From: Candidatus Aenigmatarchaeota archaeon
Lineage (GTDB): Archaea > Aenigmatarchaeota > Aenigmatarchaeia > Aenigmatarchaeales > JACQIB01
Reading direction: 5' to 3'
Length of the DNA stretch: 64,000 nucleotides
Assembly (NCBI GenBank): GCA_016198755.1
Contig: JACQIB010000005.1
Coordinates: forward strand, 128,001-192,000
The notes beneath the pieces are model-generated. The model had not been told where the DNA came from, searched no databases, and saw nothing but the letters and a program-made list of their open reading frames with translations. This document shows, in pieces, positions 1 through 64,000 of the stretch (the stretch's first letter is position 1; the number at the start of each line of letters is the position of its first letter). The position numbers and the translations under genes are program-made.

Positions 1-5
1 GAAAT

Positions 6-533
6 TTGCTTACATGGTTAGTAAAGCCTTTCACATACCTGCAGCAGATATTTTTCGGGGGCATTGGATACAGTATATTCTCAACCCTTACAAGGGTTGT
101 GCCTGCTTTTATTCTATCTGTTGTATTATACAAAATATTTTTCCCATCCTTCTATACTTTTCTATTTTTTATAGTGTCTCTGGCTTTTTCCTACCTTACA
201 GTATTTTTACTCTCTTTCATGTTCGGACTCTATGCTTTTTGGAGCAGGGGAAGTATCTTTGCAATAAGAAGGGTCAGGCAGACCGCTACTAACCTGCTTT
301 CAGGCTCTGTTATCCCTCTCGCCTTCTTTCCAGCATGGTTTGTTTCAGCAATCTCCTTCCTTCCCTTCCTTTCAGTTTATCACATACCACTCTCAGTTTA
401 CCTTGAAAAAATATCAGGACCAGAGATTTTCTTTGCTTTTGGACAGCAGATTATTTGGATAATTATCCTTTTGGGGCTTTCGAAATTCCTCTGGAAACGC
501 GCAACAAAAAAGTTTGAGGCTTTGGGTGGGTAA
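6..533 (+). CDS. ABC-2 family transporter permease (5'-truncated at window edge)
   Basis: Multi-pass hydrophobic ORF with LSGSVIPLAFFP motif and C-terminal GG; abuts a second permease. Confidence 0.8.
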   Translation: MLTWLVKPFTYLQQIFFGGIGYSIFSTLTRVVPAFILSVVLYKIFFPSFYTFLFFIVSLAFSYLTVFLLSFMFGLYAFWSRGSIFAIRRVRQTATNLLSGSVIPLAFFPAWFVSAISFLPFLSVYHIPLSVYLEKISGPEIFFAFGQQIIWIIILLGLSKFLWKRATKKFEALGG

Positions 534-1319
534 ATGAGAGCAATAGAATTAACAAAAGCCTATTTGCGCATAAATGTTTTGGAGTGGATGGAATACAAAT
601 GGGATTTCCTTATTGGGGTTCTTTCCATGCTATTTATGGAAATAACTCCTGCTATTTTTATCTGGGCGCTTTTCAGCAGGATTCAGGCAGTTAATGGCTG
701 GAGCTTTGGGCAGATACTGTTTATTATTGGACTGGCTGGAATGGCTACTGCTATATGGAGGGTTTTCTTTACTGGATTCTGGAACTTTGACAGGTTTATC
801 AGAATGGGTGGGCTGGACAGGACACTTCTTTACCCTATCAATCCTTTGCTGCACATAAATGCTGTAAGTGTCTGGGCTGATGGGTTGGGAAATGTTATCG
901 CATCTGCAATTATTCTTTCCTATGCTTCTGCCGCTGCAGGCATACACTGGACAGCTCTAAGCCTGCTCCTCTTTTTCATTGTTTCTGTATCAGCTTCGCT
1001 TATACTAATGGCTCTAACAGTTATTCCTGCACTAGCAGCCTTCTGGACAATGCGTTCTGCTGTTTTTGCTGAGATTATCTGGCATTTTAAGAAGTTTTTG
1101 GATTATCCACTGGACATTTACGGCACAGCAATAACATTTTTCATGACATTTATACTTCCACTCGGTTTCGTAAACTTCTATCCAGCCCAAATATTTTTAG
1201 GCACAGGAAAGTATATGGAACTTGCCTTTCTTTCCCCGCTTGTAGCCCTTATTCTTATCGGCCTCACTATTTTGGTCTGGAAACAGGGATTGAAAGTTTA
1301 CGCAAGCACTGGAAGTTAG
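534..1319 (+). CDS. ABC-2 family transporter permease
   Basis: About 6 TM segments, GGLDRTLLYPINPL and YPLDIY motifs, ends YASTGS. Confidence 0.85.
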   Translation: MRAIELTKAYLRINVLEWMEYKWDFLIGVLSMLFMEITPAIFIWALFSRIQAVNGWSFGQILFIIGLAGMATAIWRVFFTGFWNFDRFIRMGGLDRTLLYPINPLLHINAVSVWADGLGNVIASAIILSYASAAAGIHWTALSLLLFFIVSVSASLILMALTVIPALAAFWTMRSAVFAEIIWHFKKFLDYPLDIYGTAITFFMTFILPLGFVNFYPAQIFLGTGKYMELAFLSPLVALILIGLTILVWKQGLKVYASTGS

Positions 1320-3058
1320 AGAAAGTATTTCCCTGAAGAACGCTGATCCTGGTCTAATTGGGAACCTGGTTTGTTTGCCCTCGGTCTTCCAGTCTGGGGG
1401 TCTTTTCTGAAAGTTACTCCAACTTGCTGTAAAAATTTATTCATCCCCTCACCTAGCTTGCAGGGCTCTGCTTTCCCCTCCTTTCCTTGGGAACCTGTGA
1501 ACAAAATCCCCGAATCAGCTAAATAGGATAAAAAAAGCAGATCATGATCTATTACCATTGCAGAAGCTTCGCGCACTTCGCAGACTTTCCTTATTGCTTT
1601 TGCAACAGCAATCCTTTGCTCTGAGTCTAAAAAAGCAGAAGGCTCGTCCAGCAAAAACAGCTTAACTGGCCTGCTTAAACAGAGAGCTATTGCAACTCTC
1701 TGCAACTCCCCTCCGGAAAGGGTTTTAACTTCTCTTTGCATTAGCCACTCTAATCCCAACGGGCCTATTAACTGGGAACGAAATTCCTCCCCGTAAGGAT
1801 TTGTTACTGTTGACAAAAGCTCTTCCACAGTCCCTGCTGTTGCTGACAAATATTGAGGTTTGTATGAAATTTTCTCTTTTGCACTTATTGTTCCTTCTGC
1901 TTCAAGTTCCCCCGCCAGAATGCGCGCGAAAGTTGTTTTTCCCAGCCCATTTGCACCGAAAATACCAACAACTTCACCCTTTAGCAATTTCCCATCTCCT
2001 ACCTGCAAAGAGAATGAACCCTGTTTTATCTTTAGGTCTGCCCATTCCAAAATCGGGGTTTGTTTAAAGCTGGGAGCGCTTTTTTGTAGAGAAAAGTTCA
2101 ACGCCTCAGTACGGAAACGCATGTTTTCATCTTTCAAATAACCATCTAAGAAAGCGTTTATTCCGACCCTTACGGAGTAGGGAGCAGAAACAATGCCATA
2201 TACAGCTGGAACCCCATAGAAAATATGGATTCTGTCAGCAACCATATCCAGAGTTGCTAAATCATGTTCCACAACAAGGACAGCTGCTGTTTTTGCAAGC
2301 TCCCTTAACAATTTAGCCATCCGCAGCCTTTGATAAACGTCCAGATAGGAAGAAGGCTCATCAAAATAGTAAACATCAGCCTTTCTTTCAGCTGCAACAG
2401 CAATTGCCAATCTTTGTAGTTCGCCTCCGGAAAGTTGTTTTGGAATCCTGTTTAAAAGTTCTTTCAGTCCAAGCATTTCTTCAACAGTCTTGCGCATGTT
2501 TGTTTCATTATACTTTTCCAAAATCTCATCAACAGTTCCTTTAATCTCAGATAAAAATTCAATATTCTGCGGCTTTGTTACTGTTTTAACTGTTCCTTTT
2601 TCAAGATTTTCCAGATAAGATTGCAGCTCTGTGCCGCGGAACATTTTTATTAATTCCCTCTTATCAACTTCCTTCTCTGTCCCAAAGTTTGGCTTTATTT
2701 CCCCTGTCAAAATCCTGAGAGCAGTTGTCTTACCCATGCCGTTTGGGCCTAACAACCCTACAACTTCTCCCTTCATTGGATATGGTAATCTGAAAAGAGC
2801 AAAGCTGTTAACACCGAAACGCTGCATTGGCTTTTCTTTTAGCTGTTCGGGAGTTCTGACAATTTCTATTGCATGGAAGGGACAAGCTTTTATACATAAT
2901 CCGCAATCAATGCACAAATCCTCAGAAATATTAGACTTACCATTCTCCCCTATCCAAATACACTTATCACCTGCTCTGTTTATAGGGCAGACTGATATAC
3001 ATTCCAAGTGGCACTTCTTCGGCTGGCATGTTTCCCTTTGTACAACTGCTACTCGCAT
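1316..3058 (-). CDS. rli: Ribosome recycling ATPase ABCE1 (RLI)
   Basis: N-terminal Fe-S Cys clusters, two Walker A motifs (GPNGMGKT, GANGLGKT), two LSGGELQR, FRKDPQTGRPRANK. Confidence 0.97.
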   Translation of the reverse strand: MRVAVVQRETCQPKKCHLECISVCPINRAGDKCIWIGENGKSNISEDLCIDCGLCIKACPFHAIEIVRTPEQLKEKPMQRFGVNSFALFRLPYPMKGEVVGLLGPNGMGKTTALRILTGEIKPNFGTEKEVDKRELIKMFRGTELQSYLENLEKGTVKTVTKPQNIEFLSEIKGTVDEILEKYNETNMRKTVEEMLGLKELLNRIPKQLSGGELQRLAIAVAAERKADVYYFDEPSSYLDVYQRLRMAKLLRELAKTAAVLVVEHDLATLDMVADRIHIFYGVPAVYGIVSAPYSVRVGINAFLDGYLKDENMRFRTEALNFSLQKSAPSFKQTPILEWADLKIKQGSFSLQVGDGKLLKGEVVGIFGANGLGKTTFARILAGELEAEGTISAKEKISYKPQYLSATAGTVEELLSTVTNPYGEEFRSQLIGPLGLEWLMQREVKTLSGGELQRVAIALCLSRPVKLFLLDEPSAFLDSEQRIAVAKAIRKVCEVREASAMVIDHDLLFLSYLADSGILFTGSQGKEGKAEPCKLGEGMNKFLQQVGVTFRKDPQTGRPRANKPGSQLDQDQRSSGKYFL

Positions 3059-3067
3059 TCAAGTTTG

Positions 3068-3583
3068 TTATGCTGGGGCTTTTAAATCCTTTCCTTCTGG
3101 CCCGGAATCCTTTTCTTTTGGTCTGGTTAAAAGGTCCAAAGCTGCAAGATGTGCAGCTACTTGCATAGAAAGCCTGCTGGCAGCATACGTATGTCTTGCC
3201 CATGTAACAAAATAATCTGGAACCTGTACCTTTTCTGGGCCGTAAACAATCTCTCGCGGTCCAGCTGGCTTGAGAGATTTTCTGAATTCTGAATAAGCTT
3301 TATCTGCTTTAGGCCAAACAGCTAGTTCAGATGTTAGAGACTCTGGAGAAGCTTGAAGTATTAACACTCTGCTAAGGTCGTTAATTGGCTTAGGAGATCT
3401 TAGGAACAGCCTCCTTTCAACATACAGAACTACACCCTCAATTTGGACGCCTATATCTGCAACATAAAGTACTTTGCTTTTGCCTGAACCATGTGTTTCA
3501 GCACCATGGACAACTCCGCTTTGCCTATACCTTAGAAACTGCGCATCCAGCATACCAGGAACTTCAGCTCTGCCTTTAACCAT
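3068..3583 (-). CDS. Hypothetical protein
   Basis: 171-aa ORF with TTTAAA box 30 nt upstream of ATG; no motif recognised. Confidence 0.6.
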   Translation of the reverse strand: MVKGRAEVPGMLDAQFLRYRQSGVVHGAETHGSGKSKVLYVADIGVQIEGVVLYVERRLFLRSPKPINDLSRVLILQASPESLTSELAVWPKADKAYSEFRKSLKPAGPREIVYGPEKVQVPDYFVTWARHTYAASRLSMQVAAHLAALDLLTRPKEKDSGPEGKDLKAPA

Positions 3584-3627
3584 TCAATGTTCTTTGGAGG
3601 AAAGGGATTTAAACTCCACGTAGAACT

Positions 3628-4152
3628 CTAAGCAACTCGTGCAACTTCAACTCCTCTTTCAAAGGGACGTGTACTTGTTTCTATACGTGGCAGGGAATCC
3701 ACGAGACTTGAAATATAGGGTGGAAACTGATCTTTGAGCAACCTTCCAGGTCTGGAAAGTGCGGCTATAACATCTGCAGGCACTTGAACATTCTCGCTGG
3801 ATGGCTTGGTTTTAAACCTCCTTAAAAATTCAGTATATTCAATGTCTGCACCATCCCTAGCACCCAGAACATTAAGTGCAACCTCATGCCTGGGCACTTG
3901 AACATATTCTTTTCTTCCAAGACTTCCTTTTGCAAGAGCTAGGCCAACAGACACTGCTGTGCTAGTGTCTGTTTGAGCAAAAGTCCCATGCGGAGCATAC
4001 AGAGCAATTTCTTGCCATCTATAATTCCTATCAGGCCCGAATCCACTGCCAAGCATCAATCCTTCAAGATTGTATCTAACAATAAATCCATCAAAAGTAT
4101 CTTCCGCAGGAGTTCTGGTACCCCGTTTTCCGCTCTTTCCTTCGCTGTGCAT
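3628..4152 (-). CDS. Hypothetical protein
   Basis: 174-aa ORF with TTTAAA box 30 nt upstream. Confidence 0.6.
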   Translation of the reverse strand: MHSEGKSGKRGTRTPAEDTFDGFIVRYNLEGLMLGSGFGPDRNYRWQEIALYAPHGTFAQTDTSTAVSVGLALAKGSLGRKEYVQVPRHEVALNVLGARDGADIEYTEFLRRFKTKPSSENVQVPADVIAALSRPGRLLKDQFPPYISSLVDSLPRIETSTRPFERGVEVARVA

Positions 4153-4188
4153 AATTAAATAGATTGCACGAAAGGATTTAAATGCAAT

Positions 4189-4620
4189 TCAGCCTGTTTT
4201 TATTAGTCTTGGAATAGCTTTTTTCAGACGGGCTTCTGCAATCGCAGGAGAAGCCACATGATACATATCATTTACAACATCTATGGGTAGGTGCAATTCT
4301 CTCCTTGTTATTTTACGTGGGGGTTTGTAGTCTCTTGGCTCTAGTAAGAATGTTTTATAAACGGCTTCTGCATCAGATCCGGCAAAACAACTCATGGACG
4401 GCTTGCCAGGCCTGACAAGGTTGTTGGCATCTGTATTTATGGCAGAACATCTAAGGGCAAGAGACTCTCCTGTCGGTCCTTTTGGAACATAAATTAATGT
4501 TTGAATATTATCTACGGGAACCATTCCTTGTCCATGATAAATTGCTACGCTAGTATACTCTATAATCTCTGCTCTAACACTATCTGTATGTGGAGAACTG
4601 GATTGTTTGCCTCGGGGCAT
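4189..4620 (-). CDS. Hypothetical protein
   Basis: 143-aa ORF with TATAAATA box upstream. Confidence 0.6.
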   Translation of the reverse strand: MPRGKQSSSPHTDSVRAEIIEYTSVAIYHGQGMVPVDNIQTLIYVPKGPTGESLALRCSAINTDANNLVRPGKPSMSCFAGSDAEAVYKTFLLEPRDYKPPRKITRRELHLPIDVVNDMYHVASPAIAEARLKKAIPRLIKTG

Positions 4621-4657
4621 GATACAAATAGAACAGCAAAAGTATTTATAGCTTAAC

Positions 4658-5155
4658 TTAAGGTTCTGTGAGAAGCTCTGCGCGCTTCCCGAAAAGGGTT
4701 TGTGCTACATTGGAAAATGTTTCAGAAGATAACGGGGGCTTTCCTTTTGTGGTTTTTATTCTAACTCTTAAAATTTCGCCTGTAGGTGTATAAAGTTTAT
4801 TTATTCCAACAACAGCAGCAGGTGTTAACAAACTCTGAAGAAAAGAATTAAAATCCCCCTCTTCTAAAACCCTTATTGGTTTTCCAAACTGCTTTGCAAG
4901 AGCTTTTACAACAGCTCCTCCTTTTCCAACTAATTTCGAGCCATGTCCTTTCCCTGCTACCAAAAGCAAAATGTCAGAATCAACAGCCCTCTTCAATTGG
5001 GCATCAGAAAGGTTAGTATGCTTTTCAGCTAAATTATGTAAAAATCTGGAAATTTCAACTTCTTTCTGTGTTAAAGCGCCTGTGGAAAGCTTGTTGTTGC
5101 AGCCTGCACACAGCATATCTGAGCTTAAACATACTGAACATAACGGGAAATCCAT
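4658..5155 (-). CDS. Archaeal NusA-like Zn-finger/KH RNA-binding protein
   Basis: CxxC-x6-CxxC N-terminus and KH motif LVGKGGAVVK. Confidence 0.8.
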   Translation of the reverse strand: MDFPLCSVCLSSDMLCAGCNNKLSTGALTQKEVEISRFLHNLAEKHTNLSDAQLKRAVDSDILLLVAGKGHGSKLVGKGGAVVKALAKQFGKPIRVLEEGDFNSFLQSLLTPAAVVGINKLYTPTGEILRVRIKTTKGKPPLSSETFSNVAQTLFGKRAELLTEP

Positions 5156-5250
5156 GGGATTTATTGTAAACGCTAATTTATATAAACATTGCTAAGCTGT
5201 GAAAGGGACGGCAGCAAACCAATTTAAGCACATGCAGACAACTGCTTCGC

Positions 5251-6447
5251 ATGCTAATTGGTCTGGTTGGGGCTCCGAGCAAGGGGAAAAGTAGCTTTTT
5301 CAAAGCAGCTACCATGGCTGATGTTGCTATCGCTTCCTACCCGTTTACAACAATTTCACCGAACCATGGAGTTGGTTTTGTAAGGGTTGAATGTGTTGAG
5401 AGAGAACTGAAAGTAAAGTGTAACCCCAGAGTTGGGGTTTGCAGGGGAGGAATAAGGTTTGTTCCTGTGGATTTGATAGATGTGGCTGGATTGGTTCCGG
5501 GTGCGCATGAGGGGAAGGGGCTGGGAAACCAATTCCTTTCAGATTTGAATCAGGCTGATGTTCTTATACAGATTATAGACTGTTCCGGAACAACTGACGA
5601 AAAGGGTGAATCCGCAACAGGGTATGATCCTGCAAAGGAAATTAAGTTTTTGGAGGAGGAGATTGAGCTGTGGTTTGCAGGTATTTTGAGGAAGGGATGG
5701 GAGAAATTTGCGCGTGTGGTACAGGGAAAGGGAGAGGAAATAGAAGTTGCATTAGCTAAACAATTGTCTGCGTTAAAAGTTACTGAAAATCTTGTAGCAG
5801 AGGGTATAAGAGAACTTAAGTTGGATAGGGAAAGGCCTGAGGGTTGGACTGGGGAGCAGTTAATAGAATTAGCAAGGATTTTCAGGAAGGCAACAAAACC
5901 TATTGTTATTGCCTGCAACAAAATAGACCTTCCGGGAGCTGCTGATAATTTTAAGCTGTTAAAAGAACAGTTTCCTGGTAGGATTCTTGTAGCATGCTCA
6001 GCGCAGGCGGAAATAGCGCTGAAAGAAGCTGATAAAAAAGGGTTAATAGATTATAGGGCTGGGGACAAAAGCTTTGAGGTAAAGCAGCCTGAAAAGATTA
6101 GCAGGATACAAATGCAGGGACTGGACTTTATACGCAGGAATGTGTTGGAAGTTTTCGGCTCAACTGGAATACAGGAGTGCTTAGATAAGGCCGTGTTTGA
6201 ACTGTTAAAATATTCTGCGGTTTTTCCCGGAGGTATTTCTAAACTGGCTGATTCTCAGGGAAGAGTTCTGCCGGATTGCTTTCTTTTTTCTCCGGGTTCC
6301 AATGCTCTGGATTTTGCAAATAAAATACACGGGGATCTGGCAAAACACTTTTTGTATGCTATGAATGTTAAAATAAGGCAGAGAGTTGGAAAGGACTATA
6401 TTCTCAGGAACAGGGATGTTATAGAGATTGTTTCAGCTGCAAAATAA
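5251..6447 (+). CDS. ychF: Obg-family YchF-like GTPase/ATPase with TGS domain
   Basis: GAPSKGKS, YPFTTI, DVAGLVPGAHEGKGLGNQFL, NKID. Confidence 0.92.
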   Translation: MLIGLVGAPSKGKSSFFKAATMADVAIASYPFTTISPNHGVGFVRVECVERELKVKCNPRVGVCRGGIRFVPVDLIDVAGLVPGAHEGKGLGNQFLSDLNQADVLIQIIDCSGTTDEKGESATGYDPAKEIKFLEEEIELWFAGILRKGWEKFARVVQGKGEEIEVALAKQLSALKVTENLVAEGIRELKLDRERPEGWTGEQLIELARIFRKATKPIVIACNKIDLPGAADNFKLLKEQFPGRILVACSAQAEIALKEADKKGLIDYRAGDKSFEVKQPEKISRIQMQGLDFIRRNVLEVFGSTGIQECLDKAVFELLKYSAVFPGGISKLADSQGRVLPDCFLFSPGSNALDFANKIHGDLAKHFLYAMNVKIRQRVGKDYILRNRDVIEIVSAAK

Positions 6448-6455
6448 TTCCAGGG

Positions 6456-7859
6456 CTAGGTTTTTCTTAATATAACTTCCCTGACAAATTTTTTGTTCCA
6501 GCAGTTCAGGCAGTGACCTGCATACTGGACTTCCCTATAAACACCGCGGGCAGGGTAGACTGCAACTGCTTTCAGGAACAGGTCTGAAACATGATTTTCC
6601 TGCCTTGTTCTCAGCTCCTTAAGGGAATGTATGAAAAGTGCAGAGAAAGAACCGCGCAGGATAAAGGAAATTAAAAGCATGATTTGAAAGCCTGTAAAAA
6701 TAAGGAAAATTTGGGAGGAAAAGAAGTCTAACAGAAAACCGCCGGCTACAGGACCAATAAAAAGAGATAGGGAAGTAAAAAACCTGAAGTTGGAAATGTA
6801 AACGGGTCTTTTTGCCTGAGGCGTGGAATCTAGAAGATAATTAAAGGTTGAGAGGTCAAAGCCTGCCCAGCCAAAGCCGGAAAGTATTCCTGCAATTATC
6901 ATTTGTATTATAACCACAGCTAAAGAACCGCCTATAAACATCCATATAAAGGGGACGAGAGTTATCAGGATAGAAGTTATTCCCAATGTTGTCCTGTCTC
7001 CGAATCTGTCAGAAAATTTACCCCAGTATTTAAGGGAAAGGACGCTTGAAAGCACTTCAACAGCAGTCACAACTGCATACCATTCATACCCAATTTTCAG
7101 TGTCTGGAGCATGTAAACTGCGAAAAAAGGAGATACAAAGAAAACAGCAAACTGCAGGAGTGTAAGATAGCTCACAAATTTTGAAAAGTTCCTGTTCTTT
7201 TTGAACTCTTCCCTGAACTCTGAGAGAAGGAAATGTGTTCTTTCATGTTTCACATGGACAGGCTGGGGATATTTGGGTTCTGGTATCTTAGATAGGAAAT
7301 ATCTGCCTAAGAGTCCGCTTACAATTGCTATCAAGAACACTATAGCAAATCCCAATCCGGTTTTGTAAGCGCCTAAAAACCAGCCCACAATAAGAGTTGA
7401 GAAGAAAGTAACCAACCCTATATAAAAATTCCTTGTGCCAAAGAAAATGCCGCGCAGTTTTGATGGAACTAAATCACCAAACCAGCTTATCCAGGCTGTG
7501 CTTACAATGCTGTAGGAAACCTGAGAGACTGAAAGCAAAATTATTAAAGGTATAAGGAAGTTTCCTGAAAAGAGAAAGGGGAGCATCAAAATACCCAGCC
7601 AGGGAAAGGTTTTCAGAAAAATATGATCTTTGCAGACCTTTTTCCTTGAACCTGATTTTTCTATTAAATGGCCTGCAAAAGGCTGCAGAAAGCTCTGCGC
7701 AAGCCTTGGTATACCTGTTATTAACCCTATAGAGGAGTTGGAAGCCCCGAGAAATATGGCAAAGGGTACAAGGTAAGTTGAAGTTATGCTGTCGAAAATA
7801 GATGCAAACGAGCCATCAATTATAGAGCGTTTCTCTATACTCTTCGAGAATTTCTGCAT
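6456..7859 (-). CDS. MFS transporter
   Basis: About 12 TM helices, GKFSDRFGDR MFS loop motif. Confidence 0.88.
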   Translation of the reverse strand: MQKFSKSIEKRSIIDGSFASIFDSITSTYLVPFAIFLGASNSSIGLITGIPRLAQSFLQPFAGHLIEKSGSRKKVCKDHIFLKTFPWLGILMLPFLFSGNFLIPLIILLSVSQVSYSIVSTAWISWFGDLVPSKLRGIFFGTRNFYIGLVTFFSTLIVGWFLGAYKTGLGFAIVFLIAIVSGLLGRYFLSKIPEPKYPQPVHVKHERTHFLLSEFREEFKKNRNFSKFVSYLTLLQFAVFFVSPFFAVYMLQTLKIGYEWYAVVTAVEVLSSVLSLKYWGKFSDRFGDRTTLGITSILITLVPFIWMFIGGSLAVVIIQMIIAGILSGFGWAGFDLSTFNYLLDSTPQAKRPVYISNFRFFTSLSLFIGPVAGGFLLDFFSSQIFLIFTGFQIMLLISFILRGSFSALFIHSLKELRTRQENHVSDLFLKAVAVYPARGVYREVQYAGHCLNCWNKKFVREVILRKT

Positions 7860-7900
7860 TCATAGAATTTCATATAGTCTACTTAAAAGTCTTCCTATTA

Positions 7901-8131
7901 TTACTTCCTTCCGCCTTTCAATTCCTCAGATTCTATCCAAATCAGCAAAAGCCCTAAAAGAACTAATCCAAGCGGAACTATACCTTTGATTATTGTCCAT
8001 AAATCCCTCCAGAGAGCAAACTTTGGGCCTGGCAAAAAAGCAAGCCAACTTGCTGGAAGGATAAGCCAAAGGCCAGCTAGAATAATAATAATTCCAACTA
8101 TCATTTTTACAAGGGCTGATGCTGAACTCAT
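7901..8131 (-). CDS. Small two-TM membrane protein
   Basis: Two hydrophobic helices, TTTAAA box upstream. Confidence 0.7.
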   Translation of the reverse strand: MSSASALVKMIVGIIIILAGLWLILPASWLAFLPGPKFALWRDLWTIIKGIVPLGLVLLGLLLIWIESEELKGGRK

Positions 8132-8282
8132 ACTTAATCTATCTGCATAGTTGATTTAAATATGTTACTGAATATGACACCTTAAAGGAAAAAATAGCTG
8201 ACGTGTAAATATTTTTTCTACGGCAGAAAGCATATTCTGGGCAACATAAATGAATATATGCTTGCGCCTGTCTATTTTCCGC

Positions 8283-8852
8283 ATGCGAGATTACTCCCAT
8301 TATATGGAAGTTATATCAGGTCCTATGTTTTCCGGAAAAACAACAGAACTTTTAAGGCAGTATGAAATATTCAAGAAGTGTATTTTCCCAATACAGGTTT
8401 TCAGGTGGGTTGAAGATGGAAGGTATGGAGATGGTGTTAAAACACATGCTGGCCACAGCTTTAACAAGGATGATATTTTTCTTGCAAAAACATCTGAGGA
8501 TATAAGGACATTGCTAAAGCCAGATACAAAGGTTGTAATGGTTGATGAGGGGCAATTTTTTGATTCTGGTTTGCCTTCCCTTCTAGAGGAGCTTTCTAAC
8601 AGGGGTGTTATAGTTATCGCAACAGTTCTCCCAACAGACTATAGGGGGGAACCTTTTGGTATTTCACCCCAGCTTCTTGCTCGGGCAGATCATGTGGTTT
8701 CCCTGAACGCGCGCTGTATGTACCCAGAGAATGGGAAGCTTTGTTTAAGGCCTGCAACAAAATCCTCAAGGATAGTAAATATTCCGGGGCAAGTTCTGGT
8801 TGGTGGTTCTGAGTATTATGAGCCGCGCTGCAGGCAGCACCACACAAAATAA
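8283..8852 (+). CDS. tdk: Thymidine kinase (TK1 type)
   Basis: GPMFSGKTTEL, VDEGQFF, Zn lasso C...C and CRQH; start moved to ATG 8283. Confidence 0.95.
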   Translation: MRDYSHYMEVISGPMFSGKTTELLRQYEIFKKCIFPIQVFRWVEDGRYGDGVKTHAGHSFNKDDIFLAKTSEDIRTLLKPDTKVVMVDEGQFFDSGLPSLLEELSNRGVIVIATVLPTDYRGEPFGISPQLLARADHVVSLNARCMYPENGKLCLRPATKSSRIVNIPGQVLVGGSEYYEPRCRQHHTK

Positions 8853-9587
8853 TCAGGCTTCTTCCCCGTTTGTTTCAGTTCCCTCGAAAGCGCTCACAAC
8901 CATTTTCCCTGAGTCTGTAACTTCAGCAAATATTTTTCCGGATTTGAATGTGGTTTTCAGAAAACCCATGTCAGCAAGCTTTTTCAGGTAATAATTAACT
9001 TTTGATCTGTTAGTGCTTTTTAGAAAAGGTTTTGTTCTGTCCACCAGCTCTGTTATTGATATTGAATTGACAGCTGCTATTATTTTCAATAGTTTCAGCT
9101 CAACCTTTAGCAAATAGGATATAGGCAGCAACGGAACATCCACAACTTCCCTTCCGCCATAGGAAATAAAACGGTCTTCCTTTTTGAAAATTTCATCGTA
9201 CTTTTCCGGTATAACATAGTAGGCTTTTGCTCTGGTTAAAGAGGCTGCGAAAATTGCTGCTGAAGTTACAATATGGGAGCCTGAAGAAATGTTTAGGTAA
9301 ATAGAATTTCCTTTTGCCTGTTCCTCTTTTATTGTTTTCAATATTCCTCTGAAACAGTCAAAATAATCCTCGTATACAACCTCTATTTTTTTGAAATCAA
9401 AATATTTTGAGAACTCCTTTATTATTTTTTCCCCCACAGATTTTGTTTTAATGTTCCACCAGTCCTCTATTGAACCTGCTTTGGCTTTTCCTGGAACAAC
9501 AAGATAAACTTTGTCTGCCCCAAGCTTCATGCAGCCGTATATGCTTCTTTCAGAATCCCAGCCTAAAGTTAGAATGTGTACCTTCAT
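8853..9587 (-). CDS. CARF-like (DUF6293/HFX_2341-type) wHTH transcriptional regulator
   Basis: Rossmann-like N-terminus with LNISSGSHI and AYYVIPEKY; C-terminal wHTH (VNYYLKKLADMGFL ... VTDSGK). Confidence 0.75.
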   Translation of the reverse strand: MKVHILTLGWDSERSIYGCMKLGADKVYLVVPGKAKAGSIEDWWNIKTKSVGEKIIKEFSKYFDFKKIEVVYEDYFDCFRGILKTIKEEQAKGNSIYLNISSGSHIVTSAAIFAASLTRAKAYYVIPEKYDEIFKKEDRFISYGGREVVDVPLLPISYLLKVELKLLKIIAAVNSISITELVDRTKPFLKSTNRSKVNYYLKKLADMGFLKTTFKSGKIFAEVTDSGKMVVSAFEGTETNGEEA

Positions 9588-9715
9588 TTTCCCACAGACT
9601 AGTTTGTGGTTCAGGGTTTTAAATAGAAGTTGGCTGCATTGGAAAATTTATTTACATGTAAAATTTTTATTGTTTTTAATTTAAGCTTTTAAGACTGTGC
9701 TGTGAGTTGTTTTTA

Positions 9716-11146
9716 ATGCAGTGGCCTATTTTCTATGGAGATGAATTGAAACTGGGAAACCCTGAAAGCCCTGTCGGGGTCTGCACATTATGGACAAAGC
9801 GAGATGTTATATATAAAAATCTTCCTGAGGGAAAGTTTGCTGTATGTGGAAACCTGTATACTGTGCAGGGCATAAACCCTATGCTAAAGAATGTTTTGGC
9901 TAACCCGAAAATAAGGTATATTGTTATTTGTGGTGCAGATTTAATGAAAAGCGGAGAGGCGCTGATTAACTTCCTGAAAAATGGGATTGGGGATGATAGG
10001 AAAATAATTGGATCTTCGGGCTATATTGATTCAAATGTGGATACTGAGCTTGTTAATAAATTTAGGGAAAATGTGAAGATAATTGATTTGAGGGGGAGGG
10101 AAGCTGATGTGCCAGCTGTTTTAGAGTCTATAAAGGAAGAGGCAAAGCCCTTTATGGAGCCTGTCTGGATAACAGAGCTGGATAAGTCATCTGCCCCACT
10201 GAAAACAGAAGATGTGGTTTTCAAAGTCCGCGGGCCCTCAATACCATGGGTCTGGCTGAGGGCTCTAAATAATGTGATGAAGTTTGGGGAAGAGAAGGAT
10301 ACAGATTATAAAATCAGGCAGAAGGAGATACTGGATTTGGTCTCTGTTATAGATGGGGATGAACCAGCACTCCCGGCATGGCTGCCAATAACAGAAAGGG
10401 ATTTGGAAAACTACTATGAAACATTCTTTTCAAAGGAAAGGCCTCTAGGAGTTGAGTATACATATGGAGAGAGGCTTTTCAACTACCAGCTCTCACATGT
10501 GCCTGATAAATTTTTAGAGGAATTTGGAGAAGCGCAGGATCAGATAGGAGCTGTTGTAAGAATCTTAAAGGAGAGACCGCACACGCGCAGGGCTGTTGCT
10601 TTTACACTGAAAGAGGGAGATTCAGGTTCTAAAAACCCACCTTGCTTAACCCAAATAGTATGGAGTATTAGAGCAGGAAAGCTGGTACAGACTGCAAATT
10701 TCAGATCCCATGATATTTTTGGGGCTTGGTTGTTGAACGCATTTGCTCTCAGAAGGCTGCAGAGGCAGATAGCTGAACGGGTTGGAATTGGGCTGGGAAA
10801 GCTTGTTATTTTATCAAATTCAGCGCATGTTTATGAAAACAACTGGAAGGAAGCTGAGAAAATACTGGAAAAGAGCTTTGCAGGCAGGGTTCTCCCGCTG
10901 GTTGAGGATGAACATGGCTATTTTATTGTAAAAGTAGAACAGGGGATTTTTGTTGAACACTATACAAAGGAAGGACTGCCTTCAGGATTTGTTTTCCATG
11001 GGAAGGATGCCCAAATACTGTATAGGAAAATACTGCACGAGGGGTTGGTCTCCCTTATGGATCATGCAGCCTATCTTGGCCATCAGTTGGCAAAGGCTGA
11101 ATACTGCCTGAAAACAGGGGAAAAATTTGTGCAGGATAAAGCATAG
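9716..11146 (+). CDS. thyA: Thymidylate synthase with N-terminal MtrA-like and C-terminal DUF4346-like domains
   Basis: VGVCTLWT/NPKIRYIVICG (MtrA-like); YTYGERL, TRRA, PPCL, FRSHD, SAHVYE (ThyA); DHAAYLGHQLAKAE. Confidence 0.88.
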   Translation: MQWPIFYGDELKLGNPESPVGVCTLWTKRDVIYKNLPEGKFAVCGNLYTVQGINPMLKNVLANPKIRYIVICGADLMKSGEALINFLKNGIGDDRKIIGSSGYIDSNVDTELVNKFRENVKIIDLRGREADVPAVLESIKEEAKPFMEPVWITELDKSSAPLKTEDVVFKVRGPSIPWVWLRALNNVMKFGEEKDTDYKIRQKEILDLVSVIDGDEPALPAWLPITERDLENYYETFFSKERPLGVEYTYGERLFNYQLSHVPDKFLEEFGEAQDQIGAVVRILKERPHTRRAVAFTLKEGDSGSKNPPCLTQIVWSIRAGKLVQTANFRSHDIFGAWLLNAFALRRLQRQIAERVGIGLGKLVILSNSAHVYENNWKEAEKILEKSFAGRVLPLVEDEHGYFIVKVEQGIFVEHYTKEGLPSGFVFHGKDAQILYRKILHEGLVSLMDHAAYLGHQLAKAEYCLKTGEKFVQDKA

Positions 11147-11214
11147 GTTCTTAAACTTTTTCCTTTCCTCTCTGGTAGAGATGTGCTTAAATAATTTACA
11201 CACAGAATTGTAGA

Positions 11215-12183
11215 ATGCGTGTGGGGGTTGAAAGAACGGGTAGCAGCAGGCCTCAGAAACCTGTTTTGAAAGTTTTGGGGGACTTTGATTTAACACTTGG
11301 TCCATATTGTCAGGGATCTATTTTTAGGCATTTTAAAGTGAATGAAGCTGATTTCTGGAGAGAAAAGGAAGAACTTCTTCAAACATGGAGACAGGAACAG
11401 GGATATGAAGGACCAGGAGAGCTTGCATACCTTGCACTCATGATAAACTATGCAAGACCGGGGGGAAAGATGGCTGGACTAAATAACAGACTTATACATG
11501 ACCTTGGAAAAGAATTGGAATTTTATCCTGGAGTTCCGGATTTTATACCTGCTGTAAAAGCTGCTGTTGAGGAAGATCCAAGATGTAAAGATCATGGATT
11601 GAAGGTTGATTTTCATGTTGTTACAACAGGTCTGGATGAGATAATACGCGGAAGTCCATTAGCTCAGCACATAGTAAGTGTACATGGAAGTGGGTTTATA
11701 GAACAGGATGGTGTTATAGCAGTGCCGCGTTTGCTTTCCCCATATGGAAAGGGAGAGTATCTGTTTACGCTAACAAAAGGGCGCCAGGATTTGCTGAATG
11801 TGGAAATGTCTGATGAAGCAAGAGTTGCTCTTAAGAGCGATGTATTTGCCTTGGGAGATGGACCATCTGACATAGCAATGTTCAGGCTCGTAAAGAAAAA
11901 TGGAGGCATAGCTATGGGAGTATACGACCCCAAAAGTAATAAGTCGAGATCACAGAATATGACTATGCTTAGGGAAGGAAGGATAGACCTATCTGGCCCC
12001 ACAGATTATAGTGAAGGGAGTCATACACGCATACAGATAGAAGAAGGGCTTTTGCACATGGCTTATAGGGTTATAGATGATATTGAAGCCAGGAGCCGTG
12101 GGGGTGTGGGCGCTGATGTTGGACACTTGAATGCCCCAAGGGTTGTTGCTGGACCTGCACACAGACCGGAAAGAAAAACCTAA
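11215..12183 (+). CDS. HAD-superfamily hydrolase
   Basis: DFDLTL motif I, YPGV, TTG motif II, GDGPSD motif IV. Confidence 0.85.
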   Translation: MRVGVERTGSSRPQKPVLKVLGDFDLTLGPYCQGSIFRHFKVNEADFWREKEELLQTWRQEQGYEGPGELAYLALMINYARPGGKMAGLNNRLIHDLGKELEFYPGVPDFIPAVKAAVEEDPRCKDHGLKVDFHVVTTGLDEIIRGSPLAQHIVSVHGSGFIEQDGVIAVPRLLSPYGKGEYLFTLTKGRQDLLNVEMSDEARVALKSDVFALGDGPSDIAMFRLVKKNGGIAMGVYDPKSNKSRSQNMTMLREGRIDLSGPTDYSEGSHTRIQIEEGLLHMAYRVIDDIEARSRGGVGADVGHLNAPRVVAGPAHRPERKT

Positions 12184-12256
12184 AGTTTATTTTGAAATAC
12201 TTTTATATTTTTTTCATTATACATGTCTTTAAATGTTTTTCTGACACAATTAAAAT

Positions 12257-13264
12257 ATGCCTGATAAAAGGAAGTGGGAAGAGCCTGCTACACCAGCTAT
12301 ACCGGGAAAACCTGTATATTTAGAAGTTTTTATGGATTTTGATAAAACTCTAGGAGAGTATTGTGAGCATCCTTTATTTAGGCGTTGTGGAGTAGATCCT
12401 GTAAAATTCTGGGTTAGAAACAACGAGTGGACAGAACAGCTTAAAGCTGGTGGATATAATGTTGGCACTGGGGAAATAGGATATATGACACTTATGATTA
12501 GATGTGCCAGAGGACTAGAACCTGAATTCAGAGGTATGAAGGGACTGAACAATAGAATGCTGCGAGAATCAGGTGAAGAACTTGAAACTTATCCTGGTGT
12601 TCCAACTTTTATAGACAATTTAAAAAGTTGTTTGGAAGGCAGAGAAGAATGGAGAAATTATAATATAAGATTAGGTTTCCATGTTGCATCAACAGGCTTG
12701 ACAGAAGTTATATTGGGAAATGAATTGGCTAAACACCTTTCGACTGTAACTGGCCATGAAAACCGGCAAATTCAAAGTGTACATGGATCTCAGTTTATTG
12801 AAGAGGATGGTGTAATAGCGCATCCTATATTGCTGGATCCATATTCAAAAGGTAGAGTAATATATCAAATAGCAAAGGGTGGTCTAGACCTTTTGAATGT
12901 TGATGTTCCAATAGAAAAAAGGAGATCTTTGAAGCGTAATTTTCTTGTTTTGGGCGATGGTCCATCTGATAAGGCTGCTTTCTCTGTGGCTCATCGTTAC
13001 GGGGGAAGGGGAATAGGTGTATTTGATCCTGCTAATAAAAATTCTATAATGCAAGTTCATAGACTCCATGAAGAAGGTGTGATTAACCATATGTGTCCAG
13101 CAGATTTTACTCCAGGAGGTGCTACATTACTGACAATGGAAGCAACGCTTATGGGAATGGCAGAAAGAGTAATTGAAGAATTATCCCAACAGTCAGTTTA
13201 TGCAATGCACTCTGCACCAACTTATCTTGAAGCCCCAGTTCCTAAGAAAGTAGGAAAAGCATAA
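12257..13264 (+). CDS. HAD-superfamily hydrolase, paralog of the upstream gene
   Basis: DFDKTL, YPGV, STG, GDGPSD; shares GLNNR and SVHGSxFIExDGVIA blocks. Confidence 0.85.
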   Translation: MPDKRKWEEPATPAIPGKPVYLEVFMDFDKTLGEYCEHPLFRRCGVDPVKFWVRNNEWTEQLKAGGYNVGTGEIGYMTLMIRCARGLEPEFRGMKGLNNRMLRESGEELETYPGVPTFIDNLKSCLEGREEWRNYNIRLGFHVASTGLTEVILGNELAKHLSTVTGHENRQIQSVHGSQFIEEDGVIAHPILLDPYSKGRVIYQIAKGGLDLLNVDVPIEKRRSLKRNFLVLGDGPSDKAAFSVAHRYGGRGIGVFDPANKNSIMQVHRLHEEGVINHMCPADFTPGGATLLTMEATLMGMAERVIEELSQQSVYAMHSAPTYLEAPVPKKVGKA

Positions 13265-13333
13265 CAAAATAAATTTTACGCGTCAAACTCAGCAAAGGAG
13301 CCTATTTATTCTTTCTCTGGCATTAGTTTTTGG

Positions 13334-13954
13334 TTGGATTTTATGGGCGGAAGAGAAATGAAGGTGAATTTTGTGCGGGTATCAGATCCAATGTTTCTTA
13401 CTACAGATCATGGATACCATGTCTGGGTGGATTCACTTAAGCCCTTTGTGAAATTAACTGGAGTAGTCGAGGGTAAAACAGTATATCCAAGGGAAGTGCG
13501 GGGAGGGTATGCTACAGATCCAAAGCTGGGAAGGTCTGCCTCTGGATTGGATAGGGTAGATAGAAGAGCAATGGATATTTTTAAGGAAATATTGCTAGCC
13601 GAAAGGGTTAGATATGTTGAGGATGATATGGAGCCTCATGTAGAGGGTATAGACATTAAAAGTTTGGCTGGAAAGTTTAATTTTTCTCATGGGGGAACAG
13701 AATACAAAGCTGTGCCCAGATGGTTTTTGCTTGGGTATTCTCCGGATCATGCTCTTTCTTTAACTCTGGCTCCGGGTACTCCTGATAGATTACGTCTAAC
13801 AACTGTCTACCAATATAGCAACAAGGGTGTTGAAGACAGAAGTCAGTTTAATAGAGCTGTTAGAAAAGTTGTTCCTGCTGATGTACATTTCGGTGTTGTA
13901 CCATTTCCAAAGGGCAAAGCCACTGTTGTTCCGCCTCCATTTATTATTCACTAA
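13334..13954 (+). CDS. Hypothetical protein
   Basis: 206-aa ORF, start uncertain. Confidence 0.6.
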   Translation: MDFMGGREMKVNFVRVSDPMFLTTDHGYHVWVDSLKPFVKLTGVVEGKTVYPREVRGGYATDPKLGRSASGLDRVDRRAMDIFKEILLAERVRYVEDDMEPHVEGIDIKSLAGKFNFSHGGTEYKAVPRWFLLGYSPDHALSLTLAPGTPDRLRLTTVYQYSNKGVEDRSQFNRAVRKVVPADVHFGVVPFPKGKATVVPPPFIIH

Positions 13955-14035
13955 ACCGGAAGCTGCAGGAAAGGTTTATAAACGTTCTCTGATATTAGAG
14001 TGCAGCTTGAAAGCCATTGGGCTGATGTGAGAAAT

Positions 14036-14539
14036 ATGGGGTTTACAAAGTATTTGAGGCAGAATTGGGGCTCTGAAGAGCAGAAAGAGCTAATGAGAGG
14101 GAGGCTTATTTCTTGGAGAAAGGAAGGGACTGTTAAGAGGATTGAAAGGCCAACAAGGCTGGACAGGGCTCATTCTTTGGGATGGAAAGCTAAGCAGGGA
14201 TTTTTTATTGTAAGGGTTAAGATTGGAAAGGGAACTAGCAAGAGAGAGAAACCAGCTGGTGGAAGGAAGCCTTCGAAAGCTGGAATGACTTCCATGAACC
14301 CTAAAAGAAGTTTGCAGGCTATTGCTGAAGGGAGAGCCAGCAGAAAGTTTCCGAATGCTGAAGTTTTGAACAGCTATTATATGGCTGAGGATGGAAAGCA
14401 AAAATGGTTTGAAGTTATTCTTGTAGACAGATCTCATCCAGCTATTATTTCAGACAGAACAGTAGGATGGATTGCTAATGTAAGGGGAAGGAGTGAGAGA
14501 GGATTGACTTCTGCAGGTAAAAAAAGCAGGGATTTGTAA
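14036..14539 (+). CDS. rpl15e: 50S ribosomal protein L15e
   Basis: RPTRLDRAHSLGWKAKQG, EVLNSY, WFEVILVD, RGLTSAGKKSR. Confidence 0.97.
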   Translation: MGFTKYLRQNWGSEEQKELMRGRLISWRKEGTVKRIERPTRLDRAHSLGWKAKQGFFIVRVKIGKGTSKREKPAGGRKPSKAGMTSMNPKRSLQAIAEGRASRKFPNAEVLNSYYMAEDGKQKWFEVILVDRSHPAIISDRTVGWIANVRGRSERGLTSAGKKSRDL

Positions 14540-14591
14540 ATATTTTGAAGCATACAAATTATTATAAATAAGTTTGCAGCTATATTTGAGG

Positions 14592-15056
14592 ATGGTTAAT
14601 GGTATTCTAAGGGAAGGTATAAAACCGTTAGCGATTGCTGGATGGATGAATGTTGGTGTAAGAGAAGTAGACAGAAGAGTGGGTGTTGGGGTATACGAGA
14701 GGGTGGAGCTTGAACATGGACCGCCCGCTGTTCCTACTGCACGGTGCAGTGTTTCACCAGCTCCACTAACTTCTCTTGGAAGTATGAGCCCATATTTGGT
14801 TTTTCTTGCCGAACATCATGCCAGGGATAGTGAATTGAGAATAGGATTGTATGTTCCGCCTGCAAAATATACAAGCTTGGCTGGGTTTACAGTAGACACG
14901 CCTCTGCAAATATTGTTTGATGGGAATAGGTTAAGGGTGGAACATTCTGAAAGGGGGTTCGAGCATGTGGGAGAAGGTGTCATAAAGAGGTCCTGTATAC
15001 CAGAGAGTATCATTGGAGTGGAAACTGAAGCAGCAGAACCTGTTGCAGGTGCCTAG
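14592..15056 (+). CDS. Hypothetical protein
   Basis: ORF with TTATAAATA box about 30 nt before ATG 14592. Confidence 0.55.
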   Translation: MVNGILREGIKPLAIAGWMNVGVREVDRRVGVGVYERVELEHGPPAVPTARCSVSPAPLTSLGSMSPYLVFLAEHHARDSELRIGLYVPPAKYTSLAGFTVDTPLQILFDGNRLRVEHSERGFEHVGEGVIKRSCIPESIIGVETEAAEPVAGA

Positions 15057-15096
15057 TTTCAGGTGGGTTTTTATTCTTGCCTGAGAAAGCTTTTGT

Positions 15097-15825
15097 ATGG
15101 CACAGTTTTATGACTTGTGTGTTAGAAGCCCGTTTTCAGGCGGGCAGAGCTCGCTGGCTGAGATAGTAAAGGCTGGGGAGAAGTTTGGGTTTTCAGGGAT
15201 TTGTATAGTGGATAATTTTAGGGATTTGGCTGGGTTAGGGGAACTGAAAGCTGCAGTTGAAAAAGCAAGAGCTGGAACAAAGCTGGATATTGCTATAGGC
15301 GCTGAGATAAGGGTTGATTCTGTGCAGGAGCTAAAGAAAGTTGTGGAACAGGTAAGGGAAAGAGTGGAAGTTCTTATTGTTAGTGGGGGGGATTACAATA
15401 TTAATCGCGCGGCGTGCGAGGATTCGAGAGTGGATATTCTTTTACATCCGGAAGCCGGAAGGATTGACTCTGGGTTGGATGAGACTTGTGCAGAAGCTGC
15501 ACAAAAAAACAGCGTTGCAATGGGATTTAGTTTTAAAGAACTTTTGAACAGCTTCAGAAAACAACGGGCTAAAATACTGGAAAGTATTGGAACAAATGCG
15601 CAGCTTTTGGAAAAAACAAAGGGGTTGGGGGTTGCTGTTTCCTCTGCTTCTTCTGTCTGGGAAATGAGGGAACCGCGCCAGCTGGCTTCTGTACTGACTG
15701 CACTGGGATTTGAGCTTTCCGCGGCTCTTAGAATGGTGTCTGAAAATCCTGTATGGATACTTGAAAAGAACAGGAAGGTTTTGGCTGGGAAAAGAATAAC
15801 AGAGGGGGTTGAGATAGTTGGCTGA
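15097..15825 (+). CDS. rnp3: RNase P protein Rpp30
   Basis: PHP-like fold, GGDYNINRAACEDSRVDILLHP, superoperon position. Confidence 0.92.
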   Translation: MAQFYDLCVRSPFSGGQSSLAEIVKAGEKFGFSGICIVDNFRDLAGLGELKAAVEKARAGTKLDIAIGAEIRVDSVQELKKVVEQVRERVEVLIVSGGDYNINRAACEDSRVDILLHPEAGRIDSGLDETCAEAAQKNSVAMGFSFKELLNSFRKQRAKILESIGTNAQLLEKTKGLGVAVSSASSVWEMREPRQLASVLTALGFELSAALRMVSENPVWILEKNRKVLAGKRITEGVEIVG

Positions 15826-16288
15826 TTTTCCTGAAAAAACAGAACCGAGACCAAACAGGCTTTCCCCAACTCTTAGGGATAAGAAAAGGTATCTTGCATT
15901 TTATGTGGAAAGGGGCGGGGATGTACAGTTTATGGATTTGCTGAATGCTATCTGGCAGGGTATACTTGGATTTTTAGGGGAGCTGGGAACTGCAAAGGCT
16001 GGGATTTGGATTTTAAAAACTACATGGGATGAACAGAGAAGAATGGGACTGATAAAGTGTAATAACACTTCTGTGGAAGAGGTAAGGGCTGCGCTTTCTG
16101 TTGTAAACAGGGTTGGGGATGTTCCTGTTACTGTAACTGTTGTTGGGGTTTCAGGAACTATTAAGGGTGCGAAGAAGAAGTTTTTCGGTGAGAGAGATTT
16201 AATGAGCTTTGCTGGAACTGCTCCTGTGCAGACTGCAGAGATAGAAGAAGAGGAGGGGGGAGAAGAGGAGGAAGGAGAACTTTTCTGA
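15818..16288 (+). CDS. rnp2: RNase P protein Pop5
   Basis: PTLRDKKRYLAF, GVSGTIKGA; acidic C-terminal tail. Confidence 0.92.
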   Translation: MADFPEKTEPRPNRLSPTLRDKKRYLAFYVERGGDVQFMDLLNAIWQGILGFLGELGTAKAGIWILKTTWDEQRRMGLIKCNNTSVEEVRAALSVVNRVGDVPVTVTVVGVSGTIKGAKKKFFGERDLMSFAGTAPVQTAEIEEEEGGEEEEGELF

Positions 16289-16297
16289 GGTGGAAAA

Positions 16298-16906
16298 ATG
16301 GAACCTGATATTATTGCTGTTGTTGTTCACAGGGGATTTGTTTATGCTGATACTTTCATGAGCATTTGGGACATGAAAAAGCCTGGAAAATTCAGGTTAG
16401 CTTCTGTTAAAGGGGGCATGCTGGATACTGCTAGGAACAGGGCAGTGCAGGAATTTTTAAGGGATACAAAAGCTACACATCTGTTTTTTGTGGATTCTGA
16501 TATGGTTTTGCCAGCTGATGGGCTGGTAAAGCTTTTAGCACATGGAAAGAGTATTGTTTCTGGTATTTATTTCAAAAAAGAAAATCCATATTACCCTGTT
16601 ATTTGCAGGGAAGCTGGGAAAGGGTATGAGCCTGTTGAGGACTATACTGAAGGGTTGATAGAAATAGATGGGTGTGGGGCTGGCTGTTTGTTGATTTCAA
16701 GGGAAGCTGCTGAAACTATATTGAAAATTGTGGGGGAGGAAAATGGCTTTCCAGCGTTCTTTAGTTTTGCGCATGGGATTAGCGAGGATTTTTGGTTTTG
16801 TGAGAAAGCAAAGGAAGCTGGTTTAAAGATTTTCTGTGATACAACCGTTAAGTGCGGGCATTTAACAGAAAATGCTGTTACTGAAAGGGACTGGAAGGGA
16901 AAATAA
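16298..16906 (+). CDS. GT-A fold (family 2-like) glycosyltransferase
   Basis: ARNRAV, FVDSD, GAGCLLISR, SEDFWFC, CGH. Confidence 0.85.
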   Translation: MEPDIIAVVVHRGFVYADTFMSIWDMKKPGKFRLASVKGGMLDTARNRAVQEFLRDTKATHLFFVDSDMVLPADGLVKLLAHGKSIVSGIYFKKENPYYPVICREAGKGYEPVEDYTEGLIEIDGCGAGCLLISREAAETILKIVGEENGFPAFFSFAHGISEDFWFCEKAKEAGLKIFCDTTVKCGHLTENAVTERDWKGK

Positions 16907-16959
16907 GACATTGTATAAAGCTTTATAAACTTCCTGCTATATAGGAATTCAAGGTTCTT

Positions 16960-17673
16960 ATGGAAGCAATGCCAGAATTCATGGGATATGATAGAGCTAT
17001 AGTAACCTTTTCCCCTGATGGGAGGCTCTTTCAGGTAGAGTATGCAAGAGAGGCTGTTAAGAGGGGAACAACTTCTTTGGGTCTTATTTACAGGGATGGA
17101 GTTGTTTTTGCTGCTATGAGGCCTTTAGAGGAACTTGCTATACCAAATACTGGTTCTGATAAGATACACCAGATAGATGATAATTTAGGAACTGCTATAT
17201 CGGGATTTTTGGCAGATGGCAGGGTTTTGGTGGATGCTGCAAGGGTAAAGGCACAGGTTTATCGTTTAACTTATGATGAAGTTTTGAATGTTACAGGAGT
17301 TGTAAAAGATATTTCTGACAGGATGCAGTTGTTTACACAATATGGAGGAGTAAGGCCTTTTGGAGTGGCTTTGTTGGTGGGAGGTGTGGATGAGAAGGGA
17401 CCGCAGTTGTTTGAAGTTGATCCTTCCTCAGCATTCTACAGCTGGAAAGCACAGGCTATTGGAAAGGGATTTGCAGAGGCTATAAAAATTCTGAAAAAGG
17501 AATGGAAGGAAGGGTTGGGAGAGGAGGAGGCAATAAAGATTGCTCTCACTGCCCTAAAGGCTGGGGAGAAGGGAATAAAACCAATGGAAATTGAGCTTTC
17601 TGTTATAGATGGAAAAGGATTTAGAAAGTATGCTGGAGAAGAAGGAGTAAAGTTTATCAAGAAATATATGTAA
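16960..17673 (+). CDS. psmA: Proteasome alpha subunit
   Basis: YDRAIVTFSPDGRLFQVEYAREAV. Confidence 0.98.
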   Translation: MEAMPEFMGYDRAIVTFSPDGRLFQVEYAREAVKRGTTSLGLIYRDGVVFAAMRPLEELAIPNTGSDKIHQIDDNLGTAISGFLADGRVLVDAARVKAQVYRLTYDEVLNVTGVVKDISDRMQLFTQYGGVRPFGVALLVGGVDEKGPQLFEVDPSSAFYSWKAQAIGKGFAEAIKILKKEWKEGLGEEEAIKIALTALKAGEKGIKPMEIELSVIDGKGFRKYAGEEGVKFIKKYM

Positions 17674-17714
17674 TTTTTCTGGGCTATAAATAGTTTTTCT
17701 AAGAAAGGTTTTGA

Positions 17715-18323
17715 ATGCTACCTAAGCTTGCACTTGATTTGGATGGAACTTTAGCTGATTTGCATTCTGTTATTTTGCCGGAAGTTTCAGCTGAAACAGG
17801 GAAGGTTATTACAGCCAATATGATAACCAGCTGGAAAGCGCTGGCTAGGTACACTGGTAAGTCTTCAGAGGGTTGGAGATATGAGCAGGTATGGGACAAG
17901 TATAAGGATAGAGTAGAAGTTATACAGCCGTATGAACGCGGGCTGGATAGATTAACAGAAAGATTAGGAAAAGTTGCGGAAGTGGATATTGTAACAGCTC
18001 ATGAGGAAGGTTCGAGGGAGCCTATCAGTGAATGGCTGGGACTGTATGGAGTAAAATATAGGGAACTTGTTATAGTTCCTTTAAAATCTAATAAAGAGGA
18101 GTTGTGTAGACATGGGATTTTTGTGGATGATAGTGACAGCCTTGCAAGAAGGATTCAGGAAAAGCAGAGAGTAAGAAGAGTTACGGGAGATCAGGAAAGG
18201 CTGTTGGAATGTTTTCTGTATGATCAGCCTTACAATAGGGGAATTGAAAATGGGAACGGGGTTTCAAGAGTTAGAAGCCTTTTGGAAGTTGTTGAGATTT
18301 TAGAAGGAAGGGCTGAGGCATAA
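17715..18323 (+). CDS. 5'(3')-deoxyribonucleotidase-like HAD protein
   Basis: LDLDGTLAD, IVTAH, FVDD, DQPYNR. Confidence 0.8.
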   Translation: MLPKLALDLDGTLADLHSVILPEVSAETGKVITANMITSWKALARYTGKSSEGWRYEQVWDKYKDRVEVIQPYERGLDRLTERLGKVAEVDIVTAHEEGSREPISEWLGLYGVKYRELVIVPLKSNKEELCRHGIFVDDSDSLARRIQEKQRVRRVTGDQERLLECFLYDQPYNRGIENGNGVSRVRSLLEVVEILEGRAEA

Positions 18324-18356
18324 ACCTATTTTAACCTGTGCGCACAAATTGCCCGC

Positions 18357-19055
18357 ATGGTTTCAGTGGATAAGGCTGTTATTGCAAGGATAAACAAAGC
18401 TGGAAAAAAGTATGAGGTTCTTGTGGATCCTGAGCTGGCTTTAGCTTTCAGAGGAGGGAAAGCTGTTGAAGCTGGAAGTTTGCTTGCAGTGGAGGAGGTT
18501 TTTGAGGATGTTGGGAAGGGAACCAGAGCTGCTGCTGCTGATTTAACAAAAGCTTTTGGAACTGGAAATGCAAAGGATGTGTGCCTGAAAATTGTAAAGG
18601 AAGGGGAGGTTCAGTTAACAACTGAACAGAGAAGGAAAATGCAGGAAGAGAGGGAGAGGGCTGTTGCAGCTATTATTTCAAAGCAGGGAGTTAATCCGCA
18701 GACAGGAGCTCCGCACCCTATAGACAGGGTTCTGAGGGCAATGGAACAGGCAAAAGCCAGAGTTAGTATAGAGCGCTCAGCAGAAGAGCAGGTGGAAGCT
18801 GTGTTAAAAATTGTACAAACTGTTATACCAGTTAAAATAGAGAAAGTGCAGGTTGCGATAAAAATACCTGCTCAGTATTCTGGAAGAGGTGCAGGGATTG
18901 TAAGGGAGTTTGGATACCCTCAGAGGGAGGAATATTCTGGAGATGGATCCTATTTGTGTGTTTTAGAGCTTTCAGCTGGAATGCAGCAGGATCTTTTCAG
19001 CAAATTAAATTCTCTTACACACGGGGATGTTCAGATAAAGCCAATTAAAAAGTAA
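18357..19055 (+). CDS. sdo1: Ribosome maturation factor SBDS
   Basis: GEVQLTTEQRR, NPQTGAPHP. Confidence 0.96.
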   Translation: MVSVDKAVIARINKAGKKYEVLVDPELALAFRGGKAVEAGSLLAVEEVFEDVGKGTRAAAADLTKAFGTGNAKDVCLKIVKEGEVQLTTEQRRKMQEERERAVAAIISKQGVNPQTGAPHPIDRVLRAMEQAKARVSIERSAEEQVEAVLKIVQTVIPVKIEKVQVAIKIPAQYSGRGAGIVREFGYPQREEYSGDGSYLCVLELSAGMQQDLFSKLNSLTHGDVQIKPIKK

Positions 19056-19111
19056 GGCATTTGCCGATGTATAAATTTTGTTTATAAGCCTTATAGTTAG
19101 TAGTTTATTTT

Positions 19112-19483
19112 ATGGGTGGATTGGATCCGGAAACAAAAGCTGCTGCAGATAGATTAGTAGATAAGTTCTTTGGAACTCCTGGATTTGTTTATTTGGACTT
19201 AGCTGAAATTGGTAAAAGACTTGGTAACGATGGAGCTGCATATGCATGTGCTCGCATAGGAGATGGTATAAAAAAACAAGTTGTTGCTGGAAAAGCACGA
19301 GAAACACGCGGAAGTCCAGCTGATGATGGAAGCAGCATGCTGCCTGGTTCAACATTTATGTTAGCTTATGATAATACAAAAGAAACTGGAGATCCATGGT
19401 ATCATTGGGAACAGGATATGAGTGATCCATGGGCTGTTTCTAGAATGACGCGGATTGGAAGTGAACCAGTTACTTTACATTAG
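19112..19483 (+). CDS. Hypothetical protein
   Basis: 123-aa ORF with TTTATAA box about 30 nt upstream. Confidence 0.55.
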   Translation: MGGLDPETKAAADRLVDKFFGTPGFVYLDLAEIGKRLGNDGAAYACARIGDGIKKQVVAGKARETRGSPADDGSSMLPGSTFMLAYDNTKETGDPWYHWEQDMSDPWAVSRMTRIGSEPVTLH

Positions 19484-19623
19484 ACTTGAATGTATTATAG
19501 TTCAATATTTTTTGGAGAGCGGTAGCTTTAAATAGTTCTCAGGGGAAGAAGTGAGCAGTAAATTGGTTGGGCTGAATGGTACAGTTTGTTCTTCGGTCCT
19601 GCCTTTTGAAGGAAGGGAAAAAC

Positions 19624-20394
19624 ATGGTTGAGCTAAAAACTGTGAAATCAGAATTGGTAGCAAAAGAGAGAGATATAGTTTCACCTGGGGATTTGCTTGC
19701 ACGCGGGTTAGATTTTCTGCCTGGTTCCGGAGCTTATAGAGCCGGACAGGAAATAAAGAGCAAATATTTGGGTTTGGTTAAGACAAAAGACAGGCTTGTT
19801 ATTGTTGTGCCTTTGTCCGGAGTTTATATTCCAAAGTCCGGAGATGGGGTAATAGCTTTTATAGAGGATATGCAGCCTACTTTCTGGATAACAAACATAA
19901 ACAGTCCATATGATGCAATTTTGCAGGTTGGAGAAGCTGTGAGTGAGTATGTGGAACAGGGAGCTGATATTTCTGTATATTATGATATTGGGGAAGTGAT
20001 ATACGCAAAAGTTCTGGATGTTACAAGAGGGAAGCAAGTTAGATTAACAATGAATGATTATAAGGCCAAAAAATTAGTTGGTGGTAGATTGTTAACAATA
20101 ACCCCATCAAAGGTTCCAAGGGTTATTGGAAAAGAGGGTTCTATGATTGAGGTTATTAGAAGCAAGACTGGAACTATGCTTACTGTTGGGCAGAATGGGC
20201 TTGTTTGGCTTAAGGGAGGATATGAGGGGCTGGCTACAAAAGCTGTTTTAATGATTGAAAAGGAAGCTCACACTGAAGGGTTGACTGACAGGGTAACGGA
20301 GTTCCTTGAGAATGAGCTGGCTGCTGCCGGATTAAAGCCGCCTGCAGCGGAAGTTAAAATGATAAAGAAAGTTAGAGGGGAAGAAAATGAGTAA
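19624..20394 (+). CDS. rrp4: Exosome RNA-binding subunit Rrp4
   Basis: S1+KH domains, VPRVIGKEGSMI, VGQNGLVW. Confidence 0.95.
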   Translation: MVELKTVKSELVAKERDIVSPGDLLARGLDFLPGSGAYRAGQEIKSKYLGLVKTKDRLVIVVPLSGVYIPKSGDGVIAFIEDMQPTFWITNINSPYDAILQVGEAVSEYVEQGADISVYYDIGEVIYAKVLDVTRGKQVRLTMNDYKAKKLVGGRLLTITPSKVPRVIGKEGSMIEVIRSKTGTMLTVGQNGLVWLKGGYEGLATKAVLMIEKEAHTEGLTDRVTEFLENELAAAGLKPPAAEVKMIKKVRGEENE

Positions 20395-21115
20395 GATTGG
20401 AGCTCCTGAAAAGCTTATTGTAAACGGGAAAAGGCTGGATGGAAGGGAATTGAAAGATTTCAGGCCTATAGTTTTGGAGTCTGGAAACCTGAAAAGAGCC
20501 CTTGGTTCAGGACTTTTCAATTTTGGATCAACGCATGCTATTGCTGCTGTTTATGGTCCGCGCAACCTCCATCCCAAATGGATGCAGGATCCTTCAAGGG
20601 CTGTATTGAGATGCACCTATACTATGGCACCATTTTCAACAACAGAAAGGAGCAGGCCTGGCCATTCAAGGAGGAGCACTGAAATTTCAAAAGTTGTTAA
20701 AGAGGCGCTCTCGCAGGTTATTTTCTTTGAGGAATTCCCGAAAGCTGTTATAGATATTTTCATAGAAATTGTACAGGCTAATGCAAGCACGCGCTGTGCA
20801 GGGTTGAATGCTGCTGCAATTGCTTTGGCTGATGCAGGAATACCAATGAGGGATTTGGTTAGCTGCTGTTCAGTAGGAAAGATAGATGGAAAGATTGCTC
20901 TGGATATGGCCGGACTGGAGGATAATTTTGGGGATGTGGATATTGCTGTTGCAACAGTTGGGGGAACTGATAAGGTTGTATTGCTTCAGCTGGATGGAAT
21001 TTTGAGCAAGGAAGAGTTTTTTGAAGCAATTGATTTGGCTGTGGATGGATGCGCAAAAATAAATGATATGCAGAAGAAAGTTTTAGTTGAAAAATACAGA
21101 GGGGAAGAAAAATGA
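20387..21115 (+). CDS. rrp41: Exosome subunit Rrp41
   Basis: RLDGR, AVYGPR, MAPFS, RRSTEIS, STRCA. Confidence 0.96.
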   Translation: MSKIGAPEKLIVNGKRLDGRELKDFRPIVLESGNLKRALGSGLFNFGSTHAIAAVYGPRNLHPKWMQDPSRAVLRCTYTMAPFSTTERSRPGHSRRSTEISKVVKEALSQVIFFEEFPKAVIDIFIEIVQANASTRCAGLNAAAIALADAGIPMRDLVSCCSVGKIDGKIALDMAGLEDNFGDVDIAVATVGGTDKVVLLQLDGILSKEEFFEAIDLAVDGCAKINDMQKKVLVEKYRGEEK

Positions 21116-21882
21116 TAAACAAGAATGAAAGTTATGTGCGCAAGCTTATAGAAGATGGGACTAGGGAAGATGGAAGAGGATTGACTGATTTCAGGGAAAT
21201 TTCTGTTAAAACAGGTGTTATAGAGACTGCTGAAGGATCTGCTGAAGTAAAGATTGGAAACACAATGGTTTTGGTTGGAGTTAAAATGGAAGTTAAAGAA
21301 CCATATCCTGATTCTCCAAATGAGGGGGGATTTGTTGTGGATGCAGAGTTTGTTCCTTTGGCTTCACCTGATTTTGAAAATGGGCCTCCTGGGGAAGAAG
21401 CTGTTGAGCTGGCTAGAGTAGTTGATAGAGGGATAAGGGAGAGCCATGCTGTTGATATGGAAAAGCTTTGTATTAAGGAAAAGGAAGCTGCATGGACCGT
21501 GCATATAGATATACATGTGCTTGATCATGATGGGAATTTGATTGATGCTGCTTCTATTGGAGCAATGGCTGCATTGCTTGATACAAAAATGCCGAAATGG
21601 GATGCAGATAACAAGAAAATTATAAGGGAGCTTAAAGGGAAGCTTCCTGTTTCTGATAAGCCTGTGGAAATCACTGTTATAAAAATAGGAAACAAGCTTT
21701 TGGTTGACCCGACAGCAGAAGAGGAATCTGCATTGGATGCAAGGCTGACAGTTGCTACATTGGAAAACGGGGAGTTATGCGCAATGCAAAAGGGCGGGGA
21801 TGGATACTTTACTGTTCCTGAAATACAGCAGGCTGTTGAGCTTGCGATAGATAAGGGCAAGGAACTGAGAAAGCTGTTATAG
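21112..21882 (+). CDS. rrp42: Exosome subunit Rrp42
   Basis: AEGSAEV, ELARVVDRGIRES, DGNLIDA, AMQKGG. Confidence 0.96.
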   Translation: MINKNESYVRKLIEDGTREDGRGLTDFREISVKTGVIETAEGSAEVKIGNTMVLVGVKMEVKEPYPDSPNEGGFVVDAEFVPLASPDFENGPPGEEAVELARVVDRGIRESHAVDMEKLCIKEKEAAWTVHIDIHVLDHDGNLIDAASIGAMAALLDTKMPKWDADNKKIIRELKGKLPVSDKPVEITVIKIGNKLLVDPTAEEESALDARLTVATLENGELCAMQKGGDGYFTVPEIQQAVELAIDKGKELRKLL

Positions 21883-21890
21883 GGGATTTA

Positions 21891-22166
21891 ATGGCTACAA
21901 AAAAGGTTGGATCAACAGGAAGATTTGGGCCGAGATATGGAACAAGGACAAAAAAGATAGTTGCAATAATGGAAAGCACCCAGAAAAAACCGCAGCAGTG
22001 CCCATACTGCGAGCGCATGGCACTGAAAAGGGTTGCTGCAGGCATTTGGGAGTGCAATAAATGCGGGAAGAAATTTGCTGGAGGAGCTTATTTCCCTTCG
22101 AGCGCAGTTGGTTCAGAAATGCTTAAAAGGATGGAAGTTGAAAAGATGGAAGAGACAAGTGAATGA
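21891..22166 (+). CDS. rpl37ae: 50S ribosomal protein L37Ae
   Basis: GRFGPRYG, CPYC, GIWECNKC, AGGAY. Confidence 0.97.
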   Translation: MATKKVGSTGRFGPRYGTRTKKIVAIMESTQKKPQQCPYCERMALKRVAAGIWECNKCGKKFAGGAYFPSSAVGSEMLKRMEVEKMEETSE

Positions 22167-22167
22167 T

Positions 22168-22302
22168 ATGTACAAGTGCGTTAGTTGCATGAAAAGCATA
22201 GAATTTGATAATTTAAAGGAAAAGATACGCTGCCCTTACTGCGGGTACAGGATTATTGTAAAGGAAAGGCCGAAAACCGTAAGGAAAGTTCTTGCACGGT
22301 GA
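22168..22302 (+). CDS. rpoP: RNA polymerase subunit P (Rpo12)
   Basis: MYKCVSC ... IRCPYCGYRIIVKERP. Confidence 0.93.
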   Translation: MYKCVSCMKSIEFDNLKEKIRCPYCGYRIIVKERPKTVRKVLAR

Positions 22303-22306
22303 GCAA

Positions 22307-22528
22307 TTGAAAGCTGATATTGAAATAGACTGCAAGGATTCTGAGATTGTTTTGAAATCTATTGAACCTGATATGGAACAGACAAAAAAGTTTTCTGTTT
22401 CTTTGAAAGCCGGAAAGGGAAAAGTTCTGCTTTCTGTCAGCTCTGAAACAATAGCAGGATTAATGGCTGGGGTTTCCAATTACCTAAAGCTTATAAGGGC
22501 TGCTGCAGAAACAGTAGAGAGGATTTAA
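22307..22528 (+). CDS. pcc1: KEOPS subunit Pcc1
   Basis: Size, KSIEPD motif, position between rpoP and pfdB; TTG after GGTGA SD. Confidence 0.7.
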   Translation: MKADIEIDCKDSEIVLKSIEPDMEQTKKFSVSLKAGKGKVLLSVSSETIAGLMAGVSNYLKLIRAAAETVERI

Positions 22529-22897
22529 ATGCCAGAAACAATATCGCTTCCGCCTGCAGCACAGCAACTTTTCATGCAGTTGCAGACTTTCCAGCAGCAG
22601 TATCAGGCTATTGTTTTGCAGAAGGAGACTATGGGAATGCAAAAAATAGAGACTGAGAAAGCTCTCGAAGAACTGGCAAAAGTTGGAGATAAGGAAGAGG
22701 TTTACAAGGCTGTTGGACCGATTTTGGTTAAAAGCACTAAATCAGTGTTGGTTTCTGAGCTAAAGGAAAAGAAAGAGACTGGAGATTTAAGGGCTAAGTC
22801 TCTGGAAACACAGGAAAAGAAACTCAAGGAAAAGCTGGAAGAGATTCAGGGAAAACTTCAGTCTCTTTTAGTTTCACAGCAGAAAAAAGCTGCTTAA
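22529..22897 (+). CDS. pfdB: Prefoldin beta subunit
   Basis: Coiled coils around VYKAVGPILVK hairpin. Confidence 0.95.
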   Translation: MPETISLPPAAQQLFMQLQTFQQQYQAIVLQKETMGMQKIETEKALEELAKVGDKEEVYKAVGPILVKSTKSVLVSELKEKKETGDLRAKSLETQEKKLKEKLEEIQGKLQSLLVSQQKKAA

Positions 22898-23307
22898 GGT
22901 TTGACTGCTTCTTTCAAAACCAAATCAACGCCCGGAGGCAATCCAGCTCTCCTTCTGTCAAACACACGACCACCGGTTGTAGGTAGGGGTTTTGCACCAT
23001 ATGCTGGAGTTGTTGCACCATAAGCATTTCCCTTACCCATTTGTGCAATATAATCTGCAACAGCCCTATTCGTATCATCTGCAACCTTTGCTAAAACAGC
23101 TGCACCGCCACCAACAATTCTGCCTTCTCCATTTGTTGGAAGCATAGCCACATATCCATTAATAGGATGCCTTATATCGAGATATTTATTAAATGCATCT
23201 GGATCTATAGCTGGATGTTCTTCTACCAATACCCTAACAGCTGCAACCCTTTTTTCATGTAAAATCTCTGAAGCAGTTCTCCCATCCAAAGTTACTGTAA
23301 CTACCAT
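22894..23307 (-). CDS. Hypothetical protein
   Basis: 137-aa ORF with TTTAAATA box upstream. Confidence 0.55.
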   Translation of the reverse strand: MVVTVTLDGRTASEILHEKRVAAVRVLVEEHPAIDPDAFNKYLDIRHPINGYVAMLPTNGEGRIVGGGAAVLAKVADDTNRAVADYIAQMGKGNAYGATTPAYGAKPLPTTGGRVFDRRRAGLPPGVDLVLKEAVKP

Positions 23308-23419
23308 AGTTTCACTACTGTTAAATATATATTTAAACCTGCTGTTTTTACCCGCGGAAGCGAGTTATAATTCTGCAATCAGCGATGTTGGGAAGCTTTT
23401 AAAAGTTAACTGTAGAAGA

Positions 23420-24391
23420 GTGGATATGGAAGAGCTTGTGAAAGCTGTTGGGAAGCTGAAAGGGAAGGGACTTTTGCTTACGCATCATAATGCTGATTTG
23501 GATGCTGTTAGCTCTGCACTTGGATTAAAATATGGGCTGGGAAAACTTGGGCTGGAGATGGATATAGGAGTTGCAGAGTCTGTTTCAAGGGCTGGGAAAA
23601 AGCTGCTGGGGAGTGAAGAGATTATAGTGGATCCTGACTGTAAAAACTATGAATGGGTTTTTTTGGTGGAAACTTCAGTTCCAGAACAATTAGCTTCAGT
23701 TAAAAATCTTAGGGTAGATTTGATTTTAGACCATCATCCAGCTGGTCCGCTGGTTAAGGGAGCTAAAGCTGTTTGGATAGATGAAAAGGAAAAAGCTGCT
23801 GCATTAATGGTTTTTAGGCTTTTGAAAGTTCTTGGAGTGGAAATAACAGCAGAAATTGCAAAGATTCTGCTTGCTGGTATTGTAGCTGATACAGCGCACT
23901 TAAGGCTGGCTGAGAGGGGGGAATTTTTGGTTGTTGCAGAGCTGCTGGGAACAGGGGTTAAGTTTTCTGATGTGCTGAACACAATTGAGGGGGAGGTTGA
24001 TTTTTCAGAAAGGGTTGCTGTTTTAAGAGCGCTGGGAAGGATAGAGGTTTACAGGCTGGGGGAGCTTTTGGTTTGCTTTACAGAGATTGGTAGTTTTGAA
24101 TCACAGACTGCAAGAGCTTTGGTAAAAGCTGGGGCTGATATTGCTGTTGTTTTTGACAGGAAAAAAGAAGAACTGAGAGTTTCTAGCAGAGCTAAAAAAA
24201 CTATAGAGGACAGGGGGATTGATTTGAGCATATTGTTTATAGAAGTGGGAAAAATAATCGGTGGGACCGGCGGAGGCCACCCTACAGCTGGATCTGCTAA
24301 CGGGAGGAAGGTTAAGGCTATTCCTGAGGTTATTGAATTTTTGCTTGGAGAACTTGAGAAAGTATATGGAAAGGCAGAAAGGCTGGAATGA
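23420..24391 (+). CDS. DHH/DHHA1 phosphoesterase
   Basis: HHNADLDA, LDHH, DT, GGGHPTAG. Confidence 0.92.
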   Translation: MDMEELVKAVGKLKGKGLLLTHHNADLDAVSSALGLKYGLGKLGLEMDIGVAESVSRAGKKLLGSEEIIVDPDCKNYEWVFLVETSVPEQLASVKNLRVDLILDHHPAGPLVKGAKAVWIDEKEKAAALMVFRLLKVLGVEITAEIAKILLAGIVADTAHLRLAERGEFLVVAELLGTGVKFSDVLNTIEGEVDFSERVAVLRALGRIEVYRLGELLVCFTEIGSFESQTARALVKAGADIAVVFDRKKEELRVSSRAKKTIEDRGIDLSILFIEVGKIIGGTGGGHPTAGSANGRKVKAIPEVIEFLLGELEKVYGKAERLE

Positions 24392-24402
24392 ACTTTAAGT
24401 TG

Positions 24403-24837
24403 TTACAAACCATGACCTGGAGCCACGCGCCTGGCCACTTGAACAGGTCTTTCTGGGGCCATACTCCTTACAAAATAATCATAATCTCTTGTGGATAGAC
24501 TATAACGTGCTAAGGCTTCATCAATATGCCCTGCACCCATAACTATCATGTCACCAAGACAGACAGATCTTTTCATTTGCTGTTCAAAACCATGGAAACC
24601 ATTTGGTCCATCATTACCTTTGATTAAGACTCCATTCATGAGTTCTACGTTAGCGTGGTTTACTTCACACCCGCTTCCAGTGTAAACTCTTTCTAACTTT
24701 CCCATATACGCATTTGAACTCCAAACTCTATCACGGACTCTATCACGGGGCCGGATAAGAACATAACCATGCTCTCCTTGGAGGGGACTGAGCATTTCTT
24801 TCCAAGTTTGTATGTCATTTATTATAATAACTGCCAT
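24403..24837 (-). CDS. Hypothetical protein
   Basis: 144-aa ORF with TTTAAG box upstream. Confidence 0.55.
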   Translation of the reverse strand: MAVIIINDIQTWKEMLSPLQGEHGYVLIRPRDRVRDRVWSSNAYMGKLERVYTGSGCEVNHANVELMNGVLIKGNDGPNGFHGFEQQMKRSVCLGDMIVMGAGHIDEALARYSLSTRDYDYFVRSMAPERPVQVARRVAPGHGL

Positions 24838-24918
24838 TGAAAAAATAGAGCTGCAAAGGCTTAAATAGCTCGCTTTACAGTAAGCTCTTAGAGGGTTGAA
24901 TAATGGGGGTTGTGATTC

Positions 24919-25170
24919 ATGTTCGAGCAGATAATTCCTTTACTACAGCAGATAGCAGAAGACAGAACAGTTCCGAGGAACATAAGAACAAAGTGTGAGG
25001 ACTGTATAAAGAACCTGAATTCTGGGACTGAGGAAATGAGCATAAGGGTTAATACTGTTATTTCATGCTTGGATGAGGTTGCAAATGACCCTAATTTACC
25101 TATGTATACTAGGACACAGGTATGGAATATTGTAACCGCTTTGGAAGCTGAAGCTAAGGGGGAGAAATAG
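24919..25170 (+). CDS. UPF0147 family protein
   Basis: DRTVPRNIR, DPNLPMYTRTQVWN. Confidence 0.9.
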   Translation: MFEQIIPLLQQIAEDRTVPRNIRTKCEDCIKNLNSGTEEMSIRVNTVISCLDEVANDPNLPMYTRTQVWNIVTALEAEAKGEK

Positions 25171-25235
25171 GGAAAAAGGGAGATATTTATATATGCTAAT
25201 CGACTATAATTAACATAAAATATGGAGGCGATAAA

Positions 25236-25571
25236 ATGGTTCTAGAAAAGCTGTTTGGAAAGAGTGTTGGTGGAGAAGAGAGTTATATTGAGTTAGATAC
25301 TAGCGCAGCTGGAGCTGAGGGAGGAAAAGTTCCTATATTTGTTGATAAACTGGTGGATTTTGCTGATTCTGACAGAATACAAAAGTCCCTGAGAAATGGC
25401 TCTATTGTTTTGGTTAAAATAAAGCCATTGAAAGAAAAGGATATGAGCGAGCTAAAAAGGGCAATAGAAAAGCTCAGAAAGACATGTGTTGCACTGAACG
25501 GAGATATTGCAGGTATAGATGAGGATTGGATTATACTCTGCCCCTCGTTTGCGCGTATTGCAAGAGACTAG
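25236..25571 (+). CDS. sepF: Cell division protein SepF
   Basis: GSIVLVKI, LKRAIEKL, GDIAGI, archaeal SepF pattern. Confidence 0.88.
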   Translation: MVLEKLFGKSVGGEESYIELDTSAAGAEGGKVPIFVDKLVDFADSDRIQKSLRNGSIVLVKIKPLKEKDMSELKRAIEKLRKTCVALNGDIAGIDEDWIILCPSFARIARD

Positions 25572-27500
25572 TTAACCTACCCGTTCTCCGGGTTTTACCT
25601 TTTTCTCTGGTACAACTAAAGCCAGCTTTCCCTCATTTGTTCCAACAGCTAAAAGCATTGCCTCGCTTGTTAGCCCGAACTTTTTGTATTCGCGTGGAGC
25701 AAGGTTTTTCAGCAAAATTACCTGCTTTCCTATTAGTTCTTCTGGACTGTAAGATTGAGCTATGCCTGCAACAATTGTTTTCTTTTCTCCTGAATTAACT
25801 GTAAGTTTCAGCAGCTTGTCTGCTCCTTCTATCTTTTCTGCTGACAAAATTTCAGCTGAAACAATCTCCAGCTTTTCAAAGTCAGACCAGCTTGCCTGTA
25901 TACCTGTTTCCACCGTTTTCTGCTGTGCAGGAGGTTCATACTTTTTGAACAATATCTCCTTCTTTCCAAGCTTTCCTGCTTTTAGAACACCGAATTTATC
26001 TATCTGCTTTCTGTTAAATTCTGGAAGCAGACCAAGCTGTGAGTAGATTTTTTCAGCTGTAGCTGGCAGGAAAGGGGATAAAAGAGCAGCGGAGAATCTT
26101 ATGCCTTCTAAAAGAGTATAAATTATTTCTGCAAGCTTGTTTTTGTCTTGGACTTTCCAGGGCTCGGTTTCGTTAATATAGTTATTTAGAGTAGAAGTAA
26201 AAGAGAAGATTTCCCCCAGTGCTAAATGCAGCTTAAAGTTTTCAATATTTTTCTCCACCTTTTCTCTCGTTTCCAGAGCTATGAGAGCTATTTTCTCATT
26301 GGACTTTGCTTTTGGAATGCCTGAAAAATACTTTTCAGCTAAAGTTAGAGATCTGTTTAATAAGTTTCCTAAATTATCTGCTAAATCCTTGTTATACCGC
26401 TCTATGAAAATTGTGCGGGAAAAGTTCCCGTCCTCGTCAGAGGGGATTTCCCTGAGCAAATAGTGCCTTAACGCTTCTGCCCCGAATTCTTTTATGTAGT
26501 CTACAGGGTCTATAACATTTCCTATTGTTTTGCTCATTTTTTGTCCTTCAATTGTAACAAAGCCATGTGTCAAAATCTTCTTTAAAGTAGGAAGACCGGC
26601 AGAAAGGAGCATTGCTTCCCACAAAATAGCATGGAAACGGAGGATATCCTTTCCTAAAATCTGCAAATCCTGAGGCCAGCACTGCGCAAACAGTTTTTTG
26701 TCTGAGCTAAAGCCTATTCCTGAAAGGTAGTTTGTAAGGGCATCGCACCATACATACATTACTTGTCCTTTATCCCCGGGTACTGGCACACCCCACGTTA
26801 AAGTTTTTGTGGAGCGGGAAAAGCTAACATCTTCCAGTCCCTCTTTCAAAAAAGAGAGCATTTCACTCTTTTTGCCCTCTGGCAGGATTTCCAGCTCTCC
26901 GGATTCTATCAACCTTATTATTTTGCCTGTATATTTGGATAAAAAGAAAAACCAGTTTTCCTCTTCTATCTCATCTGGCTTTTTGTTATGAAGTGGACAG
27001 ATACCATCTACCAAGTCGCGGAGATTCTTGAAGGATTCGCAGCCTGTACAGTAAAGCCCGCTATATTTTTTCTTGTACAAATCCTTGCTTTTTTTCAGCC
27101 TTTTCCAGATTTCCTGAGCTGTTGGATAGTGTCTTTCTTTGTCAGTAGTGCGGATAAAATCATTATTGGAAAGGTTTAGTTCCTTTGCAAGTAACGCAAC
27201 TTTTGAAACGTTTTCATCCACAAATTGTTCCACAGGCTTTCCGGCCTTTTCTGCAGCCTGCTGGTTTTTCAGCCCATGCTCGTCAGTTCCAATAAGAAAA
27301 AACACCTTCTTTCCCAGCAATCTATTCCAGCGGGCATAAACATCGCCTTCTGTAAACTCAAGTGCATGCCCAATATGTGGCTTTGCGTTTGTATAGGGAA
27401 TTGAAGTTGCAATATAGAAGAATTTTTTAGACGATTTAGTTGTAGAAAAACGTTTACTTTTGCCCTTAACCTTTGGTTTGCGTGTGCGTAGTTTTCTCAC
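25572..27500 (-). CDS. metG: Methionine--tRNA ligase with C-terminal tRNA-binding OB domain
   Basis: PHIGH, GTDEHG, YVWCDAL, GKDILRFH, KMSKT. Confidence 0.96.
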   Translation of the reverse strand: MRKLRTRKPKVKGKSKRFSTTKSSKKFFYIATSIPYTNAKPHIGHALEFTEGDVYARWNRLLGKKVFFLIGTDEHGLKNQQAAEKAGKPVEQFVDENVSKVALLAKELNLSNNDFIRTTDKERHYPTAQEIWKRLKKSKDLYKKKYSGLYCTGCESFKNLRDLVDGICPLHNKKPDEIEEENWFFFLSKYTGKIIRLIESGELEILPEGKKSEMLSFLKEGLEDVSFSRSTKTLTWGVPVPGDKGQVMYVWCDALTNYLSGIGFSSDKKLFAQCWPQDLQILGKDILRFHAILWEAMLLSAGLPTLKKILTHGFVTIEGQKMSKTIGNVIDPVDYIKEFGAEALRHYLLREIPSDEDGNFSRTIFIERYNKDLADNLGNLLNRSLTLAEKYFSGIPKAKSNEKIALIALETREKVEKNIENFKLHLALGEIFSFTSTLNNYINETEPWKVQDKNKLAEIIYTLLEGIRFSAALLSPFLPATAEKIYSQLGLLPEFNRKQIDKFGVLKAGKLGKKEILFKKYEPPAQQKTVETGIQASWSDFEKLEIVSAEILSAEKIEGADKLLKLTVNSGEKKTIVAGIAQSYSPEELIGKQVILLKNLAPREYKKFGLTSEAMLLAVGTNEGKLALVVPEKKVKPGERVG

Positions 27501-27601
27501 CTTTTCCTATATGTATAATTTGTTATTAAACCTATTTAATTAAATGTTTTAACCATTTCTATGTACTATAGATAAATAAGTTTAAATACTACAAATACAA
27601 C

Positions 27602-27841
27602 ATGTTTAACATGGGAACGCAGATTACAATAAGAGATGTGGATACGAAAACATTTAGGGAGTTTAAGGCTGCATCTGTGTCTAGGGGATTGAAATTGGGA
27701 ACTGCAGTAACTTTGGCCATGGAAAAATTCAAGTCAGAAATAGAGGGAAAGGAAAAATTTGCAGCGCTAAAACCCATTAAATGGGGGAAAGGAACGGAAC
27801 GAGTAAGCGAAGATGTTGACAAAATACTTTATGGCGAGTGA
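27602..27841 (+). CDS. Putative VapB-type antitoxin (RHH-like)
   Basis: Small, N-terminal ITIRDVD strand-helix, SEDVDKILYG tail; overlaps PIN gene. Confidence 0.75.
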   Translation: MFNMGTQITIRDVDTKTFREFKAASVSRGLKLGTAVTLAMEKFKSEIEGKEKFAALKPIKWGKGTERVSEDVDKILYGE

Positions 27842-28236
27842 AAATGATCTTTATAGATGCCAGTTTTTTTCTGGCTTATGATAACGAAAATGATGTGCAC
27901 CACAGCAGAGCTTTGGCTATTTTGGATGATATAGAAAAATATGGTCCTGTATTTACATCTGATTATATTCTAAATGAAGTTGTAGGAGTTGGCCTTAGAA
28001 AACTGGGAAAGGAGAGAGCCGTTACTTTGGGACAGCACATACTAAAAACAACTTTCATTATTAATGTAGATGAACATATTTTTTCTGAGAGTTGGGGAGC
28101 ATTTTCAAAGACCGATCTTAATTTAAGTCTTGTTGACTGCACGACATTGGTTATTATGAAGCTTGCGAATGCTGGCAAAATTGCAACCTTTGATAAAGAA
28201 TTCAGAAAAATAAATTATTTGGATGTTTTGGAGTAA
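27838..28236 (+). CDS. vapC: VapC-type PIN toxin
   Basis: IFIDASFF, ILNE, SLVDC, ATFDKEF. Confidence 0.88.
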   Translation: MKMIFIDASFFLAYDNENDVHHSRALAILDDIEKYGPVFTSDYILNEVVGVGLRKLGKERAVTLGQHILKTTFIINVDEHIFSESWGAFSKTDLNLSLVDCTTLVIMKLANAGKIATFDKEFRKINYLDVLE

Positions 28237-28330
28237 AGATATTTTAAGCTTCCTACTCGCTTAATGGAAAGCCTTTTAAAGCTGCCTTTCCCCTAGGAAG
28301 GTTTTTGTTTCAAAAAAGCAATAATTTGGT

Positions 28331-28816
28331 ATGGCGCCTCCGCATGTTTACATCGAAGAAAAGAATGTCAGGGATCATAATAGACGGGGGCGTTTAGTTG
28401 CACTTATTAGATCTGATCCTGGAGTTAATTTTTCTGGGTTAAGGGAGTATATGGGAGAAAGGGGAACAGATGGGAGTGTAAAGCCGCTGCCGCAGGGAAG
28501 CCTGACTTATCATTTGGATATATTGGAAGAATTTGGACTGGTAAAGAGCGTTTATAGAGGCAGGGAAAGGCTTCTCTATCCAACAGGTTTCAAAGTACCT
28601 AGAAACCATCTGAGAACTGAAGAGGATAATAGAATATTGGATATTTTGAGAGGAGTACCGGAAGTAACCCAGAGCAGGCTGGCAGAGCTTGCTGAAGTTG
28701 CGCAGAGCACAATGAGCTATAGGCTGAGAAGGCTTGCTGATTATATAAAAGTGGAAAGGGTTGGGAAAGAAAATAGGTTGTTTGCAAAGGATGTGGAAGA
28801 TGATAAGGTTATTTAA
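28331..28816 (+). CDS. Double winged-HTH transcriptional regulator
   Basis: PGVNFSGL ... LTYHLDILE; TQSRLAELAEVAQSTMSYRLRRL. Confidence 0.8.
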   Translation: MAPPHVYIEEKNVRDHNRRGRLVALIRSDPGVNFSGLREYMGERGTDGSVKPLPQGSLTYHLDILEEFGLVKSVYRGRERLLYPTGFKVPRNHLRTEEDNRILDILRGVPEVTQSRLAELAEVAQSTMSYRLRRLADYIKVERVGKENRLFAKDVEDDKVI

Positions 28817-28846
28817 GTTTTGATTATCGAGTTTTAACTGGATAAT

Positions 28847-29626
28847 ATGGTAACAACAAACAGGGATATAATAGATAATTTAGCTCCTCTGCTGGATTCC
28901 CCTAAATACAATGAACAGGGGATTGGAGCTCCACTAAGGTTTGTGAATGGTTCTGTTGATGGGCAACTGGACTGGAAAAAGAAAGGTTACCTATCCAGAT
29001 TAACATGGTCTGAGGCAAGGAGAGTTGCTGGATTAAGGGGGGAGAAATTGTGCTCCCTTCCAGGAGCGATTGCAAACCTTAGCTTTATTCCTGATGGGTA
29101 TGGGGTTCATTTGGCTGGACCTGTTTTTTATAGACCCGAACCTGTTGGGACTGCAAAACCTGCTGCTGAAGGGATAAGGGTTGAGAGGGTTTATATGCTA
29201 AAGGAACCTGCGGTAACCCTTAGTGGAGAGCAGGTTGTGCTGGATGGAGTGAATGTAAAAAATGGTTCATTGGTATGCAAAGATTTTATAGATGCTGAGC
29301 TGGCATTTGAGGATTATAGATTGAGAGCTGTTGGAATGGATGATTTTATTGGGCTTGCTGAAAGAAATGGGCTGTTTAGGAGGGGTGAACTGGAGGCTGT
29401 TAGTATAAGGGATTTGGAGGAACAGCCGAAAGCTGAAGAAAGGGTTGTTCTTGACAAAAAAGTGCATTTCCAGTTTGGTGGGGGGAGATGGGCTCTTCCA
29501 AAATTAAGTTCTTTGGGTAATAGGGTTACAGAAGAGGGGAATAATGTTGCTTTGCTTTATGTTGAGTTTGTGCCAGCAACTGAAGCTGATGGATTTACTC
29601 TAGTAATGCCGGAAAGAAAGATTTAA
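28847..29626 (+). CDS. Hypothetical protein
   Basis: 259-aa ORF, no motif recognised. Confidence 0.6.
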   Translation: MVTTNRDIIDNLAPLLDSPKYNEQGIGAPLRFVNGSVDGQLDWKKKGYLSRLTWSEARRVAGLRGEKLCSLPGAIANLSFIPDGYGVHLAGPVFYRPEPVGTAKPAAEGIRVERVYMLKEPAVTLSGEQVVLDGVNVKNGSLVCKDFIDAELAFEDYRLRAVGMDDFIGLAERNGLFRRGELEAVSIRDLEEQPKAEERVVLDKKVHFQFGGGRWALPKLSSLGNRVTEEGNNVALLYVEFVPATEADGFTLVMPERKI

Positions 29627-29629
29627 AAT

Positions 29630-29811
29630 GACCGTCAGGTGCAAGGGGCCGAAGCCCCAAGCCTGCGGTTGCTCTTGCTCTTTGGGTTTGTGAAAACCTT
29701 TGGCACTCACCTCTCAAATTAAATTGCTGCCGGCGGGGTTTTCATCCGCAGCAGCTGAAAAGAGTTACCGGCCCTCACAGGAGGTATCTGTAAGAGCCCA
29801 CCGCGCTGACC
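29630..29811 (-). ncRNA. Unidentified structured RNA (~180 nt)
   Basis: GC-rich intergenic stems whose G-U pairs and C(UUCG)G loop favour the minus strand; TTTATATA box at 29834-29827; ends before a U run. Confidence 0.65.
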
Positions 29812-29875
29812 AGAACTATGGGGGAGTATATAAACTCCTTATGAAGAGGTAATAGGGACTTTAGGTTCAGCTTTT

Positions 29876-30655
29876 TCAGGGCTTTTGGAAAGCTAGGAAA
29901 ACCCCTTCTATATCGTCTCCATTAATTCCGGAAGAATGGACTCTCTCGTTTCCTGCTTTTGAAAACCCTTCAGAAAGCATAGCAGCCTGTGTCATATCTC
30001 TATACTCGTCAAAAATAGGTATACTCAGCCTGTCATAGATTATTACCATACCATGTGGCATAACCCAAGAAGATACTAAAGGAGCTACTCTCCTTCTTAA
30101 AAATGCTGCAGATTCTGGGTTGGAAAGTCTGGTATTATGGGCTTCAGTAATGGTAGCCACTATATTTGTTAAAACAACTGCATCGTATTTTTTGTCAGGT
30201 TTGTAAGTTAAAACGTCCTGCACAGAAAAGCTTGCATTGGCTGCAGAATATTTGGCTTTTCTCGTTTCTGCAACCTGTATTGATTCATCCACCATATCAA
30301 TTCCGTGCACTGTTGATTCTGGGTTTTGCAAAGCATACCAGACAGTTTTCAGTCCTGTAAAGCAGCCTGCATCAAGTATAGCTTTTCTTCCTTTTAGTTT
30401 CCTGTTTACCTTTTCTGTTATTGTTAGATTCTCTCCGTATTTAGCTGATTCAAAAAGATGGTCTACACCATTACTTGCCTGGAAGGCATAAGCTGAAAAA
30501 TCAGCACTGCTTGGACGCTGCGCGTTCCCAAGAAGACGAAACAGTTCTCTGGCCTTATCTATGCCGAGTATGGAAATCTCTTCTTCTACTAGCTGAGAGT
30601 CACTGATTCTTCTCACGCCTTCTGCTGCTAAATAGGCTGGCAGGCTAAGAACCAT
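29876..30655 (-). CDS. Class I SAM-dependent methyltransferase
   Basis: ILDAGCFTG, HGIDM, YDAVV. Confidence 0.85.
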   Translation of the reverse strand: MVLSLPAYLAAEGVRRISDSQLVEEEISILGIDKARELFRLLGNAQRPSSADFSAYAFQASNGVDHLFESAKYGENLTITEKVNRKLKGRKAILDAGCFTGLKTVWYALQNPESTVHGIDMVDESIQVAETRKAKYSAANASFSVQDVLTYKPDKKYDAVVLTNIVATITEAHNTRLSNPESAAFLRRRVAPLVSSWVMPHGMVIIYDRLSIPIFDEYRDMTQAAMLSEGFSKAGNERVHSSGINGDDIEGVFLAFQKP

Positions 30656-30705
30656 TAGAAACCCCCAGTGCAAAAAGCTTTTAAAGGTTTGGTGGGAAGG
30701 ATGAA

Positions 30706-31353
30706 TTGGTAATAATGGCTATAGAAGGGTTTTTACTCCCGGTCAGGTTTTACGGATATGACTCTGTAATCTACTTAGTTTCAGCGCTAATAGGGCTGGC
30801 AATAGCCTATAAGGCTTACAAGCTTTATTCAGTTTCAGAAAAAAACCAGCACTATAACCTGTTTGTAGGGTTTTCTATACTGGCTGTTGGATTATTAACA
30901 ATTTCCTTAACAAGTGCCTATTCCTATCTGAAGTTTTTTGAGCAGAAGGAACTGCTTTTGTTTAACGGGTATTTTGATGTGGCTGATGTAGGTTACTGGA
31001 TTTACTTTGGTGCAAGCTTTTTGGCATACTGGTTTTTGATAAACATGTATGCTCCTGATAAAAAGGGTGTTTTCCTTTTGAGCCTTCCAATGACATTTAA
31101 CTATTATTCCTATCTGAATGTTGGATTGTTCTTTTTTGCTCTTTATCTGGCTTTCAGGAGCGCTGTAAGCTATTTCTCGAACAAAAACCAGAATGGATTC
31201 TGGGTTATGGGAGCATTTGTGTTAATGGCTGTTTATCATGCGGTTTTGCTTTTTACGCCTTTCTTTAAAGGGTTCTATATTTTGGCGCATGTTTCTTTGA
31301 TTTTGAGCTTTGCTTTCCTGCTCTATATGCTCATAAGGGTGAATAGAGAGTGA
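30706..31353 (+). CDS. Multi-pass membrane protein, possible sensor
   Basis: About 7 TM segments; overlaps downstream wHTH gene. Confidence 0.7.
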   Translation: MVIMAIEGFLLPVRFYGYDSVIYLVSALIGLAIAYKAYKLYSVSEKNQHYNLFVGFSILAVGLLTISLTSAYSYLKFFEQKELLLFNGYFDVADVGYWIYFGASFLAYWFLINMYAPDKKGVFLLSLPMTFNYYSYLNVGLFFFALYLAFRSAVSYFSNKNQNGFWVMGAFVLMAVYHAVLLFTPFFKGFYILAHVSLILSFAFLLYMLIRVNRE

Positions 31354-31664
31354 TACAGCAGGTTAAAAATAAATGGGAGGAAGAGGATGATAGCAGAAGG
31401 TCTAAAATAGGAATTTTAGTGGATATTTTAAGGCTTATACAAAAGAAAGGCGGGGTTGCAAAGCCAACACATATTCTTTATGGTGCTAATCTTAGTCATG
31501 TCAGATTAAACAAATATATGGATGTTTTAATGGATAAGCAGTTTGTAGAAACAGTAAATGCCGGGGGGAGGGGAGTTTACAGGATTACTGATAAGGGAAT
31601 GGAATTTGTAAGGGAGTTTAGGAAAGTGGAGCAGTTTTCTGAAGCTTTTGGAGTGCCAATCTAG
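31350..31664 (+). CDS. Winged-HTH regulator (COG3432-like)
   Basis: RRSKIGILVDIL, PTHILYGANLS, YRITDKG. Confidence 0.85.
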   Translation: MIQQVKNKWEEEDDSRRSKIGILVDILRLIQKKGGVAKPTHILYGANLSHVRLNKYMDVLMDKQFVETVNAGGRGVYRITDKGMEFVREFRKVEQFSEAFGVPI

Positions 31665-32035
31665 GCTTTCTTGAAAAAGCAGTAATCAACAAGTTTTTCG
31701 GGACTTACAGTACCTGATATAAGTGCCTGTGCAGAAAAATCTTCTATTGTTTCTGAAGAGATTATTGGTTTGTTTTTTGCATAGCTGTAGGCTATTTCCA
31801 GTGCAACTGTTTTGCCTATATAGCCATCCTTTGAGTATATGTAAACAAAATCTATATTATCTATTTCTTTGAAAGCGCGCAACAATGCTGACTTTTCGCT
31901 TTCAAGAGTGTCCTGCTGGGAGCTGTCCCATTCTCCTGCGGTTTTTGCATTTATTCCTTTGGACTTTAACAGCTGGAGAAGTTTAACTATTTCCAGATAA
32001 AACTTCCTGCTACCTGCGATAAAAACAGATTTCAT
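31661..32035 (-). CDS. Nucleoside 2-deoxyribosyltransferase-like domain protein
   Basis: VFIAGS, GYIGKTVALEIAYSYAKNKPI. Confidence 0.6.
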   Translation of the reverse strand: MKSVFIAGSRKFYLEIVKLLQLLKSKGINAKTAGEWDSSQQDTLESEKSALLRAFKEIDNIDFVYIYSKDGYIGKTVALEIAYSYAKNKPIISSETIEDFSAQALISGTVSPEKLVDYCFFKKA

Positions 32036-32066
32036 AAGCCTTATTTAATATCTCTTTATTTAAGCC

Positions 32067-34574
32067 TTAAGCAGACAGACCAGCCTCTTTTCTTAACAAA
32101 GCTGCCATGTCTGTGCGCTCCCAGGTAAAGTCTGGGTCGTTCCTTCCAAAATGGCCGAAAGCTGAGGTTTTTTTGTAGATTGGCCTGCGAAGATTGAGAT
32201 GGCTTATTATTGAGGCTGGGCGGAAGTCAAACTGTTTCTTTACAAGTTCTTCAATTTTTTCCTCTGGGAGCTTGTTTGTTCCAAAGGTGTTTACTGTGAT
32301 TGAAACTGGGTGGGCAACACCTATAGCATAGGCAACCTGTATTTCACATTTGTCTGCTAAGCCTGCTGCTACAACATTTTTAGCAACATAACGGGCCATG
32401 TAAGCCGCTGAACGGTCAACTTTTGTCGGGTCCTTTCCTGAGTTATGCACCACAAAACCGTTTGCTGTGAAAGCATGGGTTACAGGAATGTTGAGGTCAT
32501 ATGTACGATTGAAAGAAGGGATTTTGCGGGAAGCTTTTGTATAGTAATGCTTCATGAAAAAGAGCTGTTTTAGGTAATCGAACTCCGGATCGCTTTTTAG
32601 GAAGCTTTCATAAGCGTTCAAAAAGTCTTTTAACTTTTCATATGTAAGTTCTTTTGTTGCTTTGCCTTCAAATTTCCTTGTAAAGCGACTTATTTGAGCA
32701 ATATCACTTCTCTGCTCCAGAACCGGAAGTTTTTTGAAAAGGCGTTTTATCCTCTGCCTCTGGTTTGGTATAACAGAACGGTCTGTTTTGTTTTCCAGCG
32801 ATACTCTGTTCAATATTGCTTGTTTTCTTGGAAGTTGAAAACCCACTTCATTTTTGAAAATTCTAATGCTATCTGTGCCTTTTATTATCACATTATAAAG
32901 TGCATGCTGGCTTGTTATTTTTCTTCCCCTGATTTCAGAGACTTTTCCAGGTTCAGTTTTGCATATGTGGGATATTATTCCGAAATTTAAAAGCAGGAGC
33001 TGAACATCTTCTGCAAGCTGCTTACTTGTTGTTGCTAAATGTGCTCTGGGAGAGGTTTTGTTTCTGCCGTCAATTCTAACAGATCCATCTGTGTCAAAAA
33101 GGCCGCGCAGAAAAGCGGCAACATTTGATTTTGTACCATTCCATATAGCCTCCGGTACAGTTTTATCAAAGGAACGCAGCCTTTTCAAGCCTATGAACTC
33201 AAGATATGCACGCAGTTCTACTCCACCCATATACGCCCAGTGACCGTATGCCTTACCCTTATCTCCAAAGAGGCGAAGGAAAAGCTCTTGCACATTTCTT
33301 TTTTGTTCTTCTTCACAGATACAAATTCTTATGCATCCTTCATCTGTACAATCCCCATCACCTACAAGCAGACCAAGCAAATAGGCATAATCATCTGTAA
33401 GCTTGTCTGGAAAGCTGTATTTTTTCTTTCGTCCTTCTGCTGTACCTTCTTTGTAAGAAAACTTGAATTTTCCAATATCCCCATTCCCAAATAACCTGTC
33501 TTTTTTCTGTATAGGCAATATATCCCCGGGCATTATTTCACTCATGGATTTCCATATATAATTTCCTTCTGAATCGAGAACTCTTATCTGGTGGTTGGGT
33601 GTGGCTTCCAGACTATATCCATCTGAAGTTAACAAAAGCATTGTTTCTTTTGTTCCATTGTCCCACCACTCTCCTGCAGGCATAGGGTGCACATCTGTTT
33701 TTACCAGTGTTCCAACTAGGGGTTTGCACTCCTCTATTTTTCTTGTTCCTTTGTCTGTATTTATTCTGCTATGCCCAGCAAGGCAGAATGCACCTCCTCC
33801 ATGCCTGCCCATTCCACCGTAAGTGTCCATTATTATTTTTCTTCCTGTAACTCCAGAATCTCCTGGAGGGCCTCCTATAATAAATTTTCCGGTAGAGTTT
33901 ATGTGGAACTGTGTTTCAGAATCTATCCATTTCCCGCATACAGGTTTTATCACTTTTTCAATAACATCACTTTTCAGCTTCTCATAAGTAACATCTGGAG
34001 AGTGCTGGATTGCTATAACAATTGTTGTTACTCTTTTAGGAACACTGCCCTCATACTCTACTGTTACTTGAGACTTCCCGTCTGGCCTTGCCCATGAAAG
34101 TTCACCTGAGCGGCGGGCTTCTGAAAGTTTCTGTGTTAATCTGTGAGCCAGAATAATTGGTAGTGGCATTAATTCTGGGGTTTCATTGGAAGCGTAACCA
34201 AACATTAAACCTTGGTCTCCTGCACCCTGTTCCCTCGCTTCAGTTGCTGTAACTCCCTGTGATATGTCTGGACTCTGCTCATGCAAAGCAACTAAAACAG
34301 CACAACTGTCTGCATCAAATCCATACTCAGGCTTGTCATATCCAACCTGCCTTATTGTATTGCGGACAACGCCCTGAACATCAATATAACCTTTTGTTGT
34401 AACCTCCCCTGCAACAACAATTAAACCTGTTGTGGTCAGGGTTTCTACAGCCACGCGGGAAAAGGGATCCTGCTTGAAAAGTGCATCCAGTACTGAGTCT
34501 GATATTTGGTCACAAATTTTGTCCGGATGACCTTCTGTTACCGACTCTGATGTAAACAAAGATGTTTTGCCCAT
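32067..34574 (-). CDS. metK: Bacterial/eukaryotic-type methionine adenosyltransferase containing an intein
   Basis: [45 protein letters not shown] split by intein; SD AAGGTGA. Confidence 0.95.
32442..33785 (-). mobile_element. 448-aa intein with LAGLIDADG endonuclease in MetK
   Basis: Starts CLAG, block [14 protein letters not shown] and [10 protein letters not shown], ends VVHN followed by Ser+1. Confidence 0.95.
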
Positions 34575-34630
34575 TAAATCACCTTTCACTTTCCTAGGGC
34601 AGAAAGTATAAAAAGCTTACTGTAGATTTG

Positions 34631-34664
34631 ATTCTTATAAGAATAAATATATGCTTATATGAAT
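34631..34664. promoter_or_regulatory. Tandem palindromic putative operators between metK and the HTH-CBS gene
   Basis: Perfect ATTCTTATAAGAAT at 34631-34644 and near-copy ATGCTTATATGAAT at 34651-34664. Confidence 0.55.
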
Positions 34665-34671
34665 ATTTTAT

Positions 34672-35235
34672 ATGATTCAGGAGCTGTCTGAGATAAAGAA
34701 AAGGAGGAAAGCGGCTGGGCTTACGCAGGATTCGCTTTCAAAACTATCGGGTGTTAGTCAGGCTGCTATAGCAAAAATTGAGGCTGGAAAAATTGACCCT
34801 GGATACAGTTCTGTGAAAGCTATTTTCGGGGCTTTGGAAAAGGTTGGGAAGGGGAGGGCTGGAGTTGCAGGGGATATAGCAAATAAAAGGGTTTTGTTTG
34901 TGGGTGGGGGGGAAAGTGTGGGGAATGTTATAAAGCTGCTGAAAAGGAGGGGAATTTCCCAGATACCTGTTATTGAACAGGGTAAGGTTTTGGGGAGTAT
35001 TTCAGAAAAAACAATACTGGATGAAATTGCAAAGGGAAAGAACATGGAAGAACTGTCAAAGGATAGGGTAGAAAAAATAATGGACTCTCAGTTTCCTATA
35101 GTAGACAGAAAAACAGGTATAGGAATTGTGGAGGGGCTGTTAAGAGAAAATAATGCGGTTTTGGTAAGTGAGAGGGGTAGGATTTTTGGTATTATAACAA
35201 AATCTGATTTATTGAAGCTTGTTAGGAAGGTTTAG
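34672..35235 (+). CDS. XRE-HTH plus CBS-pair transcriptional regulator (COG3620-like)
   Basis: GLTQDSLSKLSGVSQAAIAKIEAG; ISQIPV, GIITKSDLL. Confidence 0.9.
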   Translation: MIQELSEIKKRRKAAGLTQDSLSKLSGVSQAAIAKIEAGKIDPGYSSVKAIFGALEKVGKGRAGVAGDIANKRVLFVGGGESVGNVIKLLKRRGISQIPVIEQGKVLGSISEKTILDEIAKGKNMEELSKDRVEKIMDSQFPIVDRKTGIGIVEGLLRENNAVLVSERGRIFGIITKSDLLKLVRKV

Positions 35236-36408
35236 GGAACGTAGGGCAGACATGTAAGATGAATGATCATATTTCCAGCTCATGTTTTTTGGATCAAAAT
35301 GTTCATGATACTTAAAGCGTAAATCATCTTGTGTTTTCCAGAATTTGTTTTTGGATTCCTCATAACTCTGCCAAATATAGTGGTTATGGCCATCTAGTTT
35401 TATGGAATCTGATATTACGTTCATAAATATTCTTGTTATGTTTTTTTGGTTGGTGAGTATATAGAAAACTGCGTGCCTACTGTTGTCACGTGAGGGATAT
35501 ACTATTGTTTTTACAGCATATTTGCTTATTTTCCTTGTTAATTCACTAAGATTCACATTGGGCTTAAGATCTAACATTAAGTGAAGTGTTATGTTCTCAC
35601 CTGAATACAGGGGATCGTATATTATTTTCATCTGCTGGAAAAGTTCATCGAAATTCTGCTCAAATGAATGTAATCCCTCTTTTATTTTGCCGGAAGTTAT
35701 TCCTGTTGGATTATAATGGACAGCTGACTTTCCGAGATTTTTCCTAAGGGATCTGGAAAGGTTTGAAATGGAATTAAAATTCCTGTTCATTTCAAATGCA
35801 AGGGGTAGCAAAATAGGGTTTTTCTTTATGTGGGGGTGGATGGATGCTGAGTATTCCTTTTTCATTGACTTTTCCAGAAGTTCGAAAGGATGTTCACCAT
35901 GCTCAAAGTCTGCATCAACAAAATTCCCGTCATTGTCAAGTATTTTGTGGAGAGGGGAATATATGTTTACAGAAGCGTTTGGCATATGTATATCATAGTT
36001 GTCTATTAGCTTGGATTTTTTTGCCTGTTCCCAGAAGGTTTTGAAAGAGGATAAATGGCCATCTGGTATTGTATAGAATATTATATTGCACTTGCTGTTA
36101 TTGTTGAATTCAAACCCTTCAGCTATGTAAGATCTGTACGGGAGTATGCTTAGCAGGGCATTATTCTTCACATTCCATGCTGTTAGTATAACAAGATTCA
36201 GACCAAAGCTTTCGTACCTTGGATATGGATAATATTGAAAACCATGCCTTCTAAGAGAGTTTAGCCAGCGGCGCACAGTCCTCTCAGTAACATTGTTTCC
36301 CTGCGAGTTCAGCATTTCAGTCATTTCCTTTGGCTGAAGCAATTTTTTGCTGTGGGAAAGAAGGTATGCAAATTCTAAAAGTTTTTTATTGAAAGCGTGC
36401 TTTACCAT
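35209..36408 (-). CDS. Large putative wHTH/Lrp-like regulator
   Basis: N-terminal VTERTVRRWLNSL HTH followed by YESFGL; start set at ATG 36408. Confidence 0.6.
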   Translation of the reverse strand: MVKHAFNKKLLEFAYLLSHSKKLLQPKEMTEMLNSQGNNVTERTVRRWLNSLRRHGFQYYPYPRYESFGLNLVILTAWNVKNNALLSILPYRSYIAEGFEFNNNSKCNIIFYTIPDGHLSSFKTFWEQAKKSKLIDNYDIHMPNASVNIYSPLHKILDNDGNFVDADFEHGEHPFELLEKSMKKEYSASIHPHIKKNPILLPLAFEMNRNFNSISNLSRSLRKNLGKSAVHYNPTGITSGKIKEGLHSFEQNFDELFQQMKIIYDPLYSGENITLHLMLDLKPNVNLSELTRKISKYAVKTIVYPSRDNSRHAVFYILTNQKNITRIFMNVISDSIKLDGHNHYIWQSYEESKNKFWKTQDDLRFKYHEHFDPKNMSWKYDHSSYMSALRSLNLPNKLQ

Positions 36409-36529
36409 ACTCTCTATATTGGACAGAATATTAATATAAACAAGTATTATTGTCAGTAGATTTAAAAACTTTGTCTTAACTTTATATATCCGTTGCAAGT
36501 TTATAAGTCTGTACTATGATAGTTTTAGT

Positions 36530-37735
36530 ATGGCTGTAAAGGCTGGATGGGTTGTTTTTATAATATTGTTGGCTGTACCAACTATGTTGATTGCTGCCCA
36601 GTTTGGGAATATACTTGATAGTTCTACTGTACTTCCGTTTTCAAACTCATTTGCACTGTTTAATCTAAAAGCGAGCGTGGAAAACCCTTCTGCATGTTCT
36701 TCAGATAAGCCTGGAAACTGTTTTACAAGTTCACTCTGCTCACAAGCCGGATTGCAGTGGTGCGGATCTAGTTTTATGTCAGGGTATTGTTCAGCAAGCT
36801 GCGGAACCTGCTCTTCAACAACGCCTTCGAGCTGTTTTTCTGCACAGTCATGTACTGGAGCAGGGGCAAACTGGTGTAGGACTGCTATAAACGGGGATGG
36901 TTCTGTCTCCGGATATTGTTCATCCGGTAGTTGCCGTGTATGCTCTTCATCAGATTTTGGGTCGTGTATTGATTCTGCAAGCTGCTTTTCTGTGGGTGGA
37001 GCATGGTATCCAATGCCCAGCAACTGGGCTACTTATGGACCAACTGGATGGTGTGGTGCCCCAGGATACACACAACCTGTATGCAGCTCTGCAATGCCAG
37101 ATATATGTAGTACAGAGAATTCCTGTTTGGGAACTGGGGGAAAATGGTGCACTGTATCTGCCCCATCAGGAACTTTAGGATTTTGTAAGTCCACGGCCTG
37201 CCCAACAGAACAAACAACAGAAGTTTTGAGAACATTTGTTTTTGATAAAAGCGGGATAGCCGTAATACCATTGGATGATACAAAGAATATTTACTTCCCA
37301 TTAACTGGAACTGGGTATATAGAAGTGCCTTTGCTGGATGGAACTATATACAGATATTCTGCTAATCCTGCTGATCCGCCACAACCATTGCCATTTCCGG
37401 ATTTTACTGGGAACATAAAGATAGAGAATTCTGTTATAATACATGGGTATGGGCAGAAAAGGACAATAATTGTTCCAAACAATCCGCTTGGTCCTGTGCT
37501 TGTGCCAATGGAAGGGGGTGGAGGATTTTTAGTGGCTCTTAAGGACTCTATATCAGGCAGGGTTTCAGGGTATTATAGTATGAAGGGAACTGTAACTATG
37601 GGAGAAGGAAATATGATATACTCTTACAAGAATAACTGTATAGTTTCAACCACAAAGAAGTTCTCAGCATATTGGAAAGATTTTGGATCACAGCTTGATA
37701 GCTTCATAAACATCAAGTGTCCGGCAATGCCTTAA
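36530..37735 (+). CDS. Secreted or membrane-anchored Cys-rich repeat protein
   Basis: N-terminal hydrophobic segment; four CSS-x4-C-x4-C-x3-G-x2-W(C) repeats. Confidence 0.75.
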   Translation: MAVKAGWVVFIILLAVPTMLIAAQFGNILDSSTVLPFSNSFALFNLKASVENPSACSSDKPGNCFTSSLCSQAGLQWCGSSFMSGYCSASCGTCSSTTPSSCFSAQSCTGAGANWCRTAINGDGSVSGYCSSGSCRVCSSSDFGSCIDSASCFSVGGAWYPMPSNWATYGPTGWCGAPGYTQPVCSSAMPDICSTENSCLGTGGKWCTVSAPSGTLGFCKSTACPTEQTTEVLRTFVFDKSGIAVIPLDDTKNIYFPLTGTGYIEVPLLDGTIYRYSANPADPPQPLPFPDFTGNIKIENSVIIHGYGQKRTIIVPNNPLGPVLVPMEGGGGFLVALKDSISGRVSGYYSMKGTVTMGEGNMIYSYKNNCIVSTTKKFSAYWKDFGSQLDSFINIKCPAMP

Positions 37736-37838
37736 TTGGAATATTTCTGTATACTACTTCAAAGTGGGAGTGACATTTTATATGTAATAGCTGTCAATAG
37801 TTTATTGACAAGTGGGGAGAAAAATTGTCAGTGGGAAA

Positions 37839-38582
37839 ATGGATTGGAAAATCGTAATTCCGATAGTGCTTGTAGCAGCTGTCTTAGTTTTAGGTATAGC
37901 TTCTGGAGGGATGGGAACAGGAGGTTTCAATATAGCTTCTGCTGAAGCTGCAAAAGAACAGGGTGTAAAAGCTTCGCCTGCTGCTTTGCAGTTTGAAGAA
38001 AACAGCTTCAAAAGCAAGATAAACTTTCTTGGAAAGGATCAGTATAATTTTAAGAAGTTTCTGGGAGAGGGAGAGACTGGACCTGTTTTAATATACTATA
38101 GAAGCTTCAGGGGAGGGTTTGAATGGAAGATTACACTTTCTTCAGGATCCGGGAAGTTCTTGGTTTACAAAGAGTATAAGAGTGTGGTTCCGCTGAAAGC
38201 AGAAAAAAACAGCATACTTGGTGGAAAAGAGCTGTTGCCTGCTGGAACTGCGTTTGAAAAGTTTGCGGGAAAAAGAGATTTCTTGGATTCCATAGAAGCT
38301 GCTGAAAAAGCAAAACAAATAGAAGAGGTTGCTGGAGCTACCGGAAGTTTTGGAGCTGATGAGTATTCTATGATTTTTGTTGGGAAAGAGCTTGGGGTTG
38401 CAAATCCTTATGGGGTTTCAGAGGATATTTGGACTGTTCTGTTCTTTGATAAGGCTGGAAAACTATGGGGAATAGTGGATCTTTCTGCTGGGGATGGCAG
38501 TGTATTAGGATATTATATAGGCGAGGAAGCTGCTAAAAACTTGGAAAAAAGAGCTCTGATAAAGGACGTTATAGCCAGGTAA
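37839..38582 (+). CDS. Membrane-anchored hypothetical protein
   Basis: N-terminal TM helix; start set at ATG 37839. Confidence 0.65.
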   Translation: MDWKIVIPIVLVAAVLVLGIASGGMGTGGFNIASAEAAKEQGVKASPAALQFEENSFKSKINFLGKDQYNFKKFLGEGETGPVLIYYRSFRGGFEWKITLSSGSGKFLVYKEYKSVVPLKAEKNSILGGKELLPAGTAFEKFAGKRDFLDSIEAAEKAKQIEEVAGATGSFGADEYSMIFVGKELGVANPYGVSEDIWTVLFFDKAGKLWGIVDLSAGDGSVLGYYIGEEAAKNLEKRALIKDVIAR

Positions 38583-39549
38583 CATTAACTTCATCTGCTC
38601 TCCAAAATCTGTTTATTTTACTTTCTTGCAGCTTTGTTTCACCTGAACCCTTCCAGACTAAAAGCCCTGTCCATGCTATGTTTGCACCGCAGTCTGTTGC
38701 ATACTCAATTGGAACCAGGAAAGTTTTTGCACTGCGCTCTTCTGCCATTATATCCAGCATTTTCCTGAACCTTTTATTAGCTGCTACTCCGCCTACAAGT
38801 AAAATTTCTTTTTTCCCTGCATGGGCTAAAGCCCTTTCTGTAACTTCTGTTAGCATAGAGAAACAGGTTTCCTGCATGCTAAAAGCCAAATCCTCTTTTT
38901 TTGCCCCATTTTTCAAAAGCCTTACTGCTTCAGCAAGTATTCCTGAAAAAGAAACATCCATCCCCTTTACCACATATGGAAGCTCTATCCATTTGCCTTT
39001 GCTTGCCAATTCTTCAATTTTTGGGCCTCCTGGGTGAGGTATTCCAAGCTCCCGCGCAAATTGATCTAAACAGTTTCCAAGGGCAATATCCTGTGTTTCC
39101 CCAAGAATCCTGTAACTTCCCTCGATACAGGCTAGAATCTGCGTATTTCCTCCTGAAACATATAAAACCAAAGGATCAATGCAGCCTGTTGCCAGTTTTC
39201 CAATTTCTACATGTGCAACAGCATGGTTTACTCCAACCAAGGGTTTTTTCAGTTTCAGGGATAAGGCTCTTGCCACAGCAGCCCCAATTCTCAGGCACTG
39301 CGGTATTCCTGGTCCCTGGGAAAAGGCTACAATATCTATATCTTTTGCTGAAAGTTTTGCTTCTTTCAATGCGCTCTCTATTAAACCTGCAGCAAGGGAA
39401 GAATGGTGTTCGCCTGCTTCAGAAGGCTTTATTCCGCCTTTTTCAGGTTTGTACATATCGCGGGAATTTGCGAGAATTTTCCCTTCTGAGTTTGCTATTC
39501 CTACAGAAAAGGTATGTGCTGTAGCCTCAATACCCAAACAGATTACCAT
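38569..39549 (-). CDS. kae1: KEOPS t6A synthase Kae1
   Basis: GIEATAHT, VNHAVAHVE, YVSGGNTQ, GGVAAN. Confidence 0.96.
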   Translation of the reverse strand: MVICLGIEATAHTFSVGIANSEGKILANSRDMYKPEKGGIKPSEAGEHHSSLAAGLIESALKEAKLSAKDIDIVAFSQGPGIPQCLRIGAAVARALSLKLKKPLVGVNHAVAHVEIGKLATGCIDPLVLYVSGGNTQILACIEGSYRILGETQDIALGNCLDQFARELGIPHPGGPKIEELASKGKWIELPYVVKGMDVSFSGILAEAVRLLKNGAKKEDLAFSMQETCFSMLTEVTERALAHAGKKEILLVGGVAANKRFRKMLDIMAEERSAKTFLVPIEYATDCGANIAWTGLLVWKGSGETKLQESKINRFWRADEVNVTWL

Positions 39550-39586
39550 GGGAAAGGTTTGTAATCAAGAGAATAAATTTCTATCA

Positions 39587-41350
39587 TTATTTGGATTGGC
39601 TGGCTGGTGCATAGCTGCTTAGCTTTTCTATAACTGTGACCTCTTTGTTTAAAGTGTTGTCACCAATAGCATTTGTTTCTGCTTTAAAATAAATAAAGAA
39701 TTCACTTATTAGCGCTTTATAATTATCGGAAACTTTCAGGGGAATAGATTGACGTTCCTTGTCTCCAAGATATTGGGAACCGCAGCGGGGAATAAGTCCG
39801 GAAGATGAGGAACCGCAGCGGGGAATAAGTATTCCGGTTTCCCTAGTTATTGTTGTTTTGTTTTGGCGCTCATCACTGATCCAATTTTTCATTAAATCTG
39901 CATACCTTGCCAAGAGTATGCCTTTTCGTATTCCTGTATTCTGGAAGAAATCTGATTGTTTTTCTTCTAGATTAACTGCAACATCATTTCCATCTTTATT
40001 TCCTAATCTGTCTTCGTATGACACGGTAAGCTTCAGGTTAGTATCATTGGATAATTTTTTCAGCTTCAGTAAAACCAGACCGCCCCTGGTTTCTGCCCCC
40101 TCTTTTTTTGATGGGAAGAGTGTATTTATTTTCATAATGGTGCCCGTTGCCTCATTTGCTTCTGGGGAACCATAAACTTTTATTATCTCATATCCTTTTG
40201 CGTCCAGATTTAGTATTAAATTGAATATAAGAGGTGTTACCATAAATTCAAATTCGTTGTCCATTCTTTTCTTGAATTCTGGAGACGAGTGAACAGAATA
40301 ATAATTGGCCCCTCTGATTTTTGTTATTGCTTCCACCAATTCTGTATTGAAGTCAACACCTATGCCAATGAATGTAGTGTATATTTTATTATCTGCATTT
40401 TTCTTTGTTATATTAAATAAACCTTCCTCGCTAGTTTCCCCTATATTTGGCATAGCATCTGTCAGGAAAATTATCCTGTTCTCATATTCTGACTGGTCAG
40501 AACCTTCATATTCCTTAAACAGGTTTGCACCCATTTTCATGCCAGATTCCATATATGTGCCGCCCTGTGGCCCTATATCGTTAAGTATATGCTGCTTTAT
40601 TCTTTCTATGTCTGTATTTTCTACAAGATTCATGGGTTTTGCCAAATAAGCTTTGTCATCGAAGACAACCATTCCAAATCTATCGTCTTTTTTTAGGTGG
40701 TCGAGAAGTGATGATATAGCTTTCTTGGCTATCTCCATTTTGCTTTTTCCAGAGTCCTCGTCAGTTTTATTTGAACCCTCAACAGGCACTCTTCCCCCGA
40801 ACCTATCATAATAATATTCGTTGAATGCGGAGCCCATTGATCCGGAAATGTCCAAAACAATAATAAGATTCAGTTTTTTCCTGTGAAAGTCACTTTCTTT
40901 TATATTGGAATTCAAGCCTACTGACATATAATATTCATCCTTTTTTGAAAAGGGATCCCTTGAGATTGAATAGGTATAGGAGGGGCAGAATAATTTTGTG
41001 CATTCCTGCTTTTCACTTGTATCGAAATAATAGTCGTAAAAAAGGCCTTCATATGTTATATCTGTAGATAACGGTGTGTAGTTGTTTTTTATGTTTTCCC
41101 TGAAGTTATTGATATCCTTTGCACCACCAACAGAATAGCCAATTGATTCGGGAGATGCTGCGAAAGGCGATACAGACTGAGTGGGACTCAAAAGAGGTGA
41201 TGAAATCTGTTTCAATAGAGGTATTTCAAATATAGAGGGTGAAAATTGCCAGTCGTCCGTTTTTCCAGTTAACCCTGATTTTGGTATTAGAAAATATCCT
41301 GCAATAATAGCTATAACTATAATAGCAATTATCAGAGGTCGCTTTTCCAT
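39587..41350 (-). CDS. Membrane-anchored vWA-domain protein
   Basis: N-terminal TM, MIDAS DISGSMG, GGT, FLTDA, IGIG. Confidence 0.88.
   Translation of the reverse strand: MEKRPLIIAIIVIAIIAGYFLIPKSGLTGKTDDWQFSPSIFEIPLLKQISSPLLSPTQSVSPFAASPESIGYSVGGAKDINNFRENIKNNYTPLSTDITYEGLFYDYYFDTSEKQECTKLFCPSYTYSISRDPFSKKDEYYMSVGLNSNIKESDFHRKKLNLIIVLDISGSMGSAFNEYYYDRFGGRVPVEGSNKTDEDSGKSKMEIAKKAISSLLDHLKKDDRFGMVVFDDKAYLAKPMNLVENTDIERIKQHILNDIGPQGGTYMESGMKMGANLFKEYEGSDQSEYENRIIFLTDAMPNIGETSEEGLFNITKKNADNKIYTTFIGIGVDFNTELVEAITKIRGANYYSVHSSPEFKKRMDNEFEFMVTPLIFNLILNLDAKGYEIIKVYGSPEANEATGTIMKINTLFPSKKEGAETRGGLVLLKLKKLSNDTNLKLTVSYEDRLGNKDGNDVAVNLEEKQSDFFQNTGIRKGILLARYADLMKNWISDERQNKTTITRETGILIPRCGSSSSGLIPRCGSQYLGDKERQSIPLKVSDNYKALISEFFIYFKAETNAIGDNTLNKEVTVIEKLSSYAPASQSK
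39776..39830. repeat. 22-bp direct repeat within the vWA gene
   Basis: GGAACCGCAGCGGGGAATAAGT at 39776-39797 and 39809-39830 (LIPRCGS twice). Confidence 0.9.
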
Positions 41351-41384
41351 ATAAGACTATTGTTTTGGCGATATATAAATCGTC

Positions 41385-41567
41385 TTACTTCTTTATTTCA
41401 GAATAATGACATTTCCCACAATGGGTCCTGTTCTTATGTTCAGCCATAAAGGTTCCTGCGCCGCAGCGTGGGCAGAACTTTCCTGTCCTTTTCCCGCCTG
41501 AATATTTTTTCCATAACTGCACTATCTTGTGCTTGGATTTGCTGTGTGGTTTTTTTCCTTCTGCCAT
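41385..41567 (-). CDS. rps27ae: 30S ribosomal protein S27ae
   Basis: [13 protein letters not shown] ... CGKC. Confidence 0.95.
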
Positions 41568-41579
41568 TTTTATTCACCT

Positions 41580-41852
41580 TTATTGTGCTGCTGGAGCTGG
41601 TGCAGCTTTCTTTTTCTTCTCGGGTGGTTTTTCATCCCAAACCCTTACAGATGCCCTGCCCATAGAACGTCCAAAATCAGTAATTAATGTCCTTATCTCC
41701 ACATTTTCAGCGGGGACGGATAAGGTTTTTGCAAGCTCGTCTGAAACTGCTTTTTTAGAGGGAGTTGCAGCACCCTCATAATCCAATTTAAGTGTAAGTT
41801 CCTTTCTTTTCAGAAGCGGATTTTCCTTTTGTTCAACTGTTTCAATCTTCAT
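41580..41852 (-). CDS. rps24e: 30S ribosomal protein S24e
   Basis: ENPLLKRKE, TPSK, TDFG. Confidence 0.92.
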   Translation of the reverse strand: MKIETVEQKENPLLKRKELTLKLDYEGAATPSKKAVSDELAKTLSVPAENVEIRTLITDFGRSMGRASVRVWDEKPPEKKKKAAPAPAAQ

Positions 41853-41856
41853 CTTA

Positions 41857-42039
41857 TCACTTTATTTTTATTGCGAACTTGCCTGGAGAGGTTAAACCTG
41901 CTTCCTTTGCAAGCTCAGAGTCAGGGTTAATTACCATTAGAGTTCCTTTCCATGAACGTGTCAGGTCAGAGCTTTTGCATATTGGACAGACATTCCCTTT
42001 AACAAGCCTTTTGCATGTTTTACAGGCTTTCTCTGGCAT
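41857..42039 (-). CDS. spt4: Transcription elongation factor Spt4 (RpoE2)
   Basis: ACKTC ... CPIC ... WKG ... PGKFA. Confidence 0.95.
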   Translation of the reverse strand: MPEKACKTCKRLVKGNVCPICKSSDLTRSWKGTLMVINPDSELAKEAGLTSPGKFAIKIK

Positions 42040-42110
42040 TATAAAAACCTCTTTATATTTTTGTTTTGAGAGGTTTTTGGAATGTTAAAAATCCCTAAGA
42101 TTTTTCCCAT

Positions 42111-42701
42111 TTATTTCCCCTCCTTTTTCTTTTCCTTCTTTTCAGCCTGTTTTTCCTCTTTCTTTTCTTCTTTTGCTTTTTCCTCCACCCATTTTAAGTT
42201 TCCAAGGAAAGGCTGGCGCATTGTTAAGCCTACTTTGCTCTGCTCTTTAAGGCTGATAGAAATTATTCTTGCCCTTACTTTATCGCCTACTTTCAAAATC
42301 CTCTTGCTGGCTCTTCCAACAAGTTGTGCGTTTTTTTCGTCAAAGCTTACGAAATCATCCATAACCTGAGATATATGTGTCAGGGCATCCACAGGACCAA
42401 TCCTTACAAAAGCCCCCCATTCTGTTATATCGACAATTTCCCCTTCAACAACTTCATGCTCGCGCGGCATCCATGTTAACATTGTAAATTTAGTTGGGTA
42501 GTGAACTGAAGGATCGCCGGGAAGGATTTTCCCTTCACCCACATCCTCAATTGAAACAACTGACAGGTATATTCCAAAATCGTTGTCTATTTTTCCCTGA
42601 AACTTCTCTGAAATACTGTCTTTTATGGCTTTTTCAGCCTCCATAGAAAACTTCAATGGAGCGACTGTTATTGTATCTTCTGCTTCAACTAATTGGTACA
42701 T
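42111..42701 (-). CDS. rpoE1: RNA polymerase subunit E' (Rpo7)
   Basis: GAFVRIGPVDALTHISQ, GLTMRQPFLG. Confidence 0.96.
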   Translation of the reverse strand: MYQLVEAEDTITVAPLKFSMEAEKAIKDSISEKFQGKIDNDFGIYLSVVSIEDVGEGKILPGDPSVHYPTKFTMLTWMPREHEVVEGEIVDITEWGAFVRIGPVDALTHISQVMDDFVSFDEKNAQLVGRASKRILKVGDKVRARIISISLKEQSKVGLTMRQPFLGNLKWVEEKAKEEKKEEKQAEKKEKKKEGK

Positions 42702-42705
42702 TTTA

Positions 42706-43230
42706 TCACTTCTTTTTCTTTGCAAGGGCAACAGAATCTAAAATTGCTTTTTTTGCTGCTGCTGCTCCTTCCCATCCTTTTACTTTAACCCATTTTCCTG
42801 GTTCTAACTGTTTCATTGTTTCGAAAAAATGTGATATTTCCTTCGGTATATGCGCTGGTAAGTCCTTCAGGTCTTTTATCTCATCAAATCTCGGGTCCTT
42901 TATAGGTACGGCAACAATCTTATCATCCATTCCTTTTTCATCTTCCATTCTCATTACAGCCACTGGCCTTGCAGGAACCAGAGTTCCGGAAGGAATTGAC
43001 AAAGTGCAGAGCACAACAACGTCCATTGGATCTCCGTCATCGCAAAGGGTTTGCGGAATAAAACCGTATGAACCTGGGTAATGTTCTGAAGTATACAAAA
43101 CCCTGTCAAGCATCATTACACCCAAATTTTTGTCAAATTCCAGCTTGTTCTGGGAACCTTTTTCATTCTCTACAAAAACATAAATCTCATCAGGAACCTT
43201 TTTGCCAACTGGTATTTTGTTTATATCCAT
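42706..43230 (-). CDS. ppa: Inorganic pyrophosphatase
   Basis: YGFIPQT, DGDPMD, DDK. Confidence 0.96.
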   Translation of the reverse strand: MDINKIPVGKKVPDEIYVFVENEKGSQNKLEFDKNLGVMMLDRVLYTSEHYPGSYGFIPQTLCDDGDPMDVVVLCTLSIPSGTLVPARPVAVMRMEDEKGMDDKIVAVPIKDPRFDEIKDLKDLPAHIPKEISHFFETMKQLEPGKWVKVKGWEGAAAAKKAILDSVALAKKKK

Positions 43231-43587
43231 TCACTCCACCTCTATATACTTTTTCTGCCTTATCATTATAGTTTTGCCGCCTGCTTTCCTTATCCTCCCC
43301 CTCAATTCCCTGTCCTGAGTTGCTACCGCATAGCCTGAAAGGGAAAGAGAAAGCAAAGCAGTGTCAGCTGTACCTTTTGCATTTAGTGTTTTTAAGCCTT
43401 TGCTTTTTGCAATTTTCATGGATATTCGTGCTGTAGAGGCTGTTTTTCCAGCCCCCTTTGAAAGCATTGTAAGCTCGCTTACAACAGGAGTTGAAAGGAA
43501 AAGTTCGTGCCCTGCCAGCTCTGAGAACAAATCTATCTTATAGTTCACTGTTGCTATAAGGAAATTTGTATCCAGCAGTATTTTCAT
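43231..43587 (-). CDS. Fcf1/Utp24-like PIN protein
   Basis: LLDTNFL, VATQDREL, IRQKKY; start set at ATG 43587. Confidence 0.85.
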   Translation of the reverse strand: MKILLDTNFLIATVNYKIDLFSELAGHELFLSTPVVSELTMLSKGAGKTASTARISMKIAKSKGLKTLNAKGTADTALLSLSLSGYAVATQDRELRGRIRKAGGKTIMIRQKKYIEVE

Positions 43588-43638
43588 GCACCTCTTTCGC
43601 AAGGCAAGCTTTAAAACCTTGCTCTGCACAGTTTTCCC

Positions 43639-43728
43639 ATGCGAATGGTAGGTCAAAGGAAAGCTCAGATGAAGTATTCACGGCAGAAAAAGAAGATGAA
43701 AAAGCCGCACTGGAACAGGTATTTCTAG
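43639..43728 (+). CDS. 29-aa basic microprotein (not in ORF track)
   Basis: MRMVGQRKAQMKYSRQKKKMKKPHWNRYF; TTTAAAA box 29 nt upstream. Confidence 0.5.
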   Translation: MRMVGQRKAQMKYSRQKKKMKKPHWNRYF

Positions 43729-43738
43729 CGGTGAGTTT

Positions 43739-44515
43739 CTGATAGATTCCCACTGCCATCTGGAGTGGACAGATTTTGATAAGGACTTGAACGAAGTTGT
43801 CAAAGAGCTGAAAAAAGAACTGAAAGCTGTTGTAACTGTAGCAACAGAACCAAAGTTTTTTGAGCGTGGGCTTGAGATTGCTGAGAAGTATAGGAGCTTT
43901 GCCTTCCTTTCTGCTGGCATCCATCCGGAGTTTGTAAAGGAGATTTCTCAGGAGCAAATAGAGAAAGCTTTTGAGTGGTTAAAAGAAAATGAGAAAAGTT
44001 TGGTGGGTATAGGGGAAAGTGGTTTAGATTATTTCTGGGTTAAAGAACCAGAATGGAGAGAAAAACAGAAAGGGCTTTTTGAGAAGTCAATTGCGCTTGC
44101 AAAAGAGCTGGACAAGGTTCTTGTTGTGCATACGCGGGAAGCACACGAACAGGTTATAGAAATACTTGAAAAGAACAGAGCTGAAAAGGTGCAGTTGCAT
44201 ATGTGGGGAGGGAACAGCTTTGTGAAAACTATATTAGATCATGGATGGTTTGTTTCTGTTGGACCTGTTGTTAAAACCTCTAAAAAACACCAGAAAGTTG
44301 TGCGCGATCTTCCTTTAGAGCTTTTGCTGTTGGAGACTGATTCCCCGTGGTTCGGATTGAAAGATTCTGAAGGAAAACCATTGAGAGGCCTGCCAACAAA
44401 CATAAAAATCCCAGCGGAGGAAATTGCGAAAATAAAGGACCTGGAATTTAAGGAAGTTTGGGAAGAATGTGGAAAGAATGCTGTTAAATTGTTTAAGCTG
44501 CCCATTAGGATTTAG
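43739..44515 (+). CDS. tatD: TatD family DNase, probable CTG start
   Basis: In-frame IDSHCHL upstream of the called ORF, GIHP, GESGLD, VHTR, LETDSP. Confidence 0.9.
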   Translation: MIDSHCHLEWTDFDKDLNEVVKELKKELKAVVTVATEPKFFERGLEIAEKYRSFAFLSAGIHPEFVKEISQEQIEKAFEWLKENEKSLVGIGESGLDYFWVKEPEWREKQKGLFEKSIALAKELDKVLVVHTREAHEQVIEILEKNRAEKVQLHMWGGNSFVKTILDHGWFVSVGPVVKTSKKHQKVVRDLPLELLLLETDSPWFGLKDSEGKPLRGLPTNIKIPAEEIAKIKDLEFKEVWEECGKNAVKLFKLPIRI

Positions 44516-45318
44516 CTGGATTGACCTACTTTCTCTATATTAAGAACACTTCTAAACCCGCTCAAAATAGAGGCAAATTCATTAAGCATCTGCCCTCTAT
44601 CGCCCTTTACATCGTGCAATTCAGGATCTGGTAACAAATGTTCTGCTCTTGCAAAACTGGGATGTGGAGAGCTTAGAAGCAATAATCCCAGCGCCTCTCC
44701 ACATACAAAAGAGTCTGGATCTTCTCTGCCATTTGAAGGAGTTGTGTTTGCAGCCAAAACCTCATATATTTCAGGATAGGCATAGAGAGCATGGCCAAAA
44801 AAATCCTTCTGTTCTTTTAAATAACCGTTGTTTGGCAGCACGCTCAGTGCTTCAGAAGCTATGGTTCTGCTCATTTTTGCTTCGCCAATTGTTCTAAGTG
44901 CAGGGTAAATGCCATCTGGTATCTGGCCGCGTTCTATGATAATAGGTACTGCTTCTTCGTTCCCGGCAAGCCTTTTTAGCCCTGCAGCATCTCTTCTGGC
45001 CCAGTTCAAAACCCTGCAAATATACTTGGCATGGAGAGTTTTGCCATCATATTTTCCAGCTGTTTGGAATGCAACATGAACTGGAGTTTCTCCTCTGTTC
45101 AACTGCCTTGTATCTACTCCTATACTCCTAAAATAGTCGGCTACCTGCGGTATGCCGCGATAATCTCCTAAAACAGTTATTTTATCGAAAATATTGCCTA
45201 AAACCCCTCTTGCAGTTTCGAAAACTCTGGGTGTTGCATCCCCAAGAGCGCATGTGGTTGTTACGAGAGATGGCATACCTATAATACTGAGTGTCAAAGT
45301 GTATAAAGTTTCTGTCAT
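44512..45318 (-). CDS. Hypothetical protein
   Basis: 268-aa ORF, no motif recognised. Confidence 0.6.
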   Translation of the reverse strand: MTETLYTLTLSIIGMPSLVTTTCALGDATPRVFETARGVLGNIFDKITVLGDYRGIPQVADYFRSIGVDTRQLNRGETPVHVAFQTAGKYDGKTLHAKYICRVLNWARRDAAGLKRLAGNEEAVPIIIERGQIPDGIYPALRTIGEAKMSRTIASEALSVLPNNGYLKEQKDFFGHALYAYPEIYEVLAANTTPSNGREDPDSFVCGEALGLLLLSSPHPSFARAEHLLPDPELHDVKGDRGQMLNEFASILSGFRSVLNIEKVGQSS

Positions 45319-45330
45319 TGCATAAAGGCT

Positions 45331-45537
45331 TTAAAAGGTATCTCTCGGATGTTCTCCGCCATTCAAATAAGAAATTAATCTTACAACACGCCCTTCATAT
45401 CTTCTGTTTGTTATTTCCATCTCTATGTGGCAAACATCTCCAAGGGTGTCCCTAAATGTTTCAAAAGCTGAATAAATTGCTTTATCAGTGGGATTTTGTC
45501 TCATCCATAAAACTGAGGGGCTGTCTTCTGTGTCCAT
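45331..45537 (-). CDS. Small hypothetical protein
   Basis: 68-aa ORF from ATG 45537 with TTTTATA box 27 nt upstream. Confidence 0.4.
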   Translation of the reverse strand: MDTEDSPSVLWMRQNPTDKAIYSAFETFRDTLGDVCHIEMEITNRRYEGRVVRLISYLNGGEHPRDTF

Positions 45538-45595
45538 AAGCAGAATATACGCATAGGTATAAAAGCTATTGTTGGGAATAAGGGAGAGTGGTTTA

Positions 45596-46069
45596 ATGGT
45601 TTTTGGTATTAGAAAGAAGTTGTTTGGCCCTGTGCATAATGGAACACCTTCTATTGCTCTGTTTGTGGACGGACCCAACATGATTAGGAAAGAATTTAGC
45701 ATAGACCTTTCAGAACTGAGGAACAGAGTTGAAAAGTATGGAAGGATTGTAATTGCAAAGGTTTTTCTGAACCAGTTTGCTTCAGAGAAGCTTATAGAAG
45801 CTGTTTCTAATGAGGGGTTTGAGACCGTTATTGCTTTGGGGGATCCTGAGCAAAAGACCGATGTGGATGTTCCTGTTACAGTACATGCAATGGAAGCTAT
45901 TTACAACTCTGATATACAGATTATAGCTTTGGTTAGCAGGGATGCTGATTTCCTGTCTTTGGTTTTGAAAGCAAAGGAAAGGGGAAAGAAAGTAATTTTA
46001 GTTGCAGCGACTTCCGGTCTTGCTACCAGCCTGAAGAATGCTGCTGATTATGTGGAGATTATGCGCTAA
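45596..46069 (+). CDS. NYN-domain protein (TIGR00288-like)
   Basis: FVDGPNMIRKEF, DVDV, SRDADF. Confidence 0.88.
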   Translation: MVFGIRKKLFGPVHNGTPSIALFVDGPNMIRKEFSIDLSELRNRVEKYGRIVIAKVFLNQFASEKLIEAVSNEGFETVIALGDPEQKTDVDVPVTVHAMEAIYNSDIQIIALVSRDADFLSLVLKAKERGKKVILVAATSGLATSLKNAADYVEIMR

Positions 46070-46072
46070 CTA

Positions 46073-47269
46073 TTACTGCTTATATCTCAGCAAAGCTCCT
46101 ATTCCGCCTATTGCCAAAAGCTTTTGACCTTCTGAGGTTTCTGTTGAGATAATTTCCAGCTTTGTACCAAAACTCTTTGCAAGATCCTCGAAAAATTCTA
46201 TTCCTGGGCGGGAGCCAATCCTTTCTATTTCCTTCCCGCAGCTTGTGCATTTTCCTTTTGAGTCTGTTTTCAGCAGGGTTTTAAAGCTGTTGCCGCAGGA
46301 ACAGGCAAATTCTGCTTCATCCCATGAAAACCCTTCGGAAATCAGCACTGTATTTGCAGCCCCATCTTCTACTGCTTTTTTCACAGCTTCCAGCCCATAG
46401 GAAACCATGCCAGAGTCTTTTCCAAGTTCCTGAAAGAACTTTTGCAATAAAGCTTTTTCTTTTGCAATAGAAGCTTCTGCTAATGCTTCCTGTGATCTTT
46501 GTACAAGCTCTTCCAACCCACTCTCATCAGTATTTCCCAGATCCTGCATTGTAATTATTTTGTTCCTGAACTCTGTTTTAAAATAGTCTTCTTCATACAG
46601 AGTTTGCTTTGCAGGTCCTGGACCGCCCAGTAAAATGCCTTTGCAATCTGCTGGTATAAGGTCTCGCGCGCGTTCTGCCACAATTTTGTACCAGTCATTT
46701 ATCAGCCCCTGTCTAACCCTTTCAAACCTTGCTTGGGACTGCCCGCCTTTTCCAACCTTGGAGGGTACAATAGAATCAAACCTTTTCAGCACCCGAATGC
46801 TTTTTCCTTTCAAAACTCCTACTGTACACTCTTGATTGTCCATTACCAAAAGACCGTAAACTTCCTTCTCCTCAACCATATTTTCCATGGGCTCTAGCTT
46901 GAAAACCTGATCGCACCAATATAGTTTTACTTTTACAGGTTCAGGAGGTTCTATTGCCCAGATTTTAATATCTGTTACTCCTTCATGCTCTGAAACATTC
47001 CCGCAGAAAACAACCAATCCATTGGGGGGGTTTTGCTTGTAAAGTTTTAAGTGTTGAACAACTTTTGTTAAGGCTGAAATAACGTTTTTCCTAACCTCTT
47101 TGCTCTTTACATTTTGTGTCAGGGAAATCTCGTTGCTCAGCAAATTCATTGTATCATTTAGGGAAGAGCCTGCTGGAACATAAAGAGAAACAAGCTCTGT
47201 ATGCCTTCCCCTAAGGGTAGAGAGCTCTTTCAGCAGAACCCTGAGCTTGTATATTCCCTCATCTACCAT
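46073..47269 (-). CDS. prf1: Peptide chain release factor aRF1
   Basis: RGRHTELVSLY, NVKS (NIKS-like), YWCD, GGQSQARF. Confidence 0.97.
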   Translation of the reverse strand: MVDEGIYKLRVLLKELSTLRGRHTELVSLYVPAGSSLNDTMNLLSNEISLTQNVKSKEVRKNVISALTKVVQHLKLYKQNPPNGLVVFCGNVSEHEGVTDIKIWAIEPPEPVKVKLYWCDQVFKLEPMENMVEEKEVYGLLVMDNQECTVGVLKGKSIRVLKRFDSIVPSKVGKGGQSQARFERVRQGLINDWYKIVAERARDLIPADCKGILLGGPGPAKQTLYEEDYFKTEFRNKIITMQDLGNTDESGLEELVQRSQEALAEASIAKEKALLQKFFQELGKDSGMVSYGLEAVKKAVEDGAANTVLISEGFSWDEAEFACSCGNSFKTLLKTDSKGKCTSCGKEIERIGSRPGIEFFEDLAKSFGTKLEIISTETSEGQKLLAIGGIGALLRYKQ

Positions 47270-47292
47270 ATTCTAACACCTAGAAAAAAGAG

Positions 47293-47325
47293 TCAATCTG
47301 CAGCAGACAATTTTGTTTGCAGCAT
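47293..47325 (-). promoter_or_regulatory. Candidate leaderless uORF (MLQTKLSAAD) in the aRF1 leader
   Basis: ATG 27 nt downstream of TTTAAA box at 47352; ends TGA-C. Confidence 0.4.
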
Positions 47326-47355
47326 GGAGAGAGTTGTTAGAGCGAGTTTAAATAG

Positions 47356-47751
47356 TTATAAAACGCCCACAGATTCCAAATCCTCTTTTGTTCCTTCAAC
47401 ACAGTCGAATTTTACATAATCTCTTGGTAGTACCCATCTGTATTCTGTATGTTCCTTTGGCTCTATTTTTACCTTGTCTGAATTCACAAAAACAGAAAAT
47501 GGTATTATTATCCAGTTGCCCCAGCTGTCCTTACACTCGAAAATCTTTCCAGATTTTTCTATCTTTCCTTCCAGTCCGGTTTCCTCTTTTACCTCCCTTA
47601 ATACACAATCTTCTGCAGCTTCGCCAGCCTCTAAAGTACCGGAAACAACTTGCCACTTACCTGGTGAGGTTCTTCTGGAGAGTGTTCTTTTAAGCAGGAT
47701 TATTTTATCCTTAAATTTTACCACGCCTATCACTGCCACATATATTCCCAT
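47356..47751 (-). CDS. NUDIX hydrolase
   Basis: GTLEAGEAAEDCVLREVKEETGL Nudix box. Confidence 0.92.
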   Translation of the reverse strand: MGIYVAVIGVVKFKDKIILLKRTLSRRTSPGKWQVVSGTLEAGEAAEDCVLREVKEETGLEGKIEKSGKIFECKDSWGNWIIIPFSVFVNSDKVKIEPKEHTEYRWVLPRDYVKFDCVEGTKEDLESVGVL

Positions 47752-47781
47752 AATAAAAGATTGACAATGTAGTTTATACTC

Positions 47782-48048
47782 TTATGCCTCACATTCCAGA
47801 CCTGCAGCTGTTGGATTCTCTTCAATAATTGTTTGAGGTATTAATGTACGCGCAATCCTGCCGGAAACAGAAATATAGACTATAAGTGTTGGGTTTAGAC
47901 CATATTGCACAAGGGCTGCATTGCCATACTCGCCCGGGTCTCCGTCAGAATCGCAAAACCCGCCTGAGTAGCGGGCGCTGTGCAAAAGAGCTGCTGCACT
48001 TGGCATTCTTCTTGTTCCAAACCCTATCATTGGAGATTCATTGGACAT
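47782..48048 (-). CDS. Possible small hypothetical protein
   Basis: 88-aa ORF filling a gap; TTTTATT about 28 nt upstream. Confidence 0.35.
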   Translation of the reverse strand: MSNESPMIGFGTRRMPSAAALLHSARYSGGFCDSDGDPGEYGNAALVQYGLNPTLIVYISVSGRIARTLIPQTIIEENPTAAGLECEA

Positions 48049-48131
48049 ACAGACTGTTGACAGTTTGAGAATAAAATCTGTCCTTAAAAATGTACGGCAC
48101 TGGGTGGAGGGGAACAGCTTTTAAAAGGTTT

Positions 48132-48836
48132 CTATAGCAAAAACAAAACTAAAAGGGAAAAAATAAGCATTGAACCTAAATCTGCAACAGATGTTGTTAT
48201 AGGTATTAGGAAATTATTTGGATCTTCCTGCGCTCTGTATATTTTCATACCAAGAAAAACTGAAATTCCGAAGATAAGCAGAACCAGTAGAAGGGTTGAG
48301 AAGAGGGTTATTGAAGCTATTTTGAGGAAAAGAGAAGCTGAGAATTCAAACCCCTTTAAAATTGCAAACCCATAAGAAAGGGAGGAGATGTAGATTGCGG
48401 AGAGTATTGCTATTACAAGAACTGTCAGGAAGAGCTCCTTAACATATGGGGAAGTCAGTGGATTGCCTTTGATTTTTCCAAGGTAGAGTGCTGTTGTGAA
48501 TTTAGAGGAAACTATTGTTCCAAAATCTCCAATCATGTCATTCAGGGCAGGGAGAAGTATTAGGAGTGGAAGTATTTGGAAGAGGTTTTGTTTTATACCC
48601 TGCAAACCTATTCCGCCTATTGTGCTGAAAAGTGCAGCCAAAACGAGCATTTTAAAGCTCTCCTTTATTATTACAGAACTCACATGGGAGTGGGGGCCAT
48701 ATTCTTTCATATAAAAAACTGTGCCGCGGGAAACATTGTGTTTTTCCCTAATTTTGTGCTGGAGGATGTGGTAGCGGTGTCTTTTGAGTTTTATAATCTG
48801 TTTTCTAAACTTCTGGGATATATGGTGGTGGCTCAT
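48132..48836 (-). CDS. MgtE/SLC41-type cation transporter half with His-rich N-terminus
   Basis: MIGDFG ... SSKFTTALYLG, DPNNFLIPITTSVADL. Confidence 0.85.
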   Translation of the reverse strand: MSHHHISQKFRKQIIKLKRHRYHILQHKIREKHNVSRGTVFYMKEYGPHSHVSSVIIKESFKMLVLAALFSTIGGIGLQGIKQNLFQILPLLILLPALNDMIGDFGTIVSSKFTTALYLGKIKGNPLTSPYVKELFLTVLVIAILSAIYISSLSYGFAILKGFEFSASLFLKIASITLFSTLLLVLLIFGISVFLGMKIYRAQEDPNNFLIPITTSVADLGSMLIFSLLVLFLL

Positions 48837-49369
48837 ATTATCACCATTGCAAACATAATAGATAGAACGGAAACTATGTCCCCAACTGTTGTGATATAGG
48901 GACCCATTACATTGTTGGGGTCATGACCGCGCTTAAAAAGCCAGAAAGTTGCCGAAAGGGTTAGGGGGATTTCTATTATAGTTGCCAATACACCCGCTAT
49001 AAGGGACATTAGAATAATGTTTGGATAATTTATCTGGAATACAAAAAATGATAGTAGAAATGCCATTACTCCCAAAATAAGGCTTAGTATAATACCCATA
49101 GCAACCGCTGCTGTTATGTTTCCGTAAAGTATTCTTTGTTTGGAAATGGTTGGTTTTAAGACTTTTAGGAAAAGAGCTGAACTTATCCTTGCTGAAAGAC
49201 TGCCTGAAATACTTCCGCGGATTTCCAGGAAACCTGGTAATAGCAGGAGAAGGCCGGGTATAACTTCCAGCTTATTTGTTATAAAAGCCAGAAGAAAACC
49301 TGCGAACAACCCGCCTGTCATGGAGACAATTTCTATACTTAGGATTTCCTTGAAGTCTTTGTTAAACAT
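48833..49369 (-). CDS. MgtE/SLC41-type cation transporter half
   Basis: RGSISGSLSARISSAL, DPNNVMGPYITTVGD. Confidence 0.85.
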   Translation of the reverse strand: MFNKDFKEILSIEIVSMTGGLFAGFLLAFITNKLEVIPGLLLLLPGFLEIRGSISGSLSARISSALFLKVLKPTISKQRILYGNITAAVAMGIILSLILGVMAFLLSFFVFQINYPNIILMSLIAGVLATIIEIPLTLSATFWLFKRGHDPNNVMGPYITTVGDIVSVLSIMFAMVII

Positions 49370-49400
49370 AGGTAAAGGTTGGTTTAGCTGGTAAAAAAGG

Positions 49401-51794
49401 TTACTGCTGCACTTCTACGGAGATCTCTTTTCCGTCCATGAAAATAAGTGACTTTGCTTTCGTTGCTGATAGCAGCTCCTCTTTTACAGCTTCTATTGCT
49501 TTTCTTTCTGCTTCAGGGCAGGCTATTTTCAGTGCAAAAAGCTCTGCGTTCAGCGGCAGGCCTTTTGAGTGCTTCCATTGCCTGACTTCTGATAAAATTA
49601 TGAGAGCAAAATTTCCTCCAGCCTCATAAATCCAGCTATCTGCTCTCTTATCTTTCAAAATAGGCTCTGGCCAGCCTGATAAATTAATTGAAATTGATTT
49701 TTCCCTTTTCCTGAAAAGCAGCTGATAGAGCTCTTCACAGATATGGGGGGTTATTGGATTGAACAGCTTTAGGAAGGTTAGGTAAGTTGTGTATAAAGTC
49801 CAGGCTGCTGCTTTATCCCCAGCGTATATTCTGGCTTTTACAAGCTCTAAATAATTATCACAAAAATCATGCCAGAAAAGCTGTTCTGTTGCTGCTTTTG
49901 AGCTGCTGTATTCACAGTTTTCATATTCTTTTGTGCTCTGAGCTATAAGTATTGAAAGTTTTCTAAGTAGCCACTTGTCTATTGCTCTGAGCTCTGGTTT
50001 CTTTGCCGGAGGTTTTGCCAAAACAGGTTCTATCAAACGCGCAGCAGACCAGAGCTTGTTTAAAAGTTTTTGGCCTGTAGCAACATCCTTTTCCTGATAA
50101 GGCATGTCATCACCAAGTTTAGCAGAGGAAGCCCAGAAACGGAGAGAATCTGCACTGTATTTTTCCACAACCGCCAGCGGGAGCACAACATTCCCCTTGC
50201 TCTTGCTCATCTTATCCCCTCTTTGGTCTAGGCCATGACCGGAAATCATTATATGCTTGAATGGTATGTCTTTGCGGTGGAAGTATGATTTTACAATTGT
50301 ATAGAAAGCCCAGAAGTTTATTATATCATGGGCTTGGGGACGAAGGTCTATTGGAAGGATTTTTTTGTTTAAGTTGTTTTTATCAAGCCAGTGGGAGTTA
50401 ATCATTGGTGTTAGGCCTGAGGTTGCCCATGTATCCATAATATCCTGTTCTGGAATAAAGTCTGTGGAGCCGCATATGCATTTTCCGTGCGGTTTATCTT
50501 TCAAAGGGTTTACTGGCAAATCTTTTTCATCAGCAACCTTTGTTTCCCCGCAGCGCAAACAGTACCAGACTGGGAAGGGGATTCCATAGAAACGCTGGCG
50601 GGAGATACACCAGTCCCATTTTAGGCCAGAAACCCAGTTCCTGTACCGTACATACATGTGGGGGGGGTGCCAGATTATTTTCTCGCCCATTTTCAAAAAT
50701 TCTTCTTTCAGGTCTAAATAACGGATAAACCACTGGTCTGTTACTATAAGCTCTATTTCTGTTCCACAGCGCTCATGCATATTCACTATATGTTTTATTT
50801 TCTCCTGCTTTACTAGTTTTCCCTGTGCTTTCAAGTCTTCTATAATTTTCTGCCTTGCTTCCTCTATTCTCAAACCCGAATAGGGACCTGCTTTCTCATT
50901 GAGGGTTCCGTCCCTGTTCAAAATATATATTATTGGTAACTTGTGAGATCTAACCCACTCAACATCAGCATAATCACCGAAAGTGCATACATAAACTGCA
51001 CCTGTTCCCTTGGAAGGATCTGCTGTACTGTCTGCTAAAATTGGGACTGAACGGTTGAAAAAGGGAATATAGACTTCTTCACCAACAAACTCGTCATACC
51101 TTTTATCTGAAGGGTTTACAAAGATTGCAACGCAAGCTGGCATAAGCTCTGGCCTTGTTGTAGCTATTGTTATTTTCCTATTCATACCTAGGACATCCAG
51201 GTCTATGTAATTGAGAGTCCCCTCTTTCTCTTTATCCTCCATTTCCGCCTGTGCTATAGCAGTTTTACAGCGCACGCACCAGATTGTTGCATCATCTTTC
51301 ATGTAAGCCCTCTTCTGTTTATAGAGCTGGATAAAAGACCATTGAGAGAGTTTTTGAACAGCAGGATCTATTGTTGTGTAAAGCAGAGACCAGTCGCAGG
51401 AGATTCCGAGGGTTTTCCAGATTTTTGTATATTCCTGCTGCCTTTCCTTTGTCACCTCCATAACAGCCTGTATAAACTTTTCCCTGCCTACAAATTCTGC
51501 TTTAATGTTCTTTGTCTTCTCTGTAAGCAAATCTGTTGCTAAACCATTGTTATCAAAGCCCATTGGATAGAAAACATTAAACCCGCGCATTCTCCAGAAG
51601 CGTGCTATAAACTCTGCCTGAGAGTAGGAGAAAGCATGTCCCATGTGAAGCTGGCCTGAGATTGTTGGGGGAGGGGTGTCTATGCTGTAAACATTATTTT
51701 TGCTTTTTGAGTCAAAGCTGAAAACCTTGTTTTCCTCCCAAAATTTTTGTATTCTAGGCTCTGTTTCTTTTGGATCGTATCTGTCTGCCAGCAT
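49401..51794 (-). CDS. valS: Valine--tRNA ligase (archaeal type)
   Basis: IDTPPPTISGQLHMGH, WDWCISRQR, KMSKS. Confidence 0.96.
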   Translation of the reverse strand: MLADRYDPKETEPRIQKFWEENKVFSFDSKSKNNVYSIDTPPPTISGQLHMGHAFSYSQAEFIARFWRMRGFNVFYPMGFDNNGLATDLLTEKTKNIKAEFVGREKFIQAVMEVTKERQQEYTKIWKTLGISCDWSLLYTTIDPAVQKLSQWSFIQLYKQKRAYMKDDATIWCVRCKTAIAQAEMEDKEKEGTLNYIDLDVLGMNRKITIATTRPELMPACVAIFVNPSDKRYDEFVGEEVYIPFFNRSVPILADSTADPSKGTGAVYVCTFGDYADVEWVRSHKLPIIYILNRDGTLNEKAGPYSGLRIEEARQKIIEDLKAQGKLVKQEKIKHIVNMHERCGTEIELIVTDQWFIRYLDLKEEFLKMGEKIIWHPPHMYVRYRNWVSGLKWDWCISRQRFYGIPFPVWYCLRCGETKVADEKDLPVNPLKDKPHGKCICGSTDFIPEQDIMDTWATSGLTPMINSHWLDKNNLNKKILPIDLRPQAHDIINFWAFYTIVKSYFHRKDIPFKHIMISGHGLDQRGDKMSKSKGNVVLPLAVVEKYSADSLRFWASSAKLGDDMPYQEKDVATGQKLLNKLWSAARLIEPVLAKPPAKKPELRAIDKWLLRKLSILIAQSTKEYENCEYSSSKAATEQLFWHDFCDNYLELVKARIYAGDKAAAWTLYTTYLTFLKLFNPITPHICEELYQLLFRKREKSISINLSGWPEPILKDKRADSWIYEAGGNFALIILSEVRQWKHSKGLPLNAELFALKIACPEAERKAIEAVKEELLSATKAKSLIFMDGKEISVEVQQ

Positions 51795-51846
51795 AGTTTC
51801 AGATTTTGCTTAACATACTTATAAAGTAAGATGAGCCATATTCTGC

Positions 51847-52338
51847 ATGGTTGTTGAGCTGATACCTTTGGACTGGATTCCTATTGTACAGCTATATGGA
51901 CCGCTGGGTCTTTTTGTATGGAACTTTATATCAGGTTCTATCATTCCACTGAGCAATGAGATACCTATTGTGGGTGCAACAGCATTTTTAGATCCTTTAA
52001 CAATTTTTATTTACTCTACTCTTGGAACATGGGTTGGGGGACTTACAAACTATTATATTGGATATAAAGGGATAAACACATGGTGGGCAAAGAGAGACCC
52101 AAGAGCAGAAGCAAAGGCACAGAAGTTTTTCAAAAAATGGGGAGATATTTTATATCTTGGTGCCTCGGAAATACCGTTTATAGGAGATCCGCTGCTTATT
52201 GTGGCTGGGGCTGCAAAAGCTGACTTCAAAAGATTTGCTGTTCTTACTTTAGTTGGAAAGGGAATAAAAGTTGCACTTTTTGTTTTGGCTGGAAGGCTTA
52301 TTTTAGGCTGGTTTGGAGTGCCAATACCTATCGTATAA
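51847..52338 (+). CDS. DedA/VTT (YqaA-like) membrane protein
   Basis: IIPLSNE, GGLTNYYIG, IPFIGDPL. Confidence 0.85.
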   Translation: MVVELIPLDWIPIVQLYGPLGLFVWNFISGSIIPLSNEIPIVGATAFLDPLTIFIYSTLGTWVGGLTNYYIGYKGINTWWAKRDPRAEAKAQKFFKKWGDILYLGASEIPFIGDPLLIVAGAAKADFKRFAVLTLVGKGIKVALFVLAGRLILGWFGVPIPIV

Positions 52339-52765
52339 TCTTTAGGCTGGAACCTATTTTTATATTGTTTTTGGCTGTGAACCCGCCTGGAGCTTCGAGA
52401 ATATACTTTGCACCTGTTGGGGGGGAATATACTGGACAATCTGCAATTTTGCATGGAACCATTTTTTGAATATATACAACTTTCAAATCCTGCGATATCC
52501 AGATAGCATCCAGATCATAGTATACATTTTTCATCCATAAACTATACTTATCCTCTTTATTGAAAACAAAGAACATACCCTCTGGAAGAACTGCCCTGTA
52601 CATTAATCCTGTTTCCTGATCCTGCTCTGTTTGTGCAAGTTCAGCATTTACTCTTATACCATTGTCAAATTCCAGAACCACACTTTCTTTTTTTGGAAAA
52701 ATAAATATCATGGAAACCGTTAGAAGTATGGCTATTCCTACTATAGCAAACAAAACCTTTTTCAT
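52328..52765 (-). CDS. DUF192 protein
   Basis: GLMYR, GMFFVF, WMKN, YILE. Confidence 0.9.
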   Translation of the reverse strand: MKKVLFAIVGIAILLTVSMIFIFPKKESVVLEFDNGIRVNAELAQTEQDQETGLMYRAVLPEGMFFVFNKEDKYSLWMKNVYYDLDAIWISQDLKVVYIQKMVPCKIADCPVYSPPTGAKYILEAPGGFTAKNNIKIGSSLKIIR

Positions 52766-52802
52766 GCAACCTATTTATCAATTGAAGGGTTAAATAGGTT
52801 TC

Positions 52803-52820
52803 GGGCCCGTGGTCTAGCGG
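52803..52820 (+). pseudogene. 5' tRNA remnant (positions 1 to about 18)
   Basis: GGGCCCG-TG-GTCT-AGCGG, then abrupt AT-rich sequence; TTTATCAA box 29 nt upstream. Confidence 0.65.
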
Positions 52821-52883
52821 ATGCTAAATATGTGATGTATAATAAAAATCTATTTATTTGGTCTTGTCCATAGCTTAAATGGA

Positions 52884-53861
52884 ATGATAACAATGAGACT
52901 CTTGATAAAAAACAAAGATGATGTATTCCAAACTTTATTTGAAAGAACCGGCTTGACGCGCGGACAACTTGCAAAAATAATAGGTGTTAGTTACTGGACA
53001 CTAAAACATTGGCTACGGGATTACACTGTACCGGAAAAATATTTCATAAAATTAAGTCATATTTGCCCAGAAATTGAAGATATTGCAATCTGCGAAAAGC
53101 TTCCAGATAACTGGGGTGCTGTTAAGGGTGGTAAAATTTCTTTTTGTAAGAAGAGTAGGTATGCTATACTTAAACAAGCCGAAAGAGCCAGAAATGGTAT
53201 AATATACAAATTTAAATCGCCTCCGTTTAATAGAGATTTCTGCGAATTTTATGGAATATTGCTAGGAGATGGTTGTGTATTCAAATTTTTTGTAAAGAGT
53301 GAGAATCGTACCAGATATAGTGTTTCTGTAAGCGGTAATAGTATTAATGATTTAGAGTATTTCAAAAATAATATTTTACCATTAGTTAATCGCCTCTTTG
53401 GGTTGTCACCATCTATCATATATTATAGCTCTTGTAATGGTATTAGAATTGATATTAGATATAAGGTAATGGCAGATGTGTTTTTGAAGCTGGGGTTCCC
53501 TTTAGGAAAGAAAAAAGAACTTTCTATACCAAATAAGATTCTAAATTCTGGCATGATAAATATAAACAGGACAATAAGAGGTTTATTTGACACTGATGGT
53601 TGTTTTTTTGCAAGAAAAGATGAAAACTATCTCTATCCTCATATTATGATAACGAGTTATAGTGCAAACTTGCGTAACCAGCTCGTAGAAATTTTAAAAA
53701 GACAAAACTTTCGTCCCTATATACACTCTACAAATGTAGTTATACGAGGGAAGAAAAATATTATAAAATGGTTTGGTAAGATAGGATCGTCTCACCCTCA
53801 AATATTAAATAGATATAAGACATGGAAGCTTACAGGAAGATTATTGCCAAAGGGCCCATAG
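52884..53861 (+). mobile_element. Free-standing HTH + double-motif LAGLIDADG homing endonuclease gene
   Basis: HTH LTRGQLAKIIGVSYWTLKHW; FYGILLGDG and IRGLFDTDG; no intein termini; AT-rich. Confidence 0.85.
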
Positions 53862-53927
53862 ATCAATTGGAAGATCGCTACCTTCGCAAGGTAGAGGCTC
53901 CGGGTTCAAATCCCGGTGGGTCCACCA
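53852..53927 (+). tRNA. tRNA-Ala(CGC) with encoded CCA
   Basis: Full cloverleaf, CTACC-TTCGCAA-GGTAG, G3:U70, GGTTCAAATCC. Confidence 0.95.
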
Positions 53928-53940
53928 CAAACTTTAGAAA

Positions 53941-54894
53941 TTAATTAACAACATTTGTAGGTACATCACGAAGGAAGCTTTCTATATTGCTAATGAATGT
54001 CTCCTGTTTATTCAATCTTGCCTCTTTTGTTGCAAATGCAAGTGGGGGGTAAAGCACGCAATTTTTATAGTTTGATAGGGTTTTTATCAAATCTGGTAAC
54101 ATCTCATCTGTATGGTCTGCAATATAAACCATATCATTTTTTGCAAGCCTACTTTCCAGAGCAGAGAAATCTATAAGCTCGTTCGGTGATAGATTTACAA
54201 AAATTGCACCGGGCTTTATTTTTCTTATTTTGACTTCGTTCATGAAGAGGTTTGTATCTTTATTCCATGGAAGGTTTATAGATAAAAAATCTGACTCTGC
54301 CAATAGTCTGTCTATATCTTTATACTTTATTCCCTTTTGTTCTGCCTCAGGCTTCCTGTTTCTAGACCAATAATATACATTTGCACCAAATGCTAGAGCC
54401 AGCTCAGCAATCCTATAACCTATCCTTCCTAGCCCTATCACACCAAAGTTCTTTCTCATTATCTCGTATATAGGGAATTTTGGAACCTCGGAAAAATCCC
54501 CCTCACGCGCAAGTTGTTTTGAGCGCTCCAGGTCGCGTATATATTCTAAAATTGCACCAATGGCAAATTCCGCAACAGCTTCTGTACTAAAACCTGGGAT
54601 ATTGCAAATTGGAATATTTTTCGTTTTTGCATACTCTGGTTCTGCTTTCCCATAAGCTGTGGAGTATACACCAATATATCTTAGATTTGGAGCTGCATCA
54701 ATAAACTCCCTCGTAATAGGTACTGCAAATATGTTTGACAAAAGACAGTCTGCTCCCCGTAATTCTTCTACTATGTTTTGGCTGTCTTTTCCTAGTTTTA
54801 CAATATTATTCCCAAGGGAGTCGAGCCTTTGCCAATGCTCAGAATCTAAGAGTGCATCAGAAAAACCCAGCATTACTATTTTTTTAAATGTCAT
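53941..54894 (-). CDS. D-2-hydroxyacid dehydrogenase family protein
   Basis: STEAVAE, GVIGLGRIG, SDFLSINLP. Confidence 0.88.
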   Translation of the reverse strand: MTFKKIVMLGFSDALLDSEHWQRLDSLGNNIVKLGKDSQNIVEELRGADCLLSNIFAVPITREFIDAAPNLRYIGVYSTAYGKAEPEYAKTKNIPICNIPGFSTEAVAEFAIGAILEYIRDLERSKQLAREGDFSEVPKFPIYEIMRKNFGVIGLGRIGYRIAELALAFGANVYYWSRNRKPEAEQKGIKYKDIDRLLAESDFLSINLPWNKDTNLFMNEVKIRKIKPGAIFVNLSPNELIDFSALESRLAKNDMVYIADHTDEMLPDLIKTLSNYKNCVLYPPLAFATKEARLNKQETFISNIESFLRDVPTNVVN

Positions 54895-54944
54895 ATTATA
54901 TACTTCATATTAAAGCTTTTAAGCTTTTCGAATTTGCGATTGGT

Positions 54945-55193
54945 TTATTTCAGCCTTCTTAACAGGTAGTTGTAAGCCACTGCAAAGATGTAGCCGAAAG
55001 CCAGTGCCATTGCTAATGTTCCAATCAAGCCATATGCCATTAGAGCTGGACTTGACCAGAAGCCTGGATAAAGCAGGTTTACCATAGATGGTTGTTGCAT
55101 AAGTCCATGGTATACATAGCCTGCCAGATCCATTAGGAATGTTACTGCTGCAAGTGCTACTGCCATAGCTTTCGGATTTATTTCATTTCCCAT
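54945..55193 (-). CDS. Small two-TM membrane protein
   Basis: Start ATG 55193 after GGGGTGA SD; two hydrophobic helices. Confidence 0.7.
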   Translation of the reverse strand: MGNEINPKAMAVALAAVTFLMDLAGYVYHGLMQQPSMVNLLYPGFWSSPALMAYGLIGTLAMALAFGYIFAVAYNYLLRRLK

Positions 55194-55259
55194 GTTCTTC
55201 ACCCCCAGAAATATTGGGTTGTTCTTACCTTTAAAAATATGCGGCACAAACACTGAAAC

Positions 55260-55392
55260 GGCCCGATGGCTCAGACTGGTTAGAGCACCACACTGATAAT
55301 GTGGGGGTCGAGAGTTCAAAGCTCAGGGGGACGTTTCCCCCTACAGCCCTACCCCCTCTTGGTGGAGCTGGAAAATCTCTCTCGGGCCACCA
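55260..55392 (+). tRNA. tRNA-Ile(GAT) with a 55-nt T-loop intron (55321-55375)
   Basis: GGCCCGA/TCGGGCC acceptor, CCACA-CTGATAA-TGTGG, GAGAG-TTCAAA[intron]T-CTCTC, CCA. Confidence 0.9.
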
Positions 55393-55506
55393 CTTAATCT
55401 TTTACCGGAAACTTCTGCTGGGAGTATAACACTGTTATATTAGTGGACCTTGTATAGCGATTTGCGCTTCATAAGGAGTTTAAATAATGAGCAAGAGTTT
55501 TGCTGT

Positions 55507-55791
55507 ATGTTAGATGGTGTGTGGTATTTGGGACAAACCATAGATGCTCCTTTGAAAAATGGAAGAAAAACCCCAGTTCACCTATATTCCGAGGGAAGTG
55601 ATCCAAAGCCATTTGGAAGCTATGCTGATGCAGCAGCAATGGCCATGAAATTTAATAGCGGACACTGGGAAGGACAACCAACAACAGGGGGCTCATGGAC
55701 TGTTTATAGTATGAAAGAACTGAAAGGAATGAAAATTACAAACCCACCGGCAAGGCCAAGGTCTGCTGCTGAAATACCGGATCTAGAATAG
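55507..55791 (+). CDS. Hypothetical protein
   Basis: ATG 55507 is 28 nt after TTTAAATA. Confidence 0.5.
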   Translation: MLDGVWYLGQTIDAPLKNGRKTPVHLYSEGSDPKPFGSYADAAAMAMKFNSGHWEGQPTTGGSWTVYSMKELKGMKITNPPARPRSAAEIPDLE

Positions 55792-55801
55792 TGCTTTATA
55801 G

Positions 55802-57190
55802 TTAAGGAGCCACACCAAATATCCTCTTGATTAAGTTGATAAGATCCTGCAGAAGCTTTGCAAAAGTATTTATACATGCCCCATCACTGCAGCCGTTTGG
55901 ACAGGTTGTTTTATAGCTCAAAACTTGATTACCCTGACAATAGTATTCTGTTAAATTATTCTCTGCGCAGCTGTCTTCAGATATGCTGCCGTCTATTCCC
56001 ACAACAACCCCGCGTTCAGAAACTGATATGCCCTTATCGCTGTCTGTACAAATCTGTGATTGTGGAAGAGAAAGTGTTGTCTGGCTTGCCCCAGGGGTAG
56101 CACAAACAGAATTAAGACAGTATCCGCTTAAACAATAATTATGAGTTGAACATGGATATCCGTCTGGCGCAGTGCCCCTTATTGTAGTTGGGAAGAGAGT
56201 TGTTGTGGTTTGTCCAGCAGCTGTGGTTGTTGTCTGGATTGTAGTGGTTGTAACACTGGTCGCACCTGGACCAGCACCGCCTGCACCACCGGAAGTGGTT
56301 TGTGTCACACCACCGGAAGTTGTGGTTGTTGTGTTCGTGCAGACAGAACTGACAGAATTCCATATACATCCAGCAGCTCCGCAGCTCAATGAACCACATG
56401 CTGTACAGTTAGCAAGTGAGCAGGGAATTGTTGTTGTAGTTGTTGTTATAGTTGTGCTGGTTGTGGTTGTCGTAGTAGTTGTTGTAGTTCCGCCTGAGGA
56501 AAGGTAATAAGACGTTATTTCGCTATCACCTAAAGATCTGTTGTAAATTTTTAAGTCATCTATATCAGTATCCACTGCTGTGTCTCCAATTATTATGTCA
56601 ACGTGAGGCATTGCCGTGGGCTCAGCGTATTCACCCCCAGAACTTGAGTGAATCAATTGGGTATCAAGATAATAAGCTGCACTGTTAGCATCCCTTTTGA
56701 ATACAACATGGTGCCACTGGCCATGTGTCATGTTGTTTGGATTGCTTACTTGTCTCCAATAACCTGTAGAGCTGCTTCCAAAACCTGCTATTACAGGACC
56801 AAAATTATATTGGTTCCATAATTGCCTGAATATATAGAAATTATAATTTGTTGGACCGTTCCCTTTGTACACTAGATTCTGTGCAAAGCTTTGGTCTGAG
56901 CGCTGCCTGAACCAGAAGGAAATTGTATATGTCTGTAAATCGAAAGAACTGTTATAGGGAATTTTTAGCCAGTCTGAAGCTGAAGGAATATAAGCATAAC
57001 TTCCTACCTGCCCGCCTGATTTGTAGGAAACTCCACCTATAATTGCAGCAGCTGCTCCGCCGGAAACTTCGTTGTTCCCGTTCCCGTCAAACTTCCAGTA
57101 TCCCACTAATCCGTCTTCAGCTAAAACTGAAGTTGAAAGAACGGAAATGGAAATTAGAAGAGTGAAAGCTACAATAAACTTGTTTTTCAT
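55802..57190 (-). CDS. Secreted LamG-like protein with Thr-rich linkers and Cys-rich modules
   Basis: Signal peptide, LVGYWKFDG, QWHHVV, IDDLKIYNRSL, poly-Thr, CTDSDKG ... LTEYYC ... CPNGCSDGAC. Confidence 0.88.
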   Translation of the reverse strand: MKNKFIVAFTLLISISVLSTSVLAEDGLVGYWKFDGNGNNEVSGGAAAAIIGGVSYKSGGQVGSYAYIPSASDWLKIPYNSSFDLQTYTISFWFRQRSDQSFAQNLVYKGNGPTNYNFYIFRQLWNQYNFGPVIAGFGSSSTGYWRQVSNPNNMTHGQWHHVVFKRDANSAAYYLDTQLIHSSSGGEYAEPTAMPHVDIIIGDTAVDTDIDDLKIYNRSLGDSEITSYYLSSGGTTTTTTTTTTSTTITTTTTTIPCSLANCTACGSLSCGAAGCIWNSVSSVCTNTTTTTSGGVTQTTSGGAGGAGPGATSVTTTTIQTTTTAAGQTTTTLFPTTIRGTAPDGYPCSTHNYCLSGYCLNSVCATPGASQTTLSLPQSQICTDSDKGISVSERGVVVGIDGSISEDSCAENNLTEYYCQGNQVLSYKTTCPNGCSDGACINTFAKLLQDLINLIKRIFGVAP

Positions 57191-57227
57191 AATTCTAATG
57201 GTAAAAACCAGTATATAAACGCTTCCC

Positions 57228-57650
57228 TTATAGATTTTCGATTTTAACTCTCTTGGAAAATTCAGCCCCGGAAAGTTTCTTGTCTAGGAAAGATAAAATA
57301 TCGGGTACAGTTGCCGTGAACTGGGCAGAAGGTTTCTGGCTTTTGAAAATAGTTACTACAACATCCTTGGATTTGGGAGAAACGCGCGCAGCAGCCCCAA
57401 ATGTGAAATATGCTGAAACTGCAGAATCCATTCCTGCTGGAAGCTCATATGCAACCTTTACTCCGCTGTCTGTAACATCAACAAGAGCATCATCTATTCC
57501 GCCGGAATAAAGGGCTGCAAAGAGCTCTGTGCTGCGGGAATCCAGCTCTGGAAGGGGTTCTGGTTTGGACATGTATAGATAAGAAAATAATCCTGCTACA
57601 GCAATAACAATAATCACAGCCAATGCCAAGATTACTTTTTTCCACTTCAT
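57228..57650 (-). CDS. Membrane-anchored hypothetical protein
   Basis: N-terminal TM helix; co-directional with neighbouring surface genes. Confidence 0.65.
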   Translation of the reverse strand: MKWKKVILALAVIIVIAVAGLFSYLYMSKPEPLPELDSRSTELFAALYSGGIDDALVDVTDSGVKVAYELPAGMDSAVSAYFTFGAAARVSPKSKDVVVTIFKSQKPSAQFTATVPDILSFLDKKLSGAEFSKRVKIENL

Positions 57651-57652
57651 GT

Positions 57653-59506
57653 TTATCTACCTATACTGTACGAGAATGTCCCGCTTACAGAAGCCCCGCG
57701 CGCAGCCCCCATATAAAGAACCCCGGTTGGCTGGTAACTGGAAACAAATCCCATTCCCGTGTATGTTGGGGCATAAACTGGCTGGCGCTGCACAACTGAA
57801 TATATATAGCTGGGGGGCTGGGTATAGATGCCAGCGTTCTGTGAATATCTATTTGTATTGTAACTCATGTATCCTTGAGAACGTGCGTTCCCATATCCAT
57901 AATCAACTCCATACGAATTTACAAAAGTAACATGATTTTGGTTTGCTGGAACGAGATATGTTGTGCCGCGCGCATTTGTTGTTAGAGTTGCTGGGGATCC
58001 CATGTATGTAACCTGCTTTGTCTCTCCTGTCCTCACAACAAAAGCTGGAGGGTTCTGGCTCCTGCTTACCCCATCTATTGCGCCAAATCCTATCAGCAAA
58101 GCTGGGCTGTTTATGTCCCTGTTTATCCTCCCGTCTACAAGAGCTTTCAGAAATGTGCCTGCAATATCTTTGGAAGCTGTTATTTCATCTAGGGTGGTTT
58201 GCCTCATTGACATTGTCATCTCAGCTCTCTGCGGCTCCTTCACAAGCTGTGTTAGTGTTATCTCTCCATTCATCATGGATAGTAGAACAATCTTTTCACC
58301 TTTGCTGGAGCGCAAAATGAAATTTATCTTAAGCGTACTGAAGAAGTTCCTTACAACTGAAGGCACTTTATCCAGATTTTTATTATAGGTATTTGCAAAT
58401 GTATTTATCCTGTCTATCGTAATCCTATCAACATCAACGCCAAGCTTGCCAATGCAGCCATCCTCTATTGACGCTTTTTTCTTTTCAAGGTTTTCCTTTT
58501 CCCATCTCTGCATACTAGTAGAAGCCACCTTTGTTTCTATATCTGAAATCCTGCTTTCACAAGAAGCCTTCAGGGCTTTTTTAGTGTTCTCATCAAAATT
58601 ACCAAGATTTATCAGGGCTTCCCATGGATTTTCCTTTAGTTTTATCCCTTTTACATTATTTGGGATAGAATCCACTTTTTCCGTACATTCCTTCAGGACT
58701 TTCTCCCTCTCTTCCTGTGTTTTCGCGTTCTTCAGCCTCTCCTGACAGTCTAAAAGAGTTGTTATCAGCGCTTTTTTCCAGAGGTTGTCTACCTCCTCTG
58801 TTACATTCTGGGAACCTTCAGAGACTAAGCCCGAATATCCAAACTGCAGGCACTCGTATATTACCTTCATTTTTTCATCAACAGCCTGCTGCCTTTCAGC
58901 CTCGTTTTTGGCGTTGTCTACTTTTTCCTGTGCGTCCTTAATCTTTTCCTCACACCCCTTTACCCATGCATCAAAGCCTGCAACAGACCAGGGATCACTA
59001 GAACCTCCAATCCTTCCTATTGGAGGAGTTCTCCTCTCATCTACAACACCGCTCTGTGAAAATTGCTGGCACTCAAGAACTTTTTCCATTATTTTGTCTT
59101 CTATTGCAGCCTTTTCCTTGGATGTCTTTGCGTTTGCAGCTTGGCCCTTCAGGTCCTCAATTGCTGATTCGCAGCACATGAACATATTGTCAGTTATTTT
59201 ATCCCCCCAGTCTTTGAAGTTGTCCCCGCTGGAAAAAGAATCGTCTACAGTATAGGCTGCGCAGGCCATTTTTTCATCAAGCAGCCCTTTACAAACCTCA
59301 GCTGCCGCTCCATGATTCCCTGCAGCACGCGCATCTTTTGCCTGCGCCTCTTTCTTCTCTATGCTCTCCTTGCAGGCGTTGTAATCAGCAGCTTTTTCTG
59401 ATTGGGATTTTTCACTGATTTTTCCAACATCCACATTTCCTGCCTGCGCTAAAACAAAACCGGGAACAACCAAAGCAAGAACCAAAATTATAATAAGCTT
59501 TTTCAT
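57653..59506 (-). CDS. Secreted helical Cys-repeat protein
   Basis: Signal peptide MKKLIIILVLAL (start 59506), repeated Cys-containing helical units. Confidence 0.7.
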   Translation of the reverse strand: MKKLIIILVLALVVPGFVLAQAGNVDVGKISEKSQSEKAADYNACKESIEKKEAQAKDARAAGNHGAAAEVCKGLLDEKMACAAYTVDDSFSSGDNFKDWGDKITDNMFMCCESAIEDLKGQAANAKTSKEKAAIEDKIMEKVLECQQFSQSGVVDERRTPPIGRIGGSSDPWSVAGFDAWVKGCEEKIKDAQEKVDNAKNEAERQQAVDEKMKVIYECLQFGYSGLVSEGSQNVTEEVDNLWKKALITTLLDCQERLKNAKTQEEREKVLKECTEKVDSIPNNVKGIKLKENPWEALINLGNFDENTKKALKASCESRISDIETKVASTSMQRWEKENLEKKKASIEDGCIGKLGVDVDRITIDRINTFANTYNKNLDKVPSVVRNFFSTLKINFILRSSKGEKIVLLSMMNGEITLTQLVKEPQRAEMTMSMRQTTLDEITASKDIAGTFLKALVDGRINRDINSPALLIGFGAIDGVSRSQNPPAFVVRTGETKQVTYMGSPATLTTNARGTTYLVPANQNHVTFVNSYGVDYGYGNARSQGYMSYNTNRYSQNAGIYTQPPSYIYSVVQRQPVYAPTYTGMGFVSSYQPTGVLYMGAARGASVSGTFSYSIGR

Positions 59507-59543
59507 CAAAAGAATTTCGTAAGGCTGGTATATAAACGTTGGC

Positions 59544-60950
59544 TTAATGCACAAGCTCTTCCAGTATTTCCTCCTCTATTTTTTCTTTCAGCTTAAACTC
59601 TTCTGTGAGTTTCAGTTTCTTCCATTTACCCTGCCAGAACAAAAAGTAGGAAAACGCTGCGCCGAAAATGTTGGAGATTGCAAAACCATAATAAATTCCG
59701 CTCTCTGCAAGGGCTGTGAAATGGGATAGGTAGTAGGAAAGCGGTATTCTGACTATCCAAAGGGTTAGGATAGCCATTGCTAAAGCAAGTACCATGCTGC
59801 CGGAACCGCGGAGTGTTCCCAGAAAAGTTTGTAAAATCCCGAAAAATCCCATGGAAAGTGCAACAATCCTTATGTAGAGAGCTGCGTTTGTGCTAACTGC
59901 TGTATTCCCTGGTATGAATATAGAAGCTATTTGTTCGCTTGTGAAAAATAAAACTATGCCTATTGCACTGAGTATAAGAAAAGAATAGAGTGCAGTTGTT
60001 TTTGCTATAGATTCTGCTCTCTCAATTTTTCCTGCTCCAATATTCTGCCCTATTAGTGTAGCACTCGCAAAAGATATGCCCATTGCGGGTATAATAACAA
60101 CTATTGAAATTCTTGCCCATATGCCATAAGAAGCTAAAGCTGTTGTTCCAAAGGCTGCAGCCAGAACAGTTATTGCTGCAATATTTAGGGATATAAGAGT
60201 TTGTTCTAAAGAAGCTGGAAAGCCAAGATAGAACATTTTTTTCATAAGAGTAAAGTCTGGCTTCATATTGGAAAGTTTTATGTGTATTCCGTGTTTCCCG
60301 CCGGATAAAAGAAAGAAACCTATTATTGCTGCTATAGCTTGTGTTGCAACAGTTGCTATTGCTGCACCGGAGACCCCAAATGCCGGTATTGGGCCTAATC
60401 CAAATATTAGTATAGGGTCTACAATAGCATTCAGGCAGACTGCAAGAAGCATGAGGTAGAGGGGTGTTTTAACATTCCCTATTCCCCGCATTAGGGACTG
60501 AAAAGCAAAAAAGTAAAACATAAAAACCATTCCGATAAAGGAAATCTGGATGTAGGAAGTAGCTTGCGGAAGTATGTCTTTTCCTGCACCCATTAGAACG
60601 AGCAGGGGTTCTGATAAAAAGTACCCTAGAATGCTGAGAATAACTGAAAGGAACATAACCAATAAAATTGTTTGTCCTGCCATCCTGTTAACTTCTTTCT
60701 CATCACCCTTTCCTTTGAACTGGGAAACAAGAGTTGTGCCTGCTGTTGTAAAACCCAGTCCAAATGAAAATAACGTAAAAATTATTGGGAAGCTTACTGC
60801 TATTGCTGCCACAGCTTCAGCCCCCAATCTTCCAACCCAGAGTGTATCAACAATCTGAAAAGTTGATTGAAGGATTTGTGTTATTATTATTGGTATGGAC
60901 AGGGCTATTATGGATTTTGCAATAGAACCTTCTGTGAGTTTGTTTTCCAT
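59544..60950 (-). CDS. MATE family efflux transporter
   Basis: LTEGSI, VDTLWVGRLG, GVSGAAIAT, GQNIGAG; start set at 60950. Confidence 0.93.
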   Translation of the reverse strand: MENKLTEGSIAKSIIALSIPIIITQILQSTFQIVDTLWVGRLGAEAVAAIAVSFPIIFTLFSFGLGFTTAGTTLVSQFKGKGDEKEVNRMAGQTILLVMFLSVILSILGYFLSEPLLVLMGAGKDILPQATSYIQISFIGMVFMFYFFAFQSLMRGIGNVKTPLYLMLLAVCLNAIVDPILIFGLGPIPAFGVSGAAIATVATQAIAAIIGFFLLSGGKHGIHIKLSNMKPDFTLMKKMFYLGFPASLEQTLISLNIAAITVLAAAFGTTALASYGIWARISIVVIIPAMGISFASATLIGQNIGAGKIERAESIAKTTALYSFLILSAIGIVLFFTSEQIASIFIPGNTAVSTNAALYIRIVALSMGFFGILQTFLGTLRGSGSMVLALAMAILTLWIVRIPLSYYLSHFTALAESGIYYGFAISNIFGAAFSYFLFWQGKWKKLKLTEEFKLKEKIEEEILEELVH

Positions 60951-60982
60951 GGAGCAGCATAATCTGCAGAGCTTAAATAGAT

Positions 60983-62872
60983 TTACTTTAGCCTGAGTGT
61001 TTCTAAGAGTTTTGGTGCCACAGATTCTGAGCGGAAATATTTGTGTACAGAATGCGCTAAGGATAAACATTTCTCAGCTTCCCCATGGTTTACTATAACC
61101 TTTTCTGGATTCTGCCTGAGCCTTCCAATAAAGTTTAACAGTTGTTTATAATCTGAATGGCCTGAAAGGCCGGAAATTGTAACAACATCCATGTTAACAT
61201 TAACTGAAACGTTCTTTCCTTTATCCTCCATTGGAACGCTTTTCCAGCCGTTCTGTATCTTCCTTCCTAAAGAATTCTCTGACTGGTAACCCACGAACAC
61301 GAGAGTATTTTTCTTATCATCTGCCAGATTCCTAAAGTAGGTTAATACGGGCCCGCCTACCATCATCCCTGAAGTGGAAATAATAACAGCCGGATCTCTG
61401 CTTTCTATCAAAGCCTTCCTCTCATCCTCACTCCCTATTCGTTTGAAAACCTCCTGTGTAAATGGGTTCCAGCCCTGCTGCAGAATTAGTTTTTGCAGTT
61501 CCCTCCCAAAGAACTCTGGATAAGCTGTATGTATTGCAGAAGAGTCCCAGATCATACCATCCAAATAAATTGGAGTTTCTATCCCAGCTTTAGCCAATAT
61601 AACCTGCACATCCTGACTTCTCTCCACAGCAAAGCTTGGTATCAGAACTTTTCCTCCGCGCTCCAGTGTTTTCTTTACAGTGTTAACAAGCAAAGCTTCT
61701 GTCTCTGCTCTGCGAGGCTGAATATCTTCTGGAAATCCGTATGTGGCTTCTGTAATAAAGGTTTCAACGCGGGCAAAGTCTGTGCTGGCTGGATCAAACA
61801 GTGCTGTGCGGTCAAATTTTAAGTCTCCGGAATAGAGTAGATTATGGAAGCCTGAACCTATATGGAAGTGAGCCAAAGCTCCACCGAGAATATGTCCGGA
61901 ATTTGCTAAAGTAAGCCTTATATCAGGAGTTATATCAGAAACCTGTCCATAATCAAGAGGTATGCAGCGCTTTATTGCTTCTTTTATTCCTTTGGTCGAA
62001 TAGGGAGCTGTCCTTCCCTCGCGCTGGCAGAGCTTAATGTAGTCCATGCAAAGCAAAACCATTAAGTCCCTTGTAGGGGTTGTACAGTATATAGGGGCTT
62101 CGCATCCCATTTCATACAGCAAAGGAATTCCGCCTGCATGATCCATATGTGTGTGAGTAAGAACAATCGCATCCAAATCATGGATATTGAATTCTGGAAC
62201 TGAAAGATATGGAAACTCGTTTGTTGTAGGTTTAACGCCGCAGTCCATTAGAACGCTGCTTTCCGGAGTTTGCAAAAGCAGGGCAGACCTTCCTACTTCC
62301 CTGAAAGCTCCCAAAGCTGTTAACCGCGCCCATTCTGTTGGCTTCCAGCCGGAATGAATAGATTTTCCAACTTTGTTTAAAAATTCCCTTCTGAAGTCAG
62401 ATTCTTTGTAAATTAACTCCCTTAAAGTTTTTACAATATCTGAAGGGATTATGGGAGCTCTTTTTACTATTGGAGTCCAGAATATTTTTTTCCTGAGTTC
62501 TTTAAGAGTTTCTCCTCCTCTCCCAATAACAATCCCTGGTTTTTCAGCTTCTATTGTAACAGAGCCAAAAGCCGGCTCAAACTCTATATCTTTTATACCG
62601 CCCTCTTCAGGTATTGTTTCCTTTATGATTTTCTCAGCTTCCTCAGGATCCAGACAAATTGAAGGGTCTGGCCTCAAAAGTATTCTTTTCTTTATAACTC
62701 CAACCATGTTTTTTATAGAATCTCCTGGCTCCCCAAAAAACTCCTTGTTCTTTGTATACAAAACAATTTCGCAGCCCTCAAATCCTATATTGGATATTTT
62801 TGCCTCTTTAGGAAGCGCTTCTTTTACACGCTCAAACAAATCAGAGGATTTTTCTTCAACCATTTCATTCAC
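60983..62872 (-). CDS. fttA: Beta-CASP ribonuclease aCPSF1 (FttA)
   Basis: KH domains, EVGRS, THTHMDH, SGHSD, NHGE. Confidence 0.95.
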   Translation of the reverse strand: MNEMVEEKSSDLFERVKEALPKEAKISNIGFEGCEIVLYTKNKEFFGEPGDSIKNMVGVIKKRILLRPDPSICLDPEEAEKIIKETIPEEGGIKDIEFEPAFGSVTIEAEKPGIVIGRGGETLKELRKKIFWTPIVKRAPIIPSDIVKTLRELIYKESDFRREFLNKVGKSIHSGWKPTEWARLTALGAFREVGRSALLLQTPESSVLMDCGVKPTTNEFPYLSVPEFNIHDLDAIVLTHTHMDHAGGIPLLYEMGCEAPIYCTTPTRDLMVLLCMDYIKLCQREGRTAPYSTKGIKEAIKRCIPLDYGQVSDITPDIRLTLANSGHILGGALAHFHIGSGFHNLLYSGDLKFDRTALFDPASTDFARVETFITEATYGFPEDIQPRRAETEALLVNTVKKTLERGGKVLIPSFAVERSQDVQVILAKAGIETPIYLDGMIWDSSAIHTAYPEFFGRELQKLILQQGWNPFTQEVFKRIGSEDERKALIESRDPAVIISTSGMMVGGPVLTYFRNLADDKKNTLVFVGYQSENSLGRKIQNGWKSVPMEDKGKNVSVNVNMDVVTISGLSGHSDYKQLLNFIGRLRQNPEKVIVNHGEAEKCLSLAHSVHKYFRSESVAPKLLETLRLK

Positions 62873-62920
62873 TATCTATATAATTTGTTCTGTACCGAAC
62901 CAGAGAAATGTAACAAAATA

Positions 62921-63535
62921 TTATGCGTACTTCCTTAGCTCAGCTTCTGAAAGCTCCCTCAGTCCGTTTCTATCAATCACAACAACAGTAAATCCTCTCC
63001 CTCCAGATGCAATATCCCTTTCAATTGCCACCTTAATTGACTTTACAGCAAGTGAAACTGCTTCATCTGCTGACAACCCTTCCTTAAAACCTACTTCCAG
63101 AGACCCGTAAGCAAACGGGCTTCCTGAGCCTGTAGAATAGAATTTGTCCATATTACTCCAGCCGCCTATTGGATCTAATCCGTATAGCTGTGGGCCTGTG
63201 GAATCAAAGCCAGCTAAGATAAACTGATTATAATAGGGGAAGTATTTGCTGCCCTGCAAAATATTTGAAAGTAAGGTTGCAGCTGCTTTAACTGTTATTG
63301 GACCGCGCTCCAGCTTGTAAAGCTTGAACTGTGCTTTTAGCAAACGAACCATTGCAAGTGCATCCCCAACAGAACCTGCTATTGTCAAAGCCAAGTGATC
63401 ATCCAGTGGGTAAACCTTTCTAGCTAGTTTTGAGTCTACCATGTACCCCATTGTACTTTTCTTCTCTGCTGCAACAATAACAGCATCCTTGGCTATAATC
63501 CCGACTGTTGTTGTTCCTGTCTCTTTTGTTTCCAT
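62921..63535 (-). CDS. psmB: Proteasome beta subunit
   Basis: TG/TTTVGI processing site, GSVGD, TGSGS, RDIASG. Confidence 0.97.
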   Translation of the reverse strand: METKETGTTTVGIIAKDAVIVAAEKKSTMGYMVDSKLARKVYPLDDHLALTIAGSVGDALAMVRLLKAQFKLYKLERGPITVKAAATLLSNILQGSKYFPYYNQFILAGFDSTGPQLYGLDPIGGWSNMDKFYSTGSGSPFAYGSLEVGFKEGLSADEAVSLAVKSIKVAIERDIASGGRGFTVVVIDRNGLRELSEAELRKYA

Positions 63536-63615
63536 TAAATCACTCAGAAGTTCTTTTTTACTTTATCCCCAGACCTATTTAAAGCTTTCCCAAAAGAGGA
63601 GCTATCTTTGGTGGT

Positions 63616-63825
63616 TTATGCTGAGTTGGAAGGTGGGGATGTGTTGAGAGGCGGATCCAGGTCTACCACATCTGCCACAACCGCACGGGCTGTTATTGGT
63701 ATGTATCCGGCAGGCCATCTTTCATAAACTTCCATTCTGCCTTTTGGGTCAATAATTATGTTAAGGGGCTGGTTGTCTTCTATAACGCGGTCAGGCTCCT
63801 CTTGCACTCTTACATATCCCATCAT
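63616..63825 (-). CDS. Possible hypothetical protein
   Basis: Short ORF near the window edge; start unclear. Confidence 0.3.
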   Translation of the reverse strand: MMGYVRVQEEPDRVIEDNQPLNIIIDPKGRMEVYERWPAGYIPITARAVVADVVDLDPPLNTSPPSNSA

Positions 63826-64000
63826 ATTGTCATATTCTGTTTGTACAGCAGCTCTGGGATCTTGATCTGTAAACCTGTATACATAATAGGATGGTTCCCC
63901 GTTTGTATTGAGAACATAGCATCCTAAAATAGATCCAGCTGTGATAATTTCATCAGCTCCCTTTTTAGTTTGACCAAATATTCTCCTCCAGCCCTGCTGC

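Follow-up and report, generated by a model that had tools for sequence, protein, structure and literature searches.

A candidate stand-alone small RNA between two convergent genes of a reduced aenigmatarchaeal genome

On the minus strand of a 249-nt gap between two convergent genes, the genome of this Candidatus Aenigmatarchaeota archaeon may encode a real, independent non-coding RNA, stand-alone and lineage-specific, a reading that, judging from the sequence, has in our view about an even chance of being right. The RNA would be transcribed from its own BRE/TATA promoter with a start near position 29804, would end at a T4 run (29628-29625) and would measure ~177-180 nt. In its predicted fold, a closing helix of 5 bp encircles three hairpins, and a UUCG hairpin of very high stability and a U tail come after it. 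The RNA may serve as a riboregulator, with the loop of the most stable hairpin displaying ACCUCC and potentially masking the AGGAGGU ribosome-binding sites of mRNAs, and with a pairing between 29744-29737 and 29698-29691 that would create either a pseudoknot or a switch between two folds. Supposing that the RNA is real, we put forward this masking of Shine-Dalgarno (SD) sites only tentatively, as a possible but rather doubtful mode of action. We infer transcription of the locus, its end positions and its function from the features described below.

Results

Genomic setting of the locus

The window, a stretch of 64,000 nucleotides (C3:128001-192000) in which all positions are counted from the first base unless a contig is named, belongs to a 0.89-Mb genome of six contigs with 40% GC and an estimated completeness of 89%, and contains archaeal housekeeping genes for exosome subunits, SBDS, prefoldin, Kae1 and MetRS. 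Upstream of the candidate RNA, the gap that contains the locus is bounded by the gene for a class I SAM-dependent methyltransferase (minus strand, 29876-30673), and on its other side by a convergent ORF of 259 aa (plus strand, 28847-29626) that matches no family. Judged by protein matches, the two neighbors are near-orphans: in a search of 5.8 billion proteins, the 259-aa product matches itself alone, and the methyltransferase has a single homologue at 59% identity, which was not found in 371 genomes of the class or in the genome_contigs collection. Of seven family genomes, the window's own included, two gave a match to the methyltransferase, the one outside the window's genome at a weak 31%, and one, the window's own, gave a match to the 259-aa ORF. 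Searches of NCBIfam and of PDB sequences returned no specific function for the methyltransferase.

No T-run is present between the methyltransferase stop codon and the candidate RNA region. Four DNA runs of one groundwater study, possibly the source of this DNA, have identical sequence at the locus, and therefore nothing indicates selection there. One low-depth contig of 424 nt in run X1, ~88% identical and ascribed to a low-abundance strain, spans 28802-29010 only.

Predicted promoter and transcript ends

The candidate promoter TTCATAAGGAGTTTATATA (29827-29845, minus strand) combines a BRE-like AAGGAG (29840-29835) with the TATA box TTTATATA (29834-29827). The original prediction had pointed to this box and to GGTCAG 23 nt after the box's first T, and both are present, the latter from 29811. 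In local alignments of the locus to 20 tRNA or GC-rich loci, the 19-mer TTCATAAGGAGTTTATATA is identical at 18 of 19 positions to 55468-55486 of the window, and the other alignment scores lie inside the shuffle range of 20-30. At 55468-55486, the TATA box is followed after 20 nt by the ATG of a leaderless ORF of 94 aa. The 14-mer AAGGAGTTTAWATA occurs in exactly three genome copies including the one at the locus; the other two precede ORFs of 94 and 104 aa, at a distance of 20-22 nt from the ATG, with the ATG of the 104-aa ORF 22 nt past the third copy. At the locus, no ORF comes after the promoter.

A TATA-like 8-mer accompanies 27 of the 35 tRNA 5' ends examined, and in 19 of these 27 genes the distance from it to the mature 5' end is 20-24 nt, most often 22 nt (seven genes). 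This spacing, like the 20-22 nt seen at the leaderless ATGs, predicts that transcription on the minus strand starts at 29802-29806, most likely at G29804, 22 nt past the TATA box, a residue with which GCGGU, and so the closing helix, begins. The 5' end at 29811 originally proposed is consequently ~7 nt too far upstream when judged by the genome's own promoter spacing, which points to ~29804 (29806-29802). Of the two end pairings proposed, both GCGGU/ACCGC and the outer GUCAG/CUGAC (29810-29806/29638-29634, minus strand) can be seen in the sequence; because the spacing predicts a start at ~29804, the outer helix is probably not in the transcript.

The likely terminator is a T4 run in CATTTTAAAT (29625-29628, minus strand), which shares 2 nt with the stop codon of the convergent ORF (28847-29626). 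The same T4+A ending follows the tRNA genes L125 (CCCCATTTTAATTC) and L135 (CACCACTTTTAATAC), the version at the locus being CATTTTAA. A T4 run is a weak terminator in archaea. Together, promoter and terminator would delimit an RNA of about 177-180 nt, both ends being predicted from sequence features.

Elements and predicted fold

Every element listed in the original prediction was found on the minus strand where it had been placed, and the proposed hairpins, including GGGGC(UUCG)GCCCC, are predicted, with pair probabilities of 0.76-1.0 across the helices of the fold. The 5-bp closing helix GCGGU/ACCGC (29804-29800/29669-29665) has a mean pair probability of 0.77 when the RNA starts at 29804. 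Inside it, hairpin 1 (GGCUCUUACAG/CUGUGAGGGCC, 29798-29770) consists of 11 bp, two of them G.U, at a mean pair probability of 0.95-0.98, and is capped by the 7-nt loop AUACCUC (29787-29781). The motif ACCUCC at 29785-29780 is a copy of the anti-SD in the 3' end of the organism's 16S rRNA, GGAUCACCUCC. On the plus strand, the two U.G pairs of hairpin 1 become C-A mismatches, as read from the sequence.

The hairpin 2 domain (29702-29769, pair probabilities 0.76-0.94) is built around a GC stem (29755-29726) of 10 bp with one bulged C and a probability of 0.94, which carries the loop AUGAAAACC (29745-29737) and is enclosed by CUUUUCA/UGAGAGG (29762-29756/29716-29710) and by GGUA/UGCC; the domain also encloses a one-sided 9-nt loop. 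Part of its lower stem is the SD-like GAGAGGUGA (29715-29707). Hairpin 3, GGUUU-UCAC-AAACC (29698-29685), is followed by the purine-rich linker CAAAGAGCAAGAGCA (29670-29684), which is unpaired or weakly paired in the minimum free energy (MFE) structure. This linker is of low complexity and is a source of chance BLAST matches in relatives. The 3' hairpin, GC-UU-GGGGC(UUCG)GCCCC-UU-GC (29641-29662), has a core (29658-29645) with a pair probability of 1.0.

The loop complementarity named in the original prediction is exact over 8 nt, between UGAAAACC in the loop of hairpin 2 (29744-29737) and GGUUUUCA in the 5' part of hairpin 3 (29698-29691). It is unusual: of 400 dinucleotide shuffles, one gave a hairpin loop with a perfect complement of 8 nt or more. 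This pairing could form a pseudoknot, perhaps of the H type if that is sterically feasible, or an alternative pairing. The further complementarity that had been proposed between the loop ACCUC and an internal GAGGU is likewise present, but at 5 nt it is trivial by chance.

Comparison of the fold with shuffled and genomic backgrounds

The MFE of the candidate is -74.8 kcal/mol (z = -2.35), and six of 200 shuffled sequences fold as well. As a genomic background, a crude ORF mask yielded 167 stretches outside ORFs, each 120 nt or longer, which were divided into 253 windows and folded on both strands. By z-score (-2.42 on the minus and -1.16 on the plus strand) the locus comes 70th among the resulting 506 strand-windows, and by energy per base it comes 23rd, so that the global fold is only moderately unusual and its z-rank is not outstanding. 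When the full 249 nt of the gap are folded, the strands are equal (-84.5 vs. -84.1 kcal/mol). In the 183-nt core, the minus strand (-74.7 kcal/mol) folds better than the plus strand (-66.9 kcal/mol) by 7.8 kcal/mol, owing to G.U pairs at four helix positions. The evidence for the structure goes partly beyond chance.

GC content and the tRNA genes of the genome

The gap has a GC content of 51% and its 182-nt core one of 57%, which places the gap eighth among these 167 non-ORF stretches. Twenty-one of the 23 most GC-rich stretches are rRNA or tRNA genes, four of these 21 having been recognized visually by their acceptor stem, T loop and CCA; the two exceptions are the candidate locus and C5:118816-119024. 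The stretches below the top 23 have a mean GC content of 37.5% (sd 5.5). High GC is therefore a good marker of stable RNA genes in this genome, and a GC-rich gap with an AAGGAG-TTTAWATA promoter is a good predictor of them.

ARAGORN reports 9-14 tRNAs genome-wide; with the Rfam tRNA model there are 19 matches, of which 16 exceed the cut-off. GC-rich gaps lacking an Rfam match proved to be tRNA genes that carry T-loop insertions of 50-120 nt. Approximately 20 tRNA genes have such insertions at position 59/60; these follow TTCAAA or TTCGAA, end in UGAAAA(U) and fall into at least three sequence families. When the insertions are removed in silico, ARAGORN recognizes tRNAs at 23 places, ~19-20 of which are otherwise missed, and D-loop insertions are also visible by eye in some of the genes. 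Standard tRNA finders accordingly miss about half of the tRNA genes of this genome. The stable-RNA genes of this DPANN lineage are riddled with insertions. Introns at position 59/60 of tRNAs are among those described for ARMAN-2 (PMC3239211).

Known RNA families

At gathering thresholds, Rfam 15 contains no family, riboswitch or ribozyme with a match at the locus, and at E ≤ 10 the region 29400-30000 gives four matches, all far under threshold. The absence of a known family agrees with the original prediction, as does the silence at the locus of the models for RNase P RNA, SRP RNA, 5S rRNA, tRNA and C/D-box RNA. The true copies of three of these genes are found elsewhere in the genome: RNase P RNA (RF00373) at C5:70763-71068 with 112.1 bits against a cut-off of 84, SRP RNA (Archaea_SRP, RF01857) at C3:212783-213055 with 114.1 bits against 96.5, and 5S rRNA (RF00001) at C5:138216-138331 with 74.1 bits against 38.

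A box C/D sRNA was rejected by eye, the locus offering GGAUGA (29747-29742) and one CUGA (29638-29635) alone, ~100 nt apart, with no C'/D' pair; the best score of any snoRNA model is 17.4 bits, at 29413-29460, outside the locus. A box H/ACA sRNA was rejected as well. By eye, hairpin 1 has no internal loop, and hairpin 2 has a one-sided 9-nt loop and no tandem G.A pairs; Rfam gives no match to such an RNA. The closest local resemblance, to sR084/HmsA of Yersinia pestis (RF02761), scores 15.5 bits against a gathering threshold of 95 (E = 3; genome-wide E = 1.03) and is attributable to chance. Hairpin 1 resembles the 3' hairpin of that model at ~24 of 28 positions; the sR084 family is a plasmid-borne bacterial sRNA, unlike this archaeal locus.

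Homologue searches

A BLAST search of the organism's own genome recovered the locus itself alone. Against 41 relatives the best non-self E-value was 0.006; inspection covered the 19 loci with matches from query position 130 or beyond, and these 19 share just 12-18-nt seeds over AAGAGCAAGAGCAA-like stretches that are apparently coding. BLAST against 42 genomes of the order gave a single match of 30 nt, in genome G004. A single-sequence covariance model, R1, recovered only the locus itself in the 42 genomes of the order (41 of them others) and in 151 genomes of the class (150 others), and with lax filters it found nothing in five genomes of the family. Nor did R1 find anything in 74 metagenome loci, where its top match had 10.1 bits (E = 1.7); these loci came from a scan of metagenome_contigs and have the SAM-binding domain alone in common with the methyltransferase. 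A 17-mer scan of viral_contigs returned three chance matches, and a scan of genome_contigs with a 21-nt pattern returned none.

The sampled relatives are very distant, with the MetRS of the nearest, those of the family, only 34-50% identical, and the absence of homologues is for this reason weak evidence. The collection of homologues from related archaea that the original prediction envisaged came back empty, and its suggestion of a new ncRNA class is not supported, a single copy being known in everything searched (order, class and family genomes, metagenome loci and genome_contigs). The locus is plausibly described as a candidate lineage-specific small RNA and not as a demonstrated new class.

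Discussion

The promoter match, the type of terminator, the island of high GC, the asymmetry between the strands and the complementary loop can all be read directly at the locus, where a minus-strand RNA gene with a promoter of its own is plausible. The main alternative, a minority possibility of real weight, is a structured spacer with no RNA function of its own that serves as the 3' UTR and terminator of both convergent genes within an orphan-rich, fast-evolving segment, with the promoter a relic or a geneless duplicate. The z-rank of just 70 among 506, the similar folding of both strands of the gap, the failure to find homologues, the near-orphan neighbors and the lack of any sign of selection in four of four identical DNA runs are all consistent with such a spacer. 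With a weak T4 run at one end and no terminator between the methyltransferase stop codon and the region at the other, read-through from the methyltransferase gene could make the region a 3' UTR, and a near-orphan neighborhood could hold decaying sequence. Against the spacer stand the exact promoter 14-mer, both other copies of which lie 20-22 nt before an ORF start; a GC content of 51-57%, typical of the stable RNA genes and unlike the spacers with their mean of 37.5%; the preference of the core for the minus strand by 7.8 kcal/mol; and the loop complement matched in only one of 400 shuffles. An improbable further alternative is a cis-antisense RNA, produced either by read-through past the T4 run into 28847-29626 or by extension of that gene's mRNA into the RNA region, with pairing of the 3' ends affecting stability. 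The 2-nt overlap between the T4 run and the stop codon of the convergent ORF would favor such an arrangement, as would the plus strand, where the first T4 after that stop is at 29737-29740, so that the mRNA would overlap the RNA; yet the same T4+A ending seems to terminate tRNA genes, and antisense action requires neither an elaborate fold nor loop complementarity.

The other alternatives assign the fold a different role. The original prediction had allowed for a switch controlling a micropeptide, and the GTG frame that it named does exist (29706-29635, minus strand) and translates to MPKVFTNPKSKSNRRLGASAPCT, 23 codons that are probably not translated. In the form we consider very unlikely, the RNA would be a leadered mRNA: its leader of ~100 nt, structured and with GAGAGGUGA hidden where the lower stem of hairpin 2 forms, would control the translation of a basic peptide of 23 aa. 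GAGAGGUGA fits the anti-SD GGAUCACCUCC across AGGUGA(U), it pairs with CUUUUCA in the MFE structure, and the flanking segments have alternative partners, including the 8-nt loop complement, all of which would suit a switch. The GTG, however, begins 2 nt after GAGGU, whereas the ATG starts of long ORFs genome-wide peak at an SD spacing of 6-7 nt (32 and 22 cases); 16 long ORFs have a spacing of 2, and none of the 16 starts with GTG. No start codon lies at a spacing of 6-7 from the SD-like site, the frame passes through the UUCG hairpin, and a 23-aa peptide is too short for protein databases. Translation of the GTG frame thus appears unlikely, and the spacing disfavors the micropeptide switch. 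As in the H-type pseudoknot riboswitches and operators (preQ1, SAM-II, fluoride), a loop at the locus would pair downstream near an SD-like site and a start codon; unlike them, the locus has no Rfam match, no real downstream gene, a badly spaced frame of 23 codons, and neither a ligand nor a conserved core that could be named.

A tRNA-derived or tRNA-mimicking element, scarcely probable in our estimate, can be drawn in two ways. In one, GCGGUGG/CAACCGC followed by A is the acceptor and hairpin 1 becomes a long anticodon/D stack; a variable region of 5 nt comes next, and the T arm CUCUU-UUCA..AGC-AAGAG is interrupted by an insertion of 76 nt. In the other, hairpin 2 is read as a minihelix of the acceptor/T type, with its 3' side (UGAA-AA-C, then 5 nt, 7 nt and A) arranged as in the genome's T-loop-intron tRNAs. 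The predicted start coincides with the first base of GCGGUGG at a promoter spacing like that of tRNA genes, the 65-nt core left after excision forms an acceptor, an 11-bp arm and a T arm (-27.9 kcal/mol), and ~20 tRNA genes of this genome bear insertions of 50-120 nt at position 59/60 ending in UGAAAAU. The tRNA covariance model, on the other hand, has no match in 29400-30000 even at E ≤ 10, the T-loop motif G[GT]TC[AG]A[ATG][TC]C is absent from both strands, and ARAGORN finds nothing in 29400-30000 or in the excised form in standard and mitochondrial modes. No CCA is encoded, the 3' side reading ACCGC-A-GGC where, among the genome's tRNAs compared, all 3' ends judged to be correctly delimited are CCA; by reading of the sequence, U53-A61 replaces G53-C61, the D arm is missing and no bulge-helix-bulge exists at the supposed splice sites. 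The tRNA-like fold is moreover 6.2 kcal/mol worse than the MFE, and the GCUGCUG acceptor is common to none of the genome's tRNAs compared. For want of a model match, T-loop motif, CCA and D arm, the tRNA reading was mostly rejected. Compared with the position 59/60 intron tRNA genes of this genome and of ARMAN-2 (PMC3239211), the locus is alike in promoter type and spacing, in its GC-rich helices and in its T4+A ending, and the loop UGAAAAC of hairpin 2 is similar to UGAAAAU, the sequence at the 3' junction of the T-loop insertions; it differs in lacking a T-loop motif, a D arm, CCA, a tRNA model match and a bulge-helix-bulge. A highly improbable extension is a new pseudoknotted RNA of the DPANN lineage, acting either as a D-arm-less tRNA mimic that RNase P, tRNase Z and perhaps the splicing endonuclease would process as they do a tRNA, or as an anti-SD decoy that could tune the translation of SD-led genes in a largely leaderless genome.

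For a stand-alone riboregulator, the reading that we prefer, the closest parallels are trans-acting sRNAs. Some archaeal trans-acting sRNAs pair with ribosome-binding sites, those of Methanosarcina mazei being an example. Like sRNAs of the M. mazei type, the RNA predicted here would be promoter-driven, oligo-T-terminated, structured, 100-250 nt long and confined to one lineage, with a C/U-rich loop motif complementary to SD sequences. SD sites of the form AGGAGGTAT, with an ATG 4-5 nt later, exist in the genome; a target scan with the loop of hairpin 1 gave generic SD-like matches only and no specific target. The candidate differs from the M. mazei type in this lack of a specific target in the scan, in having no homologues in the genomes searched and in being a predicted RNA, and its host differs in having a reduced, DPANN-like genome of 0.89 Mb in which many genes are apparently leaderless.

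To our knowledge, almost nothing has been reported on non-coding RNAs in DPANN archaea, and a full-text literature search found no small-RNA survey of any DPANN organism. As a single copy, the locus has at present the value of a lead. If the preferred reading is true, a genome of less than 1 Mb would still keep a dedicated regulatory RNA, and the combination of an anti-SD loop with a pseudoknot would offer a testable mechanism for it.

tRNA and rRNA genes

In this genome, some 20 tRNA genes are extended by an insertion of 50-120 nt at T-loop position 59/60, and some of these genes have D-loop insertions as well. Within the window, the tRNA-Ile (GAU) gene at 55260-55392 holds its insertion at 55321-55375; further tRNA loci with a T-loop insertion are L125-L129, L131, L133-L135, L137, L138, L140, L142, and L143. 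By sequence, the insertions can be sorted into three or more families; their 3' ends read UGAAAA, and a bulge-helix-bulge motif is possible at the insertion sites, in which UUCA and UGAA form a 4-bp helix with bulges AA|G and AA|U. Since ARAGORN counts 9-14 tRNAs in the genome and 19 loci match the Rfam tRNA model, about half of the tRNA genes are missed by standard tools. While tRNA introns at 59/60 are already known from ARMAN-2, where the single tested one is 13 nt (PMC3239211), the length and recurrence of those in the present genome suggest that they are mobile.

The rRNA genes, both outside the window, look interrupted as well. In the SSU rRNA gene (C2:200503-203226, L145), 1626 nt (C2:201601-203226) align to an SSU model of 1478 positions, and the canonical SSU 3' end, GGATCACCTCC, lies at C2:200503-200513, ~1.1 kb beyond this alignment. 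Positions 1-2494 of the LSU model are spread across 3674 nt in the LSU rRNA gene (C5:27827-31500, L146). Besides the candidate RNA, only one stretch among the 23 most GC-rich non-ORF stretches is neither tRNA nor rRNA (L136, C5:118816-119024, outside the window), and an Rfam search of it at E ≤ 0.1 gave no match.

Neighborhood and promoter of the candidate RNA

A PIN-domain gene and HTH proteins occur between MetRS and MetK (27602-32035), together with further ORFs that have no assignment; this segment therefore looks like a variable island. One ORF of 259 aa (28847-29626, plus strand), convergent with the candidate RNA, is an orphan: it has neither a Pfam nor an NCBIfam match, and a search of 5.8 billion clustered proteins recovered nothing but the ORF itself. 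The adjacent S-adenosylmethionine synthetase (840 aa; 32067-34589, minus strand) is of the bacterial MetK type, with Pfam S-AdoMet_synt N, M, and C domains, and an intein that contains a LAGLIDADG domain interrupts it.

The promoter of the candidate RNA is nearly duplicated within the segment 55468-55791 (18 of 19 positions identical), where the copy sits 20 nt before ATG 55507, the start of a 94-aa ORF, suggesting that this ORF is expressed from a leaderless mRNA. The 20-nt TATA-to-ATG interval there and the purine-rich linker of the candidate RNA have GAGCAAGAG in common.

In X1, a DNA run from a groundwater study, a low-depth (3x) contig of 424 nt covers 28802-29010 of the window with 24 differences in 209 nt, indicating that a relative of ~88% identity inhabits the same water. 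This relative could provide comparative data for the candidate RNA.

Follow-up and report, generated by a model that had tools for sequence, protein, structure and literature searches.

Between a DUF192 gene and a 2-hydroxyacid dehydrogenase gene of the window, a stretch of 64,000 nucleotides from a Candidatus Aenigmatarchaeota archaeon, lie in succession a TATA-like box, the first nucleotides of a tRNA gene that breaks off within the D-loop, an AT-rich spacer, a free-standing gene of the LAGLIDADG homing endonuclease family and a complete tRNA-Ala(CGC) gene (Table 1). The box is located ~30 nt 5' of the tRNA stub, and alignment of 42 upstream regions places a box likewise at about −31 to −24 of the tRNA genes of this genome; it presumably drives transcription. 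Allowing up to three mismatches, the stub sequence occurs once in the window (0.01 expected from shuffles) and has five further matches genome-wide, all of them 5' ends of real tRNA genes, with none for a reversed-pattern control; its end may lie at 52823 if one base has been lost. No helix is formed between the spacer and the 3' end of the endonuclease gene. The gene terminates inside the downstream tRNA: its last codons, GGC CCA TAG, are tRNA positions 2–10, and the TAG stop (53859–53861) is U8-A9-G10. The dehydrogenase gene apparently does not belong to the element; it was present in 1 of 30 relatives searched, and that relative (G010) has neither tRNA nor endonuclease gene beside it.

Table 1. 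Features in and around the element (positions in the window; strand as + or −)
Feature	Position	Strand	Remarks
DUF192 gene	52328..52765	−	Pfam DUF192, 8.6e-28; conserved left neighbour and anchor for comparison with relatives
TATA-like box TATTTATC	52772..52779	+	Putative promoter of the old tRNA gene, now ahead of the stub
tRNA 5' stub GGGCCCGTGGTCTAGCGG	52803..52820 (18 nt)	+	Acceptor strand, U8, D-stem 5' strand, D-loop up to G18-G19
AT-rich spacer, stub to ORF	52821..52883	+	Left end of inserted DNA; likeness to the tRNA of relatives is lost after about position 20
Free-standing homing endonuclease gene	52884..53861	+	325 aa; alternative start ATG 52893
N-terminal helical (HTH-like) domain	52920..53063	+	Residues 13–60; four helices in the model
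First LAGLIDADG motif, FYGILLGDG	53247..53273	+	Residues 122–130
Second LAGLIDADG motif, IRGLFDTDG	53574..53600	+	Residues 231–239
tRNA-Ala(CGC)	53852..53927	+	Encoded CCA; G3:U70; ARAGORN; Rfam 67.8 bits, all four arms
2-Hydroxyacid dehydrogenase gene	53941..54894	−	Pfam; right neighbour
tRNA-Ile(GAT)	55260..55392	+	T-loop intron

This arrangement bears out much of the original prediction, which had placed a TATA-like box at 52774, inside the box of Table 1, followed by an 18-nt tRNA 5' end and by an HTH and LAGLIDADG protein running into a complete tRNA-Ala(CGC). The tRNA-Ile that it had taken as an intact reference is in fact interrupted by an intron. A "tRNA-Trp with a 2196-nt intron" proposed by ARAGORN on contig C5 was rejected as an artefact spanning ordinary genes.

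The endonuclease gene

By its motifs, profile and predicted fold, the ORF qualifies as a single-chain, two-motif LAGLIDADG homing endonuclease. Pfam assigns it to LAGLIDADG_3 (33.4 bits against a cut-off of 22.5), and both motifs retain the residues conserved among 24 homologues. In the first motif all of these share G124, and conservation of G128, D129 and G130 reaches at least 90%; in the second, all share G233 and D238, and conservation of D236 is again at least 90%. An AlphaFold2 model (pLDDT 84.3, and above 90 across most of residues 117–317) predicts two alpha-beta-beta-alpha-beta-beta-alpha domains resembling those of I-DmoI, and Foldseek matches the model to I-LtrWI, PI-PfuI, the TliVMA intein, I-Tsp061I and I-DmoI at E-values from 8.4e-9 to about 2e-7. 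Ahead of this core lies the HTH-like domain, whose Pfam HTH_3 match is weak (18.6 bits, under the cut-off of 23) and which is common to the homologues L014, L022 and L065. The GC content of the ORF, 32.7% against a genome mean of 40.3%, places it among the lowest 1% of 4427 genome windows.

By sequence, the closest solved relatives are intein endonucleases such as PI-PfuI and that of the Thermococcus litoralis VMA intein; V-ATPase inteins are matched at E about 0.009, the fold match shows 26% identity, and the Pfam family is LAGLIDADG_3. Unlike the inteins, the ORF stands without splicing domain and without host protein: Pfam finds no intein or Hint family in its 325 residues, and it has its own start with non-coding DNA upstream.

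Identity of the stub and the downstream tRNA

The stub and the adjacent tRNA-Ala(CGC) share the lineage-specific acceptor sequence GGGCCC, and yet they agree at only 10 of 18 positions. The tRNA-Ala(GGC) of the same genome is the closest match to the stub (17/18), followed by tRNA-Val(CAC) (16/18) and, at 14/18 by reading, tRNA-Val(GAC) and tRNA-Val(UAC). The D-arm of the complete tRNA, GATC / AATTGGAA / GATC, is instead of the tRNA-Ala(UGC) type; over its first 27 nt the complete tRNA agrees with the tRNA-Ala(UGC) of this genome at 24 positions. As had been foreseen, the D-stems are incompatible: of the stub's GTCT, only G10-C25 and a U13-G22 wobble would pair with the tRNA 3' strand GATC. 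In the alignment of tRNA upstream regions the complete tRNA has no box at the canonical distance; a TATA-like run inside the 3' end of the ORF lies 8–9 nt beyond the consensus distance and could serve the tRNA as a promoter of its own, in which case co-transcription of ORF and tRNA would not be required.

The orthologous locus in relatives identifies the displaced gene. All four same-family relatives with a DUF192 orthologue (G001, G002, G003 and G006) carry, divergent after DUF192, an endonuclease-free tRNA-Ala(CGC) at the place of the stub, in a single copy and not as a pair. Three of them (G001, G002 and G006) have the stub-type D-arm and match the stub at 16 of 18 positions by reading of the alignment. 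In G001 the order is DUF192, tRNA-Ala(CGC), 36 nt, tRNA-Ile(GAT), while in G002 and G006 the D-loop of the tRNA-Ala(CGC) at this locus contains an intron without an ORF. The endonuclease query has no match in G001, G002 or G003 and only one at E=3.9e-4 in G006. The conserved host site therefore exists in occupied and empty states, with the comparison drawn between different genera of one family rather than between strains, no same-species empty allele having been found. Metagenome contigs with the neighbouring dehydrogenase gene came only from distant relatives (at most 38% identity, without synteny), and contigs from the four public sequencing runs that contain the stretch, all of them groundwater DNA and none RNA, from one study and perhaps the source of the assembly, yielded only tRNA-matching fragments, none spanning the stretch.

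Since the relatives hold tRNA-Ala(CGC) at this place, three of them with the stub-type D-arm, the stub is what remains of the front of the resident tRNA-Ala(CGC) gene after its displacement. A tRNA-Val origin, as advanced in the original prediction, is ruled out by these orthologues; moreover, the genome still has its full sets of three Val and three Ala isoacceptors.

Two further readings of the stub bear on these data. The whole locus might be a single tRNA gene whose D-loop holds a very long bulge-helix-bulge intron, the stub serving as exon 1 and the ORF together with the apparent tRNA 5' end as the intron. Non-canonical tRNA introns, D-loop ones included, abound in this genome, relatives possess genuine endonuclease-bearing tRNA introns (L045, at D-arm position 22/23, and L011), and the ORF-less introns of G002 and G006 occupy the D-loop of this very tRNA. 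Yet joining the stub anywhere in the downstream D-loop would oppose GTCT to GATC, giving 2 of 4 D-stem pairs, and the downstream gene already encodes an entire tRNA (67.8 bits, all four arms). The ends of the would-be intron share no helix, unlike those of L045 and L011: their cofold displays only pairing of the GGGCCC palindrome (−25.7, against −20.0 ± 3.5 for shuffles), whereas the true introns L045 and L011 fold at −29 and −40 kcal/mol, with helices beside the junctions and no duplicated end. Neither a group I intron nor any other intron family was detected in 52000–56000 at E up to 10; the 39 archaeal group I introns in the accessible text of PMC6125680 are all in rRNA. Since a valid tRNA cannot be spliced together from the two parts and the intron ends lack a helix, the locus is not a long intron, a reading to which we assign very little weight.

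Similarly improbable are a split, trans-spliced tRNA, as in Nanoarchaeum, of which the stub would form the 5' half, and an origin of the stub as an att-type repeat of an integrase-driven element. A promoter has been kept at the right distance from the stub, and a tRNA fragment followed by an insertion and a tRNA gene is, in the portion of PMC4033280 available, the usual footprint of integrating elements. Against a split tRNA, every 3' acceptor strand able to pair with GGGCCCG has its own 5' partner in this assembly (89% complete), and the DNA past the stub is AT-rich, with no GC-rich pairing leader. Against an integrated element, no integrase or recombinase ORF lies between stub and tRNA, where there is one forward ORF of at least 60 aa (the 325-aa ORF, which the Pfam check covered) besides an antisense 67-aa ORF at 52771–52974, and the two "repeats" match at 10/18 only.

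Recurrence at other tRNA genes

The linkage of this endonuclease to tRNA genes extends well beyond the window. Of 56 places at which homologues were examined, at least 39 lie directly beside a tRNA gene or interrupt one and eight are in 23S rRNA (LSU rRNA context was confirmed by Rfam for L019 and by BLAST against L019 for the other loci), and the strong tRNA linkage expected of the homologues is thus observed. At 25 places the end of the ORF falls within a span from 170 nt inside a same-strand tRNA to 75 nt ahead of its 5' end, 11 adjoin a tRNA 3' end in antisense, two (L045 and L011) are true tRNA introns, and one consists of a tRNA, the ORF and then a 3' stub. By comparison, among the 799 ORFs of this genome that reach 150 aa, 19 stop equally near a same-strand tRNA 5' end, two of them being the genome's two endonuclease genes; the adjacency of the homologues far exceeds this background.

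A stub followed by the ORF and an intact tRNA is found at 8–9 places; among the 25 sense-oriented places, a stub can be recognised at only 8–9. Clear 5' stubs behind promoter boxes are present in the window and at L010, L014, L028, L053, L058, L065 and L066, with a stub of 8 nt at L056; they derive from 8–9 different tRNA genes and are all cut off within the D-arm (positions 8–23), directly behind the box, and at each the ORF end abuts an intact tRNA. Mirror-image 3' stubs occur at L003 and L062. Of the stubs recognised by eye, only three were recovered when the DNA upstream of the ORFs was scanned for tRNA 5' ends with a strict regular expression, which is therefore unsuited to a census. At L028 and L066 the stub is identical to the tRNA front over 15 and 23 nt, respectively, with the endonuclease gene intact at L028 and broken at L066. 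A target wholly within the tRNA would be rebuilt at these two places, so immunity through a diverged front is not general. The second endonuclease copy of this genome (C1:68014-68463, minus strand) lies between complete tRNA-Val(UAC) and tRNA-Ala(GGC) genes, lacks a recognisable stub and reads through the tRNA-Ala(GGC) promoter into that tRNA.

The strongest competing account, though an unlikely one, is that stub and endonuclease gene are unrelated: the stub would be a decayed tandem tRNA-Ala duplicate or rearranged fragment, and the gene, which may by now be immobile or domesticated, would have landed later in a tolerant pre-tRNA spacer. The stubless second copy, the 16–17 of 25 sense-oriented places without a stub and the 10/18 agreement of the stub with the present tRNA are in keeping with such a history. 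It is opposed by the single tRNA-Ala(CGC), without a pair, in the four relatives that have the locus, by D-arm-truncated stubs behind promoter boxes at 8–9 different tRNA genes with ORF ends abutting intact tRNAs, by the mirror-image stubs, and by an adjacency of 25/56 against 19/799.

A model for the element

The anatomy of the site, the empty allele of the relatives, the intact motifs and fold, the failure of stub and tRNA to make a spliceable pair and the recurrent layout have been demonstrated above. They lead us to propose, as the probable though not assured explanation, an intron-less LAGLIDADG homing cassette in the D-arm of the resident tRNA-Ala(CGC), the tRNA being kept whole by duplication or replacement. 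A single-chain LAGLIDADG gene with an extra N-terminal HTH domain would have entered this D-arm and cut off the old promoter with tRNA positions 1 to about 20, which stay behind as a dead stub, with the ORF continuing to a UAG made by tRNA positions 8–10. Since a complete tRNA-Ala(CGC) with a different D-arm stands at the 3' end of the ORF, the tRNA gene is whole without splicing. The enzyme would cut DNA of the stub-type tRNA-Ala D-arm, near positions 17–23; repair would then copy, along with the endonuclease gene, either a tRNA front that cannot be cut or the tRNA in full, and the left end of the break would be joined without homology to give the stub. The old promoter may transcribe stub, ORF and tRNA as one RNA from which RNase P would free the tRNA, so that the endonuclease mRNA would in effect be the tRNA's 5' leader and the cassette is probably shed as such. 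The genome's own tRNA-Ala(GGC) bears the stub-type D-arm and would be a target too, unless recognition extends into the anticodon stem.

The earlier reading of a selfish element thus holds for a LAGLIDADG gene with neither intron nor intein, placed in a tRNA gene with a 5' stub and fused to a different tRNA, and fails in the nature of the displaced gene, which is not tRNA-Val. That the element brings its own tRNA is one possibility; local duplication followed by a D-arm swap would fit equally well, given the shared GGGCCC and the 24/27 match to the genome's own tRNA-Ala(UGC).

Relation to known systems

In its fold the enzyme belongs with the endonucleases of archaeal rRNA bulge-helix-bulge introns, I-DmoI and I-Tsp061I, which share its predicted single-chain, two-domain architecture (TM-score 0.73 after normalisation to target length; E from about 1e-8 to 1e-7). 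Homologues of the ORF in relatives do occupy 23S rRNA (8/56) and true tRNA introns (L045, L011). It differs in its additional N-terminal HTH and in that there is no intron here, the tRNA host being restored by a duplicated or replaced end and not by RNA splicing.

Parallels in layout are known from fungi, among them reportedly the atp6 gene of Allomyces, with a homing endonuclease gene beside a displaced partial host-gene end. In the mitochondrial cob and atp6 genes of Endoconidiophora, free-standing homing endonuclease genes stand between the host gene and a partial copy of its end that has been displaced, according to the available text of PMC6279837. As described there, these cases share the logic of the element, a LAGLIDADG or GIY-YIG ORF between an intact gene and a stranded duplicate of its terminus, with neither intron nor intein needed. 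Likewise, the window has an intact host gene on one side of the ORF and a truncated copy of the end of the same gene on the other, in the order stub, ORF, tRNA-Ala(CGC). The fungal hosts, however, are protein-coding and their C-terminal piece is displaced, whereas the host here is a tRNA gene, usually with its 5' end and promoter displaced and the ORF fused to the tRNA.

Two other systems join mobile DNA to tRNA genes. SegB of phage T4 is a free-standing GIY-YIG endonuclease encoded between tRNA genes (PMC2988022, text available in part); it resides in and targets a tRNA gene region and is inherited through co-conversion of flanking tRNA DNA, but it is a phage enzyme of another family that cuts intergenic DNA, and the available part of that account describes no tRNA stub or ORF-tRNA overlap. 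In Caldiarchaeum, a tRNA fragment, a 1.8-kb recombinase insertion and a tRNA gene follow one another (Sugahara 2012, as cited in the accessible part of PMC4033280). There, too, a mobile insertion parts a tRNA fragment from an intact tRNA gene; the Caldiarchaeum insertion, as summarised, encodes a DNA recombinase and thus moves through site-specific integration, whereas that of the window encodes a homing endonuclease and no recombinase. The literature consulted yielded no account of LAGLIDADG genes abutting tRNA genes with stubs, although gene tables of small-genome archaea or the candidate phyla radiation could list such ORFs; the word "homing" is absent from the review PMC4033280 and "homing endonuclease" from the review PMC4090602.

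Implications

Homing endonucleases are thought to persist in essential genes inside introns or inteins that remove themselves. The element described here, whose host is a tRNA gene, needs neither; a duplicated or swapped tRNA end takes their place, and the endonuclease message may be trimmed away by normal tRNA processing. As a tentative extension, which we hold possible but on balance doubtful, the small-genome archaea of this clade would harbour a class of LAGLIDADG elements rendered harmless in this third way, by a replacement tRNA end, and shed by RNase P (5') or tRNase Z (3'); at least one bacterium of the candidate phyla radiation may also have them. If this is true, the unusual tRNA introns of these lineages, in the D-loop and at other non-canonical positions, would be decayed remains of introns that once bore endonucleases or would serve to interrupt the target sites of these enzymes, and the Randau-Soll idea would become directly testable. 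Confirmation would warn annotators that ORFs entering tRNA genes can be real and would open a source of natural meganucleases with short, conserved tRNA-gene targets. It would also explain why isolated tRNA fragments and unusual tRNA alleles occur in the ultrasmall genomes of archaea, and would supply a concrete selective agent behind the proliferation of non-canonical tRNA introns.

Architecture of the locus

The window covers positions 128001-192000 of contig C3 in this genome, G000 (0.89 Mb in 6 contigs, 40% GC, 89% complete). Three elements follow one another beside its DUF192 gene: a tRNA 5' stub, an endonuclease gene and a complete tRNA-Ala(CGC). The stub comprises a perfect tRNA acceptor strand, U8, the 5' strand of the D-stem and the D-loop through G18-G19, and AT-rich DNA begins where it breaks off. 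The 18-mer is not a chance sequence; the window has a single copy at up to 3 mismatches (0.01 expected), the same tolerance yields 5 other matches genome-wide, all genuine tRNA 5' ends, and the reversed-pattern control gave 0 matches in the whole genome. Positions 2-10 of the complete tRNA, which has G3:U70 and an encoded CCA, serve as the final codons of the ORF, GGC CCA TAG. Between this tRNA and tRNA-Ile lie a 2-hydroxyacid dehydrogenase gene and a small membrane-protein ORF; since the dehydrogenase was detected in only 1 of 30 relatives searched (53% identity), this tRNA locus may have acquired it separately.

Features of the locus and of related loci (window coordinates unless a contig is named)
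Feature	Position	Strand	Basis
DUF192 gene	52328-52765	minus	
TATA-like box	52772-52779		
tRNA 5' stub GGGCCCGTGGTCTAGCGG	52803-52820		sequence reading
Endonuclease ORF, 325 aa	52884-53861		
Complete tRNA-Ala(CGC)	53852-53927		ARAGORN; Rfam 67.8 bits
Dehydrogenase gene and membrane-protein ORF	53941-55195		
tRNA-Ile	55260-55392		
tRNA-Ala(GGC)	C1:67784-67871		
tRNA-Ala(UGC)	C2:195788-195917		
L002, second endonuclease locus	G000:C1:67784-68732		
L028, possible helix arms	G034:C62, 1455-1470 and 2050-2066		

The ORF product is an ordinary member of the LAGLIDADG family. Pfam places LAGLIDADG_3 above threshold and HTH_3 below it, with no intein family on the ORF, and an alignment of 24 homologues shows conservation of both LAGLIDADG motifs and their acidic residues. 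An AlphaFold2 model (pLDDT 84.3) consists of a small N-terminal helical domain and two LAGLIDADG domains. Among its Foldseek neighbours, I-Tsp061I and I-DmoI match with a TM-score normalised to target length of 0.73; the others are I-LtrWI, PI-PfuI and the T. litoralis VMA intein (26% identity). A sequence search of solved structures returned only V-ATPase inteins (E about 0.009). The gene has a GC content of 32.7%, below 99% of equal-sized genome windows, and the region has no match to a group I intron or to any other RNA family.

The resident tRNA gene in related genomes

The DUF192 protein was searched for in 40 relatives and 8 loci were read. All four same-family relatives with the DUF192 gene (G001, G002, G003 and G006) carry a divergent tRNA-Ala(CGC) within a few tens of bases of it and no endonuclease gene beside it; the empty allele anticipated by the original prediction, a single endonuclease-free tRNA, is therefore present in 4 of 4. 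In G001 the order is DUF192, tRNA-Ala(CGC), 36 nt and tRNA-Ile(GAT), and the window has the same order once the stub, the ORF and two genes beyond them are taken away. The 5' part of the tRNA is of the stub type, GGGCyxGTGGTCTAGTGGAATGAC, in G001, G002 and G006, while that of G003 is of the GATC type, like the tRNA now present in the window. The endonuclease query found no match in G001, G002 or G003 and no more than a marginal one in G006, and the four loci read from other families have no tRNA at the DUF192 site. Because relatives hold an endonuclease-free tRNA-Ala(CGC), mostly of the stub type, at this site, sequence comparison identifies the stub as the former front end of the resident tRNA-Ala(CGC), now displaced, and not as part of the tRNA-Val from which it had been supposed to derive. 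Similarity to the relatives' tRNA stops after about position 20; the break therefore falls within the D-loop or where the 3' D-stem strand begins. The tRNA-Ala(CGC) genes beside DUF192 in G006 and G002 (L071 and L072) each contain an ORF-less D-loop intron of about 90-130 nt, a few bases from the break point of the window's gene, plus a T-loop intron; the D-loop of tRNA-Ala(CGC) looks like a hot spot for insertions.

Among 61 genomes, a single GATC-type D-arm per genome is usual; the window's genome has two, one in Ala(UGC) and one in Ala(CGC). Of the 61 genomes, 18 have the GTCT type. GGGCCC is the acceptor sequence of both the stub and the present tRNA, while relatives have GGGCTCG or GGGCCGG, and for this reason the present tRNA may be a chimera in which a local acceptor is combined with an Ala(UGC)-type D-arm, not a wholly imported gene. 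Over the first 27 nt it agrees with the genome's own Ala(UGC) at 24 positions. The stub matches Ala(GGC) at 17/18 positions, Val(CAC) at 16/18, Ala(UGC) at 11/18 and the adjacent Ala(CGC) at 10/18.

Standard finders detect only 14-24 tRNA genes in this genome because several non-canonical introns interrupt most of them; about 42 were recovered by scanning for acceptor pairing. All three Ala (GGC, UGC and, as the window copy, CGC) and all three Val (GAC, UAC, CAC) isoacceptors were found, so no tRNA species is missing. Alignment of the 42 tRNA upstream regions revealed a AAGGCTTTTAAA-like promoter box at about -31 to -24. The stub has TATTTATC at this position; no box stands at the usual distance before the complete tRNA-Ala(CGC), which has an AT-rich run 8-9 nt beyond the box distance, upstream and inside the ORF. 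Many different tRNA genes, among them the window's tRNA-Ile and genes on contigs C1, C2, C5 and C6, have introns of 50-60 nt at one shared T-loop position, following TTCAAA or TTCGAA; these introns fall into three sequence families. Family A is found in 7 genes, tRNA-Ile among them, family B in 8 places and family C in at least 3; this looks like spread of introns from tRNA gene to tRNA gene.

Intron and split-tRNA alternatives

The original prediction had itself raised the alternative of a long tRNA intron. This reading is rejected: joining the stub to the downstream D-loop sets GTCT against GATC and forms 2 of 4 pairs, the downstream tRNA is complete on its own, and in place of an intron-end helix the ends offer only the GGGCCC palindrome, within 1.6 sd of shuffles. 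The classical descriptions of endonuclease-bearing bulge-helix-bulge introns concern rRNA, not tRNA. Genuine endonuclease-bearing tRNA introns do exist in relatives, at D-arm position 22/23 in L045 (G037:C2) and further 3' in L011 (G027:C16), with strong intron-end helices (-29 and -40 kcal/mol) and without a duplicated tRNA end. The L045 intron starts with a Shine-Dalgarno-like AAAGGAGG. A split tRNA was also considered and discarded, as all 3' acceptor strands able to serve in this 89%-complete assembly already have their own 5' partner.

Recurrence among homologues

The protein query matched in 31 of 61 related genomes, the window's own included. We read 56 places (29 loci of the first search, 22 further matches, three named records and the genome's own two), relatives being non-independent samples in the context counts. 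The ORF ends between 170 nt inside and 75 nt before a same-strand tRNA 5' end in 25 places, and its 3' end abuts or overlaps an opposite-strand tRNA 3' end in 11. Two places are true tRNA introns, one (L003) is a complete tRNA followed by the ORF and a 3' stub, and two are linked to a tRNA less securely (L017, a pseudogene at a distance of 122 nt from one, and L021, with a putative tRNA). Eight lie inside 23S rRNA, two inside very long ORFs, probably as inteins, and four (L013, L050, L061, L064) have no abutting tRNA; L031 is left out of the classification. The expected linkage of homologues to tRNA genes is borne out, as 25 of 56 end by a same-strand tRNA 5' end versus 19 of the 799 ORFs of at least 150 aa in the window's genome, both endonuclease genes being among the 19.

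A clear 5' stub preceded by a promoter-like box is present in the window and in L010, L014, L028, L053, L058, L065 and L066; L056 has a 5' stub of 8 nt, and L062 a mirror-image 3' stub. The 5' stubs end at tRNA positions 8-23. Their likeness to the front of the adjacent tRNA ranges from identity in L066 (23 nt) and L028 (15 nt) to clear difference in the window, L010 and L065. L065, labelled a Woesearchaeota MAG, has the homologue that is closest over the full length (34% identity, HTH domain included); it lies between a stub and a tRNA-Arg(CCT) that it overlaps by 38 nt. In L067, labelled a Paceibacterota bacterium, a homologue with 31% identity overlaps the first 57 nt of tRNA-Ser(GCT), and on this sequence the tRNA-abutting habit extends to a bacterium, which has no archaeal splicing endonuclease. 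The second, shorter paralogue of the window's genome (L002; 214 aa) has 33% identity and is flanked by tRNA-Val(UAC), complete and with multiple introns, and by tRNA-Ala(GGC); its ORF crosses the promoter box and 22 nt of the latter. No stub was seen there, and the 5' end of this tRNA-Ala(GGC) is the best match of the window's stub.

At L028 the spacer after the stub could pair with the terminal bases of the ORF, immediately in front of the intact tRNA, in a helix of about 15 bp, which could be a relic of an intron-end helix, a processing stem or chance pairing of AT-rich DNA. The independent ORFs of L009, L026, L052 and L065 run in the same frame through the tRNA 5' end, with tails such as ALVAQFG and ALVAQLD, and those of the window, L014 and L028 stop at the UAG of tRNA positions 8-10; it seems to be the tRNA sequence, not the protein, that determines where the ORFs end.

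Relation to known systems and a model

The arrangement resembles that of free-standing endonuclease genes of fungal mitochondria, which a passage in PMC6279837 places with a gene on one side and, on the other, a displaced copy of part of that gene's end, and that of T4 SegB, located in a tRNA cluster according to part of PMC2988022. The relevant portions of two tRNA-gene reviews discuss only integrating viruses, plasmids and a recombinase insertion (PMC4033280, PMC4090602). In the literature searched, we found no description of a LAGLIDADG gene that is fused to a tRNA gene and accompanied by a tRNA stub.

We propose a model in which the enzyme's target for cutting would be the D-arm DNA of stub-type alleles. 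The right break end would invade a donor with the ORF upstream of a tRNA, copying the tRNA front and the ORF. A left flank that lacks homology would be sealed by end-joining, stranding positions 1 to about 20 behind the old promoter; homology on both sides would leave no stub, and this would account for the places without one. Transcription from the old promoter would yield stub, ORF and tRNA in a single RNA, from which RNase P would free the tRNA. The model has three weak points: the identical fronts in L028 and L066 would rebuild any target wholly inside the tRNA, the genome's own Ala(GGC) has a stub-type D-arm, and an internal promoter for tRNA-Ala(CGC) is possible. Apart from the model, three points are shown: the endonuclease gene interrupts the resident tRNA-Ala(CGC) gene at its D-arm, the function of that gene is kept by the complete tRNA abutting the ORF, and this layout is a repeated outcome in the endonuclease family.
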